A DNA stretch of 64,000 nt from Azolla caroliniana (Eukaryota > Plantae > Polypodiophyta). The notes below the pieces were generated by a model, which saw only the letters and a program-made list of their open reading frames with translations, did no database searches and was not told the DNA's origin. The position numbers were made by a program, and so were the translations under genes. Below are positions 1 through 64,000 of this stretch, piece after piece; the first letter of the stretch is position 1; every line of letters begins with the position of its first letter. The stretch is taken from assembly GCA_043228905.1 (NCBI GenBank), contig JBHGNT010000008.1, forward strand, positions 12,772,001-12,836,000, written 5' to 3'.

Positions 1-177
1 CTTTCGGACAGGGATACGCCTCGATTTCCTCCCTACCGAACGCGTACTACCTAGGATTTCGTCTCAGGCGACTTGTACCTACCTACGTACTATACAACAA
101 AACTTGTGCCCACGTGTAAGAGCAAGTTTACGCACGTTATACCCGGTTTCCACCTAGGGACGGTTTTCTCCACGACA
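1..177 (-). repeat. 3' LTR of element A (partial), with adjacent PPT (GGTAGGGGCGGA on minus strand, ~178-190)
   Basis: Direct repeat of ~11585-11750 with a handful of substitutions. Confidence 0.9.
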
Positions 178-300
178 TCCGCCCCTACCTAACCGCGCAT
201 CCACCGGTATGCGCCAAAATCAGACTCTTGCCGGAGAAGACCAGCCCACGCTTATCCTTCGTCTCCTGGATCGGCATCCGTTCCGAGCCGGTCATTGTCG

Positions 301-3300
301 CTATCCAAGTCGCCTTTTGAAGGCCTTGATCCTTTTTCCCGCCACCGATACCGCCATCCTTGCCCCGTCGAGCTCTGCGAGATGGTAGGTCCCATTGTCG
401 TTGGCGCTCGTAACCACATAAGGCCCGAACCACCTTCTTGCAAACTTCCGCGTTGCCCGGTGATGGTTGTCGAGGTTGTTGTCATACACTAGGACCCAGT
501 CTCCTTCCTCGATCTTCTTTGGCCTCAATCGGTGAGTCCGGTTGAACCGTCCTTTGTTCTTTATCCTCGCCGCTCGTAACTTCTCCGTGGCTTGGTCCAC
601 GTCCTTCGGTCTTCGTTCTAGCTGCCGAATCCGTGCCGCTAACAGCTCCTCCCGGCTCATCTCGTTGTTCCAGTCCACCGTGGCCCATGAGGAGATTGTC
701 TGCTCCGTTGGCATGATCGGCTTCTGCCCGTACATTTGCTCTGCCGGCATGAACCCGGTTACCGAACTGTGCGTAGTTCGGTCCGCCCACAACGCATAGG
801 GTAAGAGCCGCGGCCAATTACCGACATGGCCTCCACACGCCCGTACCAACGCTTTGACGATCGGTCCGTGTCCGCGCTCCACCTTCCCTTTAGCCTCCGG
901 ATGTACGCCGTGGTGAGCGAGAGTTTAATTCCTAGCCGGTCAAATAGCTCTTCTGCCTCTTGCGCGTCCAATTCCCCGCGGTCGGCCACGATCTTACCTA
1001 CGCACCCGTACCGGCATACCACTTCTTCGATCAGAAATCGGCACACAACCGCGGTCGTTTTGCTCTGCAACGCTTGGCCTTCCACCTGGTTCGTCAGGTC
1101 TTCCCGAGCCAGCACCAGATACCGCATCTGCCCTACCCCCATCGGCATCGTCACCAGATCCACCATTCACTTGAAGTGAACGATCGGAGGGTAGGTCGGG
1201 TGAAGCTCGTCCCGATGTCAGACTACGGAGTGCACCTGACAGCTTTCGCAAGTCGTCACGAACCGATGCACGTCCCGGTATAGCCCTGGCCACCAGTACT
1301 TCCCCTTTAGCTTCTCGAATGTGGCCCACGTCCCGCGGTGTCCGGCCTAGGGACTCTCGTGGTACGTTGTCAACAATTCTTCCCGTTCCTCTTTCTTCGC
1401 CACCACTTGGAGCGGGATGCCGTTTCTCTTCTTCGGGTGCTTCCATATGCTCCCATCCCGTAGGAAGAATCGGTACGCTTTCTTCCGAATCCGGTTGGCC
1501 TCTTCCTTCGTCCATGTCGCGTCCGGTGTCATTGTCTTCAGGAACCCGCCGATATGGAGCCACTCCCCATTGTACTTGCTCTCGTCGAATTCGTTAAGCG
1601 CCGGAGTGCTCCCCTTTCTTGTTGTTATGTTAGCTGACCTGAAGAAGTCCTCGCCGACTTCTTCGTTATCCGAAACCATGTTGTCCTGGTCGTTGAACCT
1701 CGCTCTTGAAAGCATATCGGCCATGGCGTTATCCTTTCCGGAGATGTGCCGTATCTCTGGGTTTAGGGACTTGATGTACGCGATCCACCTGAGCATCGCC
1801 AGGTCCAGAGTCGCGCATCCGGAAACCATACCCAGAATCGGTAGGCAGTCCGTCTCGATGATCACTTCCGTCCTGATCAGATAGTCCTTGTCGGCCTTAA
1901 CTGCCGAAACGATACCCCATAGCTCGCGCTTGATTTGGGTGTATCCTCACTGCCGCTCGCTCAATACCTTTGCCCCGAACCGGATCGGGAACTGCACGCC
2001 GTCTTCGTCTTCCTGATTGATCACCCACCCGATCCCGGTCGGACTCATGTCCACCATTACGTAAATGGGGACTTCCTTACCGTAAACTGCTTTCCGGAGA
2101 GCCGGTGCCGCGGCGAGCGCCTCTTTCAGTCTCCGGACCGACTCCGTGTGCTCGTCTCTCCACTCGAATTTACGCCTTTTTTTTCAGCAACCCGTAAAGC
2201 GGTTCCGCGACATGCGTGTAGTGCGGAATCCAGATGTGATAGAACACACATGCCCCAAGGATCCTTCGCACCTCGGTGACCGTCCTGTAATCAACCTTTA
2301 TCGCGGAGATGGCTTCTACCTTTGCCGGGGACGGCTTTCAGCCAAAAGGCCCGCACAGGTGTCCGACTACCAGGATCTCCGGCAGTCCGAATGCTGATTT
2401 TTTTCGGGAAAAGGTGAGCCGTGTGCTCTGGAGTCTTTGTAGCACCCTCTCGCAGTCGCGGATGTGATCCATCACGAACCTCCGGCAACCGTCGGGCCCG
2501 ACAGAATCGTCCTTGTGCTCCACCAGACATCCTTTGATCGGGATGTCGTCCAGAAACGGCATGGTGATGTCCGGGATGCAGTCCCTCAACACCTTGTTCA
2601 TCGCATTCACCATGTGTGCCACCGAGTTCGTTCCTCCTTGCGGCAGGGTACACATCTGAAATAGGCTGAGAGGAGTCCGCATCGTCGTGACATCCCTGCT
2701 CTCTACGGCTAGCTGGAACTGATCATAGCCTGAGTACAGGTCCCCGACCGAGTAGATCGACCTCCCTGCGAAGGCCTCCGCGAACTCATCGATGGTCGGT
2801 CCGATACCTGCGTTTCGAATGGTCACCTTGTTGACCGGTTGCAGGTCCTGTATGAAGCGCAGTGTGCCGTTCTTCTTTGGCACGGTAAACCACCGATTCG
2901 AATATGGGGCACTCGATGGTTCGAGGATGCCCATCTCCACCTTTTGTTTCAGCAGCTCCATCAGCTTTGGGATGTGAGCTCTGGGTACCGGAATCGGTTT
3001 GAGATTCCATGGCACATGCGGTACCGTGAAGATCACCATTGGTTCCACAACTTTCGGGTCCACGCACCCGATCTCCTCCGGTGAGAATGCGAAAGCCTTC
3101 TCGTGCCTCCCGAGCATTCTCCGAAACCGGTCCTCTTCCGCCGGCAGTAGAAAGCCATCCCCACCGATCTTGAGCTCCCGTAGCGTTACGTCGGTGAACG
3201 TGTGTCCTATGCTGGCCAGATCTCGTAAACTTGGGTCCGATGCAACCCTTTTTATCCGTAACTCGCTGCCCTCCGGTAAGGGTGCCGCGACTGGCCTCAC

Positions 3301-3720
3301 CTTCCGGTCCACAGTCTTGTACTTCGTATCCACTCGAGCTGTCCGATCCGACTCGAGTCCACTACCGAAGTCGGCGATGACTTCGTACATCTTTTCCGAA
3401 CATACCGGAATCGTCCAGTCCTCATTAAGGCCTTCTCCGAACACCTCTCGTAACTTCCCCAAGGTGTCGTCGAATGAGACCGCCTCCACGGCTCCCTTGA
3501 TTTCCTCTTCAGGGCCGAGGACTCCGCACGCCCGAAGCCGCTCCTCCGCCCACTTCTTTTCCCGGCCAACTACGCCGGTTATCGTACAACCACCGCTACC
3601 AGAGAACCAAAATTTTCTACCTATGGTATAGATCTTTTCGCCTATAGTACATCTGTGGGGTTTTTTCGAGGTGTCTGGACTATTGTGGCCCCATGCCTTG
3701 ATATCCCTCTCTAAAAATCC
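301..3720 (-). pseudogene. Element A pol (RT-RNase H-integrase), broken by frameshifts and stops
   Basis: RT motifs GDLYSGYDQ, LPQGGTNS, FLDDIPIKG; RNase H IIETDC and DNAMADMLSR; integrase VDLV, VADRGE, ERGH and WFGPY. Confidence 0.9.
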
Positions 3721-4521
3721 CCTCGGTTTTCGGCACCGAGGGTCTCGCGGTTACACTCATGGTTCGGTCGCACCGTCAGGAACTAGACCGAGTGACGCCC
3801 ATCCTGGCTTTTGACTCGTGCATATGCCGAACCGTTGTCCAGCACCTTTGTCTCCATGCACGCCGCCGTGATGTACGGTTCTCCAAGTATCACCAGATGT
3901 GAGGACGTCTCTTGCACGAAGAAGTGTTGGTCGATCTCGACATCGCCAATTGTGAGGGTCCGGCCCCCCCGGTCTTTCCCACTCGCTTGTCTTCCACCAG
4001 AACCTCGTAGTTTTGGCACGCGGCTTCTACGAAGCCCGTCTTCTCTTCGACCCGATCAGTCCACCCTGTTACCTCTCGGACCCGTCTTTCCGCGCGGTTC
4101 GCTTCCTCTTTCTTCAGCCTTACGCCGGCGAGGCCTTCCAACATCACCAACTAGAATCCAGCTTCCTTCGTCTTCCAGTCTCCATCGCTTCCGACCTGGA
4201 TTCCAGCCGACGCCGAGTAGTGGACAGTCTCTGCGTGACGAGCCGCCGCTTCTTCCATCAGCCGTTTGATACCCCTTCGTCTGACATTCAGATCCAAGGC
4301 CCTCCAGGTCTTGCTAGTGTGCACCCGACCGTTCCACAGGTACACCACGTTAGCTCTTATCGCTTCGGCGAAGTCCCCACAGTCCTTTTAGGCGTGGCCG
4401 ACCGCGTCGCACCACAAGAACCGGCTCCCAGCCGGAGGCCTTCAGTCACGGACTTGTTCGCCGCCGTCCCTCCGTGCTTGTGCGATCTGGAGGTCCCTCA
4501 CCATCTGAGTTAGCTCCTCTA
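3711..4521 (-). pseudogene. Element A gag 3' part and protease C-terminal half; internal deletion near 3958
   Basis: Degenerate knuckle (WCDAVGHA*KDC); protease tail HFFVQ...VILGEPY; frame ends RGDF* at 3711-3713. Confidence 0.7.
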
Positions 4522-4654
4522 TGTCAGGAACTCTATTAAGGCAGAGAAGGAATTAGTACTAAAAGAAGGATTAGTACTATTGTTGGGGAATAGTACTAAG
4601 ACAGAGAAGGATTAGTACTATGAGAGGTGTCGAACTTTGAGAGAAGGAATGAGT

Positions 4655-4696
<42 letters not shown>

Positions 4697-4986
4697 TGAT
4701 GCAAAAGATATATGTATTATATGAAGGAAGATATACAACAGTAGTTAGAAGGCTTAAGACTGGCGTTGAACCGATTTGGTTCGAACTAATGCCTTGCGCC
4801 TCCTTTTATAGTGTCTTCAGGAATACTCCTGAAGGTTCTAGAATGTTCCAGAGAAATCTGGAATATACATCAATTTCCCAATAAAACCTAAATGAAAATA
4901 ATATCCTTCAAATTACAATTCATAACCTAATGGTAAAGTCTCGACCCGTGTAACAAAAGGTTATGGGTTCGAGTCTAGTTATGACA
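4522..4986 (-). repeat. 3' LTR of element B (465 bp)
   Basis: Matches 9834-10286 except one substitution seen and a (GA)n tract 12 bp longer. Confidence 0.97.
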
Positions 4987-7900
4987 CTATCCCCCCTTTA
5001 AAACGACGAGTTCCACGAGTCGTTTTGGATTGAGGACCCGGTTTCTCGGGATATCGTCGATGGAAGTCTTCTAGAAGAGCACGAGCATTGGTCACATTCT
5101 CGATCGGTTCCCAAGTACGCTCGCTGGGACTATATCCTAGCCAATCGACTAGATAGTAGAGCTTGTTGCGAACAATCTTGGAATCGAGGATGGCAGCGAC
5201 CTCATACTCAGGTCCATCTTCGAGCTCGATAGGAGGTGGTGGTTGTATAGTACGTCCTGGGATAGTGCTCTCGTGATAGGGTTCGAGGAGAGAACTATGA
5301 AACACCGGATGTATCCGAAGTTGCGGAGGTAGCTCGAGACGAAAAGCGACATCATTAATCTTCCCGATAATACGGAAAGGACCTAATCGCCGATAATCCA
5401 ACTTCTCACATGGGCGAGTAGTCTTGATGTGTCGTCGTAGCAGCCACACCCGATCTCCAATGTTAAAACTGGATGGAAGTCGATGACGATCTGCGTAGTC
5501 CTTGTGTGATTGTTGAGCTTGCTGGAGTTGAGTAGATAAATCCGCTTGTATCTTGCGTAACCGCTCCAAACGATCCTCCGCGCAAGGATTTGTGGACACT
5601 TCTGGGGTTTCAAGGACACACCACCGGGGATGATATCCCGTATAAGCGTAGAATGGCGTGACTTTAGTCGATGCGTGGATAGCGTTATTATAGGCAAATT
5701 CGGCGAACTGAAGAATATCTGCCCAGTCATTCTGATGATAGTTGAGAAAGCACCGCAGATACTGCTCCAGTGTTTGATTTGTTCGTTCGGCTTGACCGTC
5801 GGTTTGTGGGTGGTAGCCGGAGGAGAGGTTACAAGTGACCTTCAGCATTTTAAAAAGGTGCTTCCAGAATTTTGACACAAACTGGGGTCCACGATCGCTG
5901 ATGATATTATCAGGGAGTCCATGATGCCGACATACTTCCCGCATGACAATTTCGGCAGTGTCTTCACTAGATATTTCTTTAGTACATGGTAAGAAATGAG
6001 CCATCTTCGTATATCGATCCACCACTGTGAGAATCGCACTGAATCCCTTAGAGACTGGAAGATCTGTAATGAAGTCAAGAGCAATGGATTGCCATGGCTT
6101 GCTTGGAATTGGTAATGGTTCTAATAAACCATATGGATGATGTCTTGGCATTTTCGCTCTGCAGCATGTATCGCAAGTCCGAACAAAATCTTCGACAAAT
6201 TGCCGCATACGGGGCCACCAGAATGATCGTTGTACTAAATCTAATGTTTTAGTACTACCAAAATGTCCTGCTGTATATGTGTCATGGCAGTTTTGTACTA
6301 CTCGAAGGCGGCAAGAACCATTAGGAACATACAAAAGTTCTTTAAAGAAGAGTAATCCATCACAGTATTTGAATTGCCGATAATCCGTACCTGGTGATTG
6401 TGATTGTGAACATGACGCTCGAGAGGGGTCAATTTGTGCTAGTATAGCTTGGGCGAAAGCGTCAGTCTTCAAGTCCTCACGTATAGTATTGGTAATGTCG
6501 GAATCCACGGGCATGTCAAAGACCTGTGCTGCTTGCAGTCGTGCTGGACCCAAGATTACTTGCTTCTGGTTATCGAAAGCTGGCTCACCGGGACGTGGTG
6601 TTAGATACGAACGCCGTGATAATGCATCTGCCTTCCCTTGGTGCTTCCCCGGACGATATGTAATTTTGAAGTCGAAGCGTGTGAGGAAGTGGGCCCACCG
6701 AGCTTGACGTCGATTCAGTACACGAGCATCTTGAAAGTAGGCAAGGTTCTTGTGGTCACTGAATACAGTGACCTGATGAGGAGATCCCTCCAGGAAATGC
6801 CTCCATTGCATAAAAGAATCAACTATTGCTAATAGCTCTTTATCATGAATTTCGTAGTTGATTTCGGCGGCGTCAAACTTACGGGAGTGGAAAGCCACAG
6901 GATGTAGCTTCTCGTCGTTACCCTGTTGTGACAGAATGCTCCCCAATGCGAAATCCGATGCGTCAGCTTCGATAATGAATGGTTTTTCCGGATCCACATG
7001 ACCTAAAATTGGAGCTGATGTAAACGCCTTCTTAAGACTCTCGAAAGCCATGTCCGTCTCTTTAGACCAAATGAATGATTGTCCCTTCCTGGTGAGTTGT
7101 GTGAGAGGCAGCACAATTTTTGAGTAATTTTGTATGAACTTCCGGTAAAAATTTGCAAAGCCTAGGAAGCATTGCACATCCCGCACCGAACGCGGAGTGT
7201 GCCATTCTATCACCGTTTTGACCTTGGCTGGATCCATAGATATGCCTTCTGAGGAGATGACATAGCCGAGAAATTCCACTTGGTTGCACCTGAAACTACA
7301 TTTCTCTAACTTTGCATACAGACCATGTTCTCGAAGTCGTTTTAGTACTAATAGTACATGAGAATCATGTTCTTCTTGGGTCTTTGAATAAACCAGTAGA
7401 TCATCCAAATAGATGATCAAAAAATCATCCAAGAGATCTCGAAATATATCATTCGCCATGTGCTGGAAGACTGCCGGCGCATTAGTGAGTTCGAACGGCA
7501 TGACCGTATACTCGAAGTGCCCATATCTGGTGCGAAACGCGGTCTTCCATTCATCTCCTGGTCGGATCCGTACGAGGTTATAGGCTCCTCGTAAGTCGAT
7601 CTTCGTGAAGAACCTGGCACCGTTGATCCGTTCTAAAAGACTTGAGATAAGGGGAAGAGCATACCTATTTCTTATTGTGACCTTATTCAAGCCACGGTAA
7701 TCTACAACGAGTCGAAGCGAGCCATCTTTTTTCTTGACGAAGAAAATGGGTGCGCCGGCTGGAGATTTCGAATGCCGAATGAAACCGTTCTCCAAATTCT
7801 CCTCTATATAGGCTCGAAGGACTTCTAGCTCGGTTGGTGACAAATTGTAGATCGGCCCCCATGGCGGCTCTTTTCCCGGTTGTAAGTCGATGGCGCAATC

Positions 7901-8575
7901 GTACGGCCGATGATGAGGAAGTGTGTTGGCTTGTACTTTATCGAACACATCAGCATACTGACGATACTTCTCGGGAAGTTGAACGGTGGACTCCTCTTTG
8001 GTGGTGCTGGAGGGTTGTATTGATATTGCGAAGAGAAACATTTCCTCCTTGCGCCCTTCCTCACGCAACTGACGTAGCGAAATGGTTGCAACCTTCTGGG
8101 TAGATCCTTGGGTTTGTCGCAACCGGATTTCCCTTGTCCTCCAATCTATGTCTGGGTTATGTAACTCGAACCATGGTAATCCTAAAACTATGGGATGTTC
8201 TGGAATACTAATAATATTAAATGATACTACACATGTTAAGTTATCTAGGACAATATTAACGGGTTCCGACTCTTCTATGATATTACCAGAAGCAATGGGA
8301 CGACCATCAATGACTACTACTGAGGCTGGACATGGGAGCTTTCTGAGAGATATCTGATGAGCTCGGGCAAAATTCCTATCCATGAAGCAAGAATTAGCTC
8401 CGGAATCTAGAAGGGCTAAGGTATGTACTGGAGGGGTACTTTTAGTACTAACTACTACTTGGGCTACGAACACATCACTAACTTGCTTAGAGGGAATGGA
8501 ACCACTAATGGGCTGCACAGATCTAGGGCTGTCCAACCAAACGGCTCCTATTTTGGCTGGACTTAGTCGTTTAAC
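4979..8575 (-). CDS. Element B Pol: protease-RT-RNase H-integrase-chromodomain, probably expressed by -1 frameshift
   Basis: LLDSGA, YLDD, EADAS, HHCC zinc finger, DFITDL/SDRG/AERTN, GPF, chromodomain YEVAAILD...YLVDWLGY...TWEP; frame is open upstream to the slippery site; stop lies inside the 3' LTR. Confidence 0.95.
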   Translation of the reverse strand, partial: VKRLSPAKIGAVWLDSPRSVQPISGSIPSKQVSDVFVAQVVVSTKSTPPVHTLALLDSGANSCFMDRNFARAHQISLRKLPCPASVVVIDGRPIASGNIIEESEPVNIVLDNLTCVVSFNIISIPEHPIVLGLPWFELHNPDIDWRTREIRLRQTQGSTQKVATISLRQLREEGRKEEMFLFAISIQPSSTTKEESTVQLPEKYRQYADVFDKVQANTLPHHRPYDCAIDLQPGKEPPWGPIYNLSPTELEVLRAYIEENLENGFIRHSKSPAGAPIFFVKKKDGSLRLVVDYRGLNKVTIRNRYALPLISSLLERINGARFFTKIDLRGAYNLVRIRPGDEWKTAFRTRYGHFEYTVMPFELTNAPAVFQHMANDIFRDLLDDFLIIYLDDLLVYSKTQEEHDSHVLLVLKRLREHGLYAKLEKCSFRCNQVEFLGYVISSEGISMDPAKVKTVIEWHTPRSVRDVQCFLGFANFYRKFIQNYSKIVLPLTQLTRKGQSFIWSKETDMAFESLKKAFTSAPILGHVDPEKPFIIEADASDFALGSILSQQGNDEKLHPVAFHSRKFDAAEINYEIHDKELLAIVDSFMQWRHFLEGSPHQVTVFSDHKNLAYFQDARVLNRRQARWAHFLTRFDFKITYRPGKHQGKADALSRRSYLTPRPGEPAFDNQKQVILGPARLQAAQVFDMPVDSDITNTIREDLKTDAFAQAILAQIDPSRASCSQSQSPGTDYRQFKYCDGLLFFKELLYVPNGSCRLRVVQNCHDTYTAGHFGSTKTLDLVQRSFWWPRMRQFVEDFVRTCDTCCRAKMPRHHPYGLLEPLPIPSKPWQSIALDFITDLPVSKGFSAILTVVDRYTKMAHFLPCTKEISSEDTAEIVMREVCRHHGLPDNIISDRGPQFVSKFWKHLFKMLKVTCNLSSGYHPQTDGQAERTNQTLEQYLRCFLNYHQNDWADILQFAEFAYNNAIHASTKVTPFYAYTGYHPRWCVLETPEVSTNPCAEDRLERLRKIQADLSTQLQQAQQSHKDYADRHRLPSSFNIGDRVWLLRRHIKTTRPCEKLDYRRLGPFRIIGKINDVAFRLELPPQLRIHPVFHSSLLEPYHESTIPGRTIQPPPPIELEDGPEYEVAAILDSKIVRNKLYYLVDWLGYSPSERTWEPIENVTNARALLEDFHRRYPEKPGPQSKTTRGTRRFKGGIVS

Positions 8576-9732
8576 TCTTCTTCTAATTGGCTAAGGACAT
8601 CAAATTTGTTTGCGAGATTCGGACTATTAGTACTATTAGGACTATTATGACTATGAGGACTATCAGAGATTCCTACTGAAATAGACTCGGGTTTAATATA
8701 GTCAGAACTAACAACGACTTGGTTTACCTGCCTTCTTGGTCTATGGGGACAGTTTATCGCGATATGCCCTGGTCCACCGCAATAAAGGCATAATCGGTTT
8801 GTTCGGCGTCGTTGCTTTTCCTCCTCCGATAGCGGCCCACGACGACGTGTAGTGTCAATTTCCATTGGAGTTGGAGTACTTACTGGAGGCGCATTATGTG
8901 ACTCCCTTTGAAAAGGTTTCGCTACCACTGAGACATAGGTAGGCTCGGATCTTGCCCTCGGCATCTGAAATTGTCGTTCCGAACGTCGCTCGAAGAGGCG
9001 GTTGTCACATCTAACCGCTCGACTGATTGCTTCTGTTAATGATTTTGGCTCTTCAGGGAAAGTCAAGAGTAAATCCTTGACATCGTTGCGTAGACCATAG
9101 CGGAACTGCTCCATCAATGCTTGATCATCCCAGGGGATATCGGCGGCGAGTAGGCGGAAATCTGCAGCATATGCGGAGGCTGGACGGTCACCTTGGCGTA
9201 ATCGCCGGATTTTGTTGATTGCAGTCCTTATGCTGTCAGTATCTCCAAAACATGCTTTAAACTCACTTATGAATTCTTCAAAATTATTTAGTACTGGAGA
9301 TTCCTTTTCTAGTAGCGGAGCGAACCATGCTAATGCTGAGCCATTTAACAACGTGCCTACTAAACCCACTCGTGATGCATCGGTGGGATATCGGGACGGA
9401 TGCATTTGAATAACTAACCGTACCTGGTTAAGAAACCCTCTAAACTGCGATCGCGTTCCATCGAACTTCGTGGGAAGGCCAATCTTGGGTTCTTTATGAA
9501 TCCCTTGTGCTCCGTGCCCTTGTTGTTGCATTGCTACGATGGTTGCTTCGAGTTGTTGCACACGTAACGCAAGTTCCCCATGCTGTTGTTGCGTTTGCTG
9601 CTTTTCTAAGGAAATTTGCTGAAGATCCCCCAACAAGCGTTGATTTTCTTGTTCCAAAGCATGAAACTTCTCTTTCAAGCATTGAAATTCCGAGAAAACG
9701 GATTGATACTCTTCAGCGCTAACGGTGGCCAT
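8563..9732 (-). CDS. Element B Gag (PEG10/sushi-like capsid, N-terminal coiled coil, CCHC knuckle)
   Basis: 389-aa ATG ORF with KFDG, LRQG, FRYGL and CLYCGGPGHIAINC. Confidence 0.95.
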   Translation of the reverse strand: MATVSAEEYQSVFSEFQCLKEKFHALEQENQRLLGDLQQISLEKQQTQQQHGELALRVQQLEATIVAMQQQGHGAQGIHKEPKIGLPTKFDGTRSQFRGFLNQVRLVIQMHPSRYPTDASRVGLVGTLLNGSALAWFAPLLEKESPVLNNFEEFISEFKACFGDTDSIRTAINKIRRLRQGDRPASAYAADFRLLAADIPWDDQALMEQFRYGLRNDVKDLLLTFPEEPKSLTEAISRAVRCDNRLFERRSERQFQMPRARSEPTYVSVVAKPFQRESHNAPPVSTPTPMEIDTTRRRGPLSEEEKQRRRTNRLCLYCGGPGHIAINCPHRPRRQVNQVVVSSDYIKPESISVGISDSPHSHNSPNSTNSPNLANKFDVLSQLEEELND

Positions 9733-9819
9733 GGGATGAAGGAAAAGGGAAATAAGAGACTAGTAGGAAAGGAGGGAGACAGAAGGAAGAGGGAGAGAAA
9801 AGACCAGACAGGCACCCAG

Positions 9820-9831
9820 AAATCGGTTCAA
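9820..9831 (-). promoter_or_regulatory. Non-tRNA (self-priming) primer-binding site of element B, TTGAACCGATTT
   Basis: Lies 2 nt from the 5' LTR, lacks TGG, and is 12/12 complementary to the LTR transcript sequence at 10077-10066, which starts 33 nt after the TATA at 10110. Confidence 0.85.
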
Positions 9832-9833
9832 AC

Positions 9834-10286
9834 TGTCAGGAACTCTATTAAGGCAGAGAAGGAATTAGTACTAAAAGAAGGATTAGTACTATTGTTGGGG
9901 AATAGTACTAAGACAGAGAAGGATTAGTACTATGAGAGGTGTCGAACTTTGAGAGAAGGAATGAGTGAGTGAGAGAGAGAGAGAGAGAGAGAATGATGAT
10001 GCGAAAGATATATGTATTATATGAAGGAAGATATACAACAGTAGTTAGAAGGCTTAAGACTGGCGTTGAACCGATTTGGTTCGAACTAATGCCTTGCGCC
10101 TCCTTTTATAGTGTCTTCAGGAATACTCCTGAAGGTTCTAGAATGTTCCAGAGAAATCTGGAATATACATCAATTTCCCAATAAAACCTAAATGAAAATA
10201 ATATCCTTCAAATTACAATTCATAACCTAATGGTAAAGTCTCGACCCGTGTAACAAAAGGTTATGGGTTCGAGTCTAGTTATGACA
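9834..10286 (-). repeat. 5' LTR of element B (453 bp) with TATAAAA at 10110-10104
   Basis: Direct repeat of 4522-4986. Confidence 0.97.
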
Positions 10287-10291
10287 CTCTA

Positions 10292-11072
10292 GAGCCGCTC
10301 CTCCGGACAAGCCTTTGACCATGCCGATCAAAGTCGAGCCAGTCTTGAGCTAGTCTCGGGTCTCTTCCCTTCACGCCGATGGGGGTACCTCGACCTTCCT
10401 TGTCGCAATAGAACCCGCCCCCGTCAAGCCTTTATCGACCCACTCACACCGTTTGTCAAAACGGCCACATACTCTCTTTACCACGGCCCACTCGGTTGTT
10501 AGGCCGTCATTGGTCTCCAATAGGAAGCCCACTTGCTCCCGGTCCCTTGCGTCCACCGATTTAACGAACAATAGGACACGACTCGTGTCCAACATGGTCC
10601 GGTCCAGTGCCGAAAGTCGTGCGAAGCGTTCTTCAAACTCCCGAAGGAGCACCGACGCGTTTCTCCCCTTTTCAGGGGTCTCCACCTATTCCATGAAGTC
10701 CCGCTTCAACAGCCGAAGCGCGTCATCAAGCCCGTATTTTTCAAGGAGCCGACCTTCAAAATCTTCCCAGGTCTGACTCTCAGCCCGTACCTCAAGCACC
10801 TCCGCGTGGATGCCTGACATCGCCACCCGAGGGAATCCGGCCAGTCGCCTGTCCTCCGGGATGTCCCTCATCATCATTTCGGCTCGGTAGGCCTCCAAAT
10901 AGCTCGTGGCGTCCTTCCCACCGAACTGGCCTATCGTGCCAACGACCGCTTCAATAGCCCTATCGAGGGCGCCTATGCCTTCACGCGCACTCACTATCCG
11001 ATCCACAGCCGAAGCCCTGGCTTCTGCAAGATCCGACCCTCTCATCTTTCTATTCCTTTGCCACCTGTTCAC
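10292..11072 (-). pseudogene. Element A gag 5' part
   Basis: ORF pieces 10686-11072 and 10371-10685 are in the same frame, separated by a TAG; located directly after the PBS. Confidence 0.8.
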
Positions 11073-11085
11073 GTCGGTTTCACCA
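11068..11085 (-). promoter_or_regulatory. tRNA-Trp-type PBS of element A (TGGTGAAACCGACGTGAA)
   Basis: Adjacent to the 5' LTR; close to the complement of the eukaryotic tRNA-Trp 3' end as recalled (TTCACGTCGGGTTCACCA). Confidence 0.75.
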
Positions 11086-11089
11086 AATA

Positions 11090-11750
11090 TGTCGCGTTGT
11101 TACGCGTGTGCGTGGAGAACGAGGCGGAACCACCGGGGCCTCGGATTGAGAAATAACCGAATGAGGGGAGGGGAAGGAAACTAACGATGTAATTCACACG
11201 CGCACGGACCCACACAATCACAGGGATTGCAACTAGCTACAGAACGTGAGATGGAGACAGAATGAATGTTTATGTATATATAAATGAAGGTGTTACAACC
11301 GGCAAGCCGGCGAGTGATGGGCTCCAACGCCTGCGCGCACAGACACACACACACAGAACGCGAGATGGAGGCTCTGTCGGGAGCCCTCGGGCGTCCCGCG
11401 GAGCAAAGTCAGCCTCCCGAAACCTGCACAGAACGATTATGGAGACGACAGAGGAGAGGAGAAGTGCTCGGTTCCAGTCCGGCAGCACTTCGTCAACGCG
11501 ATATCTTTCCCTCACTTCTCCCTCTCTTTTATAACCCAAGGAGGGAGGTTGTTACCACTCGTTACATCATATTTATTCCCTGTCGGATACGCCTCGATTT
11601 CCTCCCTACCGAACGCGTACTACCTAGGATTTCGCCTCAGGCGACTTGTACCTACCTACGTACTATACAACAAAACTTGTGCCCACGTGTAAGGACCAGT
11701 TTACGCACGTTATACCCGATTTCCGCCTAGGGACGGTTTTCTCCACGACA
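11090..11750 (-). repeat. 5' LTR of element A (661 bp)
   Basis: TGTCG...CGACA termini; repeat of 1-177; flanked by the PBS. Confidence 0.9.
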
Positions 11751-14700
11751 CCGTATTTCTGTTTGAATCCTTTCGTAACAAGTTGAGCTTTGTACTTGGG
11801 TTTCTCTGAGTCGGATACATACTTGTATCGGAAAACCCATTGGCAAGATAGCGGCTTCCTTCTAGCCGGTAGTTCGACCAACTCCCCATGTCTGATTCTG
11901 ATGAATCGAGTCCATTTCAGATATCATGGCTTGTAGCCATCTTTTGGCGTCCGGTGCGGCCATAGCTTCTTCATATGCGCTTGGTTCGCTTGCATCCATG
12001 TAGTTGACGTAGTCGAGGCTAGGTTGATAGAACTTTGTTTGCCTTTGAGCTCGTCCAGATCTCCTGGGTGCCGAGATGTTTGGTTAGGATCCTTCGATCA
12101 GCTCTGTTGGTCGATCGGTATTAGTTCAACCATCTGTATCAGGAGTCTTGTTAGGTGTCCCACCCCAGATTGGGATTTTGACATTGTCGTCGACTCTTTT
12201 CTAAATTGTCTCTTGGTGGCTTTGCCTTTATCGATCCTTGTCGATTCGGTTGTGTCTTTCATGACTTTGTCTTTGAGTTCGACGATAGAAATTGTTGCCA
12301 ATTTGGTGTCGGCAGGGAAGTTGTCAACTTGTTGGAGTTCGACTGTTTGTCGAGTCTTTGATTCAGCCCAGTGGGTCGGTCCTTCTACAACAGTGTTGTC
12401 ATCTTCGAAGGACACCATCTTACCAACTATTTTCTATTGGTTCCACTGAGAGAAGATAGAGTCTTCATTGAAGACTACGTCGCTGCTCTGGATCAATTTC
12501 CGGTTCTCAGGGTCCCATAGCCAATATCCGAAGTCCCCATCGGTTCCATAACCGAGAAATATGCACTTTGTTGCATGGGGTGCTAGCTTTGTCCTTTTGT
12601 CCCTGGGGATAAATGCGTAGGCTTCGCATCCGAATATACGGAGCCTATCGTAGGTCGGTTGTTTGCCTGACCATAGTGTATGTGGCACTTCGAGCCTGAT
12701 TGCTCTTGATGGCGCCAGATTTATCAGGTACACTGCCGTCTGCAATGCCTCGGCCCAGAATTCTAGCTTCAGTCCGGCTTGTTGGAGCATTGCCGTCACC
12801 CTCTCTTGGATCGTTCGGTTGATCCGTTCAGCCACCCCATTCTGCATGGGTGTGTAAGGAACGGTCTTTGGTGTCGGATCCCTTTTCCAGGCAGGTACTG
12901 TTTGAAGGCTCTAGAGGTGTCTTCACTCTGTATCCCAACCTGCTCTCCACTTCAAATATCCATCGAGTGAAGACCTCGAGCACTTCATCTTTGGACTTGA
13001 TGGAGTATACCCAAACTTTCCGTGTACAGTCATCTACGAATGTGATGAAGTATCGGGAGCCTCCTAGTCATCGCTCTAGCATGGGCCCACATATGTCTAT
13101 GTGCACGAGCTCTAGGGGTTGTCGTACTGTCTTGTAGTGGAGAGAGTGCGGACTTTAGGTTTGTTTCCCGTATCGACAATGCTCGCAGAAGTCTGTCTTC
13201 GCTTGGAGTTTCGGGATGTAGCCAACCAACATCAGTCAATCAAGTCCGGCTTGAGACATGTGGCCAAGTCGACCATGCCATAAGTTCGGGTCGGTTTTCT
13301 CGGCTATGTTCACGGCCCCTTTAGGGTTGATTGCCATCAATGGGTATAGATTATTATACTTGTACCCATTATCGATTTTGAGGTTTCCTCAGCTGATCAC
13401 CCATGTCGACTCGTGTAGAGTCGTTTTGTACCCGTCTTCGGCTAACGTGTTGATGGAGACCAGACTCCTCCTCAGATCGGGTACGTGCCAAACTCGGTGC
13501 AGGGGTATTGTGTTGCCATTTGGCAATCTGATGGGAACCTCCCCGGTTCTGTCTATCTTGCATTGTTGCCTGTTTCCCAGTTGGACTGTGTTGTTGGCGT
13601 CGGCTGAATAGTTCGAGAACCATTCAATGTTGGGGTTCACGTGAAATGTGGCACCAGAGTCTAGTAGCCACATGTGTGCAACTTGTGCACTGTAGAGGAC
13701 TTCTCTGATCATTGAGTCCTCTAAGGAGAGGATTTCTCCGGATCAGGGGTCGGCAATGTTGATCTGGTTGTTGACTGGAGAGTGGTCCAATTCGAAACGT
13801 CCCCGATTTTGCTCGGATCTCCGACCACTCTCTTTTCTTTTTATTGACCAGCAGTCGGAAACATTGTGGCCAGCTTTCCTATAGTGTGTGCAGTACTCGC
13901 TTGATTGACCCGTTTTCAACTTCGACCGTTGTCGGTCTCCCCTCATTTCCGATCAGTTGTAGCATCGACCGGTTATGTCGGCTTGTTCTTTCGTTCGACT
14001 CCATTGGTTGAACGACTCGGTCGAGTGATGGGCTTCTGCCGACTCATCGATGGTTAGTCCCATCGATTTTCACTGAATGTCCTCTATGAGAACTTGGCCG
14101 ATTAATTCATCCAGATTCAGGATCGGTCGGATACTAGCGTATGTCGTGTAGAATACTTCCCAACTTGTTGGCAAGCTCGATAGGAGGGCAAGGACTTTCA
14201 CTTCTTCTTCAAAGTTGATCCCTTGTGATGAGAGCTCTGAAAACAACCGGTTGAAGGTGTTGATGTGGGAGGTTCTTGGATCAGTCTCTCTTTCATCTTC
14301 ATATTGAACAATTGTTTGATCAAAATCAATTTCAAAGATGAGGAGTTCTTTTCATAAACGGCTTGTAGCTGCTCCCACAATGAGAACACTGTAACTGTCT
14401 CTTTCACATGCTGAAATAGACGTTTTCGGCCAGATACATTCGGATAGTGGAGCGAGCGATTTCGTCTGTTGATCTCCACTCCTCGGTTGTCATTGAAGCG
14501 GGTTTTTCGTTGTGCCGAATGGCTTCGACCTGTCTTCGAATGATCAACACATCCTGCATCATCTCCTTCCACAAGGCAAAGTTTTTGCTGTTGAATTTTC
14601 TTATTTCAACTCCTGTTCCGGATGTTGAAGCCATATTCTTTTTGTGAATTTGAGATTTCTGACCCGGTCTTTTCTTTTAGCTTCTTTTGTTGTCTGTTGC

Positions 14701-15035
14701 CGTCGAACAGTAAAGGCTCGCTTTGATAGCAGTTGTTGACAACGAGTGCGTTTTGCGGAAACGTGTATGGATCTGTTTGTGATTAGGAACAACAAACAAT
14801 GCAGACAGAAAATAGAATAGGCAGAGACCTACACATAGTCAGCTTTAATGGAAAGCTTTATTCCTTCGTTCTCATAGAGATACAATACACAGAACAGTCA
14901 ATCAGTTCTACGTCTCTCTTTCTCTTGTCACTCTATAGAATGTTAGGTATTCGCTTATATACTAAGCCCTAACTTATTGACGAGTTCACACTCGGACGGA
15001 TACAACTTGGAAGGAGTCGGCCTTTTATGCTAACA
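11751..15035 (-). mobile_element. Copia element C (Tnt1/Tork-like), 5' part, degenerate; RT interrupted by element A
   Basis: Gag KFNSKNFALWK; protease WLLDSGATFHV; integrase QNGVAERINRT, LRIFGC, KCIFLGY; RT start KYKAQLVTKGF; degenerate Met PBS 14720-14731; LTR 14734-15035 (TGTT...AACA). Confidence 0.88.
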
Positions 15036-15169
15036 AACATGTATCGGCTAATTAGCGGTTGGTAATGCTATCTAGCTCCGACTATCACTTTAGCTAACTG
15101 GAATAAACTTTAGCTAATTAGCTACTAGTTCACCATGTGTTTTGTCTATTTTACTATGGTCTTACATAA

Positions 15170-15425
15170 GTAGCTACTACTCTACTACAATCATAGCTAT
15201 TTAGCAACCACTCTTCCACAACCTTAACTAAATAGCTAGCACTCTTCCACAACCTCGACTAATTAGCTACCACTCTTGGATAGCTTTAACTAATTAGCTA
15301 CCACTCTTCTACAACCTTAGCTAATTAGCTACCAATCTTCCACAACCTTTAAAGTTATTTAGCTACCACTCTTCCACACCCTTAGCTATTTAGCTACCAA
15401 TCTTCCACAACTTTAGTTAATTACC
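15170..15425. repeat. ~31-bp degenerate tandem repeat (CTAATTAGCTACCACTCTTCCACAACCTTAA-like), about 8 copies
   Basis: Visible periodicity. Confidence 0.8.
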
Positions 15426-15936
15426 TCCTTAACCTATATTATACTACAGACTTTGTTATTTAGCGATTAGGGGGTTCCATCTAAGCTAAATATCCACAAC
15501 TATACTATGAACTTAGCACCATAGCTAATTACCTACTACCACAACTTATACTTTCATTATGGAGTACCAAAACTTACCTATCTATTTCGCCCACTCTTCA
15601 AGGAGAGTTGTGGAGCAATCCCCCAAACACATTGATGAAGTATGACAAGAGAATGTAAATTAGGTTGAGTGATATGTATGTATGGTAGCAGTTGTGTCCA
15701 CAATGGCTAGCTCGCATACAATGCATGTGGATTGAACAATCAATGTACTCTACCTTCCAACTACTACTTTTGCTAAGGGAACAGAAATGGTAATGTTGTA
15801 TTCCTATCTTTTTAAGGCAACACGTACGAGTTGTTCTTGATTTTGGTAACATTCCTAGAATGAAGAAGAAAATTTTATTGGTTTATCTTGAAACTTACTA
15901 GAAATGAACACATTGAAACCATTATAATAATCTTAC

Positions 15937-16401
15937 CTAGAGGTCCAGAACATCGTTGTTTGCAACATGTTTAAGCCCTAGACGATCTAGGTTCATTGTG
16001 AGAACCTGGATATCAAACTCTAGTTGGGTCTTATGCTCGAGATCCAGGGGCTTGTTCCTTTCAAGCCTATGATGATTGTTGAGAGATCAAGCTGAGAGTT
16101 AGTTTAGTTATTTAGTCAACCGTGTACTTCGTAGTTACCTAGATAGAATCTAGTTAGGAGTGTTGACTATAACACCTTAAATAGGACCTTGTACTTAAGT
16201 GGGATATTCTAGATCCTCCACTCTTAAGTACATTTAATATACGACTTACACCTTAGTACCTATATTCTACTCACATGTGCACTTTTGCACATGAGATGTA
16301 TATATACATCATTGTGGGTATTTTTGTATTTTTGTTGATGATAATGTTAATTTAATATAGAGTTAATCATCCCCCATCTTGTGTTGTTCATAAGTGTTAA
16401 C

Positions 16402-16477
<76 letters not shown>

Positions 16478-17268
16478 TCTCACACACATACACACACATA
16501 TCACTTAATCTTCCGCTTAACTTAATGATATAATTAGGTACTAATTAACCCGTAGTTAATCACGTAATTCTTAACAATGACCAATATCAATCTTGCTTCG
16601 TATTGTTGTGACTACCATGCTGACCTTACTTTCCATGGCAGCAACCAATGCTGCTTTCTCTAGCTCATCCTTTGTTGCTTCCAACATCTCACTATCTTCA
16701 TCAACATTTTTCGTCATTGATTGAAGCAATGTCTCCCTTGCATCATTGACATTGGGTTTGTTGTTATGTCGGTGTGGTTCTTCCTTCAGTATTTGTTGAG
16801 AATCGGCATCTACATCATCAACTACCATGTTCCAGAATCTTGTCATCTTTTGTTGCAAGTTGCCCATCTTGCGACAACGCTCTATGGCGCCTCGCCTACA
16901 AAGTGCCCATGCTACCCTACACAACTCTTGGTTAGTCACTTCCTTTGCATATGTACAATTCTCATAATGTGAGGGCTCTAGCTAAGGCAGCTAACAACTA
17001 GTTGTTGATAGGTATTTCTTGATGCACTTTTTGGTAAAACATTATGTACTCCTCATAAAGCTCATGACGTACATATTTGATCTTTAGCTTCCCTTTAACT
17101 CTGGTTACTTTGTAGACTTACAAACCATGTACGTTAGTAATCATCTTGTCTATTAGCACCGCATGGTCAATACCTTCAAGTGATAGACCATATACATTAT
17201 TGAAATCCTCCTATGTGTCACATAACTTCTGAAAGTTGAACACCCAAGGATAAGGAGGAACTAGCCAC
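15937..17268 (-). pseudogene. Decayed coding exon of unknown protein, split by a solo LTR
   Basis: Removing 16077-16576 plus one TSD joins ...KIDIGH to HRLERNKPLDLEHK...VLDL in frame, ending TAG|GTAAG; acceptor TTTAG near 17270. Confidence 0.55.
16077..16576 (+). mobile_element. Solo LTR (500 bp) containing a (CT)n tract
   Basis: TGTTGAGA...TCTTAACA termini; TSD ATGAT/ATGAC; start resembles the Copia D/F/G LTRs. Confidence 0.8.
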
Positions 17269-17344
17269 CTAAATTCAAACATCATTACATGTTAATTAAG
17301 CTAGACATGTGTAACACATCTACATATTCCCGCAACTTGATTCC

Positions 17345-17750
17345 AACCCTAATAACATAATTTTCAAGATCTAATTCTAATCAAAGTTTTATTGCTTCTG
17401 TGTGGGTTAACAATGGCCATAAACATGTTGACATGTAAGACAACCACCAATTAATCACTAGGCACTCTTTCTTATTTTAAACAAATTGATAATGTGGTCT
17501 CCCTAGTATAATTAATATAGTTTTTGTGTTAAACTACTCCACTAATTGAACCCTAGTAACATAATTTTCGAAATGAACCCTAATAACATCATTTCCAGAA
17601 TCTAATTCAAATAAGAGTTGTATTGCTTCTATGTGGGGTAGCCAAATAAACCCTGATAACATAATTAATTTTTCAAAATCTAGTTCTCATCAAAGTTGTA
17701 TTGCTTCTATGCAGGGTAACCAAACAAACCTTGATAACATAATTTCTAGA
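17345..17750. repeat. ~75-bp degenerate repeat (AACCCTAATAACATAATTTT...TATTGCTTCT)
   Basis: 3-5 full or partial copies visible. Confidence 0.7.
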
Positions 17751-17881
17751 ATTTGATGAAAACTTACTTGTTAGATTAAGATTTTCGCAACATCCTCGTC
17801 TACAACTCTAATGGCTTTGCCTTAAAAACCATAACCATATAAAACCTGTTATACATTATTTTTAAAAGGAAAAAAAATTTG

Positions 17882-17883
<2 letters not shown>

Positions 17884-17938
<55 letters not shown>
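17884..17938. repeat. (TA)n microsatellite
   Basis: Direct reading. Confidence 0.95.
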
Positions 17939-17941
<3 letters not shown>

Positions 17942-18349
17942 TATATAGTTTTTAATTGAGACATACCTCGATGAAGAGGGAATTGATTGGGTGTTGGTGG
18001 TAGTATGGCAGTTTGTTGATTTCTGTGTTTTCCATTTGGTGCGAGAGCTCTGTTTACATTCGCGCTCATACTGTTCCATCTGTTTGAATGTTGGTGCAAA
18101 ATTCAAAATGATAAGGAGTATGGTGACATTATAGGCAATAACATGTGTGCACACTATGTTTGTGTCCAAATTCAAAATTGTGGGTATTCCCATATTTCCA
18201 CCCCCATAATAACTTATATGTATCTTTAAGATTTGCCCACTAGATATTAGATAAAACAATAGCTAATTAGCTATAGCCTTTTTAGCTACATGTTAGCTAT
18301 AATAGTGTTTCCATTCCCATGCTTTCACCCATTGACAAGTCTTAGACTA

Positions 18350-20450
18350 AAAGAGTTCAAACATCATAAGTCTTAACATGTTTCCCCTTTAGAATTCTTT
18401 AGCACGTGCATGTGCTTTCTCTTGTGTTTGGAGAAATTATTGAGTAACTTCCCCTTATTCTTCTTTCTTTGAATAATTTATATGTACTCGTGTAAATACT
18501 TGTGATAACTTTCCTTATCCTTGACTTGACATCCAAACTCATAAGACACTTTCGAGCTTCATGCCATTCCCTCGCAAATCAATTTTTCTTTGCACTTCAA
18601 TTCTTGATTCCTTTACGAGGTATGTGCTTGGTTGAAAAGAAATTATTTTTACATGAAAAAATAGCTTTCTTGAAAGCTTCCCATTTACATTCTAATGTGG
18701 CATCAAGTTATATTTTTGTTATTTGTAATATCTTCTCAACCATCTTTGAATATATGGGCACCTGTTTAAGATGTATGCTTAAATATAGTTGTTTGGTACC
18801 TTCAATGGTTTTCTCACACTTAGACCTTTTCGTAAATTTAAGGTCAATGCATAAAGTCCGATAATCGGATTTTGGTACCCATTCACCAAGTGAGAATTTG
18901 TGTATGAGATCCAAGATACCTTCTCAAAGTAGCACATTGTCAATTACATTATTTCCATTGTGTTTTCAACATATAAAATCATTAGTGTTGGCCCATCAAA
19001 ATACACCATTTGTGTAAGAATTTTGATACTATTGTACATTTGTAGGAGTAACTTCCCAATTGACTCGAATCTTTACATCAATAGAAAAGTGATTATATCC
19101 TCTTGCATCCTTGAGATGTGTGGCATGAAAGATTGTTGTGCATCGAGTTTCAAACTTTTTGTACGAGCATTCATGTCACCACAAACAATAACATCCCCAT
19201 AACTTTGAAATAAGTTATACATCTTCTAGATTGGCAAAGATTTAGTTTTTATCCAAACATGCATAGAAACTAGAATCTTGATGAGGAACATAGTACAAAA
19301 GTGGGCATATCATTTGGTGTTTCTATTTTAAGTCATACGTAACATTTATGTCATCATTTTTTATGATCAACATATATTTCTCTAATTCCCTCCCTCTTAC
19401 TCAAACATGTCACACCTCCTTGTCCTCTTCATTGTCTTGTATTTTTCAACCATATCAAGGAGTGTAATTTGTAGTTGTCAAAGCCTTGAATCCTTTGAGT
19501 ATCATGCTCCCAAGTTTCGGAAGAAGTATGATATCCAATTCACTAATAAACCCTTTTATGTCCAATCCCACATTCTATGGGTATTCCTTGCAATTGCAAA
19601 AATATAGATGTAGAATATGTGAATTGGTTCCATAGACCACATGTCTCTATTTGCTTATCTTTTCGTCTTTGGGAAAATCTTTAACCTTTTTTCTTCAATT
19701 TTTCTTCATATGCTTTACAATAGGCACTTTGTTGTGAGATAGTATGGTCCTCACTCACAAGGCAACTATTTAAGTATAATTCTTCTCGTTGTATCGTCGT
19801 CCATTGTGCATACAATAGACCTTTCTTTGGAACATCATGTCTCCCAACACAATATGCCCCGTACACATTCACACCTAACATACGATAATGCATACTAAAG
19901 AAATCATTGACGATCTTTTCGAGGATTGCGAGTGTTTCTATACTCTCCTTGTTATCCCTCATATGAGAATATTATTTGGCCTCCATTCACATTCTTTCAA
20001 TTCTTGGACAATATTTGTCCAAATTCTTTTCTTAATTAATCACATGCATAATAGGTGAGTTAGAGACTACACACTCATTACATACATCAGCCCATGACTT
20101 TGTTGTGTATACATTTTTCATTTCACTATCCTACCTCATTGTGTCCACTCATTTTTGCTTCAATGCTTCTTTTAGTTTGATCTTGTTTAAATGCTCATTT
20201 GTTTTTAATGAATCTTTCTTAAATTTTCCAATCTTGTCTTCAAATTTTGCTACCGTTTCCTTGAAACTCTCATTCACAATAACAACATTTGTAGTTTTGC
20301 ATTATCTTTCATGAGTGCCCTAGTCTCTTCACCTTGTTTGTTTATGGTTTCTTAAAGACAAATCAAATGGCTCATAAGTATTGTCTCCATTGTGACTGAG
20401 ATTATTGCATTAATATCAAGAACCTTTGATGATCTTGCCTCATTATCAAT
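18350..20450 (-). mobile_element. Old LINE remnant: ORF1-like coiled coil and APE endonuclease fragments, no RT seen
   Basis: Minus-strand motifs SETWEH, RGQGGV, VIVCGDMNART (~19160-19200), SDYR. Confidence 0.65.
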
Positions 20451-20499
20451 CTTAATCTCGAGCTTCGTTGCTCCCTTGTGGTGTATTTGCCCTTGCAAA

Positions 20500-21200
20500 A
20501 CCAAAGCCTACAAGAATTGTGCTTCTAAAATCTTTATGGCTTAAGTTTATTACATAACTTATTTTCTTAGATCATATCATAAATCTTGTTGTGAGCTTCA
20601 AATCAAGTCATTGCTTGTCAAAATTGAACCTCATATATACAACCAAAGCCTACAAATATTGTGCTTTTGAAATCTTTATGGCTTAAGTTTATTACAAAAC
20701 TTATTTTCTTAGATCGTGTCATAGATCTTGTGAGCTTCGAATCAAGTCATAGCTTGTCAAAATTGAATCTCGTATGACCAAGTTATGGCTACAACAAACT
20801 TGGAGAATAACATGAGAGAGAGAGAGAGAGAGATTCTATTATTATCTTCAAAGGTCAAATATAACTTATAAGACCAAAAATAACACATTTCATGTAATAC
20901 ATGTGAAAGTGAGTAGCGACTCTTGACATTCAAGATTTACCAATGAACGTTGAAATTGAGAGCACAAATTGTGGTAATGATAGAAATTCGTGCAAGGTTT
21001 GGGTTTAGTAAAAGATGCGGAGAAAGCAAAGATTCTATTATTGTGTCATCAAAGGCCAAATATGACCTATGAGACCAAAAATATTACATTTCACGTAATA
21101 CATGAAAGTCTCAATGTTTAAGAACTTTACCGATGAACATTACAATTGAGAGGGCAAATAATGATTTTGAGAGAAATTCATGCAGGTTTGGTCGAAGATA
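20500..21200. repeat. Two local tandem duplications (~142 bp at 20501/20643; ~200 bp at 20831/21030)
   Basis: Recognisable diverged direct repeats. Confidence 0.75.
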
Positions 21201-21253
21201 TATGGAAAACATAGTCAAATATGATCAAAGGCAAAGCATTGTATCAAAGAGTG

Positions 21254-21291
<38 letters not shown>

Positions 21292-22167
21292 ATCAATATT
21301 TTGTGTTATATTGGCAAGAACATTTTACTTTCAAAATCAACTTTCATAAAGAAATATCTGCAACACACTTGCATACATATGTGCAACATACACTTTGTTT
21401 TACAAGATATGCATGCACTAGAGTAATGCAATCCTATGAGAAGAAACATGTATTATAAGTTTACCTAAACAAGAATCAATTAGGCATGGATGACTAATCA
21501 CATAACATCATTATGCAATATTATGCTAAACCTTCCATGCACTGCTTTAAAATTGCTATGACTAAATAAAGCAATGAATGTTAGAAACTATCTCATTTTT
21601 AACAATACTATGACAAATAAGCTAAATGCTCGATAGGAAAGAAAATGCCCTTTCAAGTTATAACACGGAATAGTTTTTAAATGTATCCCAATGACCAACA
21701 AACACTAGCTCAAACAAATGAAGAAACTCTACTGTCATTTCGAAAAAATGGATATGCCGCATTCGCAATGTGAACATAGCATCAACATCATCCACCCATG
21801 AATGCATAAGATAATCCTCACTAATTGATACATACGCGGGTTTTTTAAGATCATATCATTAAAACTAATTACTTGAAATTTCCTATTGACATCTCCGAAA
21901 CGTTTGTCAAGATAGAAAATACCCGTCAACCACATCACTGGGTCAAAAACATATCCCAATAACAAATAAATGCTTGGCAGGGCAGCAAGGAATATTTTCA
22001 CCAATCAATATTGGGTATCACTTCTTTTCAAAGGCTTCGATGTCTCTATCCACAGTTCTGCAATGTACCACTACCATCCATTCATACGCATAGAGCTCGC
22101 CACAAACATTGAGCCCAACATGTCGACAAGGTTACAAAATTTCAAAGTTGACCCCACCCATAACCAT

Positions 22168-25100
22168 CTACATTTGGTATTGAGGGGGAGCTCCAGGCCC
22201 ACCTGGCGGAAGAGGCGGAGGAGCAGAACCAGATGGCAATGGGGGCATCATCCCTTGAGGTGGTGGCATCATGTTCCGAGGAGGCTGACCTTGAGCCATT
22301 TGCATCTGCATCTGCATCTGCATCTGCATTTGCATTTGAGAAGGTGTTCCACCTAACTGTGATTGTTGTTGTGGGGGTGGACCTCTAGCCCAATTCACCG
22401 GAGGCCCCATACCTATTTGTGGAGGTGGGGGTCGAACCGAGAAACCTTGAGGAGGCGGAGGAGGCATATTTGGAGGCATATTCGGCCTCGAAATTGGAGG
22501 AGGTGGTCTGAATTGTTGTTGCTGGGGTACTGGAAATCCTCCTCCAGGAGGGAAGCCTTGTCCTTGTGGTGCAGCTTGAGGAGGCCATGCAGGGTTTTGT
22601 TGCATAGGAGGATTTTGTTGTTGCCCTTGGAAAGAACTCATCATTGGTTGAGGTGCTTGTGGTGGCCTTTGCATTGTTGGCACTGGAATTGGTACGTTAG
22701 TGAAAGGTGTTGGTGGTGGCTGTGAGGGACCATTAGATTGTAGAGGGATGGTCGGAGCCCCACTAAGAGATGGTGGGCCACTTGCAAAGAGTGTGTGAGG
22801 CCTATTCTTTTGTACATTGGGATTGCTTGAAGCCAACATTCGTTCTGTAGTCATATGAGTATTCATCAAAGTTAGCAATCAAATAACGTTTAATGAGATG
22901 CCAAAGATAAGCCATGTGTACATTGTTAGCAATCATATAGCATTTCAATACAAAATGTTGGTGATAACTCATGACTTATGTTTGTTTCTACCTGCAGGAG
23001 TCCCATGTCTTTCCCCTTTAGTTTCCTTCTTGTAAGCATATGATACAGTGATGGGTTGGTTGCAAAGGTACTGTCCAGTCATTGCCTGCATGCATAAAGA
23101 TATCGAAACCAAGGATTTTCAAGGAGATCACAACAGGTCTTCTGAACACTTTGATATTAAAATCTTACATACTTCCCACCTTGGTGAATCTCTACTGTCT
23201 ATTAATTAATGCACAGGAAGAATAGCTCTCCTATTTATCAAGAATACTTCTAATATTTAAAATATGCATGACTCTTCCATATTTTCTCCCCAGGTGAATC
23301 TCTATTTGAACTGCTGATTGCCTCCCTATGTACACACACAAAGAACAGTTCTATTATCTACCAAAGAATCTCTAGAATCCAACTGGAAAACATAACATTG
23401 TTAGAACCACTAGATGAAATACAGTTACAATGCAATGTTTAGATCACAAACGCATTTTGAGTGCCTTACATCTATAGCTGCATCTGATGCTTGAAACGAA
23501 TCATAGCTGATGAAACCAAAGCCTCGAGAATTTCCATTATCAGGATCCCTCATTATCTGCAGAGAACATAAAGTATTTAAGCTTATGAGTAAAACTATAA
23601 AGATGTCATCATTATTTCACTATCCTTCAACATGCAGCTTACAAATCTAAGCATCTAGACAGCATTTTCTTCTCAACATCCGAGAAAAATGAAGTGTTAA
23701 ACAAAATTTACAAACGGCCATGCTTTTATGATCTTTAAGGGAACTACTTTTTACAAACCAAGAAACCAAGATTGATAATGATCCTTATAACCCAGGATTA
23801 TGCAGATGAAATCATGCTGATTTTCAACACAAGTAGCTAGAAGAAAAAAAAGATTGATAATTCATACACTTGCTTAATAACTGAATTCTAGAAATGGTCA
23901 GTATTAGAAGATCTCCTAGTCATCTAGTTAATCATAATGATATGCACTAATCAATAGATTAGAGAGAAAAGCAAGTTAGTGATTAAAACAAAGTCCACGA
24001 CCCAATCTAATCCCCAGCTAAGGCCAATCCAGCTAGATGAAAGCATATGCCATACTATACCTAGATACAACAACTATGTAGTACTGCAAGAAAGACATCA
24101 TCAGAGCCCACCATTATCGTGACAGCGGGAACTGTCACAAGGAGGATTAAAATTTCCACGTCACCTCTACAAACACAAAGTTGTGTATTGTAGTAGCAGT
24201 CAGACACCCACAGATGAATCAAACATAAAGCAAGCCAGGTCACATTACAACACTGCATGTCCTAAGATCGGGCAGTAAAGCTAAAGAAGTTTCAGTCACC
24301 AAAGGAAGTCGAAATTTCTTACCACAACAGCACTAGATCAACTGCTAAAGAACTGCATATGCTCCGGAATGTTTGAACGAAATCCCTCTAGCTCATATAT
24401 AATATAAAATAAGCTTACCATAAAATAACTTTAAGGGAGAATCAAGTGTCTTGAATCTCAGAAGATTAAAAATATACCTTGGGATTAGTAACAATGACAC
24501 CAAATGCACTGAAAGTGTCGTAAAGAAGCTTTTCATCCACATCCTGTTTACAGAAAATGAATGTTAATGATGAAAAAACATGAACACAAAAACTCAAAAC
24601 AAAGGATGGAAACTTACAGGATCAAGATTCCCAACAAAGAGATTTGCCCCAACATCCAAACTCTTCTTATCTTGAGATGCCTATTGGATATTGGCAAAGA
24701 TTGTTAATGGTCCAAACTTTATATAGGAACGGGACAGAACATTGAGTAAATCTTACTAAATAGATCATTAATGAAGATGTATACACATAAATCTTTAGTA
24801 ACCCACAATATTGCACCTTATGAGTATTGAGAAAGAAAGAGAGATAGACAGAAGCTGTATCAAACTATACAAATTTAAGAACAAAGAAAAAATGCTCGGA
24901 GGATTAGTAAAAGGAACAGGAGAAAGGGAGAGAACTAATAAAGGATGAAGTCGTTAGGAAATCAAGAAAAAAAGAACCTTTCAGAGAGAGAGACGGAGGA
25001 GACTGAATCGAACTATACAAATTTAAGAACAAACCATACCTGCCTGGAAGAGCAGTAAAAGAAACAAGAGAAATGGAGAGAATTTAATAAACAATACGAG

Positions 25101-27704
25101 TCATATTAGGAGATGAAAAAAGGAAACAGTAATTATATGGTAGAGGTAGAAAGACAAAAGTATAGATCATTAAGTGGTAGCCATAAAATAAAATGGCTGT
25201 ACCGTTTGCTAAACAGCCTTGACTATAAACAAATATTCAAACTAAAAAGAATGAAGTCATGAACTGCTTACATTATTCAACTGAAACATGCTGAATTCAC
25301 ATTTACAAGAACTCTGCAACATGTGAAGCACAATTACGTACCTTATTAACTCGGATTGGCTTTCCAAACAGCTTGATCATATTCAAAATTTTAATCGCCT
25401 GTAATGTTGCTCAGGAATTGTCAATGCTGTAAGAATAAACTCATTCTGAGATGCAAGGAAAATCTATGATCTACATACATAATCAGCATCCTCCTCACTC
25501 CGGAACTCCACAAAACCATATCCCTGGTGAAGATTTGTCACTCGATCCTTTGGGACGTAAACATTTACTGCAGAATAACAATATGATACAAAGTTTGGAA
25601 GTACATTATTAAATGAAAGCTCCTTTAAAAGATAATGAGGTATTTCACTCACCGACTGGTCCAGCTTGCACAAACAGTTCCCACAAAAGCTCTTCAGTGA
25701 TCTACTTCAAAAATAAGAGATTGTTACAGAACAGAAACTTTGTGACATTTTTGAACCCAAATACATCTACAAAGTCACACACATTGTATTCATTTCTCTC
25801 AACTCATATCCACAAAATCCATATTCTCATTTTTGGTGATGAACCATAACCCACAAATATGTAAGTGCAGTTTGAGAAACAAGACAAATACTAGAATCCA
25901 ACCCCATAAATACATTTTTGCACTGAAATGCAGCAAAGTCCTATATAAGTATAAATGGGAGGGAAATAAATTAATCATGAAGACATAAAAACGAATTTGT
26001 ATCCTCATTGATCATGAACAATCCTTCTCAAACTAACAAAAGTTTTTTCTTTTCAATCGAAAAGAAATGCGGTATAGTCCCTTCCCTAAGTTGCCAACAT
26101 GTGTGATCTTTCATGGGAATTGGCACAACAATTAAATCGTAAGAACTTGAGCCATCATCACAAGAACAACAGTGAAATAATTAAAAAATCATGAAATAGA
26201 AATACTGGGGTATCCTCCTGAGCAATACTTCTAGTCAAACAAAGATTTAATTTTTTATTATGGTTCAGTTCTTACACTGAGATGTTAGGAAAACTAGCAT
26301 TTCATGGTCTTCGTCTTCTTGCATGTGACCAAGGGGTGTTACATTTAGTTCTGCTTTTATGACATACACACACACACACATATATATATGCATGCATACA
26401 TGCATACATACATATATATACATTATTTGCTCGTTGCAACTCTTGAAGTTCTCTAAGACCACATTGAATTTGAATGGCCAATGTGAAATTTTCAAAGATC
26501 AATGATCTTATGGCAGCCAAGCCCCAGGAACAGTATGTTGTTATCCAGTTAACATTGGAATCTAATGTTTGTGGAGGCGTGGCCATCCACTTATAAGGCC
26601 ACTTATGAGATTAAGATTTATGAAGGCATTTAGTGAGTAGCCTAAGATACTGCATCTGAAGAGGTAACACTTGGCAACATGTGAAAGATTTGACTTATTT
26701 AAACAAACCTCTTTTTTTATGTAAAATCAAAATTCAGATTTAAGTCTTAGGGAGTCATATTAGAGTGCTGAAACTGTAGGAATCATAATGGATTTGCTCT
26801 CTTTGTTAGTATGCTCAGTTGATACAACTATAGAGGCTCTATATGCGGATTTCATTAAGCACGAGTAAAAGAAGCAGCAACATCAAAGTCCTTGTCCATG
26901 AGCAATCTAGCTTCCTGAATGTGAAATTAAGTTTTAGCGAGTACAAAATCTTCGTGATAAGTGAGCTTGTATCACAATTTAAGCAAAACAATTTACAATT
27001 TTTTCTAAATCAGGAGAGAGATAAATATAACATCAAGAAAACGAAATATAAAATTGTATCCTAATGAGCAATACTTCTCGACAAACTAAAGTTTATACTG
27101 TTTCCAATCTACACAAATGTGCTACATTTCATTTCTTTTCAACCTGTATGAAATGTTATATAAGTCATCCCCTAAGATCTTACATTCATGACTAGTCATA
27201 ATTTTTAATGCATCAACCAACAACTTGCACCCAAAGGCCATCCCATAAACATTCATAATCTTTCCATCAAGCTTCTTGAATCATCAATACACATTTGTGA
27301 AACGACCAAGACATACTGATATGAAAAAATTGAAGTAAAAACAAAATCTAAACTGAAACAGGAAATCACAAAATTTACGTGACAAAAACTAGAGTACTCC
27401 CAAATTTTACGAACGGGGGAGAAAATCTAAGGTGCCGGAGGAGAGCATCAATTTAGATGCATTTCTGAATGGACCCGGACATCATCTATGGAAACTTCTT
27501 AAATATCCACATAATCCGAGAAAAAAATCCAAACACAGAGAATAAATCAACAGGAAAATATGGGATGAAAGAAACGAGCAGGTAGAGAAAGGAAGTGACC
27601 TGAGCGTCGAGGTTACCAACGTAAGCGGTGGCATCCTGGTTCCTCTCTGCAGCGTGCTGCCCTAACAAATTGGCCCCCACACCAGGTGTGATCCTGCTCG
27701 TCAT
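22168..27704 (-). CDS. SF3B4: Splicing factor 3B subunit 4 (SAP49); exons 27704-27600, 25701-25653, 25567-25479, 25398-25342, 24680-24618, 24543-24478, 23556-23470, 23085-22992, 22844-22168; 428 aa
   Basis: [76 protein letters not shown], Pro-rich tail; all introns GT-AG; exons sum to 1287 nt. Confidence 0.97.
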
Positions 27705-27749
27705 TTCTTTCCCCTCTTCCGCTCGCTCGCTCGCTCGCAGGCTCTTCGT

Positions 27750-27898
27750 AGAAGAAGAAGAAGAAGAAGAAGAAGAAGAAGAAGAAGAATTGGTGTTTGA
27801 AGAAGGAAGAGCAGCTCTTTGTAAAATAATAATTTAAGAATATAAATAAATAAATAAATAAAAGCACTAGCAGTGTATATACATACATATGTATACAG

Positions 27899-27930
<32 letters not shown>

Positions 27931-27975
27931 TGTATGTATGTAGTAAGTACATACATACTGTATGTATGTATGTAA
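27750..27975. repeat. (CTT)n, (TTTA)n and (ACAT)n microsatellites upstream of the SF3B4 start codon
   Basis: Direct reading. Confidence 0.9.
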
Positions 27976-28559
27976 GACTGTATGTAAAGTAGTACAGGAC
28001 TTTTAATTGATCAATCCACCCCTCGGTAGTGTGTATGTATGTATGTTTGGAAGAAATGACAACTCCTCTTTACTCCATACTCATACTACTACTACCAAAT
28101 TCATACATACGTATATATACATACACCCTCTCCTTGTACCATCAAGGGGTGGTGTCTAGCAAATTTTTCGGAAGCATACCATACCCAACTGAATTAAGGG
28201 CATTCCGTCATTTTTTTCCCTTCACAATCACAATAATCATAAGCCAAAAGAAGACTTCTCGATTGAAACTTACTAAGACAAAACTATATTTTTGCTAGTC
28301 TTTGCCTTTTTTGTTGCTCCATGATCAATAAGTATTCCTTCGTGCTAGATTTTTGTAGATAATCAAAAGAGAACATTGTACTTAGTAAAAGAACATAAAA
28401 ACATCCTTTACAAAGCAAAGGGAGAAGAAGGATAAGAATCAGATTCACTCTGGGCTATGTGATGACGAATTATTCTTCTCTTTCAAAATTCAAATGTTAT
28501 AAATAAGTATATACATCGGTGATACATCTTAGGATTAACCTAACCCATTAACATGCATG

Positions 28560-28830
28560 TGCCCATTACCACACACTACAATTTAAGAAATGGTATTCAT
28601 GAAAAGAATAGTAAGATACGGATATGTGTCAACTACACACATTGTCAAGTCAATGAAGAGATTGTCTACAATAACTACCCAATCCCTTACATTGAGCATA
28701 TACTACAAAGAGTAGCGAACAAGGAGGCATACAACTTCATTGATAGTTTCTTTGGGTATAATAAGATATCTGTCACCCAAAAGATCAACATAAAATGGCT
28801 TTTGCTACCGAGTTGGGTATGTTCTATCTC
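28560..28830 (+). pseudogene. Gypsy (Athila/Tat-like) RT fragment
   Basis: KIRICVNY, YPIPYIEHILQRVA, FIDSFFGYNKI, MAFATELG. Confidence 0.75.
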
Positions 28831-28949
28831 TTTTTGCCTAACAAAGAGTTTAGAGAATTTTTGAAGGACCTCCTAACCGTACATGATAGTCGCTCATCAC
28901 GCGTCACTCTAACCCTACAACACGTGGATGAGATATACCCAAGATTCCA

Positions 28950-31260
28950 TGTTGAGAGACAAGCTCAACATGGGCCGAATCGGTTGAAGACCGATCGACT
29001 AGGCCTAAATCGGCTCAAGAAGCCAAGAGCCGAGTTGGATGGATTCCAAGAGGCCGTTAGGGGCCTAAATTCCTATTATAGTAATAGTAATATTATAGGT
29101 TGTTTGTGTTAGGCTCAATTAATGAGCATTCAAGTACTTGTCAGTACTTGTGTCAGTCCACTCATCAAGGCTTGTATAAAAAGTGCTCATTGAGCACATT
29201 GTATGTATAGAGTGTTGGTTATTGTTTAATATGAGTTTTTGTTGTTTCTCTCTCACTCATTGTGTATCCATTCTTTGTGTTTACCTAACTGTCGAGTTCC
29301 GAACAATCGACTGTGTACTCAGTGTCTATCGCACACGTAACTTTTCATGGTATCAGAGCGCGAGGGTTGAGAATCCTTTGCACCCAACAGAAAAGCAAGT
29401 GAACAAGACAAAGATAAGTTTCTCGTTTTCAAAACAGAAAAGTCAACGGAAAAGTCAGGAACATGGACAGAGGAATGGGAAGCTCACTTCCGATAGAGAA
29501 GCTCGATAGGAGCAACTACGCATCTTGGTCATTCAAGATGCACCAGTACGTGCTCAGGCACGGTTATTAGAGTTATGTCGAAGGAGCTAATGATGCAGCA
29601 CCCGAATCAACACACAGGGATTTCCCAGTCTGGGAATAGACGGCGAGCAGAGTTTTGTATTGCTTCGCATCCTATGTGAATGACCAACTTTTGAGCTACA
29701 TCCAAGTTGCCAAATGCAGAAGGATGCTTGGGGAAATCTAAAGAATATTTTTGCCACGAGCACCACATCTAGAAAGCTTCAACTCAGATAGGAGTTGAGC
29801 AATGTCCAACAAAGAGAGATGTCGGTGTTTGACTACACCTCCAAAATCAAGGAGATCTGCGACTCCGTCGTCTCCATCAACGTGAACATCGAGGAGGATG
29901 AAATGGTGCAGGTTTGCCTCGGAAGGTTGGCGTCGAAGTTCGGAGCATTCCGAACGGCGGTCTGCACGAGGGAGAATACACCTTCGTTTTTCGAGCTATA
30001 ATCAATGTTGCTCGTAGAAGAAAACCACTTGGGTGCGTCGACGAGTACACACACCGACAACAAGATGTTGTGCATGGAGGCGGATCGGCCCCATGGTCAT
30101 GGTGGACGAGGCAGGTCGGCGCGCAATGGAGGCGACCAACAGGAGCAAAACTCGAGGCATAATCGAAATGTCAACAACAATTCTGGACCCTCCACGAGTA
30201 AGGGGAGTCAAGGTGGCACCGGAGGTCGGCAAGGAAAGGCCATGACGGATTGTTGGTATTGTGGCCGAAAAGGCCACACAGAGAGCGAGTGCTAGAAAAA
30301 CCAAGCCGATTTGGACAAAGCAGGATCAAGTCAAGGGGATGCAGATAGTCATCAAAGATCACACTACGCTGAAGGCTCGGGGCGAGCCGAAATGGGCCCA
30401 ACCTTTGTAATGAATCACAACGCCAATTTGATGACGATGAACACCTCAAGGTCAAACGAAGGTGTGGTATGTGGATTTAAGTGCATCGAACCACATGACG
30501 AATCACAAGGAGTGGTTCTAGACTCTAGAGAAGTCGGAACAGCTGGGGGTTGTCGAAACTGGTGACGATACCCCTCACCCCATCGAACACATCGAAGATG
30601 TCCCTCTGAGCCATGTCGGTCAGAGAGGAATAAGGAGAAATGTCTTGCATGTGTAGAAAATCACCAAGAACTCGGTGTTAGACGGACAAATTGTCGACCA
30701 GGGCATGCAAGTTCAATTTACTCACCTTGGGTGTTTCATCGAAGAAGAAGGTAAGAACATTGCGTAAGGGCGCCAAGATCACTCCTATTTGGCAGGTTTG
30801 AAATGAAAGATATGAAGGAGCTCCATTACTTCCTTGGCAACAAAGTAATTCAGACACAAGTCGGGATCTTGATCTCTCAACGGTACTACATTCTCAACTT
30901 ACTCTACAAGTTCGGAATGATCGAGTGCAAACCTGTGTCCACTCCTCTTGACTATAATCTCAAGCTCGATGTCGATTCCGACAGAGCCGAGTGTTAGCCA
31001 AATCAATATCGCTAACTGATCGACAACCTCATCTACCTAACCATCACACAACCTAACCTAGGCTACTATGTCGGCCTACTTAGCCAATTCATGCAGAACC
31101 CACGAAATCTCCATCTCGATTGCGCTAAGAGGATACTTCAGTATGTCAGTGGTATGAAGGATTACGACATTATGTACAAGTTGAATACGCTTATTCGACT
31201 CGAAGGGTACACAGATGCGGACTGGGCTGGATATAAGGTCGAGAGACAATCGACATCCGG
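28950..31260 (+). mobile_element. Copia element D, 5' part with internal deletion; 3' end lost
   Basis: LTR 28950-29347; PBS TGGTATCAGAGC 29348-29359; decayed gag with CWYCGRKGHTESEC; protease; jump at ~30780 to RT MKDMKELHYFLG...GYTDADWAG. Confidence 0.88.
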
Positions 31261-33557
31261 ATGGGAAGAGAAGTACCATGTTGATGAGTATCTCGGTCGT
31301 GGCCGAAACCGAAACCGAAACCGAAAACCAAAATCGTTTCGGAAGACTATAATTCCAAAGTGATTTGGAAAGTGGAAGCGGAATCCCTTCTCTAGGCCTT
31401 GGTCGGAAGAGACGGCGAATCTGAAGCATTTTCAGCGCTGGAATCGGATTCGGAAGGGGGTTACAGCGCACACACGAACTATCGCAGCAGTAACGACACC
31501 CCAGGAGGACTGGAGGATGAGGAGTTGGATACATTACCGACACCGGAACCAGAGTTGTCAAACCGGGAACCTTCGACACTAGACATATAATAACCTCCGG
31601 AGACGGAAGAAGAAAAAGAAAGACCTCCGACACCGGAAGTCGAGCCGGCAACACCAAAGGAAGACCGGCAAAGACCTCCGACGCCGATAGAACAGTAGGA
31701 AAGACCACTGACACCGCCAACCCGCGAACCGACACCAGACAACGACATGCTATTCCAGTACACCAAGTATAGGGATGACCCGGACGCGGAGGCTCATGTT
31801 CACGCGTTTCAACAAACATGGGAGGCGAACCATGTGTCACAACGGTTAACCGCGGCCGAAGAGGAACGATCTAAGATAGCCGAATTCGGCGTGACATTTG
31901 AAGGACCGGCCGCCAGATGGCACCAGACGCAGGACCCCAGCACCATCACCACCTTTGTGGACCTGAAAGATAAATTCTTGCACTTCTTTCAGAAGGAGGT
32001 GGACCAGAGAGAAATGGTGGGCCTATTTTATACCATCCGACAGGACCCTGGGGAGACCATTCCGCAGTTTGTCATCCGGTTTCAACGGATGCACAGTCAG
32101 CTTACCCAAACACCTCCGGAGGAAGAAACACGGGCTATATTCTTAGCCGTGCTCCGGGAACCTATACGAATGGTATGCACGGTCATCGACTTTCGCACAA
32201 GCACCGTCGACCAGGTCATCGACCGAGTTAGAGAAATGGAAAAAACGAGCTCTTGGCTAACAATGGGAGCCCTCCAACGAGCGTTACCAACCGATGAGGA
32301 TCTCCGGTTCCGGCAAGCAATCCAATGCACGCCCTGCTTGAATTCCGGACACTCGACACTGGAGTGCACCATGCTGACGCACTGCTTACACTGCCAATCT
32401 ATGAGCCACACGATGTGTCCGGTGCGAATATAACTTATTGAATCGGCAAGCACCACTAGTCCGGCAAATCGAGCCACGTAGCAGCCGTGACGAAGAAGAC
32501 GAACGCTGGCGGCGAGAGGAGTGATATCAACCGGCACATGATGTCCGGTACGACGATCGACGAGACAACTATGACCGGTACGAGAGATATGACAAGTACC
32601 GAGATTACAATGGACAGTATGAGCATTACAACTGGGATCACTCCCCTGAGTATCACCAACGACGGGAAGATTACGGGAGATATGACGACCAACCCCGTCA
32701 AGGGTACCGCAACAAAAAGAACTTTAATAAAAAACGGCATTTCAAAAAAGGGAGCCACCCACGTGAACCGGAAAAAGGCGCCTCAAGCAGCCAACCGGAC
32801 CAAAGCCCCGCGGTTACCACAAGTCCTCCACTGGGTACAGGAAACAATGCTGAATCCAGCAATACTCAGAAAGCATATTGCTATTATTGCCGGCAAGAAG
32901 GACATTATAGTAATCCATTTTCGGCAAAGAGCTATGACAAGCGAACGACAGTAAACATGGTAGTCGCCGAAGTCGCAGACCTGCAACAGGTTACCACAAG
33001 GTCGAAGGGCAAGACGACGGAATGGGAGACTGTTGAGAGACAAGCTCAACATCGGCCGGATCGGCTGAAGAAGCCGAGGACCGGATCGGTTGGGACCGAT
33101 CGGTTAGGCCGAATGCGTAAACTGGTACGTAGACTGGTGCGTAGGTAGGGCCGGATCGGTGCGTAAACCAGGAGGCCGTTAGGAAAGATATTCCGTGAGG
33201 AATATATTTGGGAGTTAGTGTAGGAGCTCTTAGTGAGCATTGAAGTACTGTCAGTACTTCGGTCAGTCCTTCTATGACTTGTATAAAAGTGTTCATTGAA
33301 CACACATATGCATAGAGAATGGTGAATAGAGTTTTTTAAATATAGTTCTTGTATTTTCTCTCTATCACTCTCTCTGTCTCTCTGTCTCTCCTGCGTATAC
33401 TGCGTAAGCTCAAGCTCTCCATTAAACCTGAGCTTTCTTCCTTCTGTTCGGTCTTCATACTTGCTTCCGCACGTTACTCTTTACATGGTATCAGAGCGCG
33501 AGGGTTGAGAACCTCTCTGCAGCCGACACAGCTTGACGAAGAAGAACAAGAAGAACG

Positions 33558-36500
33558 ATGGATAGAGGCATGGCGAGCTCGCTTCCAACAGAGAAGCTCG
33601 ACAGAACCAACTACGCGTCTTGGTCCTACAAGATGCACCAGTACCTGCTCGGGCACGGCTACTGGAGTTATGTCGAAGGAGCTAATGACGCGGCACCCGA
33701 ATCAACACACAGAGACTTCCCGTCGTGGGAGCAATCGGCGAGCAGGGTATTATACTGCTTCGCGTCGTGTGTGGGCAAACAACTATTGAGCTATGTTCGG
33801 GATGCAAAGACACCGAAGGGTGCGTGGGAAAATCTGAAGAAGATTTTCGCCGCGAGCACCACAGCCAAGAAGCTTCAGCTCCGACAAGAGTTGAACAACC
33901 TACGACAACGCGACTTGTCGATGGCGGACTATACCTCGAAGATCAAGGATATCTGCGACTCCCTTGCCTCCATAGAGGTGAACATCGAGGAGAGAGAGAT
34001 GGTCCAAATCTGTCTCGGAGGTTTGGCATCGAAGTTCGGAGCGTTCCGAACGGCTGTGTGTACCCGGGAGAATACGCCGTCCTTTTTCGACTTACAGTCA
34101 ATGCTCCTGGTAGAGGAGAACCACGCGGGTGTGTCTACAAGCACGCACACCAACAACAGAATGCTGTACACAGAGGGAGATAGGCCCCGTGGACGTGGAG
34201 GACGAGGCCAGTCGGCACGCAATGGAGGCGGCCGACGAGATCAAGGAAGAAGGCACCGAAGTGATGCCGACAGCAACTCCGGACCCTCCGGAAACAGGGG
34301 GAGTCGAAGCGATGAGAACCGGCAAGGGAAGGCCACAGGGAAAGTGAGTGCTGGAAGAAGCGCGCCGATTCGGAGAGAACCGGTTCCGGAAACGGCTCCA
34401 GACATACCGACAAGGGAAATCGGCAGTGACCGCACTACGCCGAAGACTCCGGGAGAGCCGGAGAAGGGTTTGTCTTCGTGATGAGACACGAAGCAAACTC
34501 AATGAAACGGACCACCCCGACATCGGACGAGGTGTGGTACATAGACTCCGGTGCGTCGAACCACATGACGAGTCATAAGGTGTGGTTCTCGTACCTTGAA
34601 AAACCGATACAACCTGGAGTAGTCGCAACTGGAGACGACACTCCGCATCTGATCGCGAATGTCGGAGAAGTTCCCCTTAGCCATGTCAGGCAGAAAGGGA
34701 AACTCATGAACGTGCTGCATGTTCCGACAATCACGAAGAACTTGGTCTCGGTCGGACAAATCGTTGACCAAGGGATGGAGGTTCGGTTTACACACTCGGG
34801 TGCTTCATTGAGGAAGAAGGCCGTGTGATTGCGCAAGGGCGCAGAGACGGGAGGATGTTCATCCTCGATTCCACTGACGGCGGCACCGCAATGTTCACGA
34901 AGGGACAAAAATCCAAGTCGGACATCGACTTGTGGTACAAGCGGATAGGCCACGTCAACTACCAGCGGCTTCAAGATCTGCAATCGAAACAAGTAGTGTT
35001 AGGATTGCCCAAATTTAGTGGCCGAAAGGCACAAATTTGTGAAGCCTGTCAGCTCGGGAAGCAACACCGACTTCCTTTCCCCAACGAGCGAAACCGGAGC
35101 CGGAACAAGCTCGACCTTATACACTCCGATGTATGGGGGCCGGCACAAAACGTTAGTCTTGGCAGGAGCCGATATTTCATCTCCTTCATCAACAACCACA
35201 CGCGGCACACGTGGATCTACCTCATTGAGAGGAAGAGCGAAGTCTTCGACTGTTCCGGGACCTCAAAGGGTTCGTGGAAACGGAAACGGGACGAAAGATC
35301 AAGTGCCTGCGGTCGGATGGCAGGAAAGAGTACTTTTCTGGTCAATTCAACGGTTATCTACAACAAATGGGAATTCGGCGCGAATTCAGTTGTAGATACG
35401 CGCCGGAGCAGAACGGCATGGCCGAGAGGAAGAATCGGTCGATTGTGGAAGCGGCACGGGCAATGCTGGAGGAGAAGAGTTTGCCTAAGTTCTACTGGGC
35501 CGAGGCGGTAAGGACCGCGGTATACATCCAGAACCGGATTGGAGACAAAGTGTCGGCGCACGAGCTATATTTCGGAACGAAGCCGAACTTGCAACACTTG
35601 AGGGTGTTTGGTAGCATTGCGTATGTGCATGTACCGAAGGAGAAAAGGAGGAAGCTGGACGCAAAGGCCGAGAAATGCATCTTGGTCAGTTACTCGGACG
35701 AGCAGAAGGGTTATAAGTGTCAAGGTTCGAACTCTTGACACAACCATGTTATAATCTAGTATTATGAGTTAACCAAGATATCTAGTACTAGTTATGTATG
35801 TAATTGGTCCTTATTATTTAACTAGCATCATGTGCATAGTTGCTCCCTTGTAGTATTTACACTTGGCACATGCATGCATACCTACATGCTCTATTGTAGA
35901 TTCACATGCGTGCAACAAGTATGCATGCCATGTAGTATAAATAGAGGAGTTCACCTTGAAGGAATTCAAGGTGAACTACACCAGTATGGAGTCTTTCCTT
36001 TAATACTATCTTCTTTCTTGTCCATTTGGTTATCTTCTTGCTTGTCTCTTGAGTTTATGATCCGTGACAATAAGTGCTATAACCCTCGCACCAAACAAGC
36101 GCGTGTCAGCCGCGACGTTGTGTTTGACGAGTCCGCGTCTTGGTACCAGCCCCCGACTCTGAACCCCAACTCCAATCCGAGCTCTGATGATGAGGTTAGA
36201 GAGGCCGAGATGCCTCCGGATGAGCCCGAAATCGAGACCCGCGAAGAGAGTCTGATTTCACTCCGTTTAAGTGGACCGAGTGGACCGATTGGATGACCGA
36301 GTCGGTACGACCAGTCAGATGAAGAGCCGGCGAGTAGTGGAGACTCGGTCGTGCATTCCCCGCGCAGGAAGCCGAGGAGACGGCTTACGCGCAAAGAGAA
36401 AGGGAAGAACAAGGTGTCGGATTCTAGCACGGATAGGAACGAGTCAGACCGACGCGAGTCCGACTCCGAGGGAACCGGTGACGGGTCTTTAAAGGTGAAG

Positions 36501-38200
36501 TTCGCGTCGACCGAGAAGGCCTCGACATCGGCTAATGCTAGATTACGCCGATCTGCCCGCCAGAAGAACCCTGTTTTGCGGTTCGGATACAACGAGTACA
36601 TGGCGCATCATTATGCGTACATGACCCGTGTAGCGGAAGTGCGTGAGCCGGAGAGCTACGCAGAAGCGGCTAAAGACGCGAATTGACGTGCTGCAATGGA
36701 GGAAGAGATGCACGCATTGGCGGAGAACGAGACCTCGGACCTGGTTGGCGCACCAACAGGGGTAAAACCGATCGGGTGTAGGTGGGTGTACAAGGTCAAG
36801 TACAACACCGATGGCTCGGTCAACCGGTACAAGGCTCGGCTAGTGGCAAAGGGCTACGCGTAGAAACACGGCATCGACTACGATGAGACATTTGCGTCGG
36901 TCGCGAAAATGACGACCGTCCGTGTTTTGCTCGCAGTAGCTGCGGCGAAGGGGCGACACTTACATCAGATGGATGTAAAGAATGCGTTCCTGCAAGGTGA
37001 CCTTGAGGAACAGGTGTACATGGTACAACCCCCCGGATTTCACTCCGGAACGAACTCCTCGGCAGTATGCCGACTAAAGAAGTCCCTTTACGGACTGAAG
37101 AAAGCCCCGCGTGCCTGGAACGCGAAGATCACGCAACAACTGCGTCGGATGGGCTTCGTCACGTCAAAATCAGACTCTTCCTTGTTTATCCGGAAAGGTC
37201 GACTCGGACCGGTTAGTATTTTACTATATGTTGATGACTTGGTCATCACCGGCGCCGACCTCGGTGAAATCGACCGCGTGAAGCTCCAGCTTGCGGCATC
37301 GTTCGACATGAAGGATCTAGGGGACCTTGATTACTTCCTCGGGATCGAAGTGATCCGTATCCCCGAAGGCATATTGATCAGCCAACGTCATTACGTGCTG
37401 AGTATGCTCTTCAAATTCGGGATGGCCGACTGTAAGTCTGTCTCGACTCCTCTGGACAGAACCGTCAAGCTTCGTCCCGATACAGGAAAGGTATGCGACC
37501 CGACGAGGTTCCGACAAATTGTCGGAAGCCTCATATACTTGACTATCACCCGACCCGACCTCAGTTATCCGATCGGAGTGATCAGTCAGTTCATGGTGCG
37601 GCCTACCAAGGAGCACCTTCAGTGTGCGCAACGCATACTTCGGTATGTCAACGACACTAAGGACCGGGGACTGCTATATCGGACCGGTGCAGCCGTGCAG
37701 TTAGTCGGCAACACTGATGCTGATTGGGCTGGCAACACCGCCGATCGCCGATCCACGTCTGGATACGCGTTCTCCCTCGGGAGTGTCGCGATCGCGTGGA
37801 GCTGTAAGAAGCAGCCGACAGTTGCACTGTCGAGCACCGAAGCTGAGTACCGAGGAGCGGCTGTCGTGACATGCGAAGCCATATGGTTGAAGCCGCCACT
37901 TAAGGACTTGCAAGAGGAGGTGTCCGATCCAACGACGATCTACTGCGACAACCTCAGCAGCATCCAACTCGCGAAGAACCCCGTCTTCCACGCACGGACC
38001 AAGCACATTGAGGTGCACTACCATTTCGTCCGTGAGCGTGTCCTTTTCGGTGAAGTCGAACTTCAGTACGTTCCGACGGATCGGCAGACTGCCGACATCT
38101 TCACCAAGCCTCTTGGTCTGGACAAGTTCCGGCAATTCTCAGGTGCGCTCGGATTGCGTCACCTCGACGTGCCAAACTTGAGGGGAGAACAGTCCCGAAT
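33558..38200 (+). pseudogene. Copia G gag-PR-INT-RT-RNase H polyprotein with frameshifts and stops
   Basis: WYIDSGASNHM, IHSDVWGP, EQNGMAERKNR, HQMDVKNAFL, YVDD, DADWAG, HARTKHIEV. Confidence 0.93.
35718..36069 (+). mobile_element. Solo LTR (352 bp) inserted in the Copia G integrase
   Basis: TGTCA...TGACA termini; perfect TSD ATAAG; removal restores KGYK-CYNP; TATAAATA at 35936. Confidence 0.93.
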
Positions 38201-39179
38201 GACCAAGCAAGGCAGCAGGAAAGGAGCGGAGACCGCGACACCACCGAGTCGGTTGACTCGGTTGTCGAGTTCGACTTCGGATCGGCTGAAGAAGCCGAGG
38301 GCAGACCCACGGAAAAGTTCGGAAGAGGACAGAAGGGGAGCAACCGAAGGAGAGAGCCGAAGCCAACCACGCATGGGGAAGATGACGCCACCGAGGGCGA
38401 GAAGACCGAAGACGAGTTGGAGACAGCCAACTCGGACGAGAGCGAAAACCGATCGGAGGTAGCCGAGTCCGTTCGGATGTTTGATTCAGACACGCTGAAT
38501 CAACCGAGGCCCAAGCGGAAGAAAAGGCAGCAGAAGAAGCGTCAACACTGCAACAACAGAAGAGCTGATGAGGGCCACATGAGCAGACAAGCCGACCGGA
38601 AGGGTCGAAGCGCGCGGAGTCGAACAGGTCGTGGAGCGCGAGCGAGGCGTGAAGCCAGGAGGAATCGGAGCTGTGAGCCTGAAGATCCCGAAGAGCCTCA
38701 AGTTGAGCTTGAAGGGGAGTGTTGAGAGACAAGCTCAACATCGGCGGGATCGGCTGAAGAAGCCGAGGACCGGATTGGTTGGGACCGATCGGTTAGGCCG
38801 AATGCGTAAACCGGTATGCAGACCGGTGCGTATGTAGGGCCGGATCGGTGCGTAAACCGGGAGGCTGTTAGGAAAGATATTCCGTGAGGAATATATTTGG
38901 GAGTTAGTGTAGGAGCTCTTAGTGAGCATTGAAGTACTGTCAGTACTTCGGTCAGTCCTTCTAGGACTTGTATAAAAGTGTTCATTGAACACACATATGC
39001 ATAGAGAATGGTGAATAGAGTTTTTTAAATATAGTTCTTGTATTTTCTCTCTATCACTCTCTCTGTCTCTCTGTCTCTCCCGCGTATACTGCGTAAGCTC
39101 AAGCTCTCCATTAAACCTAATTTTTCTTCCTTCTGTTCGGTCTTCATACTTGCTTCCGCATGTTACTCTTTACAGAGAC

Positions 39180-42100
39180 ACATGAGGCCATCCGGAAGCA
39201 GGCAACGGAATGGGTGAAAAAGGCAAATGAGCGAAATGTAGCAGAACTTGCGCAGCAAAAGGAGAACACTGAAGAGCTCGCGGGCGGTAGTCAAACCGAA
39301 AATGCGACATGGCAGGCATTGCAGGAGTACCAAATCACACTGCCATTAGGACAGCTCCTGCAACTAGTGCCTAGATTCACAGAAGGACTCAAGACAGGCA
39401 TGACGACAGGAGAAACACCATCGGCACCAACATTCTTCTCAAATCCGGAGGAGGGACCGGCGGTGGTAGACACAAACAGTCCGGCGATCACAGCCATCGT
39501 GAAGGGAAAGGAGTTACTCGGAACAGTAATAGATGGAGGATCCAACGTCAATGTGATTAGCCTCCAAACATGCACAACCTTGGGAATCCAAGAGTGGGAA
39601 CCATGCCCGTTCTGGCTACGGATGGCGAATACAAGCTCAGTGCGACCGACCGGCTTGATACGAGATTTGGAAGTAACAATCGGCGGCCACACATTTCGTA
39701 TCTCGGCAGTAGTGCTACAATTACAGGCACAAGGAGCCTACCCGCAATTGTTGGGGCGGCCATGGCTAAAAACGCCGCACATTAAACAAAATTGGAGAAA
39801 GAATATAATCACCTTCCAACGGGGAAAAGCAAAAGTACGTGTACCAACACAACCACGGACGGGTATCGGGAAGGAATTAACACCCCTATATGTCGAATGT
39901 GTCAATATGCTGGACGGATTAGCAGACGAAGAGGTGGATCAATACTCGCAAGATAATCCGAAGATAGTACCCCTGTTCGAAATTGACGTAGCTTATGCCG
40001 TATCACCATACATACTGCCACCGGACGGAGCAGACGAAGAACCAAATAAAGAAGTGATCCAGGAGCTACGGCAACCACAAGAAGTGGTGGAAAGAGAAAT
40101 GGTTGTATCACAACGGGTTAAAGCATCCCAACTAGAAGAGGTAAATCTAGGAACTACGGAAGAGGTGAGACCAGTGCAGATAGCCAAGGAAATGACTACG
40201 AAGAACAGAACGACGATGATTACACTTCTCAAAGAGTTTCGGGACGTGTTTGCTTGGTCCTACGAGGATATGAGAGGGCTCGATCCTCAGCTATATCAGC
40301 ATCAAATACATTTGAGCAAAGACGCCAAACCGGTAGAACAGCGATGGTACCGGATGAATCCAAACTACGCCGCCAAAGTCAAGGAGGAAATCTACATGGC
40401 TGAGCCCGATAGTAGTCGTACCAAAGAAAAACGGCAAAATTAGAGTATGTGTCGACTACCGGAAGCTTAATGTTGCGACGGTAACTTATGCATTTCCACT
40501 TCCATTTACGGATGGAGTTTTGGACGCAGTTGCCGGCCATGAGGTATACAGTTTTTTAGACAGATTCAGCGGATACAACCAGATCCAGATGCACCTCGAT
40601 GACCAGGAGAAAACGGCTTTCGTCACTGAATGGGGAGTGTTTGTTGCCGTGTGATGATGTTCAGAATAAAAACGACGTTGGCAACGTTCCAGAGGGTCAT
40701 CATGGAAATATTCAGAGAATTCATACCGGCATTCATGCAGGTGTTCCTCGACGACTTCACCGTTTACAGCCGGGAAGGAGACCACCTTCAGCACCTCCGA
40801 CTGTGTCTAGAAAAGTGTAGGGCTTACCGGCTAAGCCTGAATCCGGCGAAGTGTGTATTCGGCGTGTCCAGCGGAACGCTATTGGGGCACATTGTGAGCA
40901 AGGAGGGCATCGCCATGGATCCGGACAAAGTAAAAGCAATCCTAGAGGCACCGGCGTCAACAACGGCAAAGGCATTGAGCTGTTTCTTAGGCCAAATCCG
41001 TTGGCATAGCCGTATGCTCCGGTATTTGGCGGATCTAGCTACACCGTTCTAGTGGACCGACACCGAAGACAAGGCGTACCGGGCACTCAAAGTTCTATTG
41101 TCGCAAGCACCGGTAGTGCAACCCCCGTATTGGGCGAAGGAATTTCATGTGTTCATGGATGCATCCGGCATTGCAATCGGGAGTGCGCTGATGCAACTTA
41201 CGGAGCCAAGATGGTACCGGCCCATATATTACGCAAGCCGGAAGTTATCCCAAGCCAAATGAAATTATTCCACCACGGAAAGGGAAGCTTTAGGCATGAT
41301 CTACAGCGTAACAAAATTTAGGCATTATTTATTGGGAAGAAAGTTTTCCTTCCATGTAGATCATTCGGCACTCCTCTACCTAGTGTCCAAAGCGTCACTT
41401 ACCGGTAAGTTGGCCCGGTGGACTTTGCTATTACAGGAATTCAAATTCGAGATATTCCACCGACCCGGCATACAGCACACGGTAGCAGATTATTTAAGCC
41501 GGTTAGATTCCGGCGAAATCGACGAAGGAGTACCGAACGAGTTTCTAGATGCTGAGCTATTTCGAGTCACCGCGGAAACGGCAACAGATGAAACGGTGGC
41601 ACCAGAAGATAAGTGGCTAACAAATATGCACCAATTTTTGAGCACCAGATTGCCTCCGGAGGAGATGAACCGGGACGAGAGGAAATGCCTGGCGGTACAA
41701 AGCTGGCACTTCTGTTTATTACGGGACACACTATACCACAAAGGTGCGGACGGTATATGGCGACGAGCGATGCGCAGCGACGAGAAAGAGGTAATACTAC
41801 AAGAAGCACACTGCGGAGTCGCCGGAGGCCATTATGCCAGGGATGCTACGGCAAGGAAGATATGGCAAAGTGGCCTATGGTTGCCGACTACATTGAAAGA
41901 CGCAGTCCAGTACGCGAAAGAGTGTGATCTATGCCAGCCAATGGGCCAGCCAACGGAACAAGCTAGGATGCCGCACCAGCCAGTACTACCGCTAGAACCA
42001 TTTCAGAAATGGGGACTGGATTTTGTCGGACCATTTAAACCACCGGCAATGAGAACTGGCAACCGGTAAGTGATCGTCGGGACAGACTACTGCACTAAAT

Positions 42101-43080
42101 GGGTGGAAGCCAAAGCCCTACGAGACAACACCGCGGCGTCGACGACAAAATTCTTATACGAATACATTTGGTGCCGGTACGGATGCCCCATAGAGCTGAT
42201 AAGCGATCAAGGAGGGCACTTTCTTGGACAGGTAGTGGAGAGCTTGACGTCATTCTATGCGGTAGTACATAAACGGAGTACCCCGTACTACCCACAAGCC
42301 AACGGATTAGCTGAGTCAACAAACAAAACGCTACAGAATATCCTGCGCAAGATCGTCTATGAGAATCGGACAGATTGGGACACGAAGCTGCAGAGTGCGC
42401 TCTTGGCTTACCGGACAACGTACAAAACAAGCATCCGAACAACGTTGTTCCGGTTAGCATTCGAATTAGAGGTAGTCATGCCGGTCGAGTTCCAGGTACC
42501 GAGCTTACGGATCCAGATTTGGGAATGACTTAATGAAAAGGAATCGGAGGCAATTCGGTTAAAGGCTCTGTGTGAACTAGAAGAACACCGACTGGCGAGC
42601 ATCATGCACCTGGAATTGGAACAATGGCGACGGAAAGCATTTGTAGATCGGCACCAAAAAGGAAACGAAAAGATGTTCGAAATCGGCAAACCGGTACTAG
42701 TGTTCCAAACTCGGATGGGTAAAATGCCAGGCAAACTACAGTTTAGATGGACCGGACCGTACTAGATCACACGCGGGTTCAATGGGTCTTACCAGTTAGG
42801 GACACTTGCCGGTGAGGTGCTGGGTAAATGGGTCAACGGATTTAGACTAAAGCCATACAAAGGACCTATGCCCAAGAACCCATTTGAACGAAGGGCTGAC
42901 ACCGAATCGGACGCCGGCAGACCAACCAAGACGGCAACCTGTCAGGAACATGGCTACCACCAAGCCGGTAAGAAGGAGCACGAGCCGGCAACCGGGGAGA
43001 GCAAAACGACGGCAAACTGTCAAGAGGCCGGCAAGGTGCGCGTTTCGGGTAAGGGTCCGACAGGACCGGAGAAAAATTAA
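39180..43080 (+). pseudogene. Element E pol (PR-RT-RH-INT), fragmented
   Basis: ORF pieces 39160-40443, 40630-41052, 41296-42069, 42070-42528 and 42817-43080 carry the expected motifs. Confidence 0.9.
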
Positions 43081-43484
43081 CCACACAATTAATTTCAAAA
43101 AAAAAAAAAAAAAAAATCGAATCAAAGAAATCATGCAAAGGACTGGTGGAAACAACCATGCAAACAAGGAGTAAAGAGGCACTTCGAAAAGGTACGAGGA
43201 GGCTATGAATAGGGCATTAAAACACCGCCACATGCCACATAATGCTATTATAAGTACACGACCTGCACACGCGTAGGCTCGAAAAAGGCGCCAAGATGCA
43301 AAGAGAAAAACCCTCACGCATCGAGACCTTCTCCTTTCGCGAACCAAGGAGAACAGACGCAGACAAACGCGTGAAGATCAATCGAAGAGAGCTCGTGCAC
43401 AGAGAACCCCCTCACTCAGAACTTTCTCTCTCACACTCCCTCCACCGTCAAACCTCGCCAACGCTCTCCGACCTCAACGCAGAG

Positions 43485-46203
43485 ATGGACTGCCAAACAC
43501 TGTCTGAAGCCGCCAAGAAATGGCTACGGCAACACGGATTGGAGGGTTTCTTGACGATCATGGAGGCGGCGCCACACAAGGAGGCCGAAAAGATTATCAA
43601 AGACATTGACACCGAGCTGATCACGGAGGAAGCGATCCGTGCGTTAACAGGCCTTCCGGAGGGGGGCATCTACACGATCGACAATCCTACCTCTCAGCAG
43701 CTCATCAAATATTTCAGTGAGTATTCTCTTGCCAGCAAGGGCTACAGGACACAGGGCGGCGAAGATATGTTATTCCGCGAAATTGCTCGTGTACTTCATG
43801 AGTTCGGCGCCGGTGCTAATCGCCGACGGATTGTGCGCGGCTATTGATACCGTAAGAGTTAGGCAAAGAAGGCCGGAAAATATGGCATGCGGTGACACAA
43901 TGGCTCACCCTATTGGCGCCACCTATCGAGCCCGTCCAGACCAAGAAACGGGGAAGAGCAATAGACGACACCCCGAAAGCTATTTCAAAACGGCAACAGT
44001 TGTTGGCCTCCGAGGCCACTAAGGGGAAGACGGCCGACGCAGAGAAGGCGGCAAAGGAGCGCGCCAGCCGGAAGCGGCCGACGGACACGCACGAGGAGAC
44101 ACCGGTACGGCCCCTGAAGAGCCCACTCCACCAACCGGTGCAACAAGAAACGGACATCCTGGCAACAAGAATGAATGCCGAGACTCAGGAGGAGGAAATG
44201 GAGGAAGAGCCTACGGAGCACCTCCAGCGGCGGCCGGTGAAGAGGACCGCAGAATCAGCTAGGAAGTGTTCGGACCCACAGAAGGATGGAACGCCCGCAA
44301 CCCACACTGAGAATCCCACGCCAAGGGAGGCACCGGAAGCGGTTCGGATGGAACTGGTCACAGAAGTCCCTGCACAACAGGAAGCACAGGCAAGCCCCGT
44401 AACTCAAGAGCCGGTTATACAAATGCCAACCTCCTCAGCCTGCCAAGAACAAGCAGAACAAGTGCGACTAGCCGAAACACAACCGGAACCTGAATGGCAA
44501 AGTGGTCAGCAGGTAGAGCCGAAATCGCCGCTCGACGCAGAAAGGCGGGACCAGCCACCGGCAAGTGAACCCATCAGTCAACTCGCCGTCCAGACGCAAC
44601 AACAGGGCACTAGCAGCCAATGGCTCTGGTGGATAGGAGAACAAATTGCCGGAGTAGTCGGATACGTAGAGGCAGAAGAACGAGCGCAGATGGAACGGTT
44701 GCTAGTCACAACCGATGAACTACAAACGGCCCGGTCAAGGATCCGGTACCTCGAACAAGACTTGGATCGGGTCACAGAAGACATGGCCAAAATGGCCTTA
44801 ACCGCAACACAAATCCAAGCACCGGTGACTCTGGTGGATGTACATATGAATAAGACCCCGGAGACAGAAACTGTTCCGGAGAAAGATGTGGCGCAAGCCC
44901 AAGAGCTTGCCGACTTAAGAGACGAACTTGCCGCACAAGAAGCATTACGGAGCCGCGAACGCGACTTGAAGAAGGCGGCTGAAGAAGAATTAAAGAAGAC
45001 TACTGAGAACCTCCGTCGGGCAGAGGAAAACCTGCGTAAAGGACATCAAGCTTACGACCGGCTAAAGGAGGAAAAAGAGAAATTGATGCAGGAGAAAGAC
45101 AAGTTGCGACGGATGGCGGAGACGGAAATTGAAAGGTTGAAGGAAGAACTCCGTCAACAGAAGGACCGGGAGGACCGTGCGCGCCGGCAGATAAACCAGA
45201 GGTTGAAGCAGAAGACCGATGATTTTGATCATCTGCACCGGGACTACAAGCAGCTGGAAGCGGAGTATAAGCAACAGCAGGAAAGGATGGCTGAGCTCCG
45301 GCAAGAAGTTGATAGGGCCGCAACGGCACTCGCCGACGAACGAGCTGAGAATTCAAAGCTATTGGAGGAAGCGACGATGGACCGGATGGAGCTCCACAAG
45401 CAGAACCATGAAGAAAAGGAAAGGGCGACAATGGTGTTATAGAGGTTGCAAACAACCTATCAAAGTCAATTGTCGCATTATAGGGAGTAGGAGGCGGACA
45501 TGGTCAGAATCATCAAGCAATTGAAAGAGGAGCAACAAGCCGCGGAGAACAAATCACGGATGGAAACCAAACGGATCCAATGCATCCTCCGGGCATGGCT
45601 CACCAAGACCAAACGCTTGATTGACGAGAGCTTTGTGCGATGGTGGACGAAATGGGCGCAGAATACGGCGGAACTCCAATTGCTTAGGGCGGACGTGGAA
45701 AACCGACGGAAGGAGGGTGACGACTGTTATACGCTGACATCGGAGGACTTCACCGCCATAAGGGATGAGCTGGCCGAAGATTTCATAGCCCTGGCGGATG
45801 AAAAGTTGGTGCAGGTCCGACAACTCATAGCTCAACTGGACGACGATCGGCTGGAGGCTCAAATCCAGTTTGAGAGCTATGAGCGGTCCCGGCTTCGGGA
45901 AGAAAAAGCAAAGAAAGCGGCAACGGTCAACCTTAGTGATGAGGAACCGTCACCGGTACAAGGACCAGACGGGGACCAGGCCGGGGTCGGTCAGCCAGCG
46001 ACAACTCCGATGGAGGAAACAACGAAGGAAACGCCAGTGCCAGAGCGACAAACGGAGCAGCAGCCCCAAACGAAGAAGGCACAAACGGAGCAGCCACTGC
46101 AACAGCCACAAACGGAACAGTAGCCACAACAACAACAACAGATTCCCAACGAGCCATTGGAAATTCTGGAGCAAAGCATTCTGGACATTTTGGACGAAGA
46201 GTA
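43485..46203 (+). pseudogene. Extra 3' sense ORF of element E: PMD/Transposase_28-like N-terminus, disordered linker, long coiled coil
   Basis: ITEEAIRALTGLPEGG motif; 43892-45442 and 45500-46123 are in one frame broken by TAG codons; E/K/R/Q-rich helices. Confidence 0.7.
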
Positions 46204-46695
46204 GCAGGGCCGGATAATGGGTTTGACGTACAAGGTATTGTTCCACGGGCGTGCCATGTGTTACCCGGTCGACAAGAAGGCTTAAGGATGTCCAGACCAG
46301 AGTGTGAAAGGAATAGTTTATTTAGGAACAGTTGTCATTATTTTATTAATATGGACGGACGGACCGGAATCGGTATGCCGATCCGGATCCGGACCGATTC
46401 CGAATAGGTGCCGGTTGGCACCGTTTTGTACTTCACACCGGAGACCTATATAAAGGCCCGGTTACAATGTAATTGACAGCGGATAATTAATAGAACTTAT
46501 TGCCTTAACCTTTTCGTATTGATTACCGTTCTGTACTCATTGTTATATCTTACACGTGTTAATGACGTATTACTAAGTAACCAATTAAGGTCTAATTAAG
46601 CATTGTGTCGTAAGTCATCTTGCCGTAACACCCTTTGGTGAAGTGTCTTAAGTGGACACCCTGTGTTAGGCTGTTGTCCGGCCCTAGGATTAACA

Positions 46696-48745
46696 ACATC
46701 AGATGGATGTCAAGAATGTGTTCCTGCAAGGTGAGCTTGAGGAATAGGTGTACATGGTACAACCCCTCGGATTTCACTCCGGAATGAACACTTCGGCGGT
46801 CTGCCAGTTGAAGAAGTTCCTTTACGAACTAAAGCAAGCCCCATGTGCCTGGAACGCGAAGATCACGCAATGATTGCGTCGGATGGGCTTTGCAACGTCA
46901 AAATCAGACTCCTCATTGTTCATCCGGAAAGGTCTACTCGGGCCGGTTAGCATTTTACTTTATGTTGATGACTTGGTCATCACCGGCGCCACCCTAGGTG
47001 AGATTGACCGCGTGAAGCTCCGCTTGCGGCATCATTCGACATGAAGGATCTGGGGAACCTTCACTACTTCCTCGGGATCGAAGTGATTCGCACCCCCGAA
47101 GGCATACTGATCAGCCAACGGCATTACGTGCTGAGTATGCTCTTCAAATTCGGGATGGCCAACTGTAAGTCCGTCTCGACTCCTCTGTATAGAACCGTCA
47201 AGCTTTGCCCCAATTCCAGAAAGGTATGCGACCTGACGAGGTTCCAACAGATAGTCGGAAGCCTTATATACTTGACCATCACCCGACCAGATCTCAGCTA
47301 CCCGGTCGATTAGTCAGTTCATGGTGTGACCTATTGAGGAGCACCTTTAGTGTGTGCAACGCGTACTGTGATACGTAAGTGGCACTAAGGACGGGGGGCT
47401 ACTATATCGGACCGGTACTGCCCCGCAGTTGGTTAGCTACACCGATGCCGACTGGGCCGACAACATCACCGATCCTCGATCCACATCCGGTTTCGCGTTC
47501 TCCCTTGGGAGTGTCGCTATCGCGTGGAGTAGCAAGAAGCAGCCGATAGTTGCGTTGTCGAGCACCGAAGCCAAGTATAGAGGAGCGGCTGTTGCGACAT
47601 GCGAAGCCATATGGTTGAAGCGACTACTTAAGGATCTACAGGTGGACTCGGTATCCGATCCAATGACAATCTACTGCGACAACCTCAACAACATCCAACT
47701 AGCAAAGAACCCTGTCTTCCACGCCCGAACTAAGCACATATAGGTGCACTACCCTTTCGTCTGTGAGCGCGTTCTCTCTGGTGAAGTCGGACTTCAGTAT
47801 GTTCTAACGGATCGGCAGACCGCCGACATCTTCACCAAGCCTCTTGGTTTGGACAAGTTGCAACAATTCTCGGGTGCACTTGGGTTGCGTCACCTCGATG
47901 TGCCGAACTTGAGGGGGAGAGACGTCCTGAATGAGGGGAGAGAAGTTCCGAAAGACCGTGACACCGAGTCGGATGACGATTTCGATTTCGGATCGGCTGA
48001 AGAAGCCGAGGGGGGATCTGCGGAAGATTCCGAAAGTGGACATAAGGGGAGCAGTCGAAAGAAAGAACCGAAGCCAACCAAGCATGGGGGAGACAAAGAC
48101 ATCAAGGGAGAGAAGGCCAAAGACAAGTTGGAAACAACCAACTCAGACGACAGCGAAAACCGATCGGAGGAGGCCGAGTCAGTTCAGATGTTTGATTCGG
48201 AGGACGCCGAATCAACTAAGGGCCAAGCAGAAGAGAAGGCAACAGAAGAAGCGCCAACACCGCGATAACAACGGAGCTGAGCACGCAAGCCGAACGGAAG
48301 GGTCGAGGAGCGCGGAATCAAACAGGTCGAGGAGCGCGAACAAGGCATGAAACTAGAAGGATCTAGAGCGTAGATCCGGAAGAGCGGATGGAACCTCAAG
48401 TTGAGCTTGAGGGGGAGTGTTGAGATACAAGCTCAACATTGGCCGGATTAGTTGTCCAAGCCAAGAACCGGATCGGTTGGGATCGATCGGTTAGGCCGGA
48501 CCAGTGCGTAAACCTGTGCGCAGACCGGTGTGCAATGAGAAGTCGTAGCGGTGCATAAACCGCGAGGCCGTTGGAAAGATATTCCGTGTAGGAATATATT
48601 TTGGGAGTTAGTGTAGAGCTCACTTATGAGCATTGAAGTATGTGTCAGTACTTCTAACAGTCCATATGGACTTTTATAAAAGTGCTCACTGAGCACATTC
48701 TATGTATAGAATGAGTATTATTTTTGAATTGGTTTTTGTGTACAT

Positions 48746-48787
<42 letters not shown>

Positions 48788-48874
48788 CCGTGTACTGTGT
48801 ATATTCAAGCTCTCCATTAAACCTATGTTTCTGTGTTCAGTTTTCTATTACTTCCGTACGCTATTCTTTTTACA
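46696..48874 (+). mobile_element. Copia element F, 3' part (RT-RNase H, PPT, 3' LTR 48418-48874), relative of G
   Basis: HQMDVKN, YVDD, YTDADW, HARTKHI; PPT GAGGGGGAG; LTR similar to the G LTR. Confidence 0.92.
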
Positions 48875-49191
48875 ATTATTGAAAAGATAGGACCAGGTAG
48901 TTGCCTTTGTAACTGTGAGTGAGAGAGTGAGAGTGTAACTCTGTAGCCGTTTGTCAAACGAAGAAGAACTCGAGGTTGTTGCCTCCGAGTTCCGTATTTT
49001 GTACTTCCTCTCTACTATAGTGACCTGTTTTCTCGGGGTTAGTTGACCCCAGTGGTTTTTCCCATTTCAGGTTTTCCACGTAAAATATCGGTGTCTTTGT
49101 GTCTTCACGTTTTTTTGTCTGTGTACTAGTTCTTGCTTTTCTTCACACGAAAATGAACGTGAAACTGGTTGTCGCCGGTTGAATCCTAACA
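48875..49191 (+). repeat. 3' part of another LTR (Copia-type), followed by a short Copia RNase H fragment (49192-49300)
   Basis: GTGGTTTTTCCC...GGTTTTCCACGTAAAAT motif, ends CCTAACA; then KKQLIVALLSTEAEYRG. Confidence 0.6.
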
Positions 49192-49304
49192 CAAGAAGCA
49201 ATTGATAGTCGCACTGTTGAGCACGGAGGCTGAATACAGGGGCACGATAGTCGTTGCATGCGAAGCCGTATGGCTGAAGCGCATACTAAAGGATCTGGTC
49301 ATAC

Positions 49305-52300
49305 CCAAGGATGAAATTGCCTGACAAATCAAGGAATACTTGAGGATGGGACACATCCGGTACAATAAATCTCCATGGGGAGCTCCCGTCATCTTAGCCA
49401 AGAAGAAGGATGGAACTTGTCGAATGTGTGTGAATTACAAAGGTTTGAATAAACTCACCATTCGCAATTCCTACCCTTTGCCTCATTCTGATGACTTGAT
49501 AGATAGACTCCAAAGTGCAAGATATTTTACTAAGATAGACTTGTGCACTGGCTATCATCAGATCAAGGTTTCAGAAGAAGATGTTTCCAAAACAGTTTTC
49601 CGAACTCGTTATGGTCATTATGAGTTTCAGGTTCTACCATTTGGGTTGACTGATGCTCCAGCCACATTCCAACAATTGATGAATGATATATTCAAAGATC
49701 ATCTTGGTGATTTCGTGGTCATATTCCTTGATGATATCATGGTATATAGTAATACATTTGAGGATCATGTGCATCATGTCTGAATAGTTTTGGACAAGCT
49801 TCGCGAATACAAGCTATTTGCCAAACTATCTAAATGTGATTTCTTTCAAAAGGAGATTACGTATCTTGGACACCACATATCTAGGTCGGGTGTGTCTATT
49901 GATAAATCTAAGATAGAAGCAGTATTAATTTGGCCACGACCTTCAAATGTTAAGGACCTACGATCTTTCTTAGGATTTGTTGGATTCCTAAGAAGATCTC
50001 TTCAAAACTATTCATCCTACACTGCACCATTTACAGACCTATTGAAGGGTATTACAAGAAAGTCCACTAAACCTATTGAGTGGAATGCCTCTCTTGAAGA
50101 AACCTTCAATAAGTTGAAGTCATTAATTATGAATGCACCTACTTTAGTTATACCTTATCCTAATCAAACATTTGAAGTTGAGACAGATGCAAGTGATTAT
50201 GCTATTGGGGCTACATTATTTCAAATTGGGAGACCCATTGCTTTTGAAAGCAAAACATTGGATTCTGCCCAAAGAAATTACTCGGTTCAAGAAAAAGAAT
50301 TATTTGCTATTATTTACGCCTTAAAGAAATGGCGACATTATTTGTATGGTAGTAAATTTACAATTTTAACGGATCACAAATCCTTGCAATACTTCCTCTC
50401 TCAAAGAATTTTGAGGGTCGAAAGGCAAGATGGGCGGAGTTGATGCAAGACTTTGATTTCGAAATAAAATATCGAAAAGGGGCTTTGAATTCCGTTGCAG
50501 ATTCCCTGAGTCATATTCCAAAAATTAATGCCCTAAGTTTCGTGGAATTTAACGACGACTTATTTGATTTTATCCGGGGTAAACAAAAATACCTTGATGA
50601 CAGAACATTTTCGAAGTTTTGGAAGAGAGCTGAAACAAGTATTGACGTCAATCATGGAACCACATCTACCCCGAAGAACCTTTACTATGTTGCAAATGGG
50701 TTATTGTACCGCAATAGTAAGGTTTGCATACCACACATAAAGAATAAAATTCTGTATGAATGTCATGATACCACTTTTGTTGGACATCCAGGTGTGCAAA
50801 AAACATTAGCTTTGATTAAAGCTAGGTTTTCCTGGCCAAAAATGAAACTTGAGGTAGAGTCCTATATTATTCGTTGTCCACAATGTCAGGTCATTAAGGC
50901 TGAGCGACAGAAAAAGCTGGCTTATTGCAACCTCTCGATATTCCAACTGAAAAGTGGCAAAGTATATCCATGGATTTCATAGTTGGATTACCTCGTTCCG
51001 TTGAGGGAAATAATGCCATTTGGGTGGTTGTTGATCGGCTTACCAAGATGGCAAGATTCATTCCAACAAAATCCACAATTACTGCAAAGCAATTGTCTAT
51101 TAAGTTTATTAAACATCTTTATAGTTTATATGGTCTACCGATGGAGATTGTAAGTGATCGAGACTCCAAGTTTACAAGTACATTTTGGTCAGAAGTTATG
51201 CAAAAACTGCAAACAACTTTGAGTCTCAGTTCTTCTAATCATCCTCAGTTAGATGGGCAGACTAAGAGACTGAATCAGATATTAGAGGATATGTTGAGAG
51301 CATATGTAGCACAAAAACACTCATTATGGGAGACTTACCTTCCTATGGTGGAATTTGCCTACGACGGCGCTAAGCGTACATCAACAAAATACAGTCCGTT
51401 CATGTTGATGTATGGTTATACGCCACGTCCTCCTATTGATGTTTTGTTTGATCTACATACTTTGGATAGTACAAAGAATTTTCTCTCTGATATGCTTGAA
51501 GCACATAAGTTGGCTGAAGAAAACCTTAGGATGGCACGGGACAGAAATGTCTTTTATGCAAATCATGATAGAAAACCAAGGGAATTTCACGTAGGAGAAC
51601 AGGTTTTTCTACGGGTTCCTAAGGACTCAGAAACATTGAGAATAGGACCATGTGCAAAATTAGCCCCACAGTATTGTGGACCATATAAAGTTTTAAAACG
51701 GATAGGTTCCAATGCTTATTGTTTGGATTTGCCTCCAATGTGATGGTTCATCCCGTATTCCACATGAGTCGATTAAAGGAGGCGATTGGTTATGATGATA
51801 ATGTTGTAACACCGTCTAATTTATTGACATTGGAGGATGATCATTTTCCTCCACATGAACTTGAGAAAATCCTCGATCATAGGTCTAGAAACCTAAGGTC
51901 AAAAGTTGTTCATCGCTATAAGGTTAAGTGGAAGGATAGATTGGAAGAAGACAGCACATGGGAAATTGAAGAGACATTACGCAAACATTTTCCTAACTTC
52001 CCATTGCAAGAGTGCAATTAAACAGACGGGGGGGAGTATGTAATGTTCATTGGTTTAGACGTAGTTATTAGGGGGCTATCATACTGTAATATCTGAGTTG
52101 TCAGCTTTATTTGACTGACCTAATGTGTGTCATAGGGTACCCCGCACATGATTGGTCAGGTAGATGTCATTTCATGGTCTAGGTCCTATAAATAGGGGAG
52201 ACTCTCCTTGGTTAGGGGAGCCCCATGAGTGGTTCAGACGAAGCTCTCTTTGATGTGGATTAGTCATCTACCAAGGTCCTGATGTGGAGATCCTAGCTGG

Positions 52301-52431
52301 TATGGGACAGATCGGGATTCCTCATTTGCACTGTCAACTCTGACGCAGGGCGGATGGGTGGTAACGCGTATTTTCAGTATGATTGTGTCATTTATATCTT
52401 TATTTTAGGATTAATGATCTTGGTTATTACA
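49305..52431 (+). mobile_element. 5'-truncated plant chromovirus (Reina/Tekay-like): RT-RH-INT-chromodomain plus 3' LTR 52039-52431
   Basis: SPWGAPV, FLDD, ETDAS, SMDFIVGLP, SDRD, CGPY, ILDHR...VKWK...STWE; PPT GGGGGGGAGTA; TGTAAT...ATTACA. Confidence 0.92.
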
Positions 52432-52438
52432 GGTAGTA

Positions 52439-52953
52439 TGTTATGTACACATAACGTTGGTGAGGGTACGTCACTAATATTTACATTAGTGAAGGGTGTG
52501 TTCACTAATGTTAAAAAAGGGGGGCTAATGTGATTGGATAGAAGGAATGATAGGTGCATGCACTATCATGATTGGATAGAAGGAATGATAGGTGCACACA
52601 CTATCCTGATTTGGACAACCAATGAATGGAGACCCTTTTAGAAAGGCACATCTATTCAAGGGGCCTAGGAAAAGGTATAAATAGGAGGCTTAGCTACCCT
52701 CATAAGCACATTACGTCAGAAGGTTGTTGTCTTAGACACCGGTGGTGCGGGCTAGGCTTTCGTCTCGACGATTGTGTTTATCTCTTCCAAGGTATTAGTC
52801 ATCCTAATATCCGGTAGTATGGGATGTTAGTGGTAGGTTGGCTATGTCTAGATCATAACTCGCGAGTGGTCGGGTGGAATAGGTTCTTCTATCCAATCTA
52901 TTTTCCTTCTTTTACTTTAGTTTGGTCTATTGATTAGTAATAGACTCTTAACA
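52439..52953 (+). repeat. Probable LTR with an internal ~41-bp tandem repeat
   Basis: TGTTA...TAACA termini, TATAAATAGG; no TSD found. Confidence 0.5.
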
Positions 52954-53026
52954 GACACACATGCTCTTTGAGTGTCTCAAATGATGTGTCAAGTTTTTCA
53001 TTGCAGAAAATTGGTTTGACATACTT

Positions 53027-53466
53027 TGTTAGTAACATGACATAGTGACGTCAAATACGTTGTTAGTGAGTATTAAACCTGCAACCTTACATCAACAAGA
53101 CATCATGCTCAACCATCTGGATATGAGCATGTATTTGTATATAATAGAGTATTGTATATTCTAGTATATATACATTGCAGAATATTCTAGAGCCTTTAGT
53201 GTATTCTAGACGGGTATATTCTAGAGATATTTGTCAGGTATATCCACAAGATACTCAATCTCAGAACTTGTATAAATACTTGTAACCTCCTTGGTCCCTT
53301 TCAAGGGATTCAACATCAATCATTGACACATCAATCTAGTATTCTCATTTCATGTTATATTGTCTCCTTCATCTTCATATTTGTCTTCATGCTCGCTAGT
53401 TAACCCTAGCTTCCTATGTTCATAGTCTTGTCACTCACAGGTTCTAGAGTTCCTAGCCTCGTCACA
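53027..53466 (+). repeat. LTR of family H, plus orientation (right end approximate)
   Basis: Inverted homolog of 53835-54294 over at least the first ~310 bp; TATAAATA at 53271. Confidence 0.75.
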
Positions 53467-53499
53467 TCCGGTTCCACTTATCGGTTGTAACCTCGTCAT

Positions 53500-55372
53500 C
53501 CATGCTCCATCGTAGTCCATGGTTGGTGTGTCTGTGACCCCCACCAAAAAGTGAGTGGTTGTGACCCCCATCGGAACTATGAAGGTGAACGATCAACATC
53601 AATCCTTTTGATGAAGACAAGAAAAGGTCCTGAAAATGATGACGTCAAAGAAGACAAGGAAATGATGACGTCAAAGAAGACAAGGAAATGAAGACGATGA
53701 TGACGAGGAAGCCTCTCTAAAACCAAGGATGTTAATGAAGTTAACTTTGGAAGCAAGGATTGTGACGATGGTAACTCTCGAAGCAAGGGCGATCACGAAG
53801 ACGGGTGATGCTTCCAGTTGCAAGGGGTTCAAACTGTCACGTATACACCAACCGCAAACTCGGACAGAACACAAATAATAGGTTTACAAGAGTGGAACTT
53901 ATGAAGCTAGAAACGACACAAGAGCATGAAGACAGAGATGAAGAAGGACACAAGATGGAATGGAACAATAAGACTAGATTGATGTGTCAATGACTAGTGT
54001 TGATTTCCTTGAAAGGGACCAAGGAGGTTACACGTATTTATATAAGTTTTGAGATTGAGTATCTCTAGAATATACCTAACAAATATCTCTAGAATATACC
54101 ATAGAATATTTCTAGAATACACTAAAGGCTCTAGAATATTCTTGAATGTATATATGCTAGAATATACAATACTCTATTATAAACAGATACATGCTCATAT
54201 CTAGATAGTTGAGCATGATGTCTTGTAGATGTGAGGTTGTAGGTTCAATACTCATTAATCATGTATTTGACATCATTGTGTCGTGTCACTAACATTATAC
54301 TCCCCTACGGTTGTCTTTTTGAAAGCATGGAGTTGGAGCACTAACAGGCGTGAGGAATTGGAGCACTAACAGGCGTGAGGAACCATATGTTGTTTTCATT
54401 AGAGACTAGAACCCTAACGGACATGAGCGACCATGTGCAGTCCTCATCGAAGATTGGAACACCGACGGGCGTGAGCGACCATGTACAGTCCTCACCAGAG
54501 ATAAGAACCCCGACAGGTGTGAGTGGCCATGTGTGGCCCTCACCGAAGACTAGAACACCGATAGATGTGAGTGACCATGTGCAGTCCTCATCGGGAACAT
54601 GAACGGGCATGAGGGACCATGCGGCCCTCATCGGGAATTGGAACACGAACGAGAGTGAGCGACCATGTGGTCGTCACCAAGAACTAGAACACGAATGGGC
54701 ATGAGTGACCATGTGTGGCCCTCACCAAGAATTGGAACGTGAGTGACCGTGTGTTGTCTTCATCGTAACCACGAACGGGCGTGAACGACCATGTGGTCCT
54801 CACCGAGAACTAGAACATGAACCAGAGTGAGCGACCATGCGGCCCTCACCGGGAACTGGAACACGAACAGGCGAAGGAGTGCAAGTGAAGCGGTCAACTT
54901 GACTTCTTCTATTATGAGAGGGTAAATAGTCGAGGTTGACCCAAAACACAACACAAATGGTAGTGCTGGAGAGAAACCAACTCAATCCCCACCAGGAAAG
55001 TGAGTGGTTGTGACCCCCACTGAAACTAGAAGGTGAGTGATCGAACTAGGTCATCGCCAAAGGAAAGTGGCATGAGACTTGAACGAAAATGAAAATGGAG
55101 TGCAAGTGAGCAATGATTCAATCCCCACCAAGAAAGTGAGTGGTTGTGACCCCCACCGGAACTAAGAAGGTGAGTGATCGAAATCAATCCTTTTGATGAA
55201 GACAAGAAAAGGTGCTGAAAATGATGATGTCGAAGAAGACAAGGAAACGAAGAAGATGATGATGAGGAAATGTCTCTAAAACCAAGGATGTCAATGAAGG
55301 TAACTTTGGAAGCAAGGACTGTGATGATGGTAACTCTAGAAGCAAGGGCGATGACGAAGACGAGTGATGCTT
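53500..55372 (-). mobile_element. Non-autonomous LTR element H in tandem arrangement (internal-LTR-internal)
   Basis: LTR 53835-54294 has a PPT (AGGGGAGTATAA) on one side and a self-priming PBS (53821-53832) on the other; internal sequence 53540-53812 is repeated at 55125-55372; no recognisable protein. Confidence 0.75.
54340..54875. repeat. ~48-bp degenerate tandem repeat (GAGCGACCATGTGCAGTCCTCA...), about 11 copies
   Basis: Visible periodicity; 16-aa repeats in the ORF track. Confidence 0.88.
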
Positions 55373-55583
55373 TGTCAAAGTTAATATGCAAAAGCTTTGA
55401 CAAACCGGTTTATCCGGTCAACAACAGAAAACAGAGAAAGAAGGTTCAATGGAAGCTTAGGATACACAGGAGAGACAAGAGAGCAGAAAGCATAAACTCA
55501 ATTCAAAATAATAACACCTTGTACATACTGTTATGATATGGCAAGACTCGAACCCATGACCTTATGTTACAATTCATGAGAAC

Positions 55584-55853
55584 CATAGTTGTTAAAAAAC
55601 ACGTATTCTACGTTTAGAATACGTTTTAGAATACTCTGAAGTATTCTACGTTTTAGAATTGTCGTTTTTTAAAATTTGGCATATTCTATGTATTCTAAAA
55701 ATTCTACCTATTTAACAAGTATTTATCATTTCAAAAAAGTTTTTTTTTTTTTTTCTTTGTAATTGTTTTTGAAAAACAACTTTAAATTTTAAGTAGTTAA
55801 CGTATTTTACAAGTATTCTATACGTACTTTATACTAAGTATTCTATAACAATG
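55584..55853. mobile_element. hAT-type MITE (270 bp)
   Basis: Termini CATAGTT.../...AACAATG; 8-bp TSD ATGAGAAC/ATGACAAC; repeated GTATTCTA motif. Confidence 0.75.
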
Positions 55854-56023
55854 ATGACAACTACATAAGGCTCAACCATGTTGTCTACCTCGAGGCATTG
55901 TTTGCACACTCACATGAATGATATGCACTCATCGTGCCTACAAATGTGGTTTTGGTTCTCTTATTCCCCCATCGAGACCCTAAATAGTGTACATTGATGT
56001 AATGCACGGATATACATATATTT

Positions 56024-56520
56024 GCTTTGATACCAACTCTTAGAGACAAACTAATTATTTGAGAAAAACATAAGGAATTATAGACCTAAAAAAGGAAATA
56101 AAGGTGTTAGACCATCCCTAGCAACGATATGAAACAGCCCCAAACCTCTTGAATGTCCCATACCATCGATTGTTGATGTGAGTTATTTGTTGGGTTCCGT
56201 GAGGATTGCACATGCTTAGCTTAGAAGAGTCATAGTCACGTTGACATAGTCTCAACATAAGTAAAGTCCCCCCTTTGAAAGAAGGTGGCTCTGATTTTTA
56301 TATTGGTAGAAACCCTAAAAGCCATGGTGTATTCACACACTTGACTGCTTCATGTGAAGTGGTCAAGGGATAACACACTTAATAGTTCTCACCTAGTAGA
56401 ATTATAATTCAATACATACCCTCGTTTCTTTTGAGAACCCACACATATTCATCATGAGATTAAGGAAAACTACAAAAAACCAATGTCATGATCTGTTATG
56501 GTTATGCATGTAACATGTTC
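56024..56520 (-). repeat. Decayed LTR with adjacent Met-type PBS (TGGTATCAAAGC, 56035-56024)
   Basis: PBS read directly; LTR limits approximate. Confidence 0.45.
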
Positions 56521-57965
56521 GCCATGAGATGTTTAGTTTGGGAACAACATGTTGTTGATTGAGAAAGATAATCTTTATGGTTTTGTTTTATCTTTGTGAA
56601 GCATTTATCTCACTCTCTCTTATAGTCTCTTCTTTTATTGTTTGCATGCTTTTCTTTTTTTGAAATGTATCACAAAACCTCGTAAATAGTAATTTCCTCC
56701 CTACTCCAAACACCTACATTAGCTCGTTATTTTTTTATCTTTGTATGTTCCCAATTTGTACCACATCCCTATTAGTAATCCATTCTCAATTACATTCAAA
56801 TAGGCTACCAATGTCTTCATCAAGCTTGAAGAATTATTGGAAATATGAGTGCTACAATTATGTCCATAGGTCACCCTCTATGTATAATTGTTTTAGAAAC
56901 TACCTATTTATCTCTAATTGCAATGTCTTACATGACACATTGTTTTCCACATTTCTAACATTCATGGTTCTTCTCACCTCATCTTCAGAACATATATGAT
57001 AAGCTTTCGTCCTATCAGCTAGTAAGTTCATTTTGTAGTTCCTCGACAAGCATCATGTTATTTAAATGCCAAGTATTGGCAATTCATCATCATGGTTGCC
57101 ATGGTTGTTATGGTTCATAGTTCATGGTTGCAAGTGTCAATGTTGCATTAAATAGCACATTGTACAACATTAGAACCTCTCACATATATTAAATCTTTAA
57201 ATTAAATTATTCTTGTTATTGTTCATGATAATTACTCTTGTCCCAAACTAGTGAGTGTAATGATTTCCTTAAAAAAGTTGGTAGAGAATTAGAGGCTTCT
57301 CATCACTTTCAGATTGGGCATCTTTAAGAAGCCTTTCTTTCAGATTTTATTTGAATTATGAATGATGCCAGAAGAGCTCTGAAATCAAATTCACTACTGC
57401 ACTCTCATTTGTTAGTTGAATAATTGTATTGCTACAATCAGTAGTTTCTCACATTAAATCCAATGGCCACATCCCAAAAGTTTTACGTAGAAAAAATCGT
57501 GTATATAGAACAAATGGTCTATAAATAGCTATATAAAATAGAGCCCCCTTGGCACTTTTTTGTATTAAGTCATCAATTTAATTCAGAACTCTTTGCCTTT
57601 GCCTTAATTTATTCTTGGCCCTGATACTCATTTTGCTCTGATAACATCGGAAACAAAAATAAACAATACTTTCCAAGGTCATATATTAACGACATATATA
57701 TAGCTTCTTTTGTTAGTCTACATATAAACTACTCGGACTAGTTCTTGACCTTGATTTACCATATATAATGCTCCACCTGTATCCTTTATTATTAAAATCA
57801 ATGCCGGCTTATAGAACCACTTAGATCAACCAACAATTCCTTATTGGAGAAATAAAGAGAGCATGTACAAGTCCTTCAAACTTCCTTAATTAAGGACAAG
57901 GTAAGTGCGAATATATGGTGGCATAGAATCGTTTGCACATATGATATGTTATGCCAACTGCAGAT

Positions 57966-60900
57966 TCAGAGTATTGGGCACCCTTTAATCACAAGTCCCG
58001 GGGCAGTGGGGCACTGTGCAAGTGGGCAATGGTCCACCTGTGTGCCCCACCATTCTGCTCTCTTATGTGTCAACCCAAGAGTGAAATAGAGCAAAACTGC
58101 CATAAACGCCGTACCAGCGTCAAGCGCGGCCGAGAGCACATAGTTGTATCGCTTCCACCACCCTTTTCTGTATCGGAACAAAAAGAAGTTGAAAAACCCA
58201 CCCATCACCAACCACGTGAAGATGTTCACTGGAGTGGCAGGGGGCATGGTGGAGAACCCACCAAGAAACACTGGAATATTTATCAAAGCTATCCATTTTG
58301 TTTTCGGGTAGGCTTTGCTCAAAGCCCAAAAAGGGATGGGAAGAAGTGCACCAAGCAAGAAGAACCAAGACAAGTTCTTGTAAATGCCAAGAGACCCAAA
58401 TAGATGTTTGGGACCGACGAGACCCCATAAAACTGAAGCATCGTATGCAACCTGATCCTTGGGACATGTCCATGGGCTTCCAGCCGGAAGTCCATCAGTG
58501 TCACATATGGAATTCACTGATGTAAGCATCCACCAAGCAATGCTCATGTTAACCGTTCCCGCCACCAGAGTGCCCACAAGCTATCACATAAGACAAGAAA
58601 AACACCCATTTTTTAACCACAATGAATGTCTTTTTCCTTGTGCACTTCCATAAGTCTTCCATAGGTAAGTGACATACCTCACTAATATTTGACAGCATTA
58701 TCAAAGCAAAACACTAAACATCGTTTAAGGACTAGGTCTTACAGCACCACAAATCAAAAGAAACATTAAATGTTGTTAGAGTTGGAAGTCTCACATACCA
58801 GTAACCACTGGACAAGATCGTCGAATGTTCTTTAATATTAGTGAGATTCTGGGTGTTCAGAAATTAAACATATTCAAAGAGAATAAGGTTGGTTGCAGAC
58901 GAAATCATTACCTGTGCTGTATACATGCATCTAGGAGGGATCTTCATGTAGTGCCCAAGCTTCAGGTCAGCGAGGAACGAAATCGAGTGAGTCATGCTTA
59001 TCCTTCCGTATGTCTTGAACAATGCGTTTGCAATCGGCTTTCCCGGAAGTAGATAGCCGATTAAAAACTCAGCTAACACATTGAACCCTGGAGGCTGGCA
59101 TCATGAAAGAGTTAAGTTCTACCATCATAATGAGGACATAGATACGAAATTTAGGTAGGTCCTTATTAGACTCCTTAATTAGTCTTCAAAATCATAAGCG
59201 CCATGATATTTTGCTCTTACTCAAGAGAAATCAGGATCAGTTGAGTATACCTGGTTAGTTGTTGCTGTGATTATTCCAATGGGAAGAGTGAAGAATGCTG
59301 AGATGCCGCAGGCCAGAAGCACCCCCCACCACACTAGTTGGACATCATCCTCCCAAACAATAGATACCACAAGTGACAGTATCAAACTAATCACTAGGAG
59401 AATGAGAAACCAACTTTGGGGGACTGTTCGATACCGTTTCATTAACTGTGCATGTACATCGGTTTTATCATCCTTTAACGCTGTCCAAGTGTTGTCAATG
59501 ATTTCCCTACACAAATCTATGAATTGAATGGGTGGATGGAGAAAAGTGGCAACTGTCACTTCCAGAAATAACAACAGCAAACTAAATATAAATGATTAAG
59601 TAAGACACCTTGATGGAAAACCATTCCATAAACACCCTAACCTATCTTTCACTAAAATGGCTAATAAATGTTTGTAAAGTTGAAAGGCAAAACTCCCGAC
59701 ATTTTCATCGTAAACAATAGCCAAAATATCCAAAACCGTGTTATCTAATGTAAGACCCTTACTTTCCATGGAAGAAAGCCACATGAGTGAGGGTCGCTGC
59801 AATTCTCGCAAAACCAAAACCCGTTGACAGGGCAAAAAATGTGCTCAAGTACAATTTGCTATAGCTTTCATAAGCTACACTATCGAAAGCGAAATCCGGT
59901 GTCATCACCTTAGTGACATTGTAGGGTTTTCCTTTGTCGGTGTAAAGTTGGCTAGAGAATAGTGCAAATTTCCTTGCCTGATATATGTTTCCCCAGTAGG
60001 AGAGCGGGACAAGAATGTAGACAAAGATCAAGAAGCCAATCCCAATGTTAACAATGGAGAACCATGGTGTCACAAGCGGGCTACCAAGATATGATGATAT
60101 TCCAGCCCAATCAAGAGAAATTGCACCAATTCCAAGACCATGGAAACCCGAGCCAACTTGATTTGCAGTGATGTTATGAGGCCACAGCCAGCATACCCAA
60201 GAGAAAAAGCTCAGTATACTGAAAAAATATCCAGGGAGTATGTAGTATGTGAAGCTACAGACCATGACTATGATAAAGAATTGCATCCGAGTCACCCCAT
60301 TCCTCTCCCGAACATCAATTTCATGCAAAGTCCTGCCAGTTGCATCAAATCAGGTTGCTTAATGTATCATATGCTATAAAAATATATGTGTGTGTATTTC
60401 TATGTACATATAAATCTACACGCATGCAATACGAATGCACATGTATATATTCATATATATATATATATATAGCTACAAGATGGGATGCAAGATGAATTGA
60501 TCATATGGTGAACAGCTTATATATATTATCTATACAATGTAAACATGGAATCATTGCATCTTGAAAATATATTATTGAGATGCTAGATTAATTGATCCAT
60601 TTTGAGAAAAAAATCTTAGACACACAACGTCGGTTAGGAAGGTAATCTTGATGAATTGATTAGTGAGCTCACCTGAAAAGAGAAACCTGAACTAAATTGG
60701 AGGGCCACCACATATGCTGTGGTTCAACAAGATAGCGTCGGAAAATCCCGGCCCATCCATATCCCAAAACCTATTCATGCCGGTAATATTGTAGGCCCAA
60801 ATAATACATCCACAACTAACATGGTTCGAGCTACATTTGAGCTATTTATTCAAGAGATATGCAATCCATATATACCTGCGTTGTAAGAACAATCAAAAGG

Positions 60901-61418
60901 CCAGCAACAAAATGGACATTCTCCTTATAGAAAGCTTTCATGATGTTAATGACTCCAACAGAGTACGCATCCCCACCACCAAAGGAGACTCCAGCATTTG
61001 CAAAGATAGTGATGAGCACATGCTCTTTCACATTGAAAGGCCCAGGGTTAAGGCTCAACTTTGTGCCGAGTAGTGGTAGGGTAAACATGGCCGAAGGGAG
61101 GACGGCCGCCATGAAGCGGCCAGCCGGAAGCACCAGGATTTGGGCAAATGTTGCAGCCACGGCCAACGGCTGGCTCCGATACGAGAAGAAGGTGTTGACG
61201 AACATTAACACGATGCAGGAAGTGAGACCCAGAAGCCACATCCGGAAAGTCATCACTGGCAAGCATGGGTCGTCGGTGGTGGGCACTGTTACTGCCACTT
61301 CTTCCACAACCTCTCCTCCTCCGCTGCTGCCTACTACTACAACTACATCCTCATCAACATGTATGCCACCACCACTATTAGCATTCATATTGTGAATGTG
61401 CGTATCATCCAGGGCCAT
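57966..61418 (-). CDS. OPT3: Oligopeptide transporter family protein, OPT3 clade; exons 61418-60876, 60770-60673, 60332-59763, 59506-59251, 59094-58912, 58580-57966; 754 aa
   Basis: [18 protein letters not shown] and [11 protein letters not shown] signatures; OPT3-like GGGDAYS and [13 protein letters not shown]; GT-AG introns; exons sum to 2265 nt. Confidence 0.93.
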
Positions 61419-62716
61419 CTAAACTTCAGAGAATCGCACACGCACAGGCTCTTGTTCTTCACAACATAAATATTGTAGTAGAGGGAACAGGTATTGAGCA
61501 GATTAGGGAGGGTAGGGTGTAAAACAAAACGGATTCTTCTATGCAGTATGTAAATAAATAATGCATCACGACACACACACAGAGATGCGAACCTTGTCAG
61601 CAGCATCCGATCAAAAAGCAGAGGATCGTTTGTGGTTGCCCCACCTGCCCACCCATATGGAATATATATGTACATACATATAACAAACACCGTACGAAAC
61701 AAAAATCCTGCCTCAATCTGAAGCCTCTGATGCTTTTTTATTCCTTTTCTTTCTTTTTTTTATGTGGGCGATTTGATTGATTCTCCTCCCCCCCCGTGCG
61801 TGCAGAGAAAGTAGATTCTCATCGTGAGGAGGAGGAGGAGGAGAAGACCCATGCACATACATTAACATACATATGTTGTACTCCTACTACTAATTCATCT
61901 TCCAGATTCTTCCTAATCCTAAAGTCTAATAATTCTTTCTTTCTTTTTTTCTTATTGTTAACACATATGGTCATTCTCCTCTTATTAAGAAGATCCCTCT
62001 TCTTATTCTCTCCCTTGTTTCTATTTTTTTCTTAACCACAGCCCTCTGCCATTCAATAATAATAATGCTAGGGATCGTAAAAGAGGAGAGGAATGGAAGA
62101 TTTAATGGGCCTAAGGATATTTAACACGATGTTTAATCCCACGTACAGTGTCTCACTATAAAAGGTATTGAAAGGTTCCTCAACCCAATGATTGGATCAT
62201 TGGCTTGTTTATGGTAACAAGTAAGATTAATATATAATCACTTCATTTTATTCGTGTTATAGTTCATCGGTTTCTTGTTCATGTGTTCATGTCGTTGCAC
62301 CTCATCATCGAGAAATATGAGCAAAGAAATGGTATTTAAAGCCAAATTTTGGTGATATGTAAAAATGTAACTTGGTCTTACACCTACTCTCTCCCATCAA
62401 ATGTATGATCTATATGCCATAAAAGCAATTAAAAAGCAAAAGAAGCAAAAAAAAAAAGAAAAAAAAGATGATAGAACTAAGGAACATTGGAAATACATGT
62501 CCTTGACCACTTTTAAGGCGTACATAGATATATGTTTATAGACATTTTTGGATTATAAATTTTCTCACATACTACAATAAACTTACCGCAAATGAAAATC
62601 CTTTCTTTGTAACATGCACTCGTCCTTATCCTTGCATGGGTGTCTAACCATATCCACCTTTGCACTTACTCGTAGTCACTCCAATTTTCCTCCCTCCCAA
62701 TCAATCAATTGGTTTC

Positions 62717-62840
62717 AAACCCTCAACCACTTAGCTAAGAATGACTATAAGTCACCCACCACTTAAGCTAAATAAATAAGTTTCGGAACCCTCAACCACT
62801 TAGCTAATAATGATTACAAGTCACCACTTAAGCTAAACGT
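62717..62840. repeat. Short tandem duplication (AACCCTCAACCACTTAGCTAA...)
   Basis: Two copies about 70 bp apart. Confidence 0.75.
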
Positions 62841-63108
62841 CGTTGTCATTTTCTTGCTTGACCACTTTGTAAAAGTTATCATTTTTGTACTTTTCTCCCT
62901 TCACACATGCTACATGAGGCAAAACGTATACCCTAAGATAGACAATTACCTCATAAAATCGACCAAAATTAGCATGGGGACAACTTAAGGGTAAGAAAGA
63001 AGATGTAAACGGTCACTTTACAAATGAAGAGATGTTAGACTAAGTACAAAGGCTATATATGCATGAAGGTGTGGCTCTTATGATTGAGAAAATTGAAACA
63101 CCATGCAC

Positions 63109-64000
63109 TTTTTTTTTAGTAACACTTTTATTACTAGTGGGAAACCTCAAAGTGAGGTGAAAACCCACAAAGAATAAAGAAAAATATATAAGTGTCGATT
63201 AGACACTAAAGAGCTTAAAAGCACTCAAAGTAAAGATTGTAAACTTGTAGTGTGATGTCTCTAAGTTGCAAACAATCAAATAGAGATTGCATGAGGGATT
63301 GCTTAAAGAAGCTAACTTCATGCAGTTGGTTTCCATCAAAGACCTTATTATTGTGGGCTGTCCAAATGGTCTAGAGTACCCAAAATCGTGTCCATTGGAG
63401 AAAATAGGCATTCTTGGATAGGGCGCACGGAATTTGTCCAAATATCCAAAAGTGTTTGCCAAACCTTCGGTCAAGAAGTCTGTGATAAAGAGATGTACTT
63501 AGTCTTTGTACAAATGTTTTAGTGAATGAGCAAGTTCATAATAAGTGTGGGACCGTTTCCAATCGTCCACCACATCTTGCACAATCCGGTGAGGCTATCG
63601 ATCTCTTTTGAAGATTCAACCCAGTCGGGAGCACACCCAATAGGCATCTCCATAGGAATACCCGTTGCTTAAGTGGAAGACCAGAGCTCCATAAGCTTGT
63701 AAACCTGTTTTTCCACCAAGACTGCGTTTTGTGTAGTTTCCATAATGCATTTGCATGTTCATGAAACCATGGGACAGGTGGCAACAACATATACACTGAA
63801 TGTGTTGTAATGTTATGCATTGGAATAACAATGTTCCCTTTGTGTAACATCCAATCTTGAATCCTGCGATCTCCATCAAGAGGTGGCACAGGTACCAAGG
63901 AAAGTACCAACTCTGAGACTTGATTCTAGATAACACGATGATGTGACCCAAGACTATAACGACGTGTCATGTCATTGAAGTGCAATAAGTGGCATTGGTC
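63109..64000 (-). mobile_element. 3' end of an L1-type LINE (zf-RVT domain, AATAAA, poly(A) tail)
   Basis: LWSSGLPLKQRVFLWR...CARCGGRLETVPHL; AATAAA followed by A9 at 63117-63109. Confidence 0.85.

What the first reader, a model, noticed from the sequence alone, without database searches (positions are those of the whole stretch)
4916..4986. tRNA-like Pol III A/B-box cassette, antisense, at the outer U3 end of several LTR families
Seen: both B LTRs read on the plus strand TAACCTAATGGTAAAG...AAGGTTATGGGTTCGAGTC (A-box-like start 4923, B-box G 4967, spacing 44 nt). The H LTR reads TATCTAGATAGTTGAGC...CTTGTAG...GAGGTTGTAGGTTCAATAC (54198-54251, spacing 45 nt; inverted copy ~53070-53125). The solo LTR at 35718 has TAGATATCTTGGTTAA...GAGTTCGAACC on the minus strand, and 55530-55890 has TAGACAACATGGTTGAGC...GGTCATGGGTTCGAGTC on the minus strand. 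In B, H and the solo LTR it is opposite to the TATA promoter and near the LTR start. Established: tRNA genes have about 45 nt between position 8 and G53, and Cassandra TRIMs carry 5S-derived Pol III promoters in their LTRs. Inference: these otherwise dissimilar LTRs keep a tRNA-derived module acting as a TFIIIC insulator or a Pol III promoter. From the 3' LTR it would make a short RNA antisense to the PPT and pol end, stopping at TTTT near 5022-5026. I do not know of a description of this arrangement.
Basis: partly seen in the sequence, partly recalled or inferred. Interest (0 to 1): 0.82.

Follow-up and report, generated by a model that had tools for sequence, protein, structure and literature searches.

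The report
Retrotransposon LTRs carry backward tRNA promoter
A lineage of protein-coding jumping genes in a plant, likely a fern, keeps a tRNA-like promoter pattern pointing outward at the very edge of each terminal repeat, where it likely recruits the tRNA transcription machinery and would shield the element's own promoter from silencing.

Summary
The motif is real for element B and is a lineage trait. B is an intact Ty3/gypsy chromovirus (Tcn1 type, predicted self-primed), probably in a fern. Its LTRs carry an antisense A box and B box 44 nt apart, 20 nt from the U3 end. Ten related metagenome loci (integrase 59-82% identical, one clade, LTRs mostly unalignable) have the same cassette 20-52 nt from the LTR start, at 44-45 nt spacing, behind an A/T-rich 50-nt stretch like that of plant tRNA genes. 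Eleven distant relatives lack it. The cloverleaf and terminator are not conserved, and no tRNA model scores the cassette. The most likely role is a TFIIIC/Pol III site acting as a chromatin barrier for the Pol II promoter; this is inferred and untested. Closest known: Helenus and Cassandra TRIMs, which are non-autonomous and, where I checked (Helenus), carry the sequence in sense. I did not find the antisense, autonomous form in print.

The parts
4923..4933 (+). A box (tRNA 8-19) in the 3' LTR of element B, antisense to the element
   Evidence: 1 mismatch (G10 to A)
4958..4975 (+). tRNA positions 44-61: invariant AGGT, then the B box at 4967-4975
4866..4915 (+). A/T-rich stretch upstream of the cassette (predicted TFIIIB platform)
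   Evidence: 78% A+T against 61% in the next 150 nt
4522..4986 (-). 3' LTR of element B
   Evidence: target-site duplication CTCTA
4987..4999 (-). polypurine tract
   Evidence: sequence
5023..5026 (+). first T4 after the B box in the 3' LTR context; not conserved in relatives
4979..8590 (-). pol frame, 1203 aa stop to stop (PR, RT, RNase H, integrase, chromodomain); its stop codon lies inside the 3' LTR start
8563..9759 (-). gag frame, 398 aa stop to stop
9820..9831 (-). self-priming PBS, 12 nt complementary to LTR 10066-10077
9834..10286 (-). 5' LTR of element B (453 nt); Pol II TATA at 10105-10110
10223..10275 (+). A/B cassette of the 5' LTR, pointing out into flanking DNA
54198..54251 (+). 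diverged cassette in the H2 LTR (LTR 53835-54294, minus strand, followed by a self-priming-type PBS)
   Evidence: borderline on its own
53070..53123 (-). diverged cassette in the H1 LTR (starts at 53027, plus strand); C56 changed to T
35724..35732 (-). B box at the tip of solo LTR 35718-36069; no A box at tRNA spacing
55545..55571 (-). B-box half of the cassette in a rearranged LTR starting at 55529; first 41 nt are 97.6% identical to L001

Best explanation
A clade of autonomous, likely self-primed Tcn1-type chromoviruses keeps a tRNA-like A box and B box, antisense and at fixed spacing, at the outer end of U3, and this likely works as a type 2 RNA polymerase III promoter whose bound TFIIIC/TFIIIB would act as a chromatin barrier for the element's Pol II promoter. 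Shown: the anatomy, its conservation, its position and its clade distribution. Inferred: a single capture from a tRNA gene or SINE; TFIIIC binding at the boxes; TFIIIB loading on the A/T-rich stretch; outward transcription. Also inferred: at the 5' LTR this complex sits between host flank and the TATA box (112-183 nt inward of the A box) and stops heterochromatin spreading in. That would suit an integrase whose chromodomain keeps the aromatic cage and probably steers insertion into heterochromatin. Any RNA made is probably a by-product.
For: The cassette is present in 10 of 10 loci of the clade whose contig reaches far enough into U3 (L001, L002, L004, L005, L006, L010, L011, L012, L013, L025). 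Spacing is 44-45 and G53 lies 20-52 nt from the LTR start. Shuffles doing as well, of 2000: L001 0, L005 0, L012 0, L013 0, L010 4, B 5, L011 6, L002 12, L025 75, L004 539; 11 distant relatives 1173-1987; the sense strand is never below 45. Over 9 families, mean column conservation is 0.82 in the boxes, 0.60 at positions 22-43, 0.49 at 62-72 and 0.54 upstream. Between most families blastn aligns little beyond the cassette and the start-site hairpin. Leave-one-family-out profiles recover 9 of 12 rows at E<=0.01. The 50 nt upstream exceed the next 150 nt in A+T by 0.13-0.35 in 7 of 7 cassette LTRs, against -0.20 to +0.08 in 13 other LTRs; plant tRNA genes have such a stretch limited to 50 nt (PMC11700998, passages). 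A 17-nt word of the cassette falls in ARAGORN-called tRNAs in 97 of 121 viral-contig matches. The cloverleaf is not kept (55% of cells paired; no consensus fold), which fits selection on DNA. tDNA barriers need TFIIIC and Pol III and work in either orientation (PMC2040200, abstract).
Against: No binding, transcription or chromatin data. No covariance-model or default ARAGORN signal. G10 of the A box is changed in 7 of 9 families and C61 in 4 of 9. C56 is T in L004, L011 and H1, and in 11% and 9% of laid depth in two runs, a change expected to weaken TFIIIC binding (recalled). Within one family, non-box stretches are as invariant as the boxes. AGGT at 44-47 is invariant in 12 of 12 rows although it lies outside the classical B box; this model does not explain it. 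The barrier precedent I read is from fission yeast; I read none for plants. The relatives come from a few assemblies and are kin, not independent trials.
Confidence: 0.45

Rival explanations
1. It is a working Pol III promoter, but its role is self-restraint: an antisense RNA over the U3 start and PPT, or Pol III interference with the nearby Pol II promoter, dampens the element.
For: Same anatomy as above. A T4 lies inside the LTR after the B box in 6 of 12 rows, giving a self-contained short unit. Foamy virus LTRs make Pol III small RNAs from U3 (PMC3993851, passages). tRNA genes repress adjacent Pol II promoters in yeast (recalled).
Against: The terminator is not conserved: none within 250 nt past the LTR start in L001 and L005, and outside the LTR in B, L012, H1 and H2. 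No shared fold; z-scores run from -2.7 to +0.6.
Confidence: 0.17
2. It is a decaying relic of an old SINE or tRNA insertion, conserved only because LTR ends evolve slowly.
For: No tRNA model score. Frequent departures at G10, C56 and C61. Degenerate in L004 and H. No free SINE source among 15 profile hits with E<0.001 in 586 kb; all sit at LTR starts.
Against: The sequence between the B box and the LTR end differs in length (G53 20-52 nt from the end) and content, while boxes and spacing stay fixed. The A/T-rich stretch tracks the cassette, not the LTR end.
Confidence: 0.15
3. It works at the RNA level: the genomic RNA is complementary to the D and T arms of a host tRNA next to the PPT, like the 3' tRNA sites of Ty3 and Drosophila Gypsy, and aids dimerisation, packaging or strand transfer.
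For: The antisense orientation is what this predicts. The best-kept block is contiguous (44-61) and includes AGGT outside the B box. Ty3 and Gypsy have 3' tRNA-binding sites (PMC1635307, passages). A tRNA-like sequence in HIV-1 U3 is recalled, not read.
Against: The elements have an 11-12 nt PBS complementary to their own LTR, not a tRNA PBS. Transitions that break pairing to a tRNA are commoner (20 of 117 cells) than wobble-tolerated ones (14 of 204; Fisher p=0.007, cells not independent). It does not explain the A/T-rich upstream stretch.
Confidence: 0.13
4. TFIIIC binds the B box on the linear cDNA beside the integrase attachment site and helps assemble or steer the integration complex, possibly toward Pol III loci or other copies.
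For: The B box is 15-52 nt from the cDNA end. The sister group (solo LTR 35718, L018, L020) keeps only a B box at the tip. Ty3 and the self-primed Tj1 target Pol III genes (PMC4600332, passages).
Against: B sits inside another element's coding region and the solo LTR inside a copia integrase region, neither at a Pol III cassette. The A box and upstream stretch would not be needed.
Confidence: 0.1

Closest known systems
Helenus TRIMs / TRIMp3 (Kojima 2024, PMC10886601; main text parts 1-5 of 6 and supplement passages read)
   Same: tRNA-derived sequence in both LTRs, conserved around boxes A and B, mostly not a functional tRNA; one plant family, in Selaginella.
   Different: Helenus is non-autonomous (311-1263 bp) and tRNA-primed. 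In the 4 LTR consensus records I saw the tRNA part is in sense and central, and it is proposed to transcribe the element. Here it is antisense, at the U3 tip, in a 5.8-kb autonomous element with its own TATA box. Kojima notes that 'not a few' Repbase LTRs resemble tRNAs but analysed only TRIMs, so autonomous cases may sit undescribed in Repbase.
Cassandra and Ajax TRIMs (as described in PMC10886601 and PMC12786077, passages)
   Same: Small-RNA-gene-derived Pol III promoter inside plant or animal LTRs.
   Different: 5S-type promoter, non-autonomous; Cassandra's promoter makes the element's own RNA.
Tcn1 clade chromoviruses (PMC6317226, PMC2864245, PMC3350952; passages)
   Same: Non-seed plant host, aromatic-cage chromodomain, predicted self-priming.
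   Different: No Pol III cassette in the passages read (0 hits for 'polymerase III' in PMC2864245). Related loci L022 and L023 lack it.
Foamy virus U3 Pol III microRNA cassettes (PMC3993851, passages)
   Same: Pol III units inside U3 of an autonomous retroelement that also has a Pol II promoter.
   Different: They make hairpin microRNAs with terminators; here no conserved hairpin or terminator.
tDNA heterochromatin barrier at S. pombe cen1 (PMC2040200, abstract)
   Same: The proposed mode of action.
   Different: A real host tRNA gene, tested; here a degenerate element-borne cassette, untested.
Ty3 / Gypsy 3' tRNA-binding sites (PMC1635307, passages)
   Same: tRNA-complementary sequence near the 3' end of the genomic RNA.
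   Different: Those elements are tRNA-primed; these appear self-primed.

Membership tests
Helenus / TRIMp3 | tRNA-derived A and B boxes in the LTR | tested here: met
Helenus / TRIMp3 | non-autonomous, about 1.3 kb or less, no coding capacity | tested here: not met
   intact gag and pol, 5.8 kb
Helenus / TRIMp3 | promoter in sense, able to make the element's RNA | tested here: not met
   antisense only; Helenus records seen are sense
Helenus / TRIMp3 | tRNA-complementary PBS | tested here: not met
   PBS complementary to its own LTR
Tcn1 chromovirus | Ty3/gypsy domain order with C-terminal chromodomain keeping the aromatic cage | tested here: met
   cage positions judged by eye from the recalled HP1 pattern
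Tcn1 chromovirus | self-priming PBS | tested here: met
   11-12 nt complement in B, L005, L011, L013, L017 and H2; priming itself not tested
Tcn1 chromovirus | placement in the REXdb Tcn1 clade on an RT-RH-INT tree | not testable with these tools
   no named references available; one search holds unnamed loci only
Tcn1 chromovirus | non-seed plant host | tested here: inconclusive
   two OPT exons: best named full-length hit Ceratopteris 76% and 79%; lycophyte 67/72%, conifer 73/70%; host not named
functional tRNA gene | cloverleaf and covariance-model score | tested here: not met
type 2 Pol III promoter | A and B boxes at tRNA spacing with A/T-rich upstream DNA | tested here: met
type 2 Pol III promoter | oligo-T terminator shortly downstream | tested here: inconclusive
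   inside the LTR in 6 of 12 rows, outside in 4, none within 250 nt in 2
type 2 Pol III promoter | TFIIIC and Pol III occupancy, transcription | not testable with these tools
   only poly(A) RNA runs of another species were laid
SINE insertion | free-standing copies with tail and target-site duplication | tested here: inconclusive
   none in 586 kb, which is mostly retroelement DNA; no whole genome held

The most novel reading that the evidence does not exclude
An autonomous, heterochromatin-seeking retrotransposon carries its own tRNA-gene insulator: each LTR assembles an outward-facing Pol III complex that keeps the element's Pol II promoter open where it lands, and thousands of copies and solo LTRs scatter TFIIIC boundary sites through the host genome.
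Probability: 0.35. Interest if true: 0.85.

Novelty: new variant of a known kind. Interest (0 to 1): 0.64.

Why it matters
How chromoviruses stay active after inserting into heterochromatin is open. A built-in Pol III barrier would be a concrete, testable answer and a plant example of tDNA-type insulation used by a transposon. The family is very abundant (2365 contigs of one run lie on a 126-nt stretch), so it could supply many TFIIIC sites to the host. It also extends small-RNA-derived LTR promoters from miniature non-autonomous elements to coding ones, in the opposite orientation.

Tried and rejected
Rfam on the window and on two 120-130 nt stretches: no tRNA hit. ARAGORN default on the window and on 58 of the first 85 loci: none. 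Lowered thresholds give 32 to 386 calls and are uninformative. Cloverleaf pairs: 55% paired against 51% shuffled; register 0 beats slid registers and the covariation score is reached by 1 of 500 shuffles, so a trace of tRNA ancestry may remain, but related sequences can give this. Expression: no RNA holder listed; poly(A) runs of another species gave 19 and 4 reads with no start or end pile-up, which says nothing about a short Pol III RNA. A CpG-decay argument (CG kept at 56-57 in 5 of 9 families, at 48-49 in 0 of 9) was dropped because real tRNAs often have CA at 48-49. A landing-pad role found no support at the two insertion sites inspected. The viral-contig protein scan gave only 6 distant elements. 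One control row (14736) was not an LTR start and is excluded; two others (A, 52528) were offset by 1-2 nt. LTR starts of distant loci were placed by a PPT+TG pattern, not by LTR pairs; L008, L009, L016, L024, L046 and L084 had none found and were not scored; L028 was not scored either. No whole genome is held for this window. Earlier-findings look-ups by words and by sequence found no report of this cassette.

Full report
Setting. The window is repeat-rich plant DNA with an OPT transporter gene at 58-61 kb. Two OPT exons match Ceratopteris best among named full-length proteins (76% and 79%), ahead of lycophyte, conifer and angiosperm hits, so the host is probably a fern. One earlier AI note on this genome says moss; this is not settled. 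Element B lies on the minus strand: LTRs 9834-10286 and 4522-4986, 97% identical, with a CTCTA duplication, open gag and pol frames, and a chromodomain. Its PBS is complementary over 12 nt to the LTR just after the TATA box, and the same holds, with different letters in some families, in L005, L011, L013, L017 and H2. This matches the predicted self-priming of the Tcn1 clade (PMC6317226, passages).

Observation. B has the A box at 4923 and G53 at 4967, spacing 44, antisense, 20 nt from the LTR start. Of 2000 shuffles of the first 150 nt, 5 score as well; across the whole window such sites number 2 against 0.9 expected, so a single window is not decisive. H is borderline (48 and 61 of 2000). 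The solo LTR at 35718 has a good B box but the cited A box is 52 nt away (104 of 2000, like two copia controls at 103 and 107). The cited A box at 55887 is 334 nt from its B box. No tRNA finder scores any of them at normal thresholds.

Relatives. A scan with the integrase-chromodomain alignment returned 79 loci, the best 80 of 555 confirmed matches in a partial scan. Ten loci at 59-82% identity carry the cassette in the same place and orientation. With B, nine of these (L006, a near-copy of L005, was left out) lie on one branch at 100/99 support; that branch also holds L003, L007 and L015, whose contigs end too early to score (36 rows, midpoint root). Shuffle counts were 0, 0, 0, 0, 4, 6, 12, 75 and 539 of 2000 for the nine; 11 distant relatives gave 1173-1987. 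L018 and L020, on a separate branch, resemble the solo LTR and keep only a B box at the tip (80 and 126 of 2000); L017 and L019 are degenerate. Seven other LTR starts in the window gave 103-1998. Between most families the LTRs align only at the cassette and the start-site hairpin; B/L001 and L004/L010 are alignable pairs. Leave-one-family-out profiles recover 9 of 12 rows at E<=0.01, L004 at E=2.1, and miss both H copies.

What is kept. Over nine families, T8, T16, G19, A44-G45-G46-T47, G53, T55 and A58 are invariant. Box columns average 0.82 conservation, positions 22-43 0.60, positions 62-72 0.49. A 17-nt word from the 45-61 region lies in called tRNA genes in 97 of 121 viral-contig matches, of many isotypes, so the part is tRNA-like but the isotype is open. 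The cloverleaf is not maintained. The 50 nt upstream are 78-90% A+T, a step not seen in 13 other LTRs; plant tRNA genes show the same 50-nt stretch (PMC11700998, passages; PMC3082873, abstract). A T4 follows inside the LTR in 6 of 12 rows, outside in 4, and is absent within 250 nt in 2. Against a strict promoter reading, G10 differs in 7 of 9 families and C61 in 4 of 9. C56 is T in three rows and in about a tenth of laid depth in two of three contig runs. Within the L001 family the boxes are no more invariant than neighbouring stretches.

Mechanism. The kept features are those a type 2 Pol III promoter needs on DNA, and the lost ones are those an RNA would need. The cassette faces outward, so it cannot make the element's RNA; the Pol II TATA lies 112-183 nt inward. 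I infer that TFIIIC and TFIIIB assemble there and that at the 5' LTR the complex forms a barrier between flank and promoter, as tRNA genes do at the fission yeast centromere in either orientation (PMC2040200, abstract). A group I chromodomain targets MAGGY to H3K9-methylated chromatin (PMC3350952, passages), which would make a barrier useful. None of these steps was tested (0.45). Rivals are antisense or interference self-restraint (0.17), a relic (0.15), pairing of the genomic RNA with a host tRNA as in Ty3 and Gypsy (0.13; disfavoured by self-priming and by 20 of 117 pairing-breaking against 14 of 204 tolerated transitions), and TFIIIC on the cDNA end (0.10). The invariant AGGT is unexplained.

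Comparison and novelty. tRNA- or 5S-derived Pol III promoters in LTRs are known from Helenus, Ajax and Cassandra (PMC10886601), and Pol III units in U3 from foamy viruses (PMC3993851). This is not Helenus: it is autonomous, antisense and not tRNA-primed. Six searches of the open library did not return an antisense tRNA-type cassette in autonomous LTR elements. Most subscription papers and Repbase records are not covered, and Kojima mentions unanalysed tRNA-like LTRs. Of the Helenus supplement I saw only passages. Verdict: a real lineage-wide feature, a new variant of a known kind, function inferred. Interest 0.64.

Noticed in passing
window 4938-4975 and 10238-10275; L001, L002, L025: In these families the middle of the cassette is an inverted copy of the T-arm/B-box region and folds into a long non-tRNA hairpin (z -2.0 in B, -2.7 in L001, -0.6 in L002; L025 by eye), with an apparent compensatory change in L002. 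Absent in L005, L010, L012, L013.
   Followed up: partly
window 4979-4999: The last codons of pol overlap the PPT and the stop codon lies inside the LTR's first 8 nt; several relatives end the same way.
   Followed up: partly
window 35718-36069: Solo LTR with ATAAG duplication inside a copia integrase region; its first 23 nt form a hairpin with the B box in it. It matches L020, on a branch separate from the full-cassette clade.
   Followed up: partly
window 53027-54294: Two H-family LTRs in inverted orientation about 530 nt apart; H2 is a 5' LTR with a self-priming-type PBS and a truncated interior.
   Followed up: partly
window 55529-55890: LTR start nearly identical to L001 for 41 nt, then about 300 nt of A/T-rich repeats, then a piece resembling the middle of the L002 cassette; possibly a cassette split by an insertion.
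   Followed up: no
window 62703-62837: A 70-nt tandem duplication upstream of the OPT gene with an A-box-like stretch on the minus strand; weak profile hits (E 2-6).
   Followed up: no
P0020: A related pol carries a dUTPase domain (PF00692) before the reverse transcriptase.
   Followed up: no
window 28950, 33031, 38720, 48418: Copia LTRs begin with a short inverted repeat that recreates the terminal sequence within the first 21 nt.
   Followed up: no
window 15997-16400: LTR-like stretch with a TATA box and a long hairpin after it, but no significant cassette (1998 of 2000).
   Followed up: partly
window 15150-15457 and 54354-54905: Tandem arrays of 31-nt and 48-nt units.
   Followed up: no
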